Shown here: positions 1 to 5,360 of the stretch, piece by piece | Layout: each line of letters opens with the position of its first letter | How positions within the stretch are numbered: the first letter of the stretch is position 1 | Source of the DNA: a virus | Lineage: Duplodnaviria; Heunggongvirae; Uroviricota; Caudoviricetes | Reading direction: 5' to 3' (one strand) | Virus record (IMG/VR): IMGVR_UViG_3300022758_000450 | DNA length: 5,360 bases | The notes under the pieces: model-generated | Told to the model about the DNA's origin: nothing | The model's database searches: none | What the model saw: only the letters and a program-made list of their open reading frames with translations | Position numbers and translations under genes: made by a program

Positions 1-116
1 AGCCATCATCAAAGCCCGAGATCGCGACGTTCGGTTGCCAGCATGATGAGATCGGCATATTTCACGGGTGTACTCATAACTGGTGGTAACCCGTATTTCT
101 CACGGATTACGGCGTT

Positions 117-416
117 CTATTCTTTTTTCTTCCATTCCGATTTATAGTCGAAGGAAGAATGGCAGTTCAGTGGCGCCGGGATGTCCTGGCAATACGCTTC
201 TGTTGCATCATGCATTAACGCTTCAAAAGCAAATTCCTGCGGTACCAGTTGGCTGCAAAGCACCGCATGTTGGGCGACGCTGTAGAAATGTGAAAGATGT
301 CCAGCAAAGCGACAGATATTTGAAAGAGAAACCGCGATATCGTTAATAACGATGTTGTCTTTATCTATCCTGTCATAATAAAAATGCTTCCCGGAAAAAG
401 TTTTAATAAATGACAT
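117..416 (-). CDS. HD-domain phosphohydrolase (YfbR/YfdR-like 5'-deoxynucleotidase family), segment ending at an in-frame TAG
   Basis: Track ORF 117..443 (-). Translation carries the HD-domain metal-binding pattern (AGHLSH, VAQHAV, ALMHDATEAYCQD). Preferred start is ATG at 416 (GGAG 6 nt upstream on the minus strand); the track start at 443 is a GTG with no SD. The same frame stays open past the TAG (117-119) for 35 more codons to tandem TGA-TGA at 6-11. Confidence 0.6.
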   Translation of the reverse strand: MSFIKTFSGKHFYYDRIDKDNIVINDIAVSLSNICRFAGHLSHFYSVAQHAVLCSQLVPQEFAFEALMHDATEAYCQDIPAPLNCHSSFDYKSEWKKKE

Positions 417-540
417 TTTGTTCTCCACGTATATGCACTGCACCGCGCTGAATTCGGGTAAAAGGAAGTCCTCACCGTCCGGCGATTATTGAGTCAATTA
501 CATTTCCATAAATGCCCCCGTAGGGGCGGTTAGTTTCTCC

Positions 541-629
541 ACAAAACAGAGAAGAACACCTGCGGTGGCTGCCGCCCGGATGGATTGGGTTATGAGCCCG
601 TCGTCCGGTGATGCTCTTCTCTGTTTTGT
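541..629. repeat. Perfect 15-bp inverted repeat (ACAAAACAGAGAAGA / TCTTCTCTGTTTTGT) flanking a 59-bp GC-rich core; function unknown
   Basis: Arms 541-555 and 615-629 are exact reverse complements. Lies in a GC-rich stretch (about 472-900) where the track shows only mutually overlapping, low-complexity ORFs on both strands. A GC hairpin (514-527) lies just to the left. Confidence 0.5.
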
Positions 630-929
630 AAAAAGGACGATACCAGCCGGAAGCAAGGGTACAAACTGGTACCGCCAGGACTACACACAGCATAAAGTTG
701 TGGTGCCGGGTGCCTCCCGGTGCCTGGCGAAGGTTGCACACCAGACGGGTGGGTATCCACAGAAGGTCGACTGTCAGCCTCAACCTTAACCCGCGTGCGC
801 TGAGCCGCATTCACCACAACGCTAAGGATTCTCTTTGGTTGAAAATACTTAGCTGTTATGTGCCTGTCTTTTCACCACTTCAGGCTCGGTGGTATCCTTT
901 TAAGCCCGTATACATAAAAGGAAAATCAA

Positions 930-1175
930 ATGACTTTTGATGAAAAAGAACTTGATAATGCAATTAATAAAATCATCGTAACGTCGCTCTTTTCCTGTCT
1001 CAGCGACACTCAGCAGAAACAGTTCTACGAATCGGCTTTCAACATGATCGAGCGTTGTTGTTTCTGCGATGCCGACGAGTTACCTGAAAAAATCAGGAAA
1101 CAGTTGGCTGATGCTCTTCGAGTGCGACTTTCTGACCAATTTTCTGAAATGTGCTCTCCGAATTTGGACAAATAG
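930..1175 (+). CDS. Hypothetical small protein (81 aa)
   Basis: ATG at 930 preceded by AAAGGA (917-922) at about 7 nt spacing. Translation is charged with balanced composition and 4 Cys. 3' end overlaps the convergent ORF 1093..1410 by 83 nt. Confidence 0.5.
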   Translation: MTFDEKELDNAINKIIVTSLFSCLSDTQQKQFYESAFNMIERCCFCDADELPEKIRKQLADALRVRLSDQFSEMCSPNLDK

Positions 1176-1410
1176 AAAAGGACCATTTCCATTCAGGGTC
1201 TGATGGAAATACTTCAGCCTGTTCCAAAGCACGGCGTAAAGAGAACACAACTCCAGCCATAATCTGATGTTTCCCATTGGTCCAGCTATCGCCGCTCTGA
1301 TCTACAGGGGCGGCTATGTCGTATGACCAAACGACTTCACAGTTATTGTTTAAAATCTGGACTTTCATTTCATACACCTGCTTTAACATGAGTGCATAGT
1401 GGCACAACAT
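1093..1410 (-). CDS. Hypothetical protein (105 aa, or 91 aa from internal ATG at 1368); first ORF downstream of the putative leftward early promoter
   Basis: Track ORF. ATG at 1410 lacks a clear SD; internal ATG at 1368 has AGGTG 6 nt upstream. Not arginine-rich, so not recognisably N-like. Overlaps the + strand ORF 930..1175 at the 3' end, so one of the two may be spurious. Confidence 0.4.
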   Translation of the reverse strand: MLCHYALMLKQVYEMKVQILNNNCEVVWSYDIAAPVDQSGDSWTNGKHQIMAGVVFSLRRALEQAEVFPSDPEWKWSFSICPNSESTFQKIGQKVALEEHQPTVS

Positions 1411-1497
1411 GACTCAACGAATCACCCTAGACTTTATATGCCCCAGGTGGCTACTTCGTGGGCGTCCTGCCTGTCCGTGATAGCTTACATTATGTTG

Positions 1498-1510
1498 CTA
1501 CTTAAAGTAG
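1498..1510. promoter_or_regulatory. OL-like operator: 13-bp palindrome CTACTT-A-AAGTAG matching the OR operators in 12 of 13 positions
   Basis: Perfect dyad around a central A. Its reverse complement CTACTTTAAGTAG differs by 1 nt from the twice-repeated CTATTTTAAGTAG at 3728-3763. On the minus strand it is followed directly by a near-consensus -10 (CATAAT, plus coordinates 1489-1494) upstream of the ORF starting at 1410. The -35 is weak. Confidence 0.55.
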
Positions 1511-1517
1511 TAAAAAT

Positions 1518-1546
1518 CAACAACAAAAAGTAGATATTTGTTGTTG
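1518..1546. repeat. 10-bp perfect inverted repeat (CAACAACAAA / TTTGTTGTTG) with a 9-bp spacer containing an AAGTAG operator half-site
   Basis: Arms 1518-1527 and 1537-1546 are exact reverse complements. The half-site AAGTAG (1528-1533) sits 23 bp from the matching half of the 1498-1510 operator, the same phasing as the two OR operators. Confidence 0.4.
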
Positions 1547-1691
1547 TCTATGATTTTTCTATAATTAATTGAAAGTTAAATGTTTTTGCTGATTTACTAT
1601 GCTGTAAACTGAAAATATCGCACGAAGTTGGAGTAGGTATTGAGCATAGTGAATTATGAGGAGGGAGTTTTTTATGAGATTAATCAGGGAG

Positions 1692-1724
1692 AAAGAAGAG
1701 TAAAGCCCGGTTATGCGGCCGGGC
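1692..1724 (-). terminator. Intrinsic terminator ending the minus-strand cI-side cassette
   Basis: On the minus strand, immediately after the stop at 1732-1734: GC stem GCCCGG/CCGGGC (1705-1710 with 1719-1724), 8-nt loop, then T-rich tract TTTACTCTTCTTTC (plus coordinates 1692-1704). Confidence 0.6.
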
Positions 1725-1731
1725 ACATGCA

Positions 1732-1983
1732 TTACTTTGTAAGTTCTAGAACTCGTTGAGCCAGCCCTTTAAATTGTTCGTTAAAGGCGTCTCTGCTTGA
1801 TTTCATTGTATTTAAGGCATGCCCAAATTGCCCTGAATCGCGAATTTGCTGATCACTGATGGAGAAAACAGGTGTCGCTAGTTGTTGGCTTATTGCGATT
1901 AATGAGTTGAAATCGGAAATATGCGCAAGATCATAGGCTGATAAATCTCCACTGACTGTTGTTTTGTTAATTGCATGTTGCAC
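1732..1983 (-). CDS. Hypothetical small protein (83 aa), distal gene of the ParA-like cassette
   Basis: Track ORF with GTG start at 1983, placed 1 nt after the TAA (1985-1987) that closes the ParA-like reading frame, which suggests coupled translation. Followed by the terminator. No recognisable motif. Confidence 0.5.
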   Translation of the reverse strand: MQHAINKTTVSGDLSAYDLAHISDFNSLIAISQQLATPVFSISDQQIRDSGQFGHALNTMKSSRDAFNEQFKGLAQRVLELTK

Positions 1984-1984
1984 T

Positions 1985-2815
1985 TTATCTCGTGGAATTA
2001 TGCAGGTAATTTTTTTCTAGATTTGGCACTAAGATCGAATCAACAGCATCACGGATAGCTGCCATCCATTTTTCGAAAGATTTTACAGGTGCTCCTTTAC
2101 GCGGCCTGTATCTCTGCTGAATCATACCTAGAAACTGCGGTGCATTTTTTAATTGATTGTGAAGAGTTACCATCATTATTTTCTTTAAATAATGCTAATT
2201 CTTTGTGCCAGCGAGGTATATTTTTTTGAGAGAGAGCGAATTGCTTGCCAGCAAAAAAAGTCTGGAGCTACAGGTACGATAAAATAGTCACTTGACATGA
2301 GAACTACTTCATTTAAACCTCCAACATTAGGGCTGAGATCATAAAGAATGTAATCAATATTATTCTTCATGGCGATTAGCTGTAATATTTTTTGGCAGGT
2401 TCCCTGGTATATTTTCTTGTAGCAGGAATACCAGCAGCAATTTTTTAGAGAAACACTTATCTGTGAATCTAAGTCCGAAACATCTAAATGTCCGGGAAGA
2501 AGCAGAAGGTTTTTCATGCAGTGTAGGGTGTAATTTTCCCGTTTCTTTTTCAAGGTATGCTTCAGGTTGTCCGCCATTAATCAAATATTCTACAATAGGT
2601 CCAAGAGTTAAGTTATCTCTGCTAGAATAAAAAGAATCTAAACCCTCATCAATCTTTTCATAGCCAAGAACCATTCCTGTTAGATTACATTGCGAATCAA
2701 GGTCAACCATCAATACTTTCTTGCCTTCATCCGCAAGTGCCCATCCAAGATTGAAGGTTGTTGTGGTTTTACTTACCCCACCTTTATGATTAAAAAAACA
2801 AATTGATTTTGTCAT
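1985..2815 (-). pseudogene. ParA/Soj/MinD-family P-loop ATPase gene, reading frame broken twice (+1 then -1)
   Basis: Track ORF 2360..2815 gives the N-terminus with deviant Walker A (MTKSICFFNHKGGVSKTTTTFNLGWALADEGKKVLMVDLDSQ). ORF 2185..2577, in another frame, gives the Walker B region (IDYILYDLSPNVGGLNEVVLMSSDYFIVPVAPDFF), closely matching Soj YDYIIIDSPPALGPL...IIPIQCEFF. ORF 1985..2176 is back in the first frame and resembles a ParA C-terminal region. Total span is about 277 codons, typical for Soj-type ParA. AAGGA lies 9 nt upstream of the ATG at 2815. Confidence 0.7.
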
Positions 2816-2984
2816 GTTTCTCTATCCTTTCGACCCCCAGCATATTGTAATTTACGCTGGGTGATTATTTTATATTGTTAATAATAATGTTTAATAAAAA
2901 TAAGAGAGTAAAACAACTATTAGTAATAGCACTTGCTTGCTAAATATTATTTTTTACCTTTAGTTCTATAGTCTAAACGAAGAA

Positions 2985-3746
2985 CTAAAGCCGGTTGTAT
3001 TTAATTGATTCGTGTATCAATGCTTTGCCCATAACATAAAGTTGATCTTGGGACTTCTCATCAATGTACCATTTCTCATAGGCTGGATTATCCGAAAGAA
3101 CGGCGAGTTTGTTGCCTTGCATTTGTAGACGTTTAACGTGGAACGTCTTACCATAAACGAAAGAGTAAACACCATCAGTTTGGAAGTTGCGAACAGAAAT
3201 GTCGACAAACAGTCGATCTCCGGAAACTAGAGTAGGGGACATGCTGTCGCCATTTACAGTCATAACTTTAATATCATCTTGAGAACGATTACCGAAAAGA
3301 GAACGGGCATGCTCTGTTGTGAACTCAATGGCGTAGAGCACATCAACATAGTCTGAAAGCATATAGGTCCCAGGTCCTGCGCTAACGCTAAGATCCAAAA
3401 CTTCTATCCTGTATACATCGGGTTTTGTTGGATTGGGGATGCTTGCCATTTCCTTACATCCTTCTCTCTCACCAACACCATATTCTAAATATGAAGCTGA
3501 TACCCCCAGAGCCAATGCAAGTTTATTCATGACAGAGGCACGAGGCTTCGCAGCGCCGATTGTGTATCGCCGCGCCATTTCATATGTAACGCCCACAAGA
3601 CTTTTGAGTTGGGTGACAGAAATTCCCTTGTTTGTCATTAGCTCGTTTAGTCTCTTGGCGAAATCTGGATACTTCTGTTCTTCTACCATAGGTAGAAGAT
3701 TACTCGCATCACATACGCTAGTCATTTCTATTTTAAGTAGTTGCAT
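2985..3746 (-). CDS. cI: CI-type phage repressor: N-terminal HTH (XRE family) plus C-terminal LexA-like S24 autopeptidase domain
   Basis: Track ORF. HTH segment FAKRLNELMTNKGISVTQLKSLVGVTYEMARRY; probable Ala-Gly cleavage site in LSVSAGPG; catalytic Ser in VNGDSMSPTL and Lys in HVKRL. Divergent from the cro-like gene with operators between. Start is ambiguous (ATG at 3746, 3725 or 3689); none has an SD, consistent with a leaderless PRM-type transcript. Confidence 0.88.
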   Translation of the reverse strand: MQLLKIEMTSVCDASNLLPMVEEQKYPDFAKRLNELMTNKGISVTQLKSLVGVTYEMARRYTIGAAKPRASVMNKLALALGVSASYLEYGVGEREGCKEMASIPNPTKPDVYRIEVLDLSVSAGPGTYMLSDYVDVLYAIEFTTEHARSLFGNRSQDDIKVMTVNGDSMSPTLVSGDRLFVDISVRNFQTDGVYSFVYGKTFHVKRLQMQGNKLAVLSDNPAYEKWYIDEKSQDQLYVMGKALIHESIKYNRL

Positions 3747-3787
3747 TTTGCTATTTTAAGTAGCATCATCCCTCTGAATTTCAGAGG
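3728..3787. promoter_or_regulatory. OR region: two identical 13-bp operators (3728-3740, 3751-3763) and a perfect 17-bp palindrome (3771-3787) between the divergent cI and cro starts
   Basis: CTATTTTAAGTAG occurs twice with 23-bp centre-to-centre spacing. Each copy is an imperfect dyad (10 of 13) and carries TAAAAT on the minus strand, a -10-like hexamer a few nt from the cI ATG candidates. CCTCTGAA-T-TTCAGAGG (3771-3787) is a perfect palindrome centred 22 bp from operator 2 and overlaps the cro SD. Confidence 0.6.
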
Positions 3788-3795
3788 AGAAAGGT

Positions 3796-4059
3796 ATGTC
3801 ATCTCAAAACTACACAGAGAAAGCAGTAAAAGCTGCGGGAAAATCTTTATCTGAAGTAGCCCGTCACTTTGGTTTTAAGTCCACTCAATCCGTCGCTAAT
3901 TGGGTAATTAACAATCAAGTCCCGTCAGAACGGGTTTTACAACTTTGTGAGTTGGGAAACTGGTCCGTGACCCCTCATGAACTGCGTCCTGATATTTACC
4001 CCAATCCAAATGATGGATTACCTGAGTGCTATTCAAAAGTTAGCGGTTCAGCTGCGTAA
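3796..4059 (+). CDS. cro: Cro-like small HTH regulator (YdaS-type Cro/CI family)
   Basis: ATG at 3796 with GAGGAG (3784-3789) 6 nt upstream. 87-aa protein with HTH segment KSLSEVARHFGFKSTQSVANWV. Divergent from the repressor gene across the operator region. Confidence 0.8.
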   Translation: MSSQNYTEKAVKAAGKSLSEVARHFGFKSTQSVANWVINNQVPSERVLQLCELGNWSVTPHELRPDIYPNPNDGLPECYSKVSGSAA

Positions 4060-4087
4060 ACGTAACCACAGAAACGAGGAGTTAACC

Positions 4088-4645
4088 GTGGGTAAGCATC
4101 ACTGGAAAGTAGAAAAACAGCCTGAGTGGTACGTGAAAGCAGTCAGAAAAACTATCGCAGCGTTGCCGGGGGGTTACGCTGAAGCTGCTGACTGGCTGGA
4201 CGTAACAGAGAACGCATTATTTAACCGCCTTCGTGCCGATGGCGATCAGATTTTCCCGCTGGGATGGGCAATGATTTTGCAACGTGCTGGTGGAACTCAC
4301 TTCATTGCTGACGCTGTGGCGCAGTCTGCAAATGGCATCTTTGTGTCTCTTCCTGACGTCGAGGATGTGGACAATGCCGATATTAACCAGCGTCTGCTGG
4401 AAGTCATTGAACAGATCGGCAGTTATTCCAGACAGATTCGTTCAGCAATTGAAGACGGTGTAGTGGAACCGCATGAGAAGACAGCAATTAACGACGAGCT
4501 GTATCTCTCAATTTCGAAGCTGCAGGAGCATGCAGCACTTGTCTACAAAATTTTTTGCATTTCAGAAAGTAATGACGCCCGCGAGTGTGCAGCTCCGGGC
4601 GTCGTGGCGTCGATTGCTTCTGGTTGTGGAGAAACTAACGCATGA
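4088..4645 (+). CDS. CII-like / YdaT-family early regulator (185 aa from GTG start)
   Basis: Track ORF 3977..4645. Preferred start is GTG at 4088, same frame, with GAGGAG (4076-4081) 6 nt upstream and no overlap with cro. Position (directly after cro, before the replication gene) and size match the YdaS-YdaT arrangement recalled from Rac-type prophages. Stop TGA overlaps the next ATG (ATGA at 4642-4645). Confidence 0.65.
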
Positions 4646-4980
4646 ACAGTTTAACAACACACTACCGTCGCTCGCAACTGATTGCGCTTCCTGTACCGGG
4701 TGGAAAAGCGAAGGTGGAATATTGCTATGCAGTAAATGTACCAGGTGACAGGGAAATTGTAACCCACAGCTTTGCAGAGTGGGCTGTGGGGGATTTCAAC
4801 CGGCAGAAGGAGACAGTCCTTTGCGACAAGTTAACCGCTGGTTCAAAGATCACTACGGAGTGCCCGTCAGAGTCATTCGTTGGGAGCCGGAAACACAACG
4901 GGTTATCTACCTCCGCGAAGGTTATGAGCATGAATGCTTCAGTCCGCTCGAACAGTTTCGTCGTAAATTCAGGGAAATAG
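4642..4980 (+). CDS. Hypothetical small protein; reading frame ambiguous (alternative frame 4779..5000), possibly frameshifted
   Basis: ATG at 4642 is coupled to the upstream stop (ATGA), with GGAG about 11 nt upstream. The first ~55 residues look protein-like, but the C-terminal third is S/T/N-rich. The overlapping frame 4779..5000 (GTG start, no SD) looks more protein-like downstream of about 4800 and ends 8 nt past the O-like ATG. Confidence 0.35.
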
Positions 4981-4989
4981 AGGTCGGTC

Positions 4990-5360
4990 ATGAGCACTAA
5001 ATTAACCGGCTATGTATGGGATGGTTGCGCAGCGTCAGGCATGAAATTATCCAGCGTGGCAATTATGGCCCGCCTGGCTGATTTCAGTAATGACGAAGGT
5101 GTGTGCTGGCCATCAATTGAAACCATTGCCCGTCAGATTGGCGCGGGGATGAGTACCGTCAGGACGGCTATCGCACGGCTGGAAGCAGAAGGCTGGTTAA
5201 CGCGTAAGGCGCGTCGCCAGGGTAACCGCAATGCGTCGAATGTTTATCAGCTTAACGTTGCGAAGCTTCAGGCAGCGGCATTTTCTCAACTGTCAGATTC
5301 TGACCCGTCAAAATCTGACGCATCAAAATCTGACCCGTCAAAATTTGATGCGTCGAGTCG
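4990..5360 (+). CDS. Phage replication initiator, O-like, N-terminal HTH DNA-binding domain (5' partial; continues beyond window)
   Basis: ATG at 4990 with AGAGG 6 nt upstream. N-terminus MSTKLTGYVWDGCAASGMKLSSVAIMARLADFSNDEGVCWPSIETIARQIGAGMSTVRTAIARLEAEGWL is the winged-helix N-domain typical of lambdoid prophage replication proteins (recalled as Rac YdaU-like), followed by a repetitive SDPSKSD linker. No stop before the window ends. Confidence 0.85.
   Translation, partial: MSTKLTGYVWDGCAASGMKLSSVAIMARLADFSNDEGVCWPSIETIARQIGAGMSTVRTAIARLEAEGWLTRKARRQGNRNASNVYQLNVAKLQAAAFSQLSDSDPSKSDASKSDPSKFDASS
5299..5360. repeat. Iteron-like 15-bp tandem direct repeats inside the replication initiator gene (candidate origin); array runs off the window
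   Basis: TCTGACCCGTCAAAA (5299-5313), TCTGACGCATCAAAA (5314-5328), TCTGACCCGTCAAAA (5329-5343), then a degenerate TTTGATGCGTCGAGT (5344-5358). Each unit has an internal dyad TGAC-NNN-TCA. Confidence 0.6.

What the first reader, a model, noticed from the sequence alone, without database searches (positions are those of the whole stretch)
472..900. GC-rich non-coding island with a perfect 15-bp inverted repeat flanking a 59-bp core
Seen in sequence: arms 541-555 and 615-629 are exact reverse complements, which is far beyond chance for a 5-kb window (probability on the order of 1e-3 or less by rough count). They sit in a GC-rich stretch where every frame is open but no translation looks protein-like. 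Other local structure: a GC hairpin at 514-527, CCGGG-N5-CCCGG at 706-720, and a tandem 10-bp near-repeat (CCGGGTGCCT / CCCGGTGCCT, 705-724). The island lies on the leftward early transcript between the first ORF and the HD gene. Candidate roles: a long processing hairpin (RNase III-type, as in the lambda N leader or sib), a small structured RNA, or a miniature inverted-repeat or recombination-site remnant. The sequence alone cannot discriminate.
Basis: seen in the sequence. Interest (0 to 1): 0.6.

Follow-up and report, generated by a model that had tools for sequence, protein, structure and literature searches.

The report
Prophage sRNA, terminator, conserved leader RNA
The GC-rich "island" is not a gene remnant: read leftward it is a DicF/STnc100-type prophage small RNA with its terminator, followed by an apparently undescribed, widely conserved Y-shaped leader RNA (the inverted repeat) that carries a copy of the initiator-tRNA anticodon hairpin.

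Summary

All the signal is on the minus strand, which is the early-left (PL) transcript of an SfV/SfII/mEp460-type lambdoid prophage.

Bases ~822..630 are a small RNA locus:
- a multibranched domain (Rfam STnc100, 37 bits, below the gathering score of 47);
- a single-stranded seed;
- an intrinsic terminator.

This locus is homologous to the experimentally mapped sRNA-17 of E. coli K1 and to the dicF-dicB region of Qin and Rac.

The inverted repeat (629..541) starts right after the terminator's U-tract. It is the 20-bp closing helix of a three-way-junction RNA:
- 94% of cells are paired in 31 diverse sequences, with 8 compensatory pairs and a conserved U·G wobble;
- there is one copy per prophage in about 150 loci;
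- no reading frame is conserved.

Its near-invariant arm contains CGGGCUCAUAACCC, a 14-nt exact match to the tRNA-fMet anticodon stem-loop.

The most likely function is inferred, not shown: a cis-acting processing and regulatory leader, with the helix acting as an RNase III-type site as in the dicBF operon. The role of the tRNA-like arm is unknown. MITE, decayed-gene, tRNA-gene and put/nut readings were not supported.

The parts
862..893 (-). Block B: a conserved element that can be drawn as an H-type pseudoknot, ACCAC-CGA-GCCUG-AA-GUGGU-GAAAAGA-CAGGC. Its role is unknown.
   Evidence: 94-96% identical blocks lie in the early-left leaders of Klebsiella phages, Salmonella phages and Rac-SA53. 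The pseudoknot was drawn by eye. The stems do not vary, so covariation cannot test it.
697..820 (-). Multibranched 5' domain of the sRNA (STnc100-like). The closing helix is GUUGUGGUG (820..812) with CACCACAAC (705..697). The CCGGG-AGGCA-CCCGG hairpin is at 720..706.
   Evidence: Rfam STnc100 scores 37 bits over 842..627, against a gathering score of 47. The closing helix has 5 compensatory positions and the hairpin has 1 across six phage and prophage versions. It is homologous to the region upstream of dicB in Qin and of kilR in Rac.
679..696 (-). Single-stranded seed-like segment, UUUAUGCUGUGUGUAGUC.
   Evidence: GCUGUGUGUAGUC is conserved in front of many different terminators. The same seed occurs in the Rac-SA53 element, which scores 41 bits with Rfam DicF.
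630..678 (-). Intrinsic (Rho-independent) terminator: hairpin GGCGGUACCAG...CUGGUAUCGUC followed by CUUUUU.
   Evidence: 141 of 144 related loci have a stable hairpin (median -19.6 kcal/mol) 0-4 nt before a run of at least four U. The stems have unrelated sequences. The 3' RACE end of the homologous sRNA-17 maps to this U-tract (PMC7719688).
541..629 (-). P1 is 629..610 with 560..541 (20 bp). P2 is 608..576. P3 is 575..562.
   Evidence: Alignment A1 has 31 diverse sequences. 94.3% of cells are paired, against 39-52% when partners are slid, and 8 pairs show compensatory change. Covariance model R1 scores 128.5 bits on the minus strand and 42.9 on the plus strand.
587..600 (-). CGGGCUCAUAACCC: the inner hairpin of P2, identical to the anticodon stem-loop of initiator tRNA-fMet.
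   Evidence: 14-nt exact match to K-12 metZ positions 29-42. None of 500 shuffled windows gives a match of 13 nt or more. In the 14 loci retrieved through P1 only, the CAU-centred loop is kept in 13; 12 have CUCAU(A/U)(A/C) and Izhakiella has UUCAUAA.
535..540 (-). Invariant GGAGAA immediately 3' of P1 (Shine-Dalgarno-like).
   Evidence: Present in every family member. TTGTGGAGAAACTAAC also occurs at 4624-4639 (+), where it is a working ribosome-binding-site context (I4).
514..527 (-). Small GC hairpin (P4) between module D and the next gene.
   Evidence: A hairpin is present at this position in most relatives, with different stem sequences. There is no U-tract on the transcript strand.
1418..1477 (-). 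Context: Block A, a conserved structured element at the 5' end of the PL transcript.
   Evidence: It is conserved directly downstream of unrelated operator and promoter sequences in many immunity types. One hairpin has 3 compensatory positions.

Best explanation
Bases 472-900 are untranslated leader of the early-left (PL) operon of an SfV/SfII/mEp460-type lambdoid prophage. They function as RNA in the leftward (minus-strand) sense and hold two independent modules.

**(1) sRNA locus, ~822/842..630.** This is a prophage small RNA of the STnc100 / PasD / sRNA-17 / long-DicF kind. It has a multibranched domain closed by a covarying helix, a single-stranded seed, and an intrinsic terminator whose U-tract ends at 630.

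It starts immediately after that U-tract (A629 follows U630). It is a conserved three-way-junction RNA:
- a 20-bp helix of fixed length;
- a near-invariant arm carrying an initiator-tRNA-like anticodon hairpin;
- a variable arm.

It is followed by GGAGAA and a small hairpin before the first delayed-early gene.

**Proposed mechanism (inferred).** Most transcripts stop at the terminator and yield the sRNA. Transcripts that read through carry module D. Its two-turn helix is then cut by RNase III, as happens in the homologous dicBF operon and in the lambda N leader. Cutting would separate the sRNA from the downstream message and set that message's 5' end, and so its stability or translation. The invariant tRNA-fMet-like arm is probably a specific binding site for a protein or the ribosome.

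**Shown:** non-coding status, strand, structure, conservation, the terminator, and homology to mapped sRNAs.

**Inferred:** RNase III cleavage and any role for the tRNA-like arm.
For: **Strand and structure**
- Pair counts on 31 diverse sequences: 94.3% of cells paired, against 39-52% when partners are slid. Eight pairs show compensatory changes. A U·G wobble is present in 28 of 31 sequences.
- The covariance model scores 128.5 bits on the minus strand and 42.9 on the plus strand.
- P1 has no indels in any of the 31 sequences. In many relatives it has recurrent mismatches near its centre (pair 17/112 unpaired in 23 of 31).

**Non-coding**
- Module lengths run from 104 to 132 nt and differ by amounts that are not multiples of 3.
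- No frame stays open in all relatives.
- None of the ORFs matches Pfam.

**Terminator**
- 141 of 144 loci have a hairpin plus U-run, with unrelated stem sequences.

**sRNA identity**
- Rfam STnc100 at 37 bits.
- The closing helix covaries.
- The primers and alignment of sRNA-17 (193 nt; RACE and Northern) map to the equivalent closing helix and U-tract (PMC7719688).
- The Qin dicF locus has the same build. Its 190-nt form needs RNase III and its 53-nt form needs RNase E.
- Rac-SA53 carries the same seed and scores 41 bits with Rfam DicF.

**Context**
- Module D always lies between the repressor/PL region and the first early-left gene, and that gene differs between phages.
- In Mixta it follows PL directly, with no sRNA in between.

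**tRNA-fMet match**
-.
Against: - No transcript ends, cleavage sites or binding data exist for module D. RNase III cleavage rests on helix length and on analogy to the dicBF operon.
- A processing site alone does not explain a near-invariant P2 arm.
- The window's own sRNA scores below the Rfam gathering score for STnc100 (37 against 47). Rfam DicF does not hit it at E <= 1.
- No convincing promoter of its own was found for the sRNA. The sRNA-17 authors, by contrast, propose an ArcA-regulated promoter.
- One lineage (Scandinavium) has lost the CAU loop while keeping the rest of the structure.
- Most of alignment A1 was retrieved through a P2 sequence pattern, so the conservation of P2 is partly circular. 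The P1-anchored control has only 14 loci.
Confidence: 0.55

Rival explanations
1. Module D is mainly a binding or decoy element built around an initiator-tRNA anticodon-arm mimic. One version is a translational operator that engages the 30S P site, MetRS or another tRNA-fMet-recognising factor next to the GGAGAA, in the way the thrS operator mimics tRNA-Thr. Another version is a decoy or sensor for tRNA-fMet-specific anticodon nucleases such as the enteric VapC/MvpT.
For: - 14-nt exact match to the tRNA-fMet anticodon stem-loop, including the three G-C pairs. None of 500 shuffles reaches 13 nt.
- The match sits exactly as a hairpin with a 7-nt loop.
- P2 is the most conserved part of the element, including its loops.
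- A relative (L122) carries a tRNA-like cassette with another CAU loop in the neighbouring module.
- From my own knowledge, not tested here: VapC of Shigella and Salmonella cleaves tRNA-fMet in the anticodon loop, and these genera host many of these phages.
Against: - Only the three G-C pairs and the loop match. The rest of the arm is not tRNA-like.
- ARAGORN calls no tRNA in the window or the 32 related loci scanned; the window gives no Rfam tRNA hit at E <= 1, and the only tRNA-model hit in relatives is the sub-threshold L122 cassette (28.7 vs 29 bits).
- Positions 37 and 38 of the loop vary, and Scandinavium lacks CAU.
- There are no binding or cleavage data.
Confidence: 0.2
2. Module D is a processive antitermination RNA for this N-less phage group. 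It would be either a put-like RNA that modifies RNA polymerase directly, or a nut-like site for an unidentified phage protein.
For: - No N-like gene lies between PL and the first early-left genes in ST64B, mEp460, Stx2a_1447 or LLS.
- The element sits in the leader where lambda has nutL and HK022 has putL.
- In Mixta it follows PL directly.
Against: - It lies downstream of the strong terminator that has to be passed first.
- There is only one copy per prophage and none in the rightward operon, whereas nut and put sites come as left and right pairs.
- It shows no sequence similarity to the HK022 put region.
- It is a three-way junction with a 20-bp helix, unlike the two adjacent stem-loops of put (PMC9378689).
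Confidence: 0.1
3. Module D is excised from read-through transcripts and acts in trans as a stable small RNA.
For: [quoted passage not shown]
- Module D is a compact, very stable fold with a conserved exposed loop.
Against: - It has no terminator or U-tail of its own.
- No RNA species of this kind was found in the papers searched.
Confidence: 0.08
4. The region is the decayed interior of a protein gene, or encodes a small protein. NCBI's PGAP annotation pipeline calls a frameshifted 'hypothetical protein' here, and the SfII record annotates CDS SfII_35.
For: - ORFs of 52-112 aa are open.
- Annotated CDS or pseudogene in SfII and in an E. coli chromosome.
Against: - No Pfam match.
- Two frames are open at once in most relatives, and no single frame is open in all.
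- Indels are not multiples of 3.
- Substitutions are compensatory for RNA pairing rather than synonymous.
Confidence: 0.03
5. The inverted repeat acts at the DNA level, as a MITE, a recombination-site remnant or a protein-binding palindrome.
For: Perfect 15-bp arms.
Against: - One copy per prophage at a fixed position, with a median of one place per genome.
- Arm spacing varies from about 59 to 87 nt.
- Wobble pairs work on one strand only.
- In most relatives the arms are imperfect at fixed positions.
Confidence: 0.02

Closest known systems
dicBF operon leader and DicF sRNA of prophage Qin (and the equivalent region of Rac)
   Same: - Same position, in the early-left operon of a lambdoid prophage.
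- Same build: a structured domain closed by a GUUGUGG/CCACAAC-type helix, then a single-stranded seed and an intrinsic terminator.
- The 5' half of the terminator, UGGCGGUAYCAGUUU, is shared.
- Qin and Rac also carry the STnc100-like module seen in the window.
[quoted passage not shown]
   Different: - The seed sequence differs from K-12 DicF.
- Rfam DicF does not hit the window at E <= 1.
- The module order is reversed. In the window the STnc100-like domain precedes the seed and terminator; in Qin and Rac it follows them.
- Qin and Rac have no strong module D match. Qin was only searched at E <= 1e-12.
sRNA-17 of E. coli K1 RS218 (Sun et al. 2020, PMC7719688)
   Same: - Same locus in an mEp460-type prophage, upstream of yfdP.
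- 193 nt long. By its primers and alignment it runs from just before the closing helix to the terminator U-tract.
- The terminator is nearly identical to the window's.
   Different: - The interior of the structured domain and the seed are a different sequence type (AGCCACUGCUUUGGCGG).
- The authors did not describe the element downstream of the terminator.
Rfam STnc100 (RF02076), with PasD and EcOnc27
   Same: - A multibranch fold closed by a ..UGGUGAAU../..CACCA.. helix.
- The CACCGGGAGGCACCCGGCACCA hairpin.
- A terminator at the 3' end.
- Prophage-borne.
   Different: - 37 bits against a gathering score of 47.
- Canonical copies lie in the late region, downstream of stx2B or near Q, not in the early-left leader.
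RNase III processing hairpins in phage early transcripts (lambda N leader, sib, T7 R1.1). Comparison from my own knowledge.
   Same: An imperfect helix of about 20 bp (two turns) in an early-operon leader, next to a ribosome-binding region.
   Different: - Here the helix closes a three-way junction with an invariant arm.
- Cleavage has not been shown.
HK022 put RNA (PMC9378689)
   Same: A cis-acting structured RNA in the PL leader of a lambdoid phage that lacks N.
   Different: - No sequence similarity.
- Single copy.
- Different architecture.
- In the window it lies about 850 nt from PL and after a terminator.
Initiator tRNA-fMet anticodon arm, and tRNA-mimic operators such as thrS
   Same: 14-nt identity to the anticodon stem-loop, including the three G-C pairs and the CAU loop, presented as a hairpin.
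   Different: - It is not a tRNA.
- No synthetase or ribosome binding has been shown.

Membership tests
Rfam STnc100 (RF02076) | Score at or above the curated gathering threshold (47 bits) | tested here: not met
   37 bits, E = 1.6e-5, full-length match over 842..627. Relatives score 34-44 bits.
Rfam STnc100 (RF02076) | Multibranch domain closed by a helix, a CCGGG-AGGCA-CCCGG hairpin, and a 3' terminator | tested here: met
   Alignment to the model, the MFE fold, and covariation of the closing helix.
DicF (RF00039) | Match to the DicF covariance model | tested here: not met
   No hit in the window at E <= 1. The Rac-SA53 element with the same seed scores 41.1 bits against a gathering score of 48.
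DicF-type operon sRNA | Seed plus intrinsic terminator inside the early-left operon of a lambdoid prophage, preceded by a structured domain | tested here: met
DicF-type operon sRNA | [quoted passage not shown] | not testable with these tools
   Known only for K-12 DicF.
Intrinsic terminator | GC-rich hairpin immediately followed by a U-tract, conserved as structure | tested here: met
   Window hairpin 676..636 (-17.1 kcal/mol) plus UUUUU. 141 of 144 loci have the same arrangement with unrelated stems. The 3' end of homologous sRNA-17 maps here.
RNase III substrate | About two turns (20 bp or more) of dsRNA | tested here: met
   20-bp P1 with no indels in 31 sequences.
RNase III substrate | Cleavage by RNase III | not testable with these tools
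   Needs a comparison with an rnc mutant, or in-vitro cleavage.
put/nut antitermination sites | Copies in both early operons | tested here: not met
   One covariance-model hit per locus and none rightward of the repressor.
put/nut antitermination sites | Similarity to HK022 put, or boxA/boxB together with an N gene | tested here: not met
   No similarity to HK022. The first ORF after PL has no Pfam match, and inspecting its sequence by eye shows no arginine-rich motif.
tRNA gene or tRNA-like element | Cloverleaf recognised by ARAGORN or the Rfam tRNA model | tested here: not met
   No tRNA called in the window or in the 32 related loci scanned with ARAGORN. Only a 14-nt anticodon-arm match is present.
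MITE or transposon remnant | Dispersed multi-copy distribution | tested here: not met
   Median of one place per genome, always in the same prophage context.
Protein-coding gene | A reading frame conserved among homologues | tested here: not met
Any described RNA family (for module D, 541-629) | Rfam 15 match at E <= 1 | tested here: not met
   The only hit in the window is STnc100, and it ends at 627.

The most novel reading that the evidence does not exclude
Module D is a phage-encoded mimic of the initiator-tRNA anticodon arm, held on a rigid 20-bp stalk. Either it captures a host factor that reads tRNA-fMet (the 30S P site or MetRS) to control early-left gene expression, or it acts as a decoy or sensor for tRNA-fMet-cleaving toxins such as VapC. 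In the second case it would be a new class of anti-defence or translation-hijacking RNA, present in about half of sequenced E. coli genomes.
Probability: 0.12. Interest if true: 0.85.

Novelty: new variant of a known kind. Interest (0 to 1): 0.55.

Why it matters
- **Annotation.** The region is routinely annotated as a hypothetical protein or pseudogene. It is in fact two RNA modules, found in about 2,800 of 5,426 complete E. coli genomes and in Shigella, Salmonella, Klebsiella, Citrobacter, Erwinia and Mixta prophages, including Stx2-converting phages.
- **The sRNA.** The sRNA part connects three literatures that currently treat their RNAs as separate: DicF, STnc100/PasD and sRNA-17. It shows that these RNAs are mosaic cassettes of one leader architecture.
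- **The inverted repeat.** The inverted-repeat element does not match any Rfam 15 family, and I found no description of it in the papers searched. Its covariation support is strong and its core is invariant and resembles the initiator tRNA. That makes it a well-defined, testable candidate for a new cis-regulatory or decoy RNA controlling early-left genes, including excision and recombination functions.

Tried and rejected
- **HK022 put.** I fetched the genome, located PL-putL-nun, and compared by BLAST and by eye. There is no similarity.
- **tRNA gene.** ARAGORN on the window and 32 loci found none.
- **Second copy in the rightward operon or elsewhere.** The covariance model was run over about 1.5 Mb of loci and found none.
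- **K-12 datasets.** CPS-53 has lost the element through a deletion that fuses the O-gene iterons to yfdP, so K-12 data cannot inform.
- **Mini-ORF M-E-K... starting at the 3' end of P1.** The frame and peptide are not conserved among close relatives, and the start codon is ACG in one lineage.
- **Longer ORF through the element.** No frame is conserved.
- **Alternative hairpin between GGAGAA and the 3' arm of P1.** There is no compensatory change where the arm changes.
- **Own sigma-70 promoter for the sRNA.** AAGACA-17-TATTTT at 870..842 matches only 8 of 12 positions, is not conserved in relatives, and was not flagged by the scan.
- **PasB as a possible match.** It lies in a structural-gene operon and is unrelated.
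- **RS218 genome record.** It is not in the collection, so sRNA-17 was mapped from its published primers and alignment instead.
Full report
**1. The window**

The window is the immunity region of an E. coli lambdoid prophage of the SfV/SfII/CPS-53/mEp460 type.

| Feature | Coordinates | Evidence |
|---|---|---|
| cI-like S24/HTH repressor | 2985-3746 (-) | |
| Cro-like gene | 3796-4059 (+) | |
| CII (CP76) gene | 4088-4645 (+) | |
| O-type iterons | from 5278 | |
| ParA-like gene split over two frames | 2185-2815 (-) | |
| yfdR-like HD gene | starts at 416 (-) | |

Operator-like repeats at 1492-1537 pair with those at 3724-3769 (I1 and D2). PL therefore fires leftward from about 1490.

**2. 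The observation**

- The 15-nt arms are exact reverse complements.
- The GC hairpin is at 514-527.
- The CCGGG-N5-CCCGG hairpin is at 706-720.
- GC content is 0.52-0.57, against 0.38-0.45 on either side.
- Several overlapping ORFs are open, and none matches Pfam.

The minus strand of 500-930 folds at -175 kcal/mol (z = -5.5). The plus strand gives z = -4.3.

**3. Distribution and context**

The 491-nt region matches 2,787 of 5,426 complete E. coli genomes, with a median of one place per genome. It also matches 75 phage records.

In every annotated relative it lies between the repressor/PL region and the first early-left gene. This holds for:
- SfV, SfII, mEp460, Stx2a_1447 and ST64B;
- 118970_sal3, F1055, phiNP, LLS and Eeyore;
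- an E. coli chromosome.

Annotators call it nothing, a 'hypothetical protein', or a frameshifted pseudogene.

BLAST shows the region is a mosaic of separately conserved blocks:

| Block | Window coordinates |
|---|---|
| Block A | 1418-1477 |
| Block B | 853-898 |
| STnc100-like domain | ~680-842 |
| Terminator plus inverted-repeat block | 516-677 |

**4. The sRNA (about 822..630, minus strand)**

*Rfam match.* Rfam gives one hit in the window: STnc100 over 842..627 on the minus strand. It scores 37 bits, below the gathering score of 47, with E = 1.6e-5. Relatives also score below threshold, at 34-44 bits.

*Fold.* The fold is a multibranch domain.
- It is closed by GUUGUGGUG (820..812) paired with CACCACAAC (705..697).
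- It contains the CCGGG-AGGCA-CCCGG hairpin (720..706).
- Across six versions (window, ST64B, phiES15, Qin, Rac-SA53 and a Klebsiella phage), the closing helix has five positions with compensatory change and the hairpin has one.

*Seed and terminator.* A conserved single-stranded stretch follows (UUUAUGCUGUGUGUAGUC, 696..679), and then a hairpin plus CUUUUU (678..630). In 141 of 144 related loci, a stable hairpin (median -19.6 kcal/mol) sits 0-4 nt before a run of at least four U. The stem sequences are unrelated: GGCGGUACCAG, GUCGGCGUCCGGC, GGCGGUUAUCCAG, UGCCCAUC and GCGGCAUC. This is a covarying intrinsic terminator.

*Link to sRNA-17.* Sun et al. 2020 (PMC7719688) mapped a 193-nt 'sRNA-17' in the mEp460-type prophage of E. 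coli K1 RS218, using RACE and Northern blot.
- Their full-length primers and alignment start at CGUUGUGGUGAAUGCG and end at GGUACCGCUCUUUU. That runs from just before the closing helix to the terminator U-tract.
- Their Northern probe is in the plus-strand sense of the window, so the RNA it detects runs in the PL sense.
- Replacing the sRNA core raised yfdP about 2^6.6-fold and yfdR about 2^4-fold. This fits a cis effect on the downstream operon, but polarity from the inserted cassette cannot be excluded.

*Link to DicF.* In K-12 Qin, a structured domain of the same build (GGUUGUGGC...GCUGCAAC) immediately precedes DicF. A second, STnc100-like module homologous to the window's lies between dicF and dicB.
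- DicF exists in two forms. The 190-nt form has a 5' end that depends on RNase III. The 53-nt form depends on RNase E.
- No internal promoter has been detected (bioRxiv 10.1101/2023.04.14.536235, citing Faubladier 1990).
- Rac-SA53 carries the same seed as the window, followed by a terminator that scores 41 bits with Rfam DicF, and then the STnc100-like module upstream of kilR.

*Canonical STnc100.* Canonical STnc100, EcOnc27 and PasD lie in the late region, downstream of stx2B or near Q.

The window's sRNA is therefore a new member of a known, mosaic family of prophage operon sRNAs. It fails the Rfam thresholds for both STnc100 and DicF.

**5. The inverted repeat ('module D', 629..541, minus strand)**

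*Retrieval.* I retrieved 120 IMG/VR loci with a pattern from the core. As a non-circular control, I retrieved 14 loci from GTDB species genomes with a pattern from the 3' arm only. Together with the phage loci these gave 89 unique versions. I aligned 31 representatives.

*Structure.* The structure is a three-way junction.

| Element | Coordinates | Description |
|---|---|---|
| P1 | 629..610 with 560..541 | 20 bp, no indels in any sequence |
| P2 | 608..576 | outer 5 bp, 2 bp, then GGG/CCC with a 7-nt loop |
| P3 | 575..562 | variable, with insertions of up to about 28 nt |

Single A residues form the junction linkers.

*Pair counts.*
- 94.3% of 1,054 cells are paired, against 39-52% when the 3' partners are slid by 1-3 columns.
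- Eight pairs have changes on both sides.
- 49 cells are compensatory, against 15.4 ± 2.9 in shuffles (0 of 500 shuffles reach the observed value).

*Strand.* Pair 25/104 is U·G in 28 of 31 sequences, and other pairs switch to G·U. On the opposite strand these would be A·C mismatches. A covariance model built on this structure scores the window at 128.5 bits on the minus strand and 42.9 on the plus strand.

*The window is the tidy version.* The window's 'perfect' arms are a tidy variant of a helix that, in most relatives, has fixed mismatches. Pair 17/112 is unpaired in 23 of 31 sequences, and pair 13/116 in 9 of 31.

*Copy number.* Every locus has exactly one copy. There is none in the rightward operon, and none in HK022, Rac-SA53, phiES15 or K-12 CPS-53, where a deletion removed it. 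Qin was searched only at E <= 1e-12, so a weak match there is not excluded.

*Not coding.*
- Module lengths (104, 105, 107, 108, 124, 125 and 128-132 nt) differ by amounts that are not multiples of 3.
- Two frames are open at once in most relatives, and no frame is open in all.

*Independent of the sRNA and of the downstream gene.*
- The downstream gene differs between phages: yfdP-like, RdgC-like, yfdR or others.
- In Mixta tenebrionis the element follows the PL operators directly, with no sRNA or terminator in between.

**6. The tRNA-like arm**

The inner hairpin of P2, CGGGCUCAUAACCC (600..587), is identical to positions 29-42 of K-12 metZ. Those positions are the anticodon stem-loop of initiator tRNA-fMet, including its three G-C pairs and the CAU anticodon.
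- None of 500 shuffled windows gives a match of 13 nt or more.
- In the 14 P1-anchored control loci, 12 keep the loop as CUCAU(A/U)(A/C). Izhakiella has UUCAUAA. Scandinavium has an unrelated loop.
- The element is not a tRNA.
- One relative (L122) has a tRNA-like cassette in the neighbouring module. It scores 28.7 bits with the Rfam tRNA model (gathering score 29) and includes another CAU loop.

**7. Mechanism**

*Shown:*
- the element is RNA-level and leftward-sense;
- it has a conserved structure;
- it directly abuts an intrinsic terminator;
- it precedes GGAGAA, a small hairpin and the first early-left gene.

*Inferred:*
- most transcripts end at the terminator and give the sRNA;
- read-through transcripts carry module D;
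- its fixed-length, two-turn helix is an RNase III-type processing site, as in the homologous dicBF operon and, from my own knowledge, the lambda N leader and T7 early RNAs;
- cutting uncouples the sRNA from the message and defines the message's 5' end.

The recurrent central mismatch in P1 is compatible with this but proves nothing. A plain processing site does not explain the invariant P2 arm. That arm most likely binds something specific, and what it binds is open.

Rival explanations are listed with their own weights: a tRNA-mimic operator or decoy, put/nut-like antitermination, an excised trans-acting RNA, a coding gene, and a DNA-level repeat.

**8. Novelty**

The sRNA is a new member of a known kind. 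Module D has no Rfam match, and I found no description of it in the papers searched. Overall I rate the finding as a new variant of a known kind: a structured, processed leader of a lambdoid early operon. There is a minority chance that the tRNA-fMet mimic marks something new in kind.

Noticed in passing
window 1418-1477 (minus strand): Block A is a roughly 60-nt element at the very 5' end of the PL transcript. It is conserved directly downstream of unrelated operator and promoter sequences in many immunity types. One hairpin shows three compensatory positions. Its position matches that of putL in HK022, and it shares the short strings ACGAAC..GGC and CAGGAUGA with putL. It is a candidate promoter-proximal regulatory or antitermination RNA.
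   Followed up: partly
window 862-893 (minus strand); also L016 2510-2545 and L015 2501-2546: Block B can be drawn as an H-type pseudoknot with an A-rich third loop. It is conserved at 89-96% in the early-left leaders of Rac-SA53, Klebsiella phages and Salmonella phages. The stems never vary, so the structure is untested.
   Followed up: partly
window 529-544 (minus strand) and 4624-4639 (plus strand): The 16-nt sequence TTGTGGAGAAACTAAC occurs in the same RNA sense in both early operons. On the left it spans the 3' end of P1 and GGAGAA. On the right it covers the end of the CII-like gene and the ribosome-binding site of the next ORF. It may be a module junction or recombination linker.
   Followed up: no
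window 1732-2815 (minus strand): A ParA/AAA_31-type ATPase gene lies between OL and the repressor gene. It is split over at least two frames, so it is probably a decayed moron. The low-GC stretch at 1500-1700 has strong GC skew.
   Followed up: partly
window 117-443 (minus strand): The yfdR-like HD gene stops at 117. Full-length homologues (537 bp) would run off the left end of the window. The alignment to SfV has a roughly 10-bp length difference, so this copy is probably frameshifted.
   Followed up: no
L154 (K-12 Qin) 3950-4090; L016 (Rac-SA53) 2173-2362: The dicF-dicB and terminator-kilR spacers of Qin and Rac hold an STnc100-like structured module (34-44 bits). It is closed by a helix of about 15-17 bp and lies just upstream of the cell-division-inhibitor genes. 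I am not aware of any annotation of it in K-12.
   Followed up: partly
L016 (Rac-SA53) 2352-2406: A DicF paralogue (41 bits, below the gathering score of 48) has a different seed, AUUGCUGUGUGUAGUC. The same seed occurs in the window and in many Enterobacterales prophages, so its targets may be shared.
   Followed up: no
L122 3220-3344, and the leaders of L148, L151, L138, L008 and L009: In some relatives the cassette between GUUGUGG and CCACAAC is tRNA-like (Rfam tRNA 28.7 bits; a CAU-type loop). Perfect T-arm-like hairpins (GUCCG-UUCAAUU-CGGAC, CUGG-UUCGAUU-CCAG) lie upstream. ARAGORN calls no tRNA. The closing helix may derive from a tRNA acceptor stem.
   Followed up: partly
terminator loops of L006, L042, L139, L148 and L151 (equivalent to window ~650-665): Long-loop versions of the terminator carry a strong Shine-Dalgarno sequence (AGGAGG) and an AUG or GUG inside the loop. 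The short frame that follows runs through the 3' half of the stem. This could couple translation to read-through. It is absent from the window's short-loop version.
   Followed up: no
L004, L005 and L006, about 5650-5920: Rfam isrK and C4 antisense RNA, both above their gathering scores, lie next to the antirepressor gene in mEp460, Stx2a_1447 and ST64B. These are expected P1/P7-type immunity RNAs. They are not present in the window.
   Followed up: no

What the first reader, a model, noticed from the sequence alone, without database searches (positions are those of the whole stretch)
1410..2984. AT-rich cassette at the rexAB-equivalent locus: ParA-like ATPase plus small partner ORF
Seen in sequence: the stretch between OL (about 1500) and the cI stop (2985) is visibly AT-rich compared with both flanks. 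It carries only minus-strand genes co-oriented with cI (ParA/Soj-like ATPase 2815->1985, 83-aa ORF 1983->1732) and ends in an intrinsic terminator. Established knowledge: this is where lambda carries rexA-rexB, and the cI-proximal slot is a recognised hotspot for exclusion/defence morons. Inference: this is horizontally acquired cargo. Two hypotheses fit: (a) an exclusion or defence-type module built on a ParA-like NTPase, which as far as I recall is not a described defence family; or (b) a type Ib-like partition pair (small ParA plus small DNA-binding partner), which would imply a phage-plasmid lifestyle. I found no obvious centromere-like iterons flanking it, and the ATPase gene is frame-disrupted, so the system may be inactive here.
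Basis: partly seen in the sequence, partly recalled or inferred. Interest (0 to 1): 0.72.

Follow-up and report, generated by a model that had tools for sequence, protein, structure and literature searches.

The report
Lone ParA-like prophage gene, probable defence
The AT-rich stretch next to the prophage repressor holds one ParA-type ATPase gene, not an ATPase plus a partner; it is broken here by seven one-base insertions and probably belongs to a little-studied kind of single-gene anti-phage defence.

Summary
The AT-rich cassette between OL and cI is real: 36.5% GC against about 46-47% in both flanks, minus-strand only, ending in a terminator. It holds one gene, not two. In 109+ complete E. 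coli genomes the same DNA encodes an intact 358-aa ParA-family protein (WP_000167381). The "83-aa partner ORF" is that protein's C-terminus. The window copy differs only by seven +1 insertions in coding-strand A-runs, with no substitutions. Removing them restores the protein exactly, so a sequencing or assembly artefact is likelier than decay.

The partition-pair hypothesis is refuted. No partner is conserved in 59 viral and 79 genomic loci, no flanking iterons were found, carriers are integrated prophages, and plasmids almost never carry it.

The defence hypothesis is supported, but only by comparison:
- Homologues repeatedly follow the repressor in E. coli, Salmonella Gifsy-like, P22-like and Pseudomonas prophages.
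- They also sit among known defence genes.
- Distant relatives pair with a HEPN RNase or are fused to protease or Schlafen domains.
- In Gifsy prophages with 94%-identical CI, the same slot holds either this family or GiPD474.

GiPD474 is a remotely homologous solo ParA-like protein shown in 2025 to block T4, FO1 and Alf5. This family itself is untested and its mechanism is unknown.

The parts
1732..2815 (-). Single ParA/MinD-type ATPase gene. It is 358 aa when intact (WP_000167381). Here it is split into ORFs of 151, 130, 63 and 83 aa by seven inserted bases.
   Evidence: The intact 1077-nt ORF is present in EC93 and IHE3034. Deleting the 7 bases restores an identical protein. Pfam AAA_31 and CbiA match. 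The AlphaFold model has pTM 0.88 and matches Soj/ParA over the whole length.
1732..1983 (-). The '83-aa ORF' is residues 276-358 of the same ATPase. It contributes strand 293-298 and helices 301-310 and 330-357, and includes the invariant DFNSLIAISQ motif.
   Evidence: The Foldseek and hmmsearch alignments to Soj and 3pg5 run through this part.
2010..2510 (-). Seven +1 insertions at 2010, 2145, 2221, 2388, 2412, 2441 and 2510. Each lengthens an A-run of the coding strand. This is probably a homopolymer-length artefact.
   Evidence: The variant is absent from three public collections and from the record of called products.
1705..1724 (-). Intrinsic-terminator-like hairpin directly after the ATPase stop codon.
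   Evidence: sequence.
1492..1537 (.). OL-like operator region (CTACTTAAAGTAG at 1498-1510), an inverted copy of the OR operators.
   Evidence: Inverted repeats I1 and I4.
2816..2984 (-). AT-rich (27% GC) spacer between the cI stop and the ATPase start. It has a hairpin at 2861-2836 just before the Shine-Dalgarno sequence and a -1 change in a T7 run at 2950.
   Evidence: RNA fold z = -3.1, with 0 of 200 shuffles as stable. Promoter-like hits are no more frequent than chance.
2985..3746 (-). cI-like repressor (HTH_3 plus Peptidase_S24). RefSeq calls the 234-aa form, 2985-3689.
3724..3769 (.). OR-like operators: two direct copies of TT(T/G)CTATTTTAAGTAG.
   Evidence: Direct repeat D2 and inverted repeat I1.
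3796..4059 (+). Cro-like regulator (YdaS family), divergent from cI.

Best explanation
What is shown:
- The cassette is one gene for a 358-aa ParA/MinD-type ATPase that travels with this cI allele inside the prophage immunity region.
- It has a complete deviant Walker A motif (K11-GGVS-K16-TT), a Walker A'/switch I motif (D38, D40) and a Walker B motif (D158).
- It has no partner gene.

What is inferred:
- It is probably transcribed with or just after the repressor in lysogens.
- It most likely acts as a stand-alone anti-phage defence protein of the kind shown experimentally for the remotely homologous GiPD474.
- By analogy with ParA/Soj/MinD proteins, ATP binding would drive a sandwich dimer that binds DNA or a phage-made protein. 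This would block a post-adsorption step of the superinfecting phage, such as replication or packaging.
- The ATPase would be the switch. In distant relatives this switch is wired to a HEPN RNase, a C48-type protease or a Schlafen domain.
- In the solo prophage form the ATPase would be sensor and effector in one, or would use a host factor.

In this window the gene reads as broken by seven A-run insertions, which are more likely sequence errors than real decay.
For: One gene, intact elsewhere.

ParA fold and motifs.

Position directly after the repressor recurs in:
- E. coli (3693 index blocks carry this cI, and all 10 loci shown have cI followed by the ParA-like gene).
- A Pseudomonas capeferrum lambdoid prophage.
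- The P22-like phages ST160 and SE1, between c2 and gp24.
- Salmonella Gifsy-like prophages.
- An Acinetobacter prophage, after an Arc-like regulator.

Among 96 upstream ORFs from 59 viral loci, the commonest Pfam families are HTH_3, YdaS/Cro, HTH_31, Peptidase_S24, Phage_CI_repr and P22_Cro.

Slot equivalence with a tested defence gene:
- Gifsy CI repressors that are 94% identical are followed either by GiPD474 or by a 73%-identical member of this family.
- GiPD474 gives about 5-log protection against FO1, Alf5 and T4, including in E. coli K-12 (PMC12724215).
- GiPD474 is homologous over the full length: BLASTP 22% identity, E = 1e-13; hhalign 98.3% probability.

Defence neighbourhoods:
- The M. 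gigas island has HicAB, DarTG and a type I R-M system.
- Neighbours within two genes in 31 species representatives hit MADS, AriA, NsnB, IetA, MzaA, AbiLi, RmrA, DRT UG29, a type IIG R-M enzyme and PDC-S43.

Effector links:
- 15 of 79 genomic loci have a HEPN_RiboL-PSP gene a few nt (0-11 in 13 of them) downstream. This is the ParA/Soj-HEPN dyad predicted as a conflict system in PMC3710099.
- Fusions to Peptidase_C48/RickCE and to Schlafen AlbA_2 occur.
Against: - No member of this particular family has been tested. The literature searches found only GiPD474.
- Identity to GiPD474 is only 22%, so function cannot simply be transferred.
- PADLOC models match only the P-loop (PDC-M28B, 38 residues).
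- Many species representatives have ordinary housekeeping neighbours.
- The protein is unusually conserved for a defence gene: 60-65% identity across Gamma-, Beta- and Deltaproteobacteria, and no substitutions among 11 E. coli copies.
- The proposed mechanism is an analogy, not an observation.
- Promoter-like sites in the spacer are no more frequent than chance, so expression in lysogens is not shown here.
Confidence: 0.6

Rival explanations
1. Type Ib-like partition module (small ParA plus small centromere-binding partner) that keeps the phage as a plasmid prophage.
For: - The protein belongs to the ParA superfamily. PHROG 164 is labelled 'ParA-like partition protein' and phage records carry the same label.
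- In the window, an 83-aa ORF follows the ATPase fragments.
Against: - The 83-aa ORF is the C-terminus of the same protein and lies inside the predicted fold.
- No neighbour is conserved across 33 viral lineages or among the close genomic relatives.
- No direct-repeat iterons flank the gene.
- The hosts are integrated prophages with integrases at tRNA genes. ST160 is an integrating P22-like phage.
- None of the 158 E. coli copies is on a plasmid, and only 23 of 72,556 plasmid records match.
- The NCBIfam partition equivalogs score far below their cut-offs (55.8 against 180 bits).
Confidence: 0.03
2. A lysogeny or host-physiology regulator. In this reading a Soj-like ATPase, expressed with cI, modulates prophage induction, host replication initiation or cell division rather than attacking other phages.
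For: - The gene is constantly adjacent to the cI/cro/cII switch.
- Depositors annotated homologues as 'regulatory protein' in ST160 and Pf1.
- The very strong conservation would fit an interaction with a conserved host target.
- Established knowledge: B. subtilis Soj regulates DnaA.
Against: - It is dispensable for the prophage type. The same backbone with another immunity allele lacks it, and Gifsy prophages swap it for GiPD474 or, according to PMC12724215, for remAIN.
- It also occurs outside phages, in islands with TA, DarTG and R-M systems and next to many defence genes.
- Distant relatives are coupled to HEPN, protease or Schlafen effector-type domains.
Confidence: 0.15
3. An orphan 'antitoxin-like' ATPase derived from the ParA/Soj-HEPN dyad. 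The prophage would carry it to neutralise HEPN toxins, giving an anti-defence or anti-addiction role.
For: - Distant relatives form ParA-HEPN dyads.
- In those dyads the ATPase was predicted to be the antitoxin (PMC3710099).
- The prophage form lacks the HEPN gene.
Against: - No HEPN partner occurs near any relative at 42% identity or above.
- The dyad branch is only 38-40% identical and lies in other phyla.
- The solo homologue GiPD474 confers defence on its own (PMC12724215).
Confidence: 0.07
4. The gene in this window is a real, decayed pseudogene, inactivated in this host, rather than a mis-sequenced intact gene.
For: - There are seven frame disruptions.
- Another frameshift allele exists in other assemblies: a -1 change in a T7 run in L004 and L008.
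- yfdR in the same window is also disrupted by small insertions.
- The insertions cluster significantly on coding-strand A-runs of this ORF (Fisher p = 0.003), which random error does not obviously predict.
Against: - There are seven indels but no substitutions in 1077 nt.
- All seven are +1 changes in homopolymers.
- One inactivating change would suffice under selection.
- The variant occurs in none of the 155 E. coli genomes that carry the cassette and in none of three public contig collections.
- The rest of the immunity region (2985-5356) has no indels against EC93.
Confidence: 0.3

Closest known systems
GiPD474 (Gifsy-1 encoded phage defence protein of S. Typhimurium 4/74; Bosma, Noireaux & Bowden 2025, PMC12724215)
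   Same: - It is a single gene of about 360 aa with a ParA/MinD/Soj-like AAA_31 ATPase carrying family-specific insertions and a C-terminal extension.
- It sits directly after the prophage repressor in the immunity region.
- It is homologous along the full length (hhalign 98.3%, 298 columns).
- It occupies the same slot after 94%-identical Gifsy CI repressors.
   Different: - Identity is only 22%.
- The Walker A motif is KGGVGKT rather than KGGVSKT, and GiPD474 has about 17 extra N-terminal residues.
- GiPD474 has been tested, giving about 5-log protection against FO1, Alf5 and T4. This family has not been tested.
- The paper's primers do not match the Salmonella loci of this family.
Chromosomal and plasmid ParA/Soj/McdA/MinD ATPases (for example H. 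pylori Soj 8jmj, T. thermophilus Soj 2bek)
   Same: - The fold is the same (Foldseek E = 1e-12, TM-score 0.77 on the target).
- It has the deviant Walker A motif with the signature lysine, switch I and the Walker B motif.
   Different: - It is about 100 residues longer through insertions.
- Sequence profiles match canonical Soj only over the P-loop, residues 3-46.
- There is no ParB, MinE or other partner gene, no centromere, and it is not on plasmids.
ParA/Soj-HEPN (MAE_18760 / RiboL-PSP) gene dyad predicted by Anantharaman et al. 2013 (PMC3710099)
   Same: Relatives at 38-40% identity, of the same length, are followed after about 5 nt by a HEPN_RiboL-PSP gene in 15 of 79 loci.
   Different: The window and all relatives at 42% identity or above lack the HEPN gene. 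The dyad itself is only a prediction.
DIP2308 of Corynebacterium diphtheriae (PDB 3pg5, structural-genomics target of unknown function)
   Same: It is the best sequence match among solved structures: 101 bits, aligned over residues 3-322, with similar length (361 aa). It is also a top Foldseek hit.
   Different: No function is known, so it adds a structure but no mechanism.
Lambda RexAB, BstA of BTP1 and remAIN of Gifsy-1 (other cargo of the repressor-proximal slot)
   Same: They share the position next to the repressor and expression from the prophage. All are exclusion or defence functions (PMC8585504, PMC12724215, and established knowledge of lambda).
   Different: There is no sequence or fold relationship. 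No RexA, RexB or BstA model was matched in PADLOC.

Membership tests
ParA/MinD (SIMIBI) deviant Walker A ATPases | Deviant Walker A motif KGGxxK[ST] with the N-terminal signature lysine | tested here: met
   The sequence is K11-G-G-V-S-K16-T-T. K11, G12, G13, K16, T17 and T18 are invariant in 40 homologues.
ParA/MinD (SIMIBI) deviant Walker A ATPases | Walker A'/switch I aspartates and the Walker B aspartate | tested here: met
   D38 and D40 (VDLDSQCNL) and D158 (LYDLSPN) are invariant.
ParA/MinD (SIMIBI) deviant Walker A ATPases | ParA/Soj fold over the whole protein | tested here: met
   The model has pTM 0.88. Soj, ParA, McdA and MinD are the top hits, with alignments of about 355 columns.
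Type Ib plasmid or phage-plasmid partition system | Adjacent gene for a centromere-binding partner (ParB/ParG-like RHH or HTH protein) | tested here: not met
   The candidate 83-aa ORF is the ATPase C-terminus. No neighbour is conserved with close homologues in 59 viral and 79 genomic loci.
Type Ib plasmid or phage-plasmid partition system | Centromere-like repeats (parS or iterons) next to the operon | tested here: not met
   Only chance-level two-copy repeats and the OL/OR operators were found in 1380-3900.
Type Ib plasmid or phage-plasmid partition system | Carried by an extrachromosomal replicon | tested here: not met
   All 158 E. coli places are chromosomal. The prophages have integrases at tRNA genes. 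Only 23 of 72,556 plasmid records match.
GiPD474-type single-gene prophage defence | Solo ParA-like ATPase of about 360 aa directly after the repressor in a prophage immunity region | tested here: met
   The same slot is used after 94%-identical Gifsy CI repressors.
GiPD474-type single-gene prophage defence | Sequence membership in the GiPD474 family | tested here: inconclusive
   Homology is full-length but remote: 22% identity at E = 1e-13, and hhalign 98.3%. This points to a sister family rather than the same family.
GiPD474-type single-gene prophage defence | Reduces plating of phages when expressed alone | not testable with these tools
   This needs plaque assays with an intact copy.
ParA/Soj-HEPN dyad (PMC3710099) | HEPN (MAE_18760 / RiboL-PSP) gene immediately downstream of the ATPase | tested here: not met
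   Downstream of the stop codon lie a terminator and OL. The HEPN gene is absent from relatives at 42% identity or above. It is present only in the 38-40% identity branch.
PADLOC candidate system PDC-M28 | Full-length match to the PDC-M28B model | tested here: not met
   Only residues 3-40, the P-loop, match, at 33.5 bits.
Lambda RexAB | Homology to RexA or RexB | tested here: not met
   No Rex model was hit in PADLOC or Pfam. The equivalence is positional only.

The most novel reading that the evidence does not exclude
This 358-aa protein may represent a second, very widespread family of stand-alone ParA-type antiphage ATPases. It was found in at least 554 species representatives, from Proteobacteria to Chloroflexota, Cyanobacteria and Bacillota. 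On this reading it protects without any nuclease, RNase or membrane effector, for example through ATP-driven binding to phage DNA or a phage protein. It would be the stripped-down core of a modular ParA-switch immune family whose other members carry HEPN, C48-protease or Schlafen effectors.
Probability: 0.35. Interest if true: 0.65.

Novelty: new variant of a known kind. Interest (0 to 1): 0.45.

Why it matters
ParA/MinD ATPases are textbook positioning machines for DNA and protein cargo. Only one solo ParA-like protein, GiPD474, has so far been shown to stop phages, and its mechanism is unknown.

A second, remotely related family would make the class general:
- It fills the same repressor-proximal slot in E. 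coli, Salmonella, P22-like and Pseudomonas prophages.
- It is linked by descent to ParA-HEPN dyads and to protease and Schlafen fusions.

This would also give a comparative handle on the mechanism, because one can ask which parts are shared and which effectors are optional.

The family is carried by about 3% of complete E. coli genomes, including ExPEC and APEC strains. It is missed by PADLOC (v2.0.0, 2023), so it could matter for predicting phage susceptibility.

For this window in particular, the practical lesson is that the two-gene reading and the 'inactive' reading both stem from homopolymer frameshifts that need checking against raw reads.

Tried and rejected
- I looked up the frameshifted 151-aa product as a called gene. 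It is not on record.
- I searched an exact 47-mer spanning two frameshift sites in genome contigs, viral contigs and metagenome contigs. There were no matches, so the source of the window was not identified.
- I tested whether the Salmonella homologue P0010 is GiPD474 by searching the paper's knock-out and cloning primers in L021-L024. None matched. GiPD474 was then recovered separately through a primer search and proved to be a different, remotely related protein.
- PADLOC and NCBIfam gave no meaningful family for the ATPase.
- Literature searches for ParA-like defence, immunity-region hotspots, AAA_31 and RiboL-PSP gave nothing beyond GiPD474 and the 2013 HEPN survey. The BstA paper does not mention ParA-like genes.
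- The promoter scan of the cI-ATPase spacer gave hits no more frequent than chance, so it is not settled whether the gene has its own promoter or is read through from cI.
- Rfam found nothing in the cassette.
- I considered transcriptional slippage, a general mutator background and selection against a toxic gene as explanations for the seven insertions. I rejected all three. Slippage does not alter DNA. A mutator would also give substitutions and would hit other runs. Selection needs only one hit.
Full report
**The observation**

Window 1410-2984 is 36.5% GC. The flanks are 46.3% (1-1409) and 46.8% (2985-5360).

The region lies between a cI-like repressor (2985-3746, minus strand; HTH_3 plus Peptidase_S24) and an OL-like operator. 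That operator is CTACTTAAAGTAG at 1498-1510, the inverted counterpart of two OR copies at 3725-3763.

A terminator-like hairpin (1724-1705, minus strand) follows the last stop codon. This is the position where lambda carries rexAB.

**One gene, not two**

The same DNA is present in 155 of 5426 complete E. coli genomes, always on the chromosome. In 109 of them it covers at least 80% of the query.

In EC93 and IHE3034 it is annotated as a single 1077-nt gene for a 358-aa 'ParA family protein', WP_000167381. The gene sits directly after the same repressor, in CPS-53/SfIV-like prophages integrated at tRNA genes.

The three-way alignment shows that the window ORFs of 151, 130, 63 and 83 aa are consecutive pieces of this one gene. 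The '83-aa partner' is residues 276-358.

In an AlphaFold model built from 40 homologues (pTM 0.88, mean pLDDT 84.6), those residues supply a strand (293-298) and helices (301-310, 330-357) of one compact domain.

Foldseek aligns the whole protein to Soj, ParA, McdA and MinD structures (8jmj_A, E = 1e-12, target TM-score 0.77).

The segment also contains the invariant DFNSLIAISQ...P motif. By my reading, this corresponds to the conserved C-terminal 'IPR..v.l.eA...g.Pv' element of ParA proteins.

**The frame disruptions**

Against EC93 the ORF differs only by seven single-base insertions, at window 2010, 2145, 2221, 2388, 2412, 2441 and 2510.

- Each lengthens an A-run of the coding strand by one base.
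- There is not one substitution in 1077 nt.
- Deleting the seven bases gives a protein identical to WP_000167381.
- The only other indel in the 3.9 kb that aligns with EC93 is a -1 change in a T7 run at 2950, and 2985-5356 has none.

The variant was not found elsewhere:

- It is absent from the 155 E. coli genomes that carry the cassette.
- Its 151-aa product is not on record as a called gene.
- A 47-mer covering two of the sites has no exact match in the genome, viral or metagenome collections.

Seven same-direction homopolymer changes without any substitution are best explained as sequencing or assembly error. A second patch of ten extra bases garbles the 3' end of yfdR (window 11 and 115-160), which also suggests a low-quality source.

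One aspect remains unexplained. The hits are concentrated on coding-strand A-runs of this ORF: 5 of 7 runs of length 5 or more, against 1 of 17 for all other runs (Fisher p = 0.003). Two A7 runs on the plus strand are untouched.

I put real decay at about 0.3. A different frameshift allele, a -1 change in a T7 run, does occur in two other assemblies (L004, L008).

**What the protein is**

- Pfam gives AAA_31 (2e-29) and CbiA. PHROG 164 matches over the full length.
- No NCBIfam equivalog comes near its cut-off.
- PADLOC matches only the P-loop.
- The catalytic set is complete and invariant across 40 homologues: K11, G12, G13, K16, T17, T18, D38, D40 and D158.
- A profile of the family matches canonical Soj only over residues 3-46. 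It matches the 361-aa uncharacterised protein DIP2308 (PDB 3pg5) over residues 3-322 at 101 bits.

It therefore belongs to an 'extended' ParA clade rather than to the partition ATPases proper.

**Distribution**

- More than 5000 proteins match at E <= 1e-5. Full-length relatives at 60-65% identity occur in Acinetobacter, Pseudomonas, Limnohabitans, Chromobacterium, Megalodesulfovibrio, Klebsiella, Mannheimia and Aeromonas.
- In a library clustered at 50% identity, 127 clusters match at E <= 1e-30 and 1508 at E <= 1e-10.
- At least 554 species representatives encode a relative. They include Bacillota, Cyanobacteria, Chloroflexota, Acidobacteriota and Bacteroidota.
- Among 11 E. coli genomes the ORF has no substitutions, although IHE3034 differs from the window at 50 positions in the flanking DNA.

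**The partition hypothesis fails**

- In 59 viral-contig loci representing 33 lineages (80% identity), no neighbouring protein family accompanies the gene in more than 6 lineages. That one family is the cI/cro HTH family.
- Among 79 genomic loci, the close relatives have no shared neighbour either.
- No iterons flank the gene.
- Carriers are integrated prophages.
- Only 23 of 72,556 plasmid records have a relative, and one of those is a mislabelled chromosome.

**The defence hypothesis is supported by four lines of comparative evidence**

(i) Position. The gene follows the repressor in several unrelated prophage types:

- E. coli prophages with this cI. The cI is listed in 3693 index blocks, and every locus shown has cI followed by the ParA-like gene.
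- A Pseudomonas capeferrum lambdoid prophage.
- P22-like phages ST160, SE1 and ST-32, between c2 and the gp24 antiterminator.
- Salmonella Gifsy-like prophages.
- An Acinetobacter prophage, where it follows an Arc-like regulator.

The commonest Pfam families among the two nearest upstream ORFs of the viral loci are HTH_3 (17), YdaS/Cro (10), HTH_31 (10), Peptidase_S24 (9), Phage_CI_repr (5) and P22_Cro (5). A prophage with the same left arm but another repressor lacks the gene (L013).

(ii) Company.

- In Megalodesulfovibrio gigas the gene lies in a P4-like island beside HicAB, DarTG and a type I R-M system.
- Among 109 ORFs within two genes of the ATPase in 31 species representatives, PADLOC models hit MADS, AriA, NsnB, IetA, MzaA, AbiLi, RmrA, DRT UG29, a type IIG R-M enzyme and PDC-S43.
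- In ST160 the gene between c2 and the ATPase is DUF3024, which is PDC-S43.

(iii) Modular relatives.

- In the 38-40% identity branch, the ATPase is followed after about 5 nt by a HEPN_RiboL-PSP protein of about 200 aa. This occurs in 15 of 79 loci. It is the ParA/Soj-HEPN dyad that Anantharaman et al. predicted to be a toxin-antitoxin-like conflict system (PMC3710099).
- More distant relatives fuse the ATPase core to a C48/RickCE-type protease or to a Schlafen AlbA_2 domain.

(iv) An experimentally tested neighbour in sequence space.

- Bosma, Noireaux and Bowden (2025, PMC12724215) showed that gipd474 is a single gene for a ParA/MinD/Soj-like AAA_31 ATPase in the Gifsy-1 immunity region.
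- It lowers plating of FO1, Alf5 and T4 by about five logs, including in E. coli K-12. It does not affect T7, SP6 or S16. The mechanism is unknown.
- I recovered its sequence through the paper's knock-out primer. It is 361 aa, with GGVGKT at residues 29-34 as the paper states.
- It is homologous to the present protein over the whole length, but only at 22% identity (BLASTP E = 1e-13; hhalign 98.3% probability over 298 columns).
- Gifsy CI repressors that are 94% identical are followed in one prophage by GiPD474. In another they are followed by a protein 73% identical to the one studied here. This is a cassette swap at a single slot.

**Mechanism**

Shown: this is a complete ParA-type ATPase with no partner gene, placed in the immunity region.

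Inferred: it is expressed in lysogens. The 169-nt spacer has no promoter signal above chance. The spacer folds more stably than all 200 shuffles, with a hairpin just before the Shine-Dalgarno sequence.

Inferred by analogy with the superfamily: ATP-dependent dimerisation through the signature lysine, then binding of DNA or of a phage-made ligand, blocks a post-adsorption step.

The family-specific, highly conserved but low-confidence loop at 125-140 (KIAAGIPATRNIPGNLP) and the invariant QQRYRPR stretch are candidate interaction surfaces. I give the defence reading 0.6. The specific mechanism is speculative.

**Rival readings**

- A regulator of lysogeny or host physiology: 0.15.
- An orphan antitoxin-like or anti-defence protein: 0.07.
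- A partition ATPase: 0.03.

**Comparison with what is known, and novelty**

The protein is a member of the ParA/MinD superfamily. It is not a member of any partition system.

It is a sister of GiPD474, not a member of that family. It is a relative of the ATPase half of the predicted ParA-HEPN dyad, but lacks the HEPN gene.

I rate it a new variant of a known kind, with moderate interest. However, the two-gene architecture is an artefact of frameshifts, and the idea is no longer unprecedented.

Noticed in passing
window 2010-2510 and 2950: All seven ORF insertions lengthen coding-strand A-runs. Runs of T (plus strand) of length 5 or more in the ORF are hit 5 times out of 7, against 1 of 17 for all other runs of that length in the 3.9 kb aligned with EC93 (Fisher p = 0.003). 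Two A7 runs on the plus strand are untouched. The strand and gene clustering is not explained by simple random homopolymer error.
   Followed up: partly
window 11 and 115-160 (3' end of yfdR, minus strand): Ten extra single bases relative to three E. coli relatives are packed into about 50 nt. Not all are in homopolymers. They truncate the yfdR (5'-deoxynucleotidase) reading frame, and may be another sign of a low-quality or degraded source.
   Followed up: partly
window 1732-2815 compared with L002-L012: The ATPase ORF has no substitutions among 11 E. coli genomes, although IHE3034 differs from the window at 50 positions in the flanking 2.9 kb. This suggests a recently spread module or unusually strong constraint.
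   Followed up: no
L004 and L008, ORF position 553: Two other assemblies share a -1 change in a T7 run that splits the ATPase into 204 and 130 aa. Frameshift alleles (or errors) at homopolymers therefore recur in this AT-rich gene.
   Followed up: partly
L164-L189 (for example L169:7040-7639, L181:7034-7780): In relatives at 38-40% identity from Dehalococcoidia, Acidobacteriota, Cyanobacteria, Poribacteria and others, the ATPase is followed after about 5 nt by a HEPN_RiboL-PSP protein of about 200 aa with an Rx4H motif. This matches the ParA/Soj-HEPN dyad predicted in 2013.
   Followed up: partly
P0180, P0183, P0244, P0130, P0216: More distant relatives fuse the ATPase core to a Peptidase_C48/RickCE-like protease, or to Schlafen AlbA_2 plus HATPase_c_4, or carry two ParA-like modules in tandem.
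   Followed up: partly
L019:3521-3862 (ST160 orf24) and L110:5418-5756: A DUF3024 protein, which is the PADLOC candidate PDC-S43, sits between the repressor and the ParA-like gene in the P22-like phages ST160 and SE1. It also sits directly upstream of the homologue in Morganella psychrotolerans.
   Followed up: partly
window 2816-2984 (minus strand): The 169-nt, 27% GC spacer between cI and the ATPase folds more stably than all 200 shuffles (z = -3.1). A hairpin (2861-2836) lies immediately before the Shine-Dalgarno sequence and could be a regulatory leader.
   Followed up: partly
window 627-842 (minus strand): There is a sub-threshold Rfam match to the sRNA STnc100 (37 bits against a gathering score of 47; E = 1.6e-5) in the left arm, outside the cassette.
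   Followed up: no
window 527-1416 compared with L001 3669-6001: The left arm is mosaic. Relative to EC93 the window lacks yfdQ-yfdP and the convergent 173-aa gene next to the ATPase. It carries other sequence at 892-1416 that it shares with prophages of a different immunity type (L013).
   Followed up: partly
window 1538-1704: The 170-nt stretch between the ATPase terminator and OL is very AT-rich (about 30% GC) with strong GC skew. Apart from a single substitution in IHE3034 it is identical in EC93 and IHE3034, and no function is assigned.
   Followed up: no
L020:5079-6032 (Pf1 prophage Orf317): A relative at 31% identity occupies the accessory region near the att site of a filamentous Pseudomonas Pf1-type prophage. 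The family is therefore not restricted to tailed phages.
   Followed up: no

What the first reader, a model, noticed from the sequence alone, without database searches (positions are those of the whole stretch)
1451..1546. Operator family shared between OL and OR with conserved 23-bp phasing
Seen in sequence: the palindrome CTACTTAAAGTAG (1498-1510) matches the twice-repeated OR 13-mer CTATTTTAAGTAG (3728-3740, 3751-3763) in 12 of 13 positions as its reverse complement. Half-sites occur at CTACTT 1451-1456 (47 bp away) and AAGTAG 1528-1533 (23 bp away), echoing the 23-bp spacing of the OR pair. Established knowledge: lambdoid CI repressors bind related multipartite operators at OL and OR. Inference: the same repressor controls a leftward promoter near 1490 and the divergent PR/PRM pair, so everything between (cI and the ParA-like cassette) is the immunity-region insert. 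The half-sites are weak evidence on their own.
Basis: partly seen in the sequence, partly recalled or inferred. Interest (0 to 1): 0.55.

Follow-up and report, generated by a model that had tools for sequence, protein, structure and literature searches.

The report
Prophage repressor operators at OL and OR
The repeated 13-base palindromes are very probably the binding sites of this prophage's own CI-type repressor at its leftward and rightward early promoters, an ordinary lambda-style genetic switch of an immunity type that no isolated phage in the collections searched carries; one of the claimed "half-sites" belongs instead to a conserved structured leader RNA.

Summary
The 13-mer family CTAYTTWAAGTAG is far above chance: 6 strand-matches against 0.47 expected.

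Comparative evidence supports the interpretation. In 56 related loci encoding the same CI DNA-binding domain, the motif occurs almost only at two places. One is OR (two sites 22-23 bp apart, between cI and cro). The other is an OL pair 23 bp apart (24 in one locus), 1.4-2.9 kb beyond cI. In 1.29 Mb of lambdoid DNA without this CI it occurs once. Natural domain-swap relatives lack it and carry other palindromes at the same positions.

Corrections:
- AAGTAG 1528-1533 is the good half of a full, degenerate operator, O_L2 (1521-1533).
- CTACTT 1451-1456 is not an operator. It is an invariant part of a ~70-nt structured RNA at the 5' end of the PL transcript, shared by phages of many immunity types.
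- A third candidate site, O_R3 (3683-3695), overlaps the cI start codon.

The immunity module spans about 1479-4063, and the ParA-like gene is interchangeable cargo.

Verdict: a new member of a known kind. Binding is inferred, not shown.

The parts
1498..1510 (.). O_L1, promoter-proximal left operator CTACTTAAAGTAG. It lies inside the 17-bp spacer of the inferred PL.
   Evidence: Exact consensus match. Present at the equivalent position in all same-CI loci that reach OL, with variants CTACCAAAAGTAG, CTACTTAAAGTTG, CTACCTAAAGTAG and CTATTTAAAGTAG.
1521..1533 (.). O_L2, a degenerate left operator CAACAAAAAGTAG (10/13). It is 23 bp centre-to-centre from O_L1 and abuts the PL -35.
   Evidence: 3-mismatch match. 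Conserved in position, and reads CTACAAAAAGTAG, CAACTAAAAGTAG or CTACAGAAAGTAG in relatives, while the sequence to its right changes with the cargo.
1492..1520 (-). Inferred PL: -35 TTGATT (1520-1515), a 17-bp spacer holding O_L1, and -10 CAACAT (1497-1492). The start is predicted near 1485. An alternative -10 is CATAAT (1494-1489).
   Evidence: Read from the sequence. The layout is the same as PR (-35, 4 bp, 13-mer, -10). The -35 is conserved across loci (TTGATT, with variants TTGATA and TTGTAT) and the -10 follows CAnnAT in all but one locus (GAATAT in L054). The simple consensus scan did not flag it.
1412..1483 (-). Conserved structured leader RNA at the 5' end of the PL transcript.
   Evidence: Covariance-model hit of 80 bits. 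Two helices with compensatory changes. Shared by phages of many operator types.
1732..2815 (-). ParA-like P-loop ATPase gene, the cargo between cI and OL. It is broken in the window by seven 1-base insertions.
   Evidence: Split ORFs. The EC11 relative has an intact 358-aa gene matching AAA_31/CbiA. All seven indels are an extra T in a T-run. Other same-immunity loci carry different cargo here.
2985..3689 (-). cI repressor, 234 aa, with an N-terminal HTH and a C-terminal S24 peptidase domain.
   Evidence: Pfam HTH_3 and Peptidase_S24. Start at 3689 as annotated in relatives. 42% identical to HK022 CI, mostly in the C-terminal domain.
3683..3695 (.). Candidate O_R3, CTACCATAGGTAG, the centre of a perfect 8-3-8 palindrome at 3680-3698 that overlaps the cI start codon.
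   Evidence: 3-mismatch match that keeps the outer CTAC/GTAG. Unchanged in 52 of 54 same-CI sequences although the adjacent 17 bp vary freely. HK022-type relatives have their own operator type, GAACCATGAGTTC, at the same place.
3697..3725 (-). Inferred PRM: -35 ATGACT (3725-3720), a 17-bp spacer, and -10 TAATCT (3702-3697). The predicted start is at or next to the cI AUG, giving a leaderless mRNA.
   Evidence: Read from the sequence. In the OR alignment the hexamers are conserved, and the spacer is variable in sequence but fixed in length. Inference only.
3728..3740 (.). O_R2, CTATTTTAAGTAG, lying between the PRM -35 and the PR -35.
   Evidence: 44 of 54 identical; the others have 1-3 changes.
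3741..3769 (+). Inferred PR: -35 TTGCAT (3741-3746), a 17-bp spacer holding O_R1, and -10 CATCAT (3764-3769).
   Evidence: The -10 is CATTAT or TATTAT in relatives, and the spacer is 16-17 bp.
3751..3763 (.). O_R1, CTATTTTAAGTAG, inside the PR spacer, 23 bp from O_R2.
   Evidence: spacing is 23 bp in 45 sequences and 22 bp in 9.
3796..4059 (+). cro-like gene, 87 aa, YdaS-type HTH. The right end of the immunity module is at about 4063.
   Evidence: Pfam YdaS_toxin HTH. SfII homology resumes at 4064. Cro co-varies with the CI N-terminal domain.

Best explanation
Window 1492-1533 is the left operator-promoter (OL/PL) of a lambdoid prophage, and it uses the same 13-bp pseudo-palindromic operator family (CTAYTT-W-AAGTAG) as OR.

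Proposed mechanism. Dimers of the prophage's CI repressor (HTH plus S24 domain, 2985-3689) bind O_L1 (1498-1510) and O_R1 (3751-3763). By analogy with lambda, Cro (3796-4059) probably binds the same sites. Each of these sites fills the spacer between the -35 and -10 hexamers of PL and PR, so bound repressor excludes RNA polymerase. O_L2 (1521-1533) and O_R2 (3728-3740) lie 23 bp away, directly against the -35 hexamers, which would allow pairwise cooperative binding. O_L2 has a weak left half and would depend on that cooperativity. O_R2 lies 2 bp from the inferred PRM -35, so it could activate cI transcription. O_R3 (3683-3695), at the cI start, could shut PRM off.

The block from about 1479 to 4063 (OL, cargo, cI, OR, cro) is the exchangeable immunity module, and the ParA-like gene is replaceable cargo within it.

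What is shown: motif enrichment, positions, spacing, co-variation with the CI N-terminal domain and Cro, and the module boundaries. What is inferred: binding itself, the promoter hexamers and start sites, cooperativity, and the activation and autoregulation roles.
For: Enrichment in the window: (6 strand-matches against 0.47 expected; 0 of 200 shuffles).

Position specificity: in 53 IMG/VR loci with the same HTH type, matches with up to 2 mismatches fall at -74 and -51 from the cI ATG and at a pair 23 bp apart, 1.4-2.9 kb downstream, with very few elsewhere.

Association with the repressor: 157 hits with at most 1 mismatch in 462 kb that encode this CI type, against 1 hit in 1.29 Mb that do not. 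The paired OR pattern has 0 matches in 596 Gb of species-representative genomes.

Natural domain-swap control: L056-L058 share 91-93% of the CI C-terminal domain but only 16-24% of the N-terminal domain, have another Cro, and have no 13-mers. They carry other palindromes at the OR and OL positions.

Footprint at OL: only the block TTGCTACTTAAAGTAG-yAAAAATCAAC-wACwAAAAGTAGA survives when the cargo on the right is exchanged or the leader on the left is exchanged.

Parallel promoter layout at PL and PR.

Boundaries against SfII at 1478/1479 and 4063/4064.

Domains of CI and Cro.
Against: No binding or expression data exist. No isolated phage in INPHARED carries this cI/cro, and no paper in the library contains the sites.

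PL and PR both score below the thresholds of the simple promoter scan, so the hexamer assignments rest on conservation and analogy.

CI and Cro always co-occur, so the data cannot say which protein, or whether both, reads the sites.

O_L2 in this window has 3 mismatches. O_R3 has 3 mismatches and lies 45 bp from O_R2, unlike lambda. No third OL site was found.
Confidence: 0.85

Rival explanations
1. The 13-mers are read only by Cro, or by another regulator of the module, and not by CI. CI would act through different sites.
For: Cro (YdaS-type HTH) co-varies with the motif exactly as the CI N-terminal domain does, so the comparative data cannot separate the two.
Against: No other repeated motif is conserved in OR or OL of the same-CI loci. 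In characterised lambdoid switches CI and Cro share their operators (established knowledge). The geometry suits a repressor: a site in each promoter spacer and a second site next to the PRM -35.
Confidence: 0.07
2. The sites belong to the ParA-like cassette, as centromere-like or autoregulatory repeats for a partition ATPase, rather than to the immunity switch.
For: One site pair lies just beyond the 3' end of the ParA-like gene, and ParA systems use repeated palindromes (established knowledge).
Against: The same OL pair and OR sites are present in same-CI loci that carry other cargo and no ParA. The distance from OL to cI ranges from 1.4 to 2.9 kb with the cargo, yet the sites persist.
Confidence: 0.02
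3. The matches are chance A+T-rich palindromes in promoter-like intergenic DNA.
For: The regions are A+T-rich, and isolated hexamer half-sites occur at near-chance frequency.
Against: 0 of 200 shuffles reach the observed count. There is one hit with at most 1 mismatch in 1.29 Mb of comparable phage DNA lacking this CI, against 157 in 462 kb with it. Positions and spacing are conserved.
Confidence: 0.01
4. The palindromes act at the RNA level, as short hairpins in transcripts, rather than as protein-binding DNA.
For: They are inverted repeats, and a real structured RNA lies next to OL.
Against: The arms are 6 bp and A+T-rich. Variants among loci are not compensatory: for example CTACTTAAAGTTG and CAACAAAAAGTAG break the symmetry. 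O_L1 and O_L2 lie upstream of the inferred transcription start.
Confidence: 0.02

Closest known systems
Bacteriophage lambda OL/OR operators and the CI/Cro switch
   Same: A divergent cI-cro pair. An HTH + S24 repressor. One operator family at OR and at a distant OL, about 2.25 kb apart here. O1 sites overlap the early promoters. Adjacent sites are about 23-24 bp centre-to-centre. A site lies next to the PRM -35. A leaderless cI start is plausible. Cargo genes lie between cI and OL, in the position of rexAB.
   Different: The sites are 13 bp (CTAYTT-W-AAGTAG), not 17 bp, and there is no sequence relation. OL has two recognisable sites, not three. The candidate O_R3 is 45 bp from O_R2 and lies on the cI start codon. 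Cro is a YdaS-type HTH. Nothing here has been tested biochemically.
Coliphage HK022 CI repressor and its operators
   Same: It is the closest studied repressor compared here: 42% identity overall, concentrated in the C-terminal oligomerisation/cleavage domain. IMG/VR relatives combine this window's C-terminal domain (91-93%) with an HK022-like N-terminal domain and HK022-like palindromes G[AT]AC-N5-GT[AT]C at OR and OL. The layout is the same, including a site on the cI start codon.
   Different: The N-terminal DNA-binding domain is different and so is the operator sequence. HK022 has putL downstream of PL, whereas this window has a different leader RNA.
Shigella/E. coli serotype-converting phages SfII, SfIV, SfV and related thrW prophages
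   Same: They share the flanks at 94-97% identity: the early-left genes, the PL leader, ymfL/cII, and (in SfII and SfIV) the O-like replication gene.
   Different: They are heteroimmune, with unrelated cI/cro and other operator palindromes at the same positions (for example SfV GGTACATTATGTA).
HK022/HK639 put antiterminator RNAs (for the leader that contains the 1451 'half-site')
   Same: The position is immediately downstream of PL. The size is about 70 nt, with paired stems. Sequence conservation is strong across hosts (PMC9378689).
   Different: The covariance model of the leader does not hit HK022 or HK639 putL at E<=10. The architecture differs: a closing helix encloses an invariant core and one hairpin. 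No second copy was found within the 8-15 kb held for any locus. Function is untested.

Membership tests
Lambdoid CI/Cro immunity switch with OL and OR operators | A repressor with an N-terminal HTH and a C-terminal LexA/S24 self-cleavage domain, transcribed divergently from a small cro gene | tested here: met
   Pfam HTH_3 + Peptidase_S24 for 2985-3689(-) and YdaS-type HTH for 3796-4059(+). An Ala-Gly site and the GDSM/VKRL Ser-Lys motifs are visible in the translation.
Lambdoid CI/Cro immunity switch with OL and OR operators | Repeated pseudo-palindromic sites in the cI-cro intergenic region that overlap PR and PRM | tested here: met
   Sites at 3728-3740 and 3751-3763, plus a candidate at 3683-3695. 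They are conserved in 54 sequences. The promoters are inferred, not mapped.
Lambdoid CI/Cro immunity switch with OL and OR operators | The same site family at a second, leftward promoter beyond cI (OL/PL) | tested here: met
   Sites at 1498-1510 and 1521-1533. Among loci with this CI type whose sequence reaches OL, all have the O_L1 site and most also show an O_L2 match 23 bp away, whatever the cargo or leader.
Lambdoid CI/Cro immunity switch with OL and OR operators | Operator sequence co-varies with the repressor's DNA-binding domain (heteroimmunity) | tested here: met
   157 hits against 1 hit. Domain-swap relatives L056-L058 lack the motif and have other palindromes.
Lambdoid CI/Cro immunity switch with OL and OR operators | Adjacent sites about two helical turns apart, permitting cooperative dimer pairs | tested here: met
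   23 bp at OL, and 23 bp (45 sequences) or 22 bp (9 sequences) at OR. Cooperativity itself could not be tested.
Lambdoid CI/Cro immunity switch with OL and OR operators | Three operator sites at each of OL and OR, as in lambda | tested here: inconclusive
   OR has a third, degenerate site 45 bp away. OL shows only two, and nothing is conserved to the right of O_L2.
Lambdoid CI/Cro immunity switch with OL and OR operators | Physical binding of CI/Cro to the sites and repression of PL/PR | not testable with these tools
   Needs EMSA or footprinting and reporter assays.
HK022-type put antiterminator RNA (for the leader 1412-1483) | Sequence and structure homology to putL/putR | tested here: not met
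   Model R1 finds no match in the HK022 or HK639 PL regions at E<=10. The sequences compared by eye share only short motifs.
HK022-type put antiterminator RNA (for the leader 1412-1483) | A promoter-proximal, ~70-nt structured RNA in the early-left transcript | tested here: met
   It begins about 7 nt after the inferred PL start. Two helices show covariation.
HK022-type put antiterminator RNA (for the leader 1412-1483) | Terminator read-through that depends on the RNA and on the RNA polymerase beta-prime zinc-binding domain | not testable with these tools
   Needs read-through assays (criterion taken from PMC9378689).
Lambda-type nutL (boxA/boxB) site | A boxA motif (GCUCUUUAACA-like) in the PL leader | tested here: not met
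   No match with up to 2 mismatches anywhere in the window. Some relatives do have an rrn-like boxA after the structured leader, or instead of it.

The most novel reading that the evidence does not exclude
It has no Rfam 15 match and no paper in the library searched contains its sequence. It has a 24-nt core that is invariant in the 40 aligned copies, and two helices with covariation.

The exact 20-mer core was found in over 120 viral contigs, and copies next to many different operator types were seen among them. It was also found in 76 stretches from one-genome-per-species assemblies, 72 of which gave full-length model matches across Enterobacterales genera (Escherichia, Xenorhabdus, Yersinia, Pectobacterium and others).

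The most novel reading not excluded is that this is a new class of cis-acting leader RNA that acts on a conserved host machine. One possibility is a put-like RNA that modifies RNA polymerase for terminator read-through. Another is the leader-derived RNA behind the termination-based superinfection immunity reported for SfV.
Probability: 0.2. Interest if true: 0.75.

Novelty: new member of a known kind. Interest (0 to 1): 0.33.

Why it matters
It defines the operator sequence, the site layout and the module boundaries of a lambdoid immunity type. The OL region of this type is held (at least 80% covered) in about 2% of complete E. coli genomes (105 of 5,426), yet no isolated phage in INPHARED carries it.

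This gives a ready-made, testable repressor/operator pair, with natural domain-swap controls. It also marks the cI-OL interval as a cargo hot spot, where a ParA-like ATPase and several alternative gene sets are exchanged.

The mechanism itself is textbook lambda biology, so the gain is in annotation rather than in concept. The adjacent leader RNA is the part that could be new biology.

Tried and rejected
(1) A third OL operator. Nothing is conserved to the right of O_L2 across cargo types. A 45-bp offset like that at OR gives only 8/13.

(2) CTACTT 1451-1456 as an operator half-site. Rejected: it is invariant in heteroimmune phages and lies inside the leader RNA.

(3) The leader as a put RNA. 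The covariance model does not hit HK022 or HK639 putL. King 2011 (PMC3187212) and Roberts 2007 (doi 10.1099/vir.0.83062-0) are not held, so prior description cannot be excluded.

(4) The leader as nutL. There is no boxA in the window.

(5) The 'M3-like RNA' of HK639 has no counterpart in the window.

(6) Rfam gives nothing at OL or the leader, only a sub-threshold STnc100 match elsewhere.

(7) The ParA-like protein as a known defence gene. PADLOC gives only weak P-loop matches.

(8) The single-sequence fold of the leader is not better than shuffles (z = -0.41). The structure shows up only through covariation.

(9) A test for an N-like gene downstream of boxA-type leaders was uninformative, because of IS and other cargo.

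(10) PDB sequence search with CI: no hit. Literature search for the site sequences: nothing relevant.

(11) The simple promoter scan did not call PL or PR.

Full report
**What the window is**

The 5,360-base window is the early regulatory region of an enterobacterial lambdoid prophage of the SfII/SfV/CPS-53/e14 mosaic group. Its flanks are 94-97% identical to Shigella phages SfII, SfIV and SfV. Its closest relatives are E. coli prophages; the one examined (EC11) is integrated beside tRNA-Thr/proA.

The genes, with their evidence:
- a yfdR-like gene at the left end;
- a 91-aa ORF, 1093-1368(-);
- a ParA-like ATPase gene, 1732-2815(-);
- cI, 2985-3689(-), with HTH_3 and Peptidase_S24 domains;
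- a YdaS-type cro, 3796-4059(+);
- a CII/YmfL-like gene, 4088-4645(+);
- an O-like replication gene from 4990.

**Check of the observation**

The consensus CTAYTTWAAGTAG with up to 2 mismatches matches only at 1498-1510, 3728-3740 and 3751-3763. That is 6 strand-matches against 0.47 expected, and 0 of 200 shuffles reach 6.

Isolated hexamer half-sites are not enriched once the full sites are removed.

Allowing 3 mismatches adds two informative sites:
- 3683-3695, CTACCATAGGTAG, which overlaps the cI start codon.

**Module boundaries**

SfII matches the window at 1-896, 1327-1478 and 4064-5356, but not at 1479-4063. The heteroimmune break therefore falls 20 bp left of the OL palindrome and 4 bp after the cro stop codon. 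That is the pattern expected of an exchangeable immunity module.

No isolated phage in INPHARED carries this cI/cro. By contrast, 105 of 5,426 complete E. coli genomes hold at least 80% of the OL region.

**Comparative test of the operator idea**

A scan of IMG/VR with the CI protein returned 59 loci. In the 53 whose CI keeps the N-terminal motif GVTYEM.RRY (CI 70-100% identical overall), matches with up to 2 mismatches fall at two places. One is -74 and -51 from the cI ATG, which is OR. The other is a pair 23 bp apart, 1.4-2.9 kb downstream of the cI start. Very few matches fall elsewhere.

The six loci with a different N-terminal domain have no match at all. Three of them, L056-L058, are natural domain swaps. 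Their CI C-terminal domains are 91-93% identical to this window's, but their N-terminal domains are only 16-24% identical, and their Cro is unrelated. At the OR position (L056-L058) and the OL position (L057, L058) they carry other palindromes. These are G[AT]AC-N5-GT[AT]C, like HK022's own operators, or TTAAC...GTTAA.

The paired OR pattern has no exact match in 596 Gb of species-representative genomes.

**Footprint at OL**

E. coli 09-00049 (L004) has a CI that is 99% identical, with an identical N-terminal domain. It carries two unrelated small genes in place of ParA. Between the two prophages, only one block is conserved around OL:

TTGCTACTTAAAGT[A/T]G-[T/C]AAAAATCAAC-[A/T]ACAAAAAGTAGA

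The sequence diverges on both sides of this block. Other same-immunity loci keep the block but have three other leader types to its left, including nut-like leaders with a boxA.

So the block is independent of both neighbours and follows only the repressor type. O_L2 reads CTACAAAAAGTAG in several relatives, which restores the outer CTAC/GTAG arms that are weakened in this window.

**Promoter architecture (inference from conservation)**

PR reads TTGCAT-TTTG-CTATTTTAAGTAG-CATCAT (3741-3769). On the minus strand, PL reads TTGATT-TTTA-CTACTTTAAGTAG-CAACAT (1520-1492). The two share one layout: -35, 4 bp, a 13-mer, then -10, with a 17-bp spacer.

Across loci:
- the -35 hexamers are conserved;
- the PR -10 is CATCAT, CATTAT or TATTAT;
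- the PL -10 follows CAnnAT in all but one locus.

An alternative PL -10, CATAAT at 1494-1489, cannot be excluded. O_L2 and O_R2 abut the -35 hexamers. Neither promoter passes the simple consensus scan.

On the cI side, ATGACT (3725-3720) and TAATCT (3702-3697) are conserved. They are separated by 17 bp that vary freely in sequence but never in length. That would start transcription at or next to the cI AUG, giving a leaderless mRNA as at lambda PRM (established knowledge), with O_R2 lying 2 bp from the -35.

The perfect 8-3-8 palindrome CTTCTACCATAGGTAGAAG (3680-3698) is unchanged in 52 of 54 sequences. HK022-type relatives have their own operator type at the same place. I therefore read it as a candidate O_R3. 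It lies 45 bp from O_R2, which is unlike lambda.

**The 1451 'half-site' and the leader RNA**

Window 1416-1478 is shared with many heteroimmune phages, among them SfII, SfV, SfIV, ST64B, phiNP and Kp4866-6. Its exact 20-mer core occurs in at least 120 IMG/VR contigs, next to many different operator types, including SfV-type, lambda-type and HK022-type. It also occurs in 76 stretches from species-representative assemblies, nearly all Enterobacterales.

An alignment of 40 distinct copies, read as the leftward transcript, shows:
- two helices with many compensatory variants.

On that alignment 88.5% of cells are paired, against 66.5% in shuffles. There are 104 double changes against 28, with 0 of 500 shuffles reaching the observed value, and slid controls give 22-42%. 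A second set from species-representative genomes gives 97.6% paired and 203 double changes. That alignment was fitted to the model, so it leans toward the structure.

A covariance model scores the window copy at 80 bits (1412-1483, minus strand). It finds one copy within the stretch held for each locus it hits, and nothing in the put regions of HK022 or HK639. Rfam has no match, and there is no boxA in the window.

The element is thus a real, conserved structured RNA that begins a few bases after the PL start. Its function is unknown. It sits where HK022 has putL (PMC9378689). In some relatives it is followed by an rrn-like boxA. SfV, which carries it, is reported to use a non-coding RNA for termination-based superinfection immunity (cited in PMC3475682; the primary paper is not held). 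Whatever it does, it is not part of the operator family.

**Mechanism and verdict**

The best explanation is a lambda-style switch. CI, and by analogy Cro, binds 13-bp sites that occupy the spacers of PL and PR. Partner sites 23 bp away allow cooperative pairs. There is a possible activating contact at PRM and a possible autoregulatory site on the cI start. The S24 domain would provide SOS-dependent induction.

Confidence that 1498-1510 and 1521-1533 form the OL of this repressor is about 0.85. The roles of individual sites, the start points, and which protein reads the sites all remain inferences. This is a new member of a known kind, with modest interest. The leader RNA beside it is the more unusual object.

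Noticed in passing
window 1412-1483 (- strand): A conserved ~70-nt structured RNA at the 5' end of the PL transcript. It has a 24-nt invariant core and two helices with strong covariation. It has no Rfam match, and the covariance model of the leader finds no match in the HK022/HK639 putL regions. It occurs next to many different operator types and in many Enterobacterales genera.
   Followed up: partly
window 3680-3725: A perfect 8-3-8 palindrome, CTTCTACCATAGGTAGAAG, centred on the cI start codon (candidate O_R3). Beside it is a conserved ATGACT-17-TAATCT promoter-like pair that would give a leaderless cI mRNA.
   Followed up: partly
window 3771-3787: An inverted repeat, CCTCTGA-ATT-TCAGAGG, at the start of the cro leader that pairs with the cro Shine-Dalgarno sequence. 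Relatives keep the CCTCT/AGAGG arms while the inner bases change.
   Followed up: no
window 1732-2815 (indels at about 2010, 2145, 2221, 2388, 2412, 2441, 2510): The ParA-like gene is split into four ORFs. Against the intact EC11 gene it differs by seven single-T insertions, all in T-runs. This looks like homopolymer sequencing error rather than decay.
   Followed up: yes
window 1371-1415; L002 4361-4595: The window has 45 bp where the EC11 relative has 235 bp. The EC11 segment encodes a 73-aa ClpX-type C4 zinc-finger protein, which is the first gene after the PL leader.
   Followed up: no
window 627-842 (- strand): A sub-threshold Rfam match to the sRNA STnc100 (37 bits; gathering score 47; E = 1.6e-05). 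It lies on the leftward transcript and ends in a hairpin followed by a U-run.
   Followed up: no
window 1538-1731: In the ParA-type cargo only: a rightward promoter-like TTGTTG-16-TATAAT (1538-1565), a 9-codon ORF with a strong Shine-Dalgarno sequence (1674-1703), and a G+C hairpin (1705-1724) that looks like the terminator of the ParA/cI transcript on the minus strand.
   Followed up: no
same-CI loci L004-L063, between cI and OL: The interval between cI and OL is a cargo hot spot. The distance from the cI start to OL ranges from 1.4 to 2.9 kb, which indicates several alternative gene sets in prophages with the same immunity; only the two-gene cargo of L004 was examined. PADLOC gives no firm defence-family match for the ParA-like protein or for the L004 pair.
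   Followed up: partly
L008, L077, L131 (downstream of the leader); L044, L045, L050 (in place of it): Some relatives have a short hairpin and an rrn-type boxA (GCUCUUUAACAA) right after the structured leader. Some same-immunity loci have a boxA-type leader and no structured leader.
   Followed up: partly
window 5301-5360: About four tandem 15-bp repeats (TGACCCGTCAAAATC-like) inside the O-like replication gene. They may be origin iterons.
   Followed up: no

What the first reader, a model, noticed from the sequence alone, without database searches (positions are those of the whole stretch)
2185..2583. ParA-like gene is split by two compensating frameshifts at tightly constrained positions
Seen in sequence: Walker A is in one frame (2815-2360), the Walker B region is in the +1 frame (2577-2185), and the C-terminal part is back in the original frame (2176-1985). 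The first shift must lie between 2363 and 2580 and most plausibly within 2511-2551 (minus-strand text gaaaaagaaacgggaaaatt, an A-rich homopolymer context). The second shift is confined to 2188-2194, because the first frame has a TAG at 2195-2197 and the middle frame stops at 2185-2187. Two opposite single-nucleotide shifts about 340 nt apart restore the frame. This fits homopolymer sequencing errors or real decay; programmed recoding is unlikely but cannot be excluded.
Basis: seen in the sequence. Interest (0 to 1): 0.5.

Follow-up and report, generated by a model that had tools for sequence, protein, structure and literature searches.

The report
Sequencing-error frameshifts in prophage ParA gene
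A well-known E. coli prophage ParA-like ATPase gene looks broken here because seven extra bases sit in short runs of one letter, a pattern that most likely reflects sequencing errors in a low-coverage metagenome contig, so the finding is ordinary.

Summary
The anatomy is different from what was described. Compared with the intact 358-aa gene (WP_000167381.1, found in 109 complete E. coli genomes), the window has seven frameshifts, not two. All go the same way: each is one extra T on the + strand (an extra A on the coding strand) in a T run, at 2010-16, 2145-50, 2221-27, 2388-93, 2412-15, 2441-46 and 2510-14. The gene runs 2815->1732 in eight frame segments. Removing one T per run gives a protein 100% identical to the reference, with no substitutions. 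The extra bases are specific to one strand (7 of 15 T runs, 0 of 10 A runs, including an untouched A7). They become more frequent with run length and all lie within 505 bp. A second messy error cluster sits at the contig end (1-165). The window is a singleton 5,360-bp JGI/IMG metagenome contig. None of 20 relatives compared base by base has any of the seven insertions, and none of the 109 genome matches is more than 99.4% identical. Best explanation: homopolymer overcalls from single-read, one-strand coverage. Real decay is unlikely and programmed recoding is effectively excluded. Interest is low.

The parts
1732..2815 (-). Whole ParA/MinD-family ATPase gene. It is 1084 nt here and 1077 nt (358 aa) when intact. 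Here it is broken into 8 frame segments.
   Evidence: In one search, deleting 7 Ts gives a protein 100% identical to WP_000167381.1. Pfam AAA_31 scores 103 bits against a cut-off of 27. phrog_164 'ParA-like partition protein' matches at 9e-52.
2510..2514 (-). Insertion 1: T5 here, T4 in all relatives (coding strand A4->A5). Frame goes from coordinate mod 1 to mod 0.
2441..2446 (-). Insertion 2: T6 here, T5 in relatives. Frame goes from mod 0 to mod 2.
2412..2415 (-). Insertion 3: T4 here, T3 in relatives. Frame goes from mod 2 to mod 1.
2388..2393 (-). Insertion 4: T6 here, T5 in relatives. Frame goes from mod 1 to mod 0.
2221..2227 (-). Insertion 5: T7 here, T6 in relatives. Frame goes from mod 0 to mod 2.
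2145..2150 (-). Insertion 6: T6 here, T5 in relatives. Frame goes from mod 2 to mod 1.
2010..2016 (-). Insertion 7: T7 here, T6 in relatives. Frame goes from mod 1 to mod 0, and the last 92 residues follow in ORF 1732..1983.
   Evidence: The same run also carries -1 or +1 in three other public assemblies.
2253..2259 (.). A7 run on the + strand, in the middle of the error cluster and unchanged. It is the key evidence that the insertions are strand- and base-specific.
2950..2955 (.). Intergenic T run that is one base shorter here: T6, against T7 in most relatives and T8 in L010. It may be natural variation or an error.
1..165 (.). Second error cluster at the contig end: 10 inserted bases plus G->T and C->T changes compared with every relative examined. 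It disrupts the yfdR (5'-deoxynucleotidase) reading frame.
2985..3746 (-). cI-like repressor (HTH plus S24 peptidase), immediately upstream of the ParA-like gene on the same strand. This is context only. RefSeq annotates a 234-aa form of this gene starting at 3692.

Best explanation
The apparent split of the ParA-like gene is a sequencing or assembly artefact. The window is a whole, low-coverage 5,360-bp metagenome contig. A stretch of about 505-570 bp (2010-2514) was probably covered by a single read, or by reads of one orientation only. In that stretch the base caller overcalled the length of runs of one nucleotide by one base (A as read on the gene's sense strand, T on the + strand). The biological gene in the sampled E. 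coli prophage is almost certainly the intact, already catalogued 358-aa ParA/MinD-family ATPase.

Shown: the number, position, direction, strand specificity, run-length dependence and uniqueness of the insertions, and the second error cluster at the contig end.

Inferred: the platform. A flow-based chemistry such as 454 or Ion Torrent, or a poor single-pass read, is the most likely type.
For: 1. All seven differences from the intact allele are +1 in a T run, and there are no substitutions across 1700-2960 against EC93. Removing them gives a protein 100% identical to WP_000167381.1.
2. The insertions are base- and strand-specific. In 2000-2520, 7 of 15 T runs (reference length >=3) are extended against 0 of 10 A runs, including an untouched A7 at 2253-2259. 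Fisher p = 0.02.
3. The proportion extended rises with reference run length: T3 1/6, T4 1/3, T5 3/4, T6 2/2. This is what a signal inflated by about 10-12% for one nucleotide would give (inference).
4. The footprint is the size of a read. All seven lie within 505 bp and are bounded by unaffected T runs at 1962-65 and 2534-37. Outside it, 0 of 71 T runs is lengthened.
5. A second, messier error cluster sits at the contig end, 1-165.
6. The contig is a singleton. The 151-aa fragment is on record once, from JGI/IMG, on one contig of 5,360 bp. The two-insertion pattern is absent from genome, viral and metagenome collections.
7. All 20 relatives compared base by base have the reference run lengths at all seven sites. 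No complete-genome match among the 109 exceeds 99.4% identity.
8. The profile matches published pyrosequencing assembly errors: >97% in homopolymer runs, >95% of those in A/T runs, about 79% insertions, no substitutions, errors concentrated in small regions, and extra errors at contig ends (PMC1564139). Homopolymer indels are known to cause frameshifts in metagenomic genes (PMC3115854).
Against: The sequencing platform and read coverage of the contig are unknown, because the source record could not be retrieved. If the contig came from deep Illumina data, seven homopolymer overcalls would be hard to explain as error. Runs as short as T3 and T4 are affected, which is unusual for well-calibrated flow sequencing. 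One reference-T5 run inside the cluster (2069-2073) is unaffected. Single frameshifts in this gene do occur in other public assemblies, so natural inactivation of this gene is not unheard of.
Confidence: 0.88

Rival explanations
1. It is a real pseudogene. The E. coli prophage in the sampled community truly carries seven +1 homopolymer insertions, for example after growth of a mismatch-repair-deficient mutator lineage or a local 'mutation shower'. The ParA-like gene would then be dead.
For: Homopolymer slippage is a real mutational route. Other assemblies carry single indels or nonsense changes in this same gene, recurrently at the A6 run (gene nt 794-799) and the T7 run (nt 553-559). The gene is an accessory prophage gene that can presumably be lost.
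Against: There are seven indels and no substitutions in about 1.26 kb, whereas decay or mutator spectra give many base substitutions. After the first frameshift the others would be neutral, yet they are confined to 505 bp, with 0 of 71 T runs lengthened elsewhere. The strand asymmetry is absolute: both A7 runs, the most slippage-prone tracts in the gene, are untouched while T3 and T4 runs are hit. No other sequence shares the allele. An unrelated error cluster at the contig end points to poor data.
Confidence: 0.1
2. It is programmed recoding: the gene is expressed through ribosomal frameshifting or transcriptional slippage at the A runs.
For: A runs on the sense strand are the sort of sequence at which RNA polymerase or ribosomes can slip. 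IS1 in a neighbouring genome shows a programmed frameshift, but that is an unrelated gene.
Against: Seven successive -1 corrections would all be needed, so the yield would be negligible. The runs are only 4-7 nt and no stimulatory structure was found. The defining test fails: homologues do not conserve the shifts. The 20 relatives compared base by base encode one uninterrupted 358-aa frame with the reference run lengths, and all 109 genome matches are 7 bases shorter and annotated as a single ParA family protein.
Confidence: 0.005
3. It is phase variation: a contingency locus in which run-length changes switch the gene on and off.
For: The A6 and T7 tracts of this gene vary by +/-1 in a few other assemblies.
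Against: Contingency loci use one long tract, usually >=8 nt, that varies between close relatives. Here the tracts are 3-7 nt, seven change at once, and the 20 relatives compared base by base are uniform at all seven sites, with no genome match above 99.4% identity.
Confidence: 0.015

Closest known systems
WP_000167381.1, 'ParA family protein' of E. coli lambdoid (CPS-53/e14-like, yfd/ymf-gene) prophages, e.g. EC93 H8529_RS18225 and IHE3034 ECOK1_RS02690
   Same: After removing the seven extra Ts, the nucleotide sequence matches EC93 with no substitutions and the protein is 100% identical. The neighbourhood is the same: cI-like repressor upstream, then cro-like, ymfL, DUF4222 and O-like genes beyond.
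   Different: Only the seven +1 homopolymer insertions differ, plus one -1 in the upstream intergenic T run.
Homopolymer-length errors of flow-based sequencing (454 GS20/FLX, Ion Torrent) in low-coverage assemblies
   Same: The errors are restricted to A/T homopolymer runs, mostly insertions, with no substitutions. They cluster in small regions and there are extra errors at the contig end. They create frameshifted gene fragments in metagenomes (PMC1564139; PMC3115854).
   Different: The platform of this contig is unknown. Runs as short as 3-4 nt are affected, and the errors hit only one of the two complementary run types. That pattern needs single-orientation, probably single-read, coverage.
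ParA/Soj/MinD deviant-Walker-A ATPases (Pfam AAA_31/CbiA); closest solved relative PDB 3pg5, an uncharacterized 361-aa protein
   Same: It has the deviant Walker A KGGVSKTT at residues 11-18 and a Walker B-type hhhhD motif (YILYDLSP). AAA_31 matches over residues 3-204.
   Different: No NCBIfam equivalog model (ParA_partition, RepA, SopA, MinD) reaches its cut-off; only the P-loop region matches. The window has no adjacent ParB or centromere-binding gene. The C-terminal ~150 residues match no Pfam family at E<=0.01.
Lambda rexA-rexB slot (accessory genes co-transcribed with cI inside the immunity region)
   Same: The ParA-like gene lies directly downstream of the cI-like repressor on the same strand. 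It sits between operator-like repeats at 1495-1510 and 3725-3763, has a lower G+C (0.36 against about 0.5), and is followed by a terminator-like hairpin.
   Different: There is no sequence relationship to RexA or RexB. Any exclusion or defence role is untested. PADLOC gives only weak P-loop-level hits to PDC-M28B.

Membership tests
ParA/MinD superfamily (deviant Walker A P-loop ATPases) | Deviant Walker A motif xKGGxxK[ST] near the N-terminus | tested here: met
   KGGVSKTT at residues 11-18, encoded in window ORF 2360..2815.
ParA/MinD superfamily (deviant Walker A P-loop ATPases) | Profile match above the curated threshold (Pfam AAA_31 / CbiA) | tested here: met
   For the repaired/intact protein, AAA_31 scores 103.1 bits (cut-off 27) and CbiA 52.9 bits (cut-off 25.4). 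phrog_164 matches at 9e-52.
Bona fide partition ParA (type Ia/Ib parABS system) | Adjacent parB/centromere-binding gene and parS site; match to an equivalog model | tested here: not met
   No ParB-like gene lies next to it in the window or in annotated relatives. NCBIfam ParA_partition scores 55.8 bits against a cut-off of 180, and the RepA, SopA and MinD models are all far below their cut-offs.
Programmed ribosomal frameshift / transcriptional-slippage gene | The frameshift is conserved in homologues, i.e. homologues also need the shift | tested here: not met
   The 109 complete genomes are annotated with a single ParA family protein and their matches are 7 bases shorter. The 11 IMG/VR contigs and 5 metagenome contigs have the reference run lengths.
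Programmed ribosomal frameshift / transcriptional-slippage gene | A single slippery site with a stimulatory element that gives a defined product | tested here: not met
   Seven separate shifts in runs of 4-7 nt would all have to be corrected.
Phase-variable contingency locus | A long homopolymer or SSR tract whose length varies among close relatives | tested here: not met
   The tracts are 3-7 nt. All 20 relatives compared base by base are uniform at the seven sites. Only isolated +/-1 events occur at two tracts in a few assemblies.
Decaying pseudogene | A mixed spectrum of substitutions and indels on both strands, shared by a lineage | tested here: not met
   0 substitutions against 7 indels. 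All indels are in one run type on one strand, and the allele is a singleton.
Homopolymer sequencing artefact | Indels only in homopolymer runs, dependent on run length, specific to a strand or read, local in extent, and absent from independent sequences | tested here: met
   A second error cluster lies at the contig end.
Homopolymer sequencing artefact | Low coverage or low base quality at the affected positions in the raw reads | not testable with these tools
   The source record and reads could not be retrieved.

The most novel reading that the evidence does not exclude
The seven insertions are real and were produced by a strand-specific process confined to the transcription unit, which lengthens sense-strand A runs by one. 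One example would be a slippage-prone transcript of the ParA-like gene being reverse-transcribed and recombined back into the prophage. Another would be a highly asymmetric local slippage 'shower'. Nothing here supports such a process beyond the strand specificity and locality of the changes, and single-read sequencing error explains both more simply.
Probability: 0.02. Interest if true: 0.6.

Novelty: not a real feature. Interest (0 to 1): 0.05.

Why it matters
The main value is quality control. The apparent multi-frame ParA gene should not be counted as a recoding candidate or as a pseudogene. The contig should be flagged as carrying local homopolymer and contig-end errors. The case also shows that placing frameshifts by looking at only two of the three frames can give falsely 'tight' positions. 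The underlying intact gene is an orphan ParA-like ATPase in the rexAB-equivalent slot next to the prophage repressor. That gene is mildly interesting as a candidate lysogen-expressed accessory gene, but it is already catalogued and is not what the finding was about.

Tried and rejected
- Finding the source record or another copy of the frameshifted allele. An exact-protein look-up of the fragments found nothing. Exact DNA scans with a 45-mer spanning two insertions found nothing in genome contigs, viral contigs or metagenome contigs. The only trace is one JGI/IMG entry on a contig of 5,360 bp, which is the window itself.
- The phage GenBank collection had no near match to the ParA region.
- Rfam found no RNA family in the window, so there is no known frameshift stimulator or sRNA.
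- PADLOC gave only weak P-loop-level hits, so no defence-system assignment was made.
- Nanopore or PacBio consensus error was considered as the artefact type and judged less likely. Such consensus errors would be expected to affect A and T runs alike and to be spread along the contig. This rests on my own knowledge and was not tested.
- The clustering p-value uses a window chosen after seeing the data, so it is optimistic.

Full report
**What the window is.** The ORF list and comparison with annotated genomes show the immunity and early region of an E. coli lambdoid prophage.
- On the minus strand: a cI-like HTH/S24 repressor (2985-3746) followed by a ParA-family gene.
- On the plus strand: a cro-like gene (3796-4059), ymfL (4088-4645), a DUF4222 gene and an O-like replication gene with iteron-like repeats.
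- At the left end: yfdR and small ORFs.
- An exact-sequence look-up found the 151-aa N-terminal ParA fragment once in about 15 billion proteins, from JGI/IMG, on a single contig of length 5,360. The window is therefore a complete metagenome contig.

**Checking the observation.** The first ORF carries the deviant Walker A KGGVSKTT and the second carries a Walker B-type motif (YILYDLSP).

**What is really there.** A megablast of 1700-2900 found 109 complete E. coli genomes. In each of the 30 listed, the 1,201-base query matches 1,194 bases under a single annotated 'ParA family protein', and no match among the 109 exceeds 99.4% identity.

Alignment to EC93 and IHE3034 shows that the only differences inside the gene are seven single-base insertions. 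Each is one extra A on the coding strand (T on the + strand) in a homopolymer run: 2510-14, 2441-46, 2412-15, 2388-93, 2221-27, 2145-50 and 2010-16. Deleting one T from each run restores a 1,077-nt ORF whose product is 100% identical to WP_000167381.1, 358 aa.

The true reading path has eight segments:

| Window coordinates | Residues | Frame (coordinate mod 3) |
|---|---|---|
| 2815-2511 | 1-102 | 1 |
| 2509-2442 | 102-125 | 0 |
| 2440-2413 | 125-134 | 2 |
| 2411-2389 | 134-142 | 1 |
| 2387-2222 | 142-197 | 0 |
| 2220-2146 | 197-222 | 2 |
| 2144-2011 | 222-267 | 1 |
| 2009-1732 | 267-358 | 0 |

The middle-to-first frame transition consists of two +1 insertions with a 75-nt passage through the third frame. 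The gene continues past 1985 into ORF 1732..1983.

**Is it real or an artefact?** Several independent features point to an artefact.
1. *Mutation spectrum.* There are seven indels and no substitutions across 1700-2960 against EC93.
2. *Base and strand specificity.* Within 2000-2520, 7 of 15 T runs (reference length >=3) are lengthened against 0 of 10 A runs. An A7 at 2253-2259 in the middle of the cluster is untouched, as is a second A7 at 2792-2798 (Fisher p = 0.02). In double-stranded DNA in vivo, an A run and a T run are the same object read from opposite strands. Such absolute asymmetry, sparing the longest tracts, fits a read-level chemistry effect far better than replication slippage.
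3. *Length dependence.* Reference T3 1/6, T4 1/3, T5 3/4 and T6 2/2 are lengthened. This is what a roughly 10-12% inflation of one nucleotide's signal would give after rounding (inference).
4. *Footprint.* All seven lie within 505 bp, bounded by unaffected T runs at 1962-65 and 2534-37. Outside 2000-2520, none of the 71 T runs in the aligned 1416-5356 region is lengthened (the interval was chosen after seeing the data). That footprint is the size of one read.
5. *Second error cluster.* At the contig end (1-165), ten inserted bases plus G->T and C->T changes within G runs separate the window from every relative examined. They break the yfdR frame.
6. *Uniqueness.* A 45-mer spanning two of the insertions is absent from genome contigs, viral contigs and metagenome contigs. 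The corresponding intact 43-mer occurs in 11 IMG/VR contigs, and five more metagenome contigs carry the gene. All 20 relatives compared base by base have the reference run lengths at all seven sites.
7. *Match to published errors.* Pyrosequencing assemblies show >97% of errors in homopolymer runs, >95% of those in A/T runs, about 79% insertions, no substitutions, concentration of errors in small regions, and extra errors near contig ends (PMC1564139). Such indels are a recognised cause of frameshifted gene fragments in metagenomes (PMC3115854).

The platform of this contig is not known to me, so the assignment to a flow-type or poor single-pass read is an inference.

**Rivals.**
- *Real decay (about 0.10)* is not excluded without reads. 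Other public assemblies do carry single inactivating changes in this gene. Among them are -1 (L017, L024) or +1 (L018) at the A6 run that corresponds to 2010-2016, and +/-1 at the T7 run that corresponds to 2253-2259. But a neutral pile-up of seven same-direction, same-base insertions within 505 bp, with no substitutions and none elsewhere, is not what decay or a mutator lineage produces.
- *Programmed recoding* fails its defining test, because homologues do not need any shift. It would also require seven corrections in sequence.
- *Phase variation* fails because the tracts are short, relatives are uniform, and seven tracts change together.

**Comparison with known systems.** The intact protein is a ParA/MinD-superfamily ATPase. 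AAA_31 scores 103 bits, CbiA matches, and phrog_164 'ParA-like partition protein' matches. The closest solved relative is the uncharacterized 3pg5. It is not shown to be a partition ParA: there is no neighbouring ParB, and every NCBIfam equivalog model is far below its cut-off, with only the P-loop matching.

The gene sits directly downstream of the repressor gene on the same strand. It lies between operator-like repeats (1495-1510; 3725-3740 and 3748-3763), has a low G+C, and is followed by a terminator-like hairpin at 1724-1705. This is the slot that rexAB occupies in lambda (own knowledge). That is a positional analogy only. PADLOC gives no convincing defence assignment.

**Verdict.** The frame pattern is really in the sequence, but it reflects seven +1 homopolymer overcalls in a singleton low-quality metagenome contig. 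The gene behind it is an already catalogued, normally intact prophage ParA-like ATPase. Novelty: not a real feature. Interest: 0.05. Confidence in the artefact explanation is about 0.88. Raw reads of the source metagenome would settle it.

Noticed in passing
window 1-165: A cluster of 10 inserted bases plus G->T and C->T changes compared with every relative examined. It disrupts the yfdR (5'-deoxynucleotidase) frame, and ORF 117-443 (minus) stops early. It looks like low-quality sequence at a contig end.
   Followed up: partly
window 1495-1510, 3725-3740, 3748-3763: Operator-like 16-nt near-palindromic repeats (TTGCTAYTTWAAGTAG) lie on both sides of the cI-like plus ParA-like block. This places the ParA-like gene inside the immunity region, in the slot rexAB occupies in lambda. 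The gene has a low G+C (0.36) and is followed by a terminator-like hairpin at 1724-1705 (-).
   Followed up: partly
L017, L018, L024 (gene nt 794-799 and 553-559; equivalent to window 2010-2016 and 2253-2259): Other public E. coli assemblies carry single +/-1 indels at the A6 and T7 tracts of the same ParA-like gene, and some carry nonsense or other truncations (L019, L020, L023). It is unclear whether these are real inactivations or sequencing errors in those assemblies.
   Followed up: partly
window 2950-2955: The intergenic T run upstream of the ParA-like gene is T6 here, T7 in most relatives and T8 in L010. It may be naturally length-variable and lies near promoter-like hexamers (2975-2946, minus strand).
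   Followed up: no
window 541-565 / 605-629: A 25-nt inverted repeat (84% complementary, 39-nt spacer) lies in a region that RefSeq annotates as a 'frameshifted hypothetical protein' in related prophages. There is no Rfam match.
   Followed up: no
window 5278-5352: Four 15-nt-spaced direct repeats (TCAAAATCTGACSCR-like) inside the O-like replication gene. They look like origin iterons, as in lambda ori.
   Followed up: no
window 529-544 / 4624-4639: A perfect 16-nt inverted repeat (GTTAGTTTCTCCACAA / TTGTGGAGAAACTAAC) with arms about 4.1 kb apart. It may be chance; it was not examined.
   Followed up: no

What the first reader, a model, noticed from the sequence alone, without database searches (positions are those of the whole stretch)
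3771..3787. Perfect 17-bp palindrome overlapping the cro ribosome-binding site
Seen in sequence: CCTCTGAA-T-TTCAGAGG is an exact 8+1+8 dyad (expected roughly 0.1 times by chance in 5 kb). It is centred 22 bp from operator 2, continuing the operator phasing, but is unrelated in sequence to the CTAYTTTAAGTAG operators. It overlaps the GAGGAG SD of cro. Possible roles: a binding site for a second regulator (Cro itself, the CII-like protein, or a host factor), or an mRNA hairpin occluding the cro SD.
Basis: seen in the sequence. Interest (0 to 1): 0.45.

Follow-up and report, generated by a model that had tools for sequence, protein, structure and literature searches.

The report
Stem-loop masking the cro ribosome-binding site
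The 17-base palindrome in front of a prophage's cro gene is a conserved single-strand stem-loop that buries the ribosome-binding site, not a protein-binding site, and it seems placed so that only RNA starting upstream of cro's own promoter start would fold it.

Summary
The palindrome CCTCTGAA-T-TTCAGAGG is at 3771-3787 exactly as described and overlaps the cro Shine-Dalgarno sequence GAGGAG (3784-3789). Alone it is weak evidence: about 17% of shuffled windows contain an equally good dyad.

The case rests on relatives. Prophages with the same CTAY-N5-GTAG operators yielded 49 distinct leaders.
- Most leaders of the window's promoter type (23/28) pair the 6-8 nt after the -10 hexamer with the SD or start codon.
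- The arm sequences differ and show compensatory changes (CG/GC/AU).
- There are 19 G-U pairs against one C-A mismatch.
- Loops range from 3 to 11 nt, and the register against GGAG shifts.
- The Cro recognition helix and the operators stay constant.

This indicates a plus-strand RNA hairpin that occludes the SD. It rules out a fixed-geometry site for Cro, CI or CII.

One complication remains. The best promoter, TTGCAT-17-CATCAT, predicts a start at G3776, inside the 5' arm, so PR mRNA would lack the anti-SD.

My preferred reading is IS10-like fold-back inhibition, in which only transcripts entering from upstream are silenced. The main rival is a 5'-terminal hairpin on PR mRNA, which needs a start further upstream than predicted. 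Mapping the 5' end would decide between them.

This is a known kind of mechanism in an undescribed place.

The parts
3771..3787 (+). The 17-bp perfect dyad CCTCTGAA-T-TTCAGAGG. As RNA it is a 7-bp stem (3771-3777 with 3781-3787) and a 3-nt loop (3778-3780).
3769..3790 (+). Full predicted helix in RNA that includes the 5' arm. The 7-bp stem is extended by C3770-G3789 and U3769-A3790 with A3788 bulged. Five of the six SD bases are paired. Folding energy -10.7 kcal/mol.
3771..3778 (+). 5' arm (anti-SD, CCTCTGAA). It occupies the promoter discriminator and the predicted +1 of PR.
   Evidence: In 22 of 23 significant class I leader types the first paired base is 0 or 1 nt after the -10 hexamer.
3780..3787 (+). 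3' arm (TTCAGAGG), which contains the first four bases of the SD.
3784..3789 (+). Shine-Dalgarno sequence GAGGAG of cro, 6 nt upstream of the ATG.
3796..4059 (+). cro: 87-aa YdaS-family HTH protein (Pfam PF15943, E = 2e-11).
3741..3746 (+). Predicted PR -35 hexamer TTGCAT, abutting the left operator.
   Evidence: Read from the sequence. It co-shifts by 3 bp with the -10 in class II relatives.
3764..3769 (+). Predicted PR -10 hexamer CATCAT (CATTAT in most relatives), 17 bp after the -35 and abutting the right operator.
   Evidence: It is too weak (3 of 6) to be called by the consensus scan.
3776..3777 (+). Predicted PR transcription start (G3776 or A3777, 7-8 nt after the -10, pyrimidine followed by purine). 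Inferred, not measured.
   Evidence: Inferred and the general sigma-70 spacing rule. In the related CP-933P and Rac switches, starts mapped by 5' RACE or primer extension match predicted sigma-70 promoters.
3751..3763 (.). Right operator CTATTTTAAGTAG (OR1-like), in the PR spacer.
3728..3740 (.). Left operator CTATTTTAAGTAG (OR2-like), next to the PR -35.

Best explanation
The dyad is the DNA image of a plus-strand RNA stem-loop. Its 3' arm is the cro Shine-Dalgarno sequence. Its 5' arm (the anti-SD) is the 6-8 nt that directly follow the PR -10 hexamer. Any RNA containing both arms folds (about -10 kcal/mol in the window), hides the SD, and should translate Cro poorly. The best-supported promoter, TTGCAT-17-CATCAT, predicts that PR starts at G3776/A3777, at the 3' end of the 5' arm. 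PR-initiated cro mRNA would therefore lack the anti-SD and be translatable. Rightward transcripts entering from upstream (antisense to cI) would fold back and be silent. That is the logic of IS10 'fold-back inhibition', here insulating a lysis-lysogeny switch gene from read-through. Shown here: the structure is under selection on the plus strand, and it is not a fixed-geometry protein site. Inferred: the PR start position, the existence of upstream-initiated RNA, and the effect on translation. Nested confidence: selected plus-strand RNA hairpin that occludes the SD, about 0.8; read-through-specific (fold-back) version, about 0.45.
For: (1) In a 13-sequence alignment in the window's register, 89% of cells pair and 3 of 7 pairs carry double compensatory changes (CG/GC/AU; AU/GC). 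None of 500 shuffles reaches the covariation score, and slid controls drop to 33-63% paired. RNAalifold predicts the same helix on its own. (2) Among 49 distinct leaders sharing the operators, 25 fold better than 95% of shuffles that keep the SD fixed (Fisher combined P = 3e-17). Examples include CCTCTAC/GTAGAGG, CCTGTGA/TCACAGG, CCTATGA/TCATAGG, CCTTGG/CCAAGG, CCTTCTG/CAGGAGG, GCTTTCC/GGAGAGC and CTACTC/GAGTAG. (3) Strand asymmetry: stems contain 19 G-U-type pairs but only one C-A mismatch, and plus-strand folds are more stable than minus-strand folds (mean -6.4 vs -4.8 kcal/mol; Wilcoxon p = 0.001). (4) Loop length is 3-11 nt, the helix centre varies by 5.5 bp, and the register against GGAG shifts. 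(5) The helix starts 0-1 nt after the -10 in 22 of 23 significant types. The -35 and -10 shift together by 3 bp between the two promoter classes, which supports the hexamer assignment and hence a start inside the 5' arm. (6) Mean probability that the SD is paired is 0.64 when the RNA begins at the -10 end and 0.31 when it begins at the predicted start. For the window the folds are -10.7 vs -4.1 kcal/mol. (7) The same layout recurs in unrelated operator groups: L106/L129 and L133 (read from the leader printed, not scored).
Against: No transcription start has been measured for this prophage type, and I found no paper on these operators. I found no conserved rightward promoter upstream and no specific source of read-through; plus-strand promoter-like sites in the window are at chance level. 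Rho would be expected to stop most untranslated antisense RNA before it reaches cro. The stem is nearly absent from sister leaders with the other promoter geometry (2 of 21), so it is not essential to this kind of switch, and the insulation idea does not explain that difference. The window's own fold is not significant on its own. The window lineage has a non-conserved extended -10 (TGcTATTTT, 3749-3757) that could start RNA near 3764 and place the whole hairpin in a cro mRNA.
Confidence: 0.45

Rival explanations
1. The same RNA hairpin, but present on the normal PR cro mRNA as a 5'-terminal stem-loop. PR, or an overlapping second promoter, would start 6 or more nt further upstream than the consensus rule predicts. 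The stem would then hold Cro translation down and/or protect the mRNA 5' end from RppH- and RNase E-dependent decay.
For: All the covariation and strand-asymmetry evidence applies equally. It needs no unknown source of read-through. Class I promoters carry two overlapping -10-like hexamers (TAGCAT and CATTAT), and some carry two -35-like hexamers (TTGTTG and TTGATT). The window has an extended -10, TGcTATTTT, at 3749-3757 that would start RNA near 3764. SD-sequestering stems on a gene's own mRNA are well documented, for example IS200 tnpA.
Against: The helix begins 0-1 nt after the best -10 hexamer in 22 of 23 types. Sigma-70 starts normally lie 6-10 nt after the -10. Even the alternative -10 (TAGCAT) would remove the outer C-G pairs, yet these are the most conserved (CG in 13 of 13). 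The extended -10 is not conserved, even among near relatives. In the related CP-933P and Rac switches the mapped starts agree with standard promoter prediction.
Confidence: 0.3
2. A DNA operator for a dimeric regulator (Cro, CI, the CII-like YmfL, or a host factor) centred at about +4 of PR.
For: It is a perfect dyad at a classical repressor position, 22 bp from OR1. Symmetric half-site changes could in principle mimic covariation.
Against: Arm separation varies from 3 to 11 nt and the register shifts. Arm sequences differ among phages whose Cro recognition helix (FKSVQSVANWI) and CI operators are identical. G-T but not C-A departures are tolerated. There is no second copy near OL, elsewhere in the window, or in 12.5 kb of the prophage. 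It is unrelated to the YdaT site TTGATT-N6-AATCAA (abstract).
Confidence: 0.04
3. A hairpin in the non-template (plus) DNA strand of the PR initial transcribing complex. It would form when scrunching exposes -6 to about +12 and would affect promoter escape or open-complex lifetime. Overlap with the SD would be incidental.
For: It explains why the 5' arm coincides with the discriminator and start site, and it predicts the same plus-strand G-T tolerance. It needs no upstream transcript.
Against: I know of no precedent for sigma-70 promoters. In several types the 3' arm lies 18-25 nt past the predicted start (the L051, L094, L064 and L066 leaders), beyond the roughly 15 nt that scrunching exposes. 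The 3' arm always falls on the SD or the start codon.
Confidence: 0.06
4. No function. The dyad would be a by-product of a pyrimidine-rich discriminator facing a purine-rich SD, plus shared ancestry.
For: The single-sequence statistics are weak. A pyrimidine tract and a purine tract pair easily once G-U is allowed. The sister class II leaders manage without the stem.
Against: Shuffles that preserve the composition of the upstream part still give p < 0.05 in 23 of 28 class I types. Compensatory changes involve mixed pairs (G-C, A-U in reversed orientation), not only pyrimidine-purine pairs. Different registers and sequences converge on the same outcome.
Confidence: 0.08

Closest known systems
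IS10/Tn10 (and IS50) 'fold-back inhibition' of transposase translation on read-through transcripts (Davis, Simons & Kleckner 1985; recalled from my own knowledge, not retrieved here)
   Same: An inverted repeat whose 3' arm covers the ribosome-binding site. The gene's own promoter starts between or within the arms, so its own mRNA lacks the 5' arm while externally initiated RNA folds and is not translated. The geometry predicted here is the same: 5' arm on the discriminator and +1, 3' arm on the SD.
   Different: The host element is a prophage switch gene, not a transposase at the edge of a mobile element exposed to outside promoters. No start site, read-through RNA or translational effect has been measured here. 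There is no antisense RNA partner.
IS200 tnpA 5'-UTR stem-loop that sequesters the SD (PMC4513863)
   Same: A cis-acting leader stem that directly pairs the SD and blocks 30S binding.
   Different: In IS200 the stem lies within the gene's own mRNA, and read-through is handled by a separate terminator. Here the 5' arm appears to lie upstream of the gene's own start, and there is no terminator.
Lambda-type OR operators bound by CI and Cro; YdaS/PaaR2 (CP-933P) and RacR/YdaS (Rac) switch regions (PMC8630535, PMC9638921)
   Same: Same genetic context: divergent cI-like and YdaS-type cro genes, operators overlapping PR and PRM, a probably leaderless cI, and a CII-like gene downstream.
   Different: Operators keep fixed spacing and their sequence co-varies with the recognition helix. 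This dyad does neither. The Rac ydaS leader has no anti-SD. No such hairpin is mentioned in those papers (zero occurrences of 'hairpin').
RNA thermometers (ROSE, fourU) and other SD-masking leader hairpins
   Same: A short stem pairing the SD with a pyrimidine-rich 5' strand.
   Different: Thermometers have deliberately weak, mismatched stems inside the mRNA. This stem is perfect (-10 kcal/mol) and straddles the predicted start. There is no Rfam match.

Membership tests
SD-sequestering cis-acting RNA leader hairpin | Complementary arms, with the SD inside the 3' arm | tested here: met
   3771-3777 pairs with 3781-3787 and the helix extends to 3769/3790. Five of six SD bases are paired.
SD-sequestering cis-acting RNA leader hairpin | Pairing conserved through compensatory and G-U changes in relatives, on the coding strand | tested here: met
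   covariation; 25 of 49 leaders p < 0.05; plus strand more stable than minus, p = 0.001; 19 G-U pairs vs 1 C-A mismatch.
SD-sequestering cis-acting RNA leader hairpin | Both arms are present in an RNA made in the cell | not testable with these tools
   No start-site data for this prophage type. Promoter prediction puts +1 at 3776/3777, inside the 5' arm.
SD-sequestering cis-acting RNA leader hairpin | Disrupting the stem raises translation, and compensatory change restores repression | not testable with these tools
   Requires reporter fusions or toeprinting.
IS10-type fold-back inhibition of read-through transcripts | The gene's own transcription start lies between or within the arms, so its own mRNA lacks the 5' arm | tested here: inconclusive
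   Predicted from TTGCAT-17-CATCAT, and from the helix beginning 0-1 nt after the -10 in 22 of 23 types. Not measured.
IS10-type fold-back inhibition of read-through transcripts | Transcripts enter from upstream in the sense direction | tested here: inconclusive
   No conserved upstream rightward promoter. Plus-strand promoter-like sites are at chance level. Existence of such RNA is unknown.
Operator for a dimeric HTH regulator (CI, Cro, CII-like) | Fixed half-site spacing across relatives | tested here: not met
   Apical loops of 3-11 nt; helix centre 21.5-27 bp from OR1; shifting register.
Operator for a dimeric HTH regulator (CI, Cro, CII-like) | Site sequence tracks the recognition helix of the cognate protein | tested here: not met
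   The identical Cro helix FKSVQSVANWI goes with at least five different dyads, while the operators are unchanged.
Operator for a dimeric HTH regulator (CI, Cro, CII-like) | Further copies at other controlled promoters (for example OL) | tested here: not met
   One copy in the window and in 12.5 kb of the EC93 prophage at up to 3 mismatches. By contrast CTAY-N5-GTAG occurs at 4 loci.
Intrinsic (Rho-independent) terminator | G+C-rich stem followed by a U-tract | tested here: not met
   The stem is followed by AGAAAGG on the plus strand and GATGATGC on the minus strand. The terminator scan finds nothing here.
Any curated Rfam family | Covariance-model match | tested here: not met
   No match at 3700-3830 even at E <= 1.

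The most novel reading that the evidence does not exclude
A large clade of lambdoid prophage switches places an anti-Shine-Dalgarno element exactly on the untranscribed discriminator of PR. Only PR-initiated RNA could then make Cro, and any transcript reading in from upstream would be translationally silent. This would be a fold-back insulator protecting a bistable switch from transcriptional noise. It would be mirrored by a dyad centred on the leaderless PRM start of cI.
Probability: 0.4. Interest if true: 0.6.

Novelty: new member of a known kind. Interest (0 to 1): 0.42.

Why it matters
Lysis-lysogeny switches are usually explained entirely by protein-operator interactions. Here a conserved RNA structure at cro, apparently excluded from PR's own transcript by the position of the start site, would add a translational safeguard. 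Stray rightward transcription across the immunity region could not produce Cro and flip the switch. If the start instead lies upstream, the stem sets the Cro translation rate and therefore the switching threshold. Either way it affects prophage stability in about 4% of complete E. coli genomes (206 of 5426). It also gives a compact natural example of promoter-coupled translational insulation that could be reused in synthetic circuits. The practical lesson is that a short perfect palindrome next to operators should be tested against variable-spacing relatives before it is called a binding site.

Tried and rejected
- **Protein operator:** rejected because of variable spacing, the constant Cro recognition helix and a single copy.
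- **Terminator:** rejected because there is no U-tract.
- **Known RNA family:** no Rfam match.
- **Minus-strand RNA** (a PRE-type leftward transcript): rejected because the G-U pattern and fold energies favour the plus strand.
- **Alternative upstream PR -10 hexamers:**
  - TAGCAT would sit only 14 bp from the -35 and would still cut the conserved outer pairs.
  - TAAGTA lacks the -7 T and has no -35.
  - The extended -10 TGcTATTTT is not conserved.
- **Other sigma factors:** no sigma-32, sigma-54 or sigma-28 motif found by eye.
- **Experimental start-site evidence:**
  - No characterised phage shares this immunity type.
  - This type is largely absent from O157, and no Sakai or EDL933 record appeared among the listed hits.
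  - No paper cites these operator sequences.
- **Generality in distant YdaS-type cro leaders:** only 7 of 30 leaders significant, so the feature is enriched but not universal. The Rac ydaS leader lacks it.
- **Single-sequence significance:** not reached.

Full report
**Context**

The window is the immunity region of a lambdoid E. coli prophage. Positions 3600-4100 are 100% identical to the strain EC93 chromosome, and the same region occurs in 206 of 5426 complete E. coli genomes.

PGAP in EC93, together with Pfam, gives these genes:
- a CI-like XRE/peptidase-S24 repressor at 2985-3689 on the minus strand;
- a YdaS-family Cro at 3796-4059 on the plus strand;
- a CII-like YmfL (Phage_CP76) at 4088-4645 on the plus strand.

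The motif CTAY-N5-GTAG occurs at 1498, 3683, 3728 and 3751. That is six strand matches against 0.15 expected.

**Observation**

Positions 3771-3787 read CCTCTGAATTTCAGAGG, a perfect 8+1+8 dyad that overlaps GAGGAG (3784-3789), 6 nt before the cro ATG.

On its own it is weak evidence. About 17% of Markov shuffles of the window contain a dyad at least as good. The RNA fold of 3764-3810 (-10.7 kcal/mol) is matched by 16 of 200 shuffles.

**Relatives**

I collected relatives in four ways:
- Cro-based scans of IMG/VR;
- Cro-based scans of one genome per species;
- a pattern scan for the conserved block next to the left operator;
- near relatives from E. coli genomes.

This gave 49 distinct sequences running from the PR -10 to the ATG, all sharing the same operators. 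Further Cro variants with RPDLHP in place of the window's RPDIYP motif appeared.

In these sequences a TTGNNN hexamer lies 17 bp (16 in some leaders) upstream of a -10-like hexamer. There are two geometries:
- **Class I**, which includes the window: the -10 is CATTAT, CATCAT or TATTAT and begins immediately after the right operator.
- **Class II**: both hexamers sit 3 bp further left, and the -10 is TAGTAT, overlapping the operator.

This joint 3-bp shift is good evidence that these hexamers are the real PR elements.

**The structure is conserved, not the sequence**

In class I, the 6-8 nt that follow the -10 pair with the SD, or in a few types with the start codon. The arm sequences differ between types:

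| Leader | 5' arm | 3' arm |
|---|---|---|
| window | CCTCTGA | TCAGAGG |
| L294 | CCTCTAC | GTAGAGG |
| L368 | CCTGTGA | TCACAGG |
| L407 | CCTATGA | TCATAGG |
| L048 | CCTTGG | CCAAGG |
| L049 | CCTTCTG | CAGGAGG |
| L094 | GCTTTCC | GGAGAGC |
| L335 | CTACTC | GAGTAG |
| L064 | GATTTC | GAGATC |

- **Pair counts.** On a 13-sequence alignment in the window's register, 89% of cells form standard pairs. Three of seven pairs carry changes on both sides. None of 500 shuffles reaches the observed covariation score. Sliding the partner by 1-3 columns drops pairing to 33-63%.
- **Independent prediction.** RNAalifold predicts the same helix.
- **Shuffle test.** Shuffling only the part upstream of the SD gives p < 0.05 for 25 of 49 leaders (Fisher combined P = 3e-17). 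That splits as 23 of 28 in class I and 2 of 21 in class II (Fisher exact p = 4e-7).

**RNA or single strand, not a protein site**

- Apical loops range from 3 to 11 nt. The helix centre lies 21.5-27 bp from the operator centre. The register relative to GGAG shifts between types. No dimeric HTH protein tolerates that, and the 22-bp 'phasing' in the window is therefore coincidental.
- Cro proteins with the identical recognition helix FKSVQSVANWI accompany at least five different dyads, while the operators stay the same. Cro therefore most likely reads the CTAY operators, as lambda Cro reads the CI operators.
- The stems hold 19 G-U-type pairs and only one C-A mismatch. Plus-strand folds are more stable than the reverse complement (mean -6.4 vs -4.8 kcal/mol; Wilcoxon p = 0.001). 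Selection therefore acts on the plus strand, which is the cro sense strand.
- The 17-mer is unique in the window and in 12.5 kb of the EC93 prophage.
- There is no U-tract and no Rfam match.

**The complication**

In 22 of 23 significant class I types the helix begins 0 or 1 nt after the -10 hexamer. With CATCAT at 3764-3769, a sigma-70 start is expected 7-8 nt later, at G3776 or A3777, where a pyrimidine is followed by a purine. That is the 3' end of the 5' arm.

A canonical PR transcript, GAAUUUCAGAGGAG..., lacks the anti-SD. The mean probability that the SD is paired falls from 0.64 to 0.31. The window's fold falls from -10.7 to -4.1 kcal/mol. Yet positions upstream of this predicted start show compensatory changes, so some RNA containing them must matter.

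In the related YdaS-type switches of CP-933P and Rac, starts mapped by 5' RACE or primer extension agree with ordinary promoter prediction, and the cI-like gene is leaderless. I found no conserved alternative promoter that would start upstream of 3770. The window's extended -10, TGcTATTTT (3749-3757), is not conserved.

**Mechanism proposed**

The reading that fits both lines of evidence is the one known from IS10 and IS50 as fold-back inhibition (recalled from my own knowledge). The anti-SD is placed just upstream of the gene's own start. PR-initiated mRNA is then open for ribosomes, and any rightward transcript arriving from upstream folds and cannot make Cro. In a lysogen that would stop stray transcription across the CI-occupied operators from producing the protein that flips the switch.

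Nested confidence:
- about 0.8 that this is a selected SD-masking RNA helix;
- about 0.45 for the read-through-specific version;
- about 0.3 for the main rival, in which the real start, or a second overlapping promoter, lies further upstream and the helix is a 5'-terminal stem on cro mRNA that limits translation or stabilises the message.

A non-template-strand DNA hairpin in the initial transcribing complex would predict the same strand asymmetry. It has no precedent I know of, and it cannot reach 3' arms lying 18-25 nt past the predicted start in several types.

**Weaknesses**

- No start site or read-through RNA has been measured.
- Plus-strand promoter-like sites upstream are at chance level.
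- Rho should curb antisense RNA before it reaches cro.
- Class II sisters lack the stem, and I cannot explain why.
- In more distant YdaS-type cro leaders with other operators the feature is enriched but not general: 7 of 30 leaders are significant. L106/L129 reproduce the layout there. L133 also shows it in the leader printed, but it was not scored. Rac lacks it.

**Comparison with what is known**

SD-sequestering leader stems are a well-known kind, for example IS200 tnpA. I found no description of one at a lambdoid cro gene. No characterised phage shares this immunity type, and no paper in the library cites these operators. I therefore file it as a new member of a known kind. The fold-back layout at a phage switch is the most novel reading that remains open.

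**Verdict**

The protein-site alternative and the phasing argument are not supported. Mapping the cro 5' end, together with arm-swap translational fusions driven from PR and from an upstream promoter, would settle the mechanism.

Noticed in passing
window 3679-3699: A second perfect dyad, TCTTCTACC-ATA-GGTAGAAGA, straddles the cI start codon (ATG at 3689-3687 on the minus strand). It contains CTAC-N5-GTAG, the operator core, and is conserved in sequence across the clade, with a CCAC...GTGG variant. It is centred exactly on the predicted leaderless PRM start; the candidate PRM is -35 ATGACT (3725-3720) and -10 TAATCT (3702-3697). It is likely an OR3-like autoregulatory operator. It has the same 'start site in the middle of a dyad' layout as the cro hairpin.
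   Followed up: partly
window 1732-2815 (minus strand): The ParA-family gene is split into four ORFs by seven single-T insertions in T runs (2010, 2145, 2221, 2388, 2412, 2441, 2510) relative to EC93, where it is an intact 358-aa gene. The pattern looks like homopolymer sequencing error in the source assembly rather than a true pseudogene.
   Followed up: partly
window 1498-1510: A perfectly palindromic operator copy, CTACTTAAAGTAG, lies 2.2 kb left of the switch and is probably OL. The cro dyad has no counterpart there.
   Followed up: partly
window 627-842 (minus strand): A full-length match (model positions 1-206) to the Rfam sRNA family STnc100. It scores 37 bits, below the gathering score of 47, with E = 1.6e-5.
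   Followed up: no
window 5299-5354: A 15-bp tandem repeat, TCTGAC(C/G)CGTCAAAA, in 3.3-3.7 copies inside the 3' part of the HTH replication-initiator-like gene (encoding SKSDPSKSDAS repeats). These are probably origin iterons.
   Followed up: no
window 3749-3757: An extended -10-like element, TGcTATTTT, lies inside the right operator and is present in the window's lineage only. It could start RNA near 3764, so that the whole hairpin would be in a cro transcript. It is not conserved in relatives.
   Followed up: partly
window 1-1416: The left part of the window is mosaic relative to EC93: 92-96% identity in rearranged blocks and no match for 893-1415. From 1416 onward identity is 99.5%.
   Followed up: no
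relatives L005-L407, PR region: There are two promoter geometries on the same operators. In class II both the -35 and the -10 lie 3 bp further left, so the -10 (TAGTAT) overlaps OR1. The anti-SD stem is almost confined to class I (23 of 28 vs 2 of 21). The reason is unexplained.
   Followed up: partly

What the first reader, a model, noticed from the sequence alone, without database searches (positions are those of the whole stretch)
5284..5360. Iteron-like repeats embedded in the linker-coding region of the O-like initiator (candidate origin)
Seen in sequence: at least three 15-bp tandem units (TCTGACSCRTCAAAA) plus a degenerate fourth, each with internal dyad symmetry, encoding the repetitive SDPSKSD linker. 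Established knowledge: in lambda the origin iterons lie inside the O gene and are bound by the O N-terminal domain. Inference: this is the replication origin of the element. The array is cut by the window edge, so copy number and any adjacent AT-rich unwinding region are not visible.
Basis: partly seen in the sequence, partly recalled or inferred. Interest (0 to 1): 0.5.

Follow-up and report, generated by a model that had tools for sequence, protein, structure and literature searches.

The report
Lambda-style replication origin inside initiator gene
The 15-base repeats are real and are very probably the initiator-binding sites of a phage replication origin that lies inside the initiator's own gene, as in phage lambda; this is an ordinary design, but the origin of this very common E. 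coli/Shigella prophage family does not appear to have been described.

Summary
Observation confirmed. Three exact TCTGACNCNTCAAAA units sit at 5299-5343, with a degenerate fourth at 5344-5358 (0.25 expected by chance). The window is the immunity/replication region of an SfII/SfIV/e14-like lambdoid prophage. The gene starting at 4990 encodes an initiator with an HTH_36 winged-helix N-domain, a predicted disordered linker and a C-domain homologous to lambda O (hhalign 99.6%).

In near-identical relatives the array has 4-6 units. A ~65-bp block follows that is almost invariant across Enterobacterales and holds a short palindrome, two GATC sites and the gene's least stable, A-rich 40 bp.

In 62 homologues the repeat codons are fixed at synonymous sites: Ser TCT 91% against 9% elsewhere in the same genes, Ser TCA 90% against 17%, Lys AAA 100% against 61%. 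Selection therefore acts on the DNA, not the peptide.

Three N-domain types each carry their own unit centre (CGCG-like, ACGT, CCCC). N-domain, repeats and block move together while C-domains swap. One relative has a lambda P gene immediately downstream.

The origin reading is well supported, but binding and firing are untested. It is a new member of the lambda ori-in-O kind, of modest interest.

The parts
4990..5360 (+). 5' part (123 codons) of the O-like replication initiator gene, cut by the window end. Full length is 313 aa in relatives.
   Evidence: ORF read. 98-100% identical full genes in L001, SfIV and SfII. PHROG 391 'replication initiation O-like', E 8e-136. C-domain (outside the window) homologous to lambda O aa 171-278, hhalign prob 99.6%, E 9e-24.
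5056..5199 (+). Winged-helix DNA-binding core of the N-domain (aa 23-70), the presumed repeat-binding module.
   Evidence: Pfam HTH_36, E 9e-12. The AF2 model shows helix-turn-helix plus a beta-hairpin wing, with pLDDT 75-88. Foldseek finds only generic MarR/ArsR winged helices.
5292..5304 (.). Perfect 6+1+6 palindrome GTCAGA-T-TCTGAC at the head of the array. It is one more copy of the junction core TCA(A/G)A(A/T)TCTGAC.
   Evidence: Read directly. It matches the 12-mer core with 1-2 mismatches in SfIV.
5299..5313 (+). Repeat unit 1, TCTGACCCGTCAAAA (SDPSK).
5314..5328 (+). Repeat unit 2, TCTGACGCATCAAAA (SDASK).
5329..5343 (+). Repeat unit 3, TCTGACCCGTCAAAA (SDPSK).
5344..5358 (+). Repeat unit 4, degenerate: TTTGATGCGTCGAGT here, TTTGATGCGTCGAAA (FDASK) in relatives.
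5357..5360 (.). Last four bases, GTCG, which depart from AATC in all relatives. This may be a rearrangement joint or a sequence-end artefact. The rest of the origin (unit 5, palindrome, GATC/A-rich block) would lie beyond the window.
   Evidence: All megablast matches stop at query base 717 of 721. No exact match in viral or metagenome contigs, and plasmid matches also stop 4 bases short.

Best explanation
The repeats are the iterons of a lambda-type replication origin placed inside the initiator gene of an SfII/SfIV/e14-like lambdoid prophage.

Shown:
- The gene at 4990 encodes a two-domain initiator: a winged-helix N-domain and a lambda-O-type C-domain, joined by a predicted disordered linker.
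- The DNA coding for that linker carries 4-6 head-to-tail 15-bp units, TCTGAC-nCn-TCAAAA.
- After a short variable spacer comes a ~65-bp block that is nearly invariant at every codon position. It holds the palindrome CCGTCAGAATCTGGCGG, two GATC sites and the A-rich, least stable stretch of the gene.
- The constraint is on the nucleotides, not on the peptide.
- Repeat type goes with N-domain type.
- N-domain, repeats and block are inherited together.

Inferred by analogy with lambda:
- After early rightward transcription (cro, ymfL, ymfM, then the initiator), the N-domains bind the units.
- They build a multi-protein complex that bends the DNA and strains the adjacent A-rich block open.
- The lambda-O-like C-domain then brings in the host DnaB helicase. 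In relatives this goes through a lambda-P-type loader; in this element, which has no P gene, the partner is unidentified.
- The pentapeptide repeat SDxSK is then largely a by-product of the DNA requirement: 12 of 15 bases are fixed, and the free triplet is the variable residue.

The register of binding cannot be decided in silico. It could be the inner dyad TGAC..GTCA, the junction dyad GTCA-AAATC-TGAC, or a monomer per 15-bp unit.
For: 1. The array is real and non-random. In the whole 39.8-kb SfIV genome it is the top-scoring tandem repeat. Eight of the 13 near-matches to the 12-mer core (3.5 expected) fall within 106 bp.

2. Nucleotide-level constraint, measured on 257 units from 62 genes of many genera. 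Ser1 is TCT in 91% (9% in the folded domains of the same genes). Ser4 is TCA in 90% (17%). Lys is AAA in 193 of 193 (61%). Glu is GAA in 30 of 30 (55%). No AGY serine codon occurs (46%).

3. In the block after the array, columns with a conserved amino acid use the majority codon 91% of the time, against 55% in the N-domain of the same 61 genes (Mann-Whitney p = 7e-6).

4. The peptide can change while the DNA is kept. L084 has TCTGAACGTCCAGAA, giving PETER/PESER where relatives have SERSK.

5. The linker is predicted to be disordered (pLDDT below 50 for aa 102-160), so a fold does not explain its conservation.

6. Specificity pattern. Recognition helix STVR.. goes with unit centre C[GCA]C[GA], STVI.. 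with ACGT, and TTVS/STVK with CCCC/GGGG.

7. Modularity. About 40 loci share only aa 1-168 and carry a different C-domain, Phg_2220_C. P0036 joins a group-B N-domain and group-B repeats to the query's C-domain.

8. Replication context. The C-domain is homologous to lambda O. A lambda P gene lies directly downstream in Rahnella L086. In lambda the four iterons are annotated at the same relative place in O and are followed by an A-rich tract and the palindrome TCGTCAGAGAATTCTGGCGA, which resembles the one here (PMC7466680).

9. The least stable 30-40 bp of the gene lies in the block next to the array.

10. Copy number varies in whole units: 4, 5 or 6 in near-identical phages and 2-9 across the family. 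Another HTH_36 O-like gene (phage Min27) has a different, 24-bp repeat at the same position.
Against: - There is no experimental evidence of binding, unwinding or origin activity for any member. I found no paper describing this origin.
- The A-rich block is only 64-68% A+T and z = 1.7 against the locus, much weaker than lambda's AT-rich region.
- Units abut at a 15-bp period, unlike lambda's 18-bp iterons spaced 20-24 bp apart, and the dyads are short.
- This element has no P-, DnaC- or DnaB-like gene after the initiator.
- The covariation rests on only three N-domain groups, which are also three clades.
- Among near-identical copies, SNP density in the array and block is not clearly lower than elsewhere.
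- Several prophages have collapsed arrays of 0-1 units (P0016, P0034, P0069). These may be defective, but this was not shown.
Confidence: 0.75

Rival explanations
1. The repeats are binding sites for the initiator (or another protein) that serve regulation rather than initiation, for example autorepression, a transcriptional roadblock or copy-number 'handcuffing'. The true origin would lie elsewhere.
For: The same evidence for a cis-acting, N-domain-linked DNA element fits this reading. Iterons of plasmid replicons are known to do both jobs (established knowledge).
Against: No other repeat cluster exists in the SfIV genome that could serve as an origin. The layout (repeats, then an easily melted A-rich block with GATC, at the N/C junction of an O homologue) is that of lambda ori.
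Confidence: 0.08
2. The array is only a low-complexity, slippage-prone coding repeat for a flexible charged linker (SDxSK)n, with no function as DNA.
For: The units are in frame and 5 codons long. Copy number varies by whole units. The linker is predicted to be disordered.
Against: Selection on the peptide does not predict frozen synonymous sites across genera: TCT 91% against 9%, TCA 90% against 17%, AAA 100% against 61%. It also does not predict that the DNA motif is kept while the peptide changes, or that the next 65 bp are invariant at third positions.
Confidence: 0.07
3. The conserved DNA is a recombination 'linker' at a module boundary. It looks conserved because recent homologous exchange between mosaic lambdoid phages passes through it, not because it functions in replication.
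For: The block sits exactly where C-domains are swapped. Lambda's annotation places recombination joints in the same part of ori.
Against: The block is flanked on both sides by diverged sequence in dozens of genera. This would require many independent transfers of about 60 bp. The idea also does not explain group-specific 15-bp units or their codon freezing. A boundary role and an origin role are compatible, as in lambda.
Confidence: 0.05
4. The region encodes or overlaps a structured RNA, such as an antisense or regulatory hairpin.
For: There is one sub-threshold Rfam hit to a microRNA hairpin model on the palindromic repeats (30.7 bits against a gathering score of 97).
Against: No Rfam family reaches threshold. 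The hit is what tandem short dyads give by chance. The conservation pattern is a 15-bp DNA period, not paired covariation.
Confidence: 0.02

Closest known systems
Bacteriophage lambda ori / O protein (and Stx-phage 933W/P27 variants with six iterons)
   Same: - The origin lies inside the initiator gene at the junction of the DNA-binding N-domain and the C-domain.
- It has several direct repeats with internal dyad symmetry and an A-rich centre (lambda TCCCTCAAAACGAGGGA; here GTCAAAATCTGAC).
- An A-rich, easily melted tract and a short palindrome lie next to the repeats (lambda TCGTCAGAGAATTCTGGCGA; here CCGTCAGAATCTGGCGG).
- The C-domain is homologous (40% identity, hhalign 99.6%).
- Iteron number varies between relatives, and extra iterons add residues to the protein.
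(PMC7466680)
   Different: - The N-domain belongs to another Pfam family (HTH_36, not Phage_rep_O) and does not align with lambda O.
- Units are 15 bp and abut head to tail, rather than 18 bp spaced 20-24 bp apart.
- The palindrome lies before the A-rich block, not after it.
- The A-rich block is weaker (64-68% A+T) and carries two conserved GATC sites.
- This element has no P gene.
O-like initiator of Stx phage Min27 / phi24B type (HTH_36)
   Same: It has an HTH_36 N-domain, 43% identical over aa 25-94. A tandem in-frame repeat with internal dyad starts right after the N-domain.
   Different: The repeat is unrelated: 24 bp x 2.9, GGTGGGGCAGGAGCTGCCCAGG, encoding GGAGAA. The C-terminal part differs, and a large 'P' gene follows.
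Iteron origins of plasmids (for example P1 oriR, pSC101, R6K; established knowledge, not tested here)
   Same: Winged-helix initiators bind tandem direct repeats next to an A+T-rich unwinding element. In P1 oriR and oriC, GATC sites in the unwinding region link firing to Dam methylation.
   Different: Plasmid iterons are usually 17-22 bp and intergenic. Their Rep proteins belong to the Rep_3 family and work with DnaA boxes. None of these features was found here.

Membership tests
Lambda-type origin within the initiator gene (ori-in-O) | Three or more direct repeats (iterons) inside the initiator gene, at the boundary between the DNA-binding and C-terminal domains | tested here: met
   Units lie at window 5299-5358, corresponding to aa 104-123. 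The N-domain ends near aa 100 and the C-domain starts near aa 162. Lambda's iterons lie at O codons 117-145.
Lambda-type origin within the initiator gene (ori-in-O) | Iterons have internal dyad symmetry | tested here: met
   The family consensus TGACGCGTCA (group A) and TGAACGTTCA (group C) are perfect 10-bp palindromes. The window's own units are symmetric at 8 of 10 positions. GTCAGATTCTGAC at 5292-5304 is perfect. Arms are short, and the repeat finder reported none.
Lambda-type origin within the initiator gene (ori-in-O) | A+T-rich unwinding region directly beside the iterons | tested here: inconclusive
   The least stable 30-40 bp of the gene (L001 5770-5809) lies 50-90 bp after the array. 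It is only 64-68% A+T, with z = 1.7 against the locus. It lies beyond the window end.
Lambda-type origin within the initiator gene (ori-in-O) | The DNA element is constrained independently of the protein it encodes | tested here: met
   Synonymous sites are frozen in the repeats and the block. The DNA is kept while the peptide changes.
Lambda-type origin within the initiator gene (ori-in-O) | Iteron sequence matches N-domain specificity, and the two are exchanged together | tested here: met
   Three N-domain groups each have a distinct unit centre. Recombinants keep N-domain, repeats and block together with different C-domains. There are only three groups, so phylogenetic linkage is not excluded.
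Lambda-type origin within the initiator gene (ori-in-O) | The initiator N-domain binds the repeats, and the region supports replication | not testable with these tools
   This needs EMSA or footprinting and a plasmid replication assay.
Lambda O protein family | N-terminal domain Pfam PF04492 (Phage_rep_O) | tested here: not met
   Only HTH_36 and other generic winged-helix models hit the N-domain. Lambda O hits PF04492 at E 6e-36. hhalign aligns only the C-domains.
Lambda O protein family | C-terminal (P-interacting) domain homologous to lambda O | tested here: met
   hhalign aligns aa 166-286 with lambda O aa 171-278 at 40% identity, probability 99.6%, E 8.6e-24. This part of the gene is outside the window.
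Lambda O protein family | Partner helicase-loader gene (P) immediately downstream | tested here: not met
   In L001 and SfIV the next genes are yfdN (PerC-like) and a methylase or LexA-like gene. The feature is met in the relative L086, where PF06992 hits at E 7e-63.

The most novel reading that the evidence does not exclude
This may be a distinct, very widespread class of lambdoid origin, present in about 39% of complete E. coli genomes and across Enterobacterales. Abutting 15-bp initiator sites would dictate a pentapeptide-repeat linker. A universal block with two GATC sites, shared by initiators of different specificity and often lying near a phage Dam/MT-A70 methylase gene, would act as a methylation-gated unwinding or helicase-entry site. 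Such an origin could fire without a phage-encoded P-type loader.
Probability: 0.25. Interest if true: 0.55.

Novelty: new member of a known kind. Interest (0 to 1): 0.35.

Why it matters
This prophage replication module matches in 2,097 of 5,426 complete E. coli genomes (1,909 of them over at least 80% of the query). It also occurs in the serotype-converting Shigella phages SfII and SfIV and in relatives from Klebsiella to Yersinia and Providencia. Its gene is annotated only as 'helix-turn-helix domain-containing protein' or 'primosomal protein', and no origin is marked.

Placing the origin gives three practical gains:
- a testable minimal replicon;
- a marker for telling replication-competent prophages from decayed ones (collapsed arrays, or the K-12 e14 gene cut at codon 78);
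- a clean natural example of a DNA element dictating a protein's linker sequence.

It does not change the concept of how lambdoid phages start replication.

Tried and rejected
- **Literature.** Searches for SfIV/SfII/SfV/e14 origins, for iterons in prophage O genes and for the unit sequence itself found no description. The SfV (2002) and e14 (2004) genome papers are not held.
- **Rfam.** Nothing reached threshold on the window or the locus.
- **The repeat finder, inverted.** No pairs at its thresholds, because the dyads are too short.
- **Extending the window's own end.** The last 22 bases have no exact match in viral or metagenome contigs, and all E. coli, phage and plasmid matches stop 4 bases short.
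- **Population SNP density** in 81 near-identical copies does not discriminate the array or block from the domains: 0.09-0.13 against 0.13-0.16 variable sites.
- **GC skew** of the SfIV genome follows gene orientation and says nothing about an origin.
- **PDB.** The sequence search and Foldseek give only generic MarR/ArsR winged helices.
- **A 37.7-kb circular 'plasmid' record** of this phage type was considered as evidence of episomal replication. Its initiator ORF is not intact in the record, so it was dropped.
- **'Replication protein 15'.** This source name on a Pantoea homologue suggested phage phi80, but no phi80 record matched the protein.

Full report
**What the window is.** The 5,360-base window is the immunity and early-right region of a lambdoid prophage of the SfII/SfIV/e14 type.

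It encodes the following:
- an S24/HTH repressor at 2985-3746 on the minus strand;
- a Cro/YdaS-like protein at 3796-4059;
- YmfL, a CII (CP76)-like protein, ending at 4645;
- YmfM at 4642-4980;
- a DUF4222 ORF at 4821-5000.

From 4990 it also encodes the first 123 codons of a protein that PHROGs calls 'replication initiation O-like' (phrog_391, E 8e-136). The last 721 bases match 16 phage records, including SfII and SfIV, and 2,097 of 5,426 complete E. coli genomes at 95-99.6% identity. I used E. coli EC93 (L001; window position = L001 position minus 361) and SfIV (L002, L170) to read past the window end.

**The observation.** TRF reports a period-15 array at 5299-5354. The degenerate pattern TCTGACNCNTCAAAA matches exactly three times in a row at 5299-5343. 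With up to two mismatches allowed, 0.25 matches are expected, and none of 200 shuffles reaches three. A degenerate fourth unit follows at 5344-5358. The units are in frame and encode SDPSK/SDASK/SDPSK/FDAS.

One oddity remains. The last four bases of the window (GTCG) differ from AATC in every relative, and this sequence was found nowhere. I therefore cannot say what follows unit 4 in this particular copy.

**What lies beyond the window in relatives.** The full gene is 313 codons. The array has 4.3 copies of 15 bp, or equally well 2.1 copies of 30 bp.

It is preceded by a perfect palindrome GTCAGA-T-TCTGAC (window 5292-5304). A degenerate fifth core, TCGAAATCTGGC, follows it. Next comes a short variable spacer, then this stretch:

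TTTCACCCGTCAGAATCTGGCGGGGATCCGTCAGTAAAATCAAAACATGATCCGTCAGATAAAAAACC.

That stretch contains:
- a near-palindrome, CCGTCAGAATCTGGCGG;
- three GAYCCRTCAG cores spaced 21 and 24 bp apart;
- two GATC sites;
- the least stable 30-40 bp of the whole gene (L001 5770-5809; 64-68% A+T).

In the complete SfIV genome the array is the best-scoring tandem repeat. Eight of the 13 near-matches to the 12-mer core TCAAAATCTGAC (3.5 expected) lie within 106 bp.

**The protein.** The N-terminal 100 residues are a winged helix: Pfam HTH_36 at E 9e-12, an AlphaFold model with pLDDT 75-88, and Foldseek hits to generic MarR/ArsR folds only. Residues 102-160, the part encoded by the repeats and the block, have pLDDT below 50, which predicts a disordered linker.

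Residues 166-286 align with lambda O residues 171-278 at 40% identity (hhalign probability 99.6%, E 8.6e-24). The N-domain does not align with lambda O and does not hit lambda's PF04492. The protein is therefore an O-type initiator with a different DNA-binding head.

**Is the DNA or the peptide under selection?** This is the decisive computational test. I collected 80 loci from one genome per species and four more by exact protein look-up. In 62 genes with the group-A architecture I found 257 repeat units. Their position matrix is T C T G A C [G/C/A] C [G/A] T C A A A A.

Synonymous sites inside the units are almost fixed. The controls are the folded domains of the same genes:

| Position in unit | Codon | In repeats | In the folded domains |
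|---|---|---|---|
| First Ser | TCT | 91% | 9% |
| Second Ser | TCA | 90% | 17% |
| Lys | AAA | 193 of 193 | 61% |
| Glu | GAA | 30 of 30 | 55% |
| Asp | GAC | 81% | 48% |
| Phe | TTT | 83% | 27% |
| Ser, any AGY codon | AGC/AGT | 0% | 46% |

The block after the array is conserved at all three codon positions from Escherichia to Yersinia, Rahnella and Providencia. Columns with a conserved amino acid use the majority codon 91% of the time there, against 55% in the N-domain of the same 61 genes (third-position information 1.63 against 0.63 bits; Mann-Whitney p = 7e-6).

In one E. coli relative (L084) the unit TCTGAACGTCCAGAA differs by one base from the group consensus and encodes PETER/PESER instead of SERSK. 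The DNA motif is kept while the peptide changes.

A disordered linker under peptide selection would not behave like this. The element is cis-acting DNA, and the SDxSK repeat is largely its translation.

**Specificity and modularity.** Three N-domain types exist, and each has its own unit:

| Recognition helix | Group | Unit |
|---|---|---|
| STVR.. | A (includes the window) | TCTGA-C[GCA]C[GA]-TCAAAA |
| STVI.. | C | TCTGA-ACGT-TCA(A/G)AA |
| TTVS../STVK.. | B | (A/G)TTGA-CCCC-TCAA.. alternating with its inverse GGGG form |

The arms TGA...TCA and the 15-bp period are common to all three. The centre is group-specific.

All three groups share the GATC/A-rich block. The first GATC is present in 75 of 76 genes and the second in 68 of 76. 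This suits a common unwinding or loading site rather than a specificity site.

About 40 loci share only residues 1-168 with the query (N-domain, repeats and block, 65-83% identical) and then carry a different C-domain, Phg_2220_C. Protein P0036 joins a group-B head and group-B repeats to the query's C-domain. Head, repeats and block therefore travel as one unit, as the O N-domain and ori do in lambdoid hybrids. The caveat is that three groups are also three clades, so descent alone could give the association.

**Replication context.** In Rahnella (L086) a gene of this family is followed directly by a lambda P homologue (PF06992, E 7e-63).

In lambda itself the four annotated iterons lie at O codons 117-145. 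They are followed by an A-rich tract and the palindrome TCGTCAGAGAATTCTGGCGA. This closely resembles CCGTCAGAATCTGGCGG here, and the two encode homologous peptides (SENSGE and SESGG). Lambda and Stx-phage work shows that such iterons bind O, that they are needed for replication even when mutated synonymously, and that extra iterons lengthen the O protein (PMC7466680).

Here copy number varies in whole units: 4, 5 or 6 in 81 near-identical IMG/VR copies and 2-9 across the family. A more distant HTH_36 O-like gene, in Stx phage Min27, has an unrelated 24-bp x 2.9 dyad repeat at the same position. Placing repeats just after the DNA-binding head therefore seems general for these initiators.

**Most likely mechanism.**

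Shown:
- the anatomy;
- the DNA-level constraint;
- the domain homologies;
- the co-inheritance of head, repeats and block.

Inferred by analogy with lambda:
- The initiator's winged-helix heads occupy the 15-bp units and build a higher-order complex.
- That complex stresses the neighbouring A-rich GATC block open.
- The lambda-O-like C-domain then recruits the helicase-loading machinery.

Unknowns:
- The binding register is undecided: the inner dyad TGAC..GTCA, the junction dyad GTCA-AAATC-TGAC that resembles lambda's TCCCTC-AAAAC-GAGGGA, or one monomer per unit with the wing in the A-tract.
- The loader in this element is unidentified. It has no P, DnaC or DnaB gene, and yfdN (PerC-like) follows the initiator.

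**Rivals.**
- A regulatory rather than initiating role for the same binding sites cannot be excluded. It is disfavoured by the lambda-like layout and by the lack of any other repeat cluster in the genome.
- A purely coding slippage repeat is contradicted by the synonymous-site data.
- A 'recombination linker' would need many independent 60-bp transfers, does not explain the group-specific units, and is compatible with an origin in any case.
- A structured RNA has no support.

**Verdict.** In kind this is the known lambda arrangement. It is a new, apparently undescribed member, with a different DNA-binding head and abutting 15-bp iterons. It is useful for annotation and as a clean case of DNA dictating a linker peptide, but it is not conceptually surprising. 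Interest 0.35. Confidence in the origin reading is about 0.75, pending binding and replication assays.

Noticed in passing
window 5357-5360: The last four bases (GTCG) differ from AATC in every relative. No collection holds the 22-mer that ends the window. This may be a deletion or insertion joint, or an end artefact, so this copy's array may be interrupted after unit 4.
   Followed up: partly
window ~1732-2815 (minus strand): The ParA-family gene is one intact 1,077-base ORF in E. coli EC93 (L001 2099-3175). In the window it is broken into several ORFs (151, 130, 63 and 83 aa). It is probably a pseudogene, which hints that this prophage copy is decaying.
   Followed up: no
L001 5775-5795 (window-equivalent ~5414-5434); methylase genes at L001 6783-7436, L028 4316-5545, L086 4601-5143, L075 3951-4946: Two GATC sites in the post-repeat block are conserved (75 of 76 and 68 of 76 genes). 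A phage Dam or MT-A70 methyltransferase gene lies one or two genes downstream of the initiator in several relatives. This may link methylation to origin firing.
   Followed up: partly
L001 6289-6783 (gene after the initiator): No P-, DnaC- or DnaB-like gene follows the O-like gene in this phage type. The next gene is yfdN, whose C-terminal half is PerC-like and whose N-terminal 100 aa have no known function. The Rahnella relative L086 has a lambda P gene at this position (3900-4604). How the helicase is loaded here is open.
   Followed up: partly
L169 2729-2792 (phage Min27, O gene): Another HTH_36 O-like initiator carries an unrelated 24-bp x 2.9 tandem repeat with internal dyad (GGTGGGGCAGGAGCTGCCCAGG, encoding GGAGAA repeats) directly after its N-domain. 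It is probably that phage's own iterons.
   Followed up: partly
L088 5671-5904 (E. coli K-12 e14, oweE): In K-12 the homologous gene is fused to a terminase fragment after codon 78. e14 therefore lacks the whole repeat array and block, which is consistent with it being a non-replicating remnant.
   Followed up: yes
L087 658-690 (lambda 39,157-39,189) against L001 5744-5760: Lambda's ori palindrome TCGTCAGAGAATTCTGGCGA and the palindrome CCGTCAGAATCTGGCGG here are similar at DNA and peptide level (SENSGE and SESGG). They sit on opposite sides of the A-rich tract. Some relatives (L008, L013, L019) carry both copies.
   Followed up: partly
L170 28455-28493 (SfIV): The only other tandem repeat in the SfIV genome is 20 bp x 2 (TGTATCTCGTGGGTACATTA), just beyond the 3' end of the repressor gene.
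   Followed up: no
window 4642-5000: ymfM (annotated in K-12 as a cell-division inhibitor) and a DUF4222 ORF overlap in different frames immediately upstream of the initiator. The DUF4222 stop overlaps the initiator's start codon region, which suggests translational coupling.
   Followed up: no
alignment A1: P0016, P0019, P0029, P0034, P0069: Several prophage copies have linkers collapsed to 0-1 repeat units. P0034 is seen on 128 Salmonella contigs. If the array is the origin, these should be replication-defective, which would be a natural test set.
   Followed up: no
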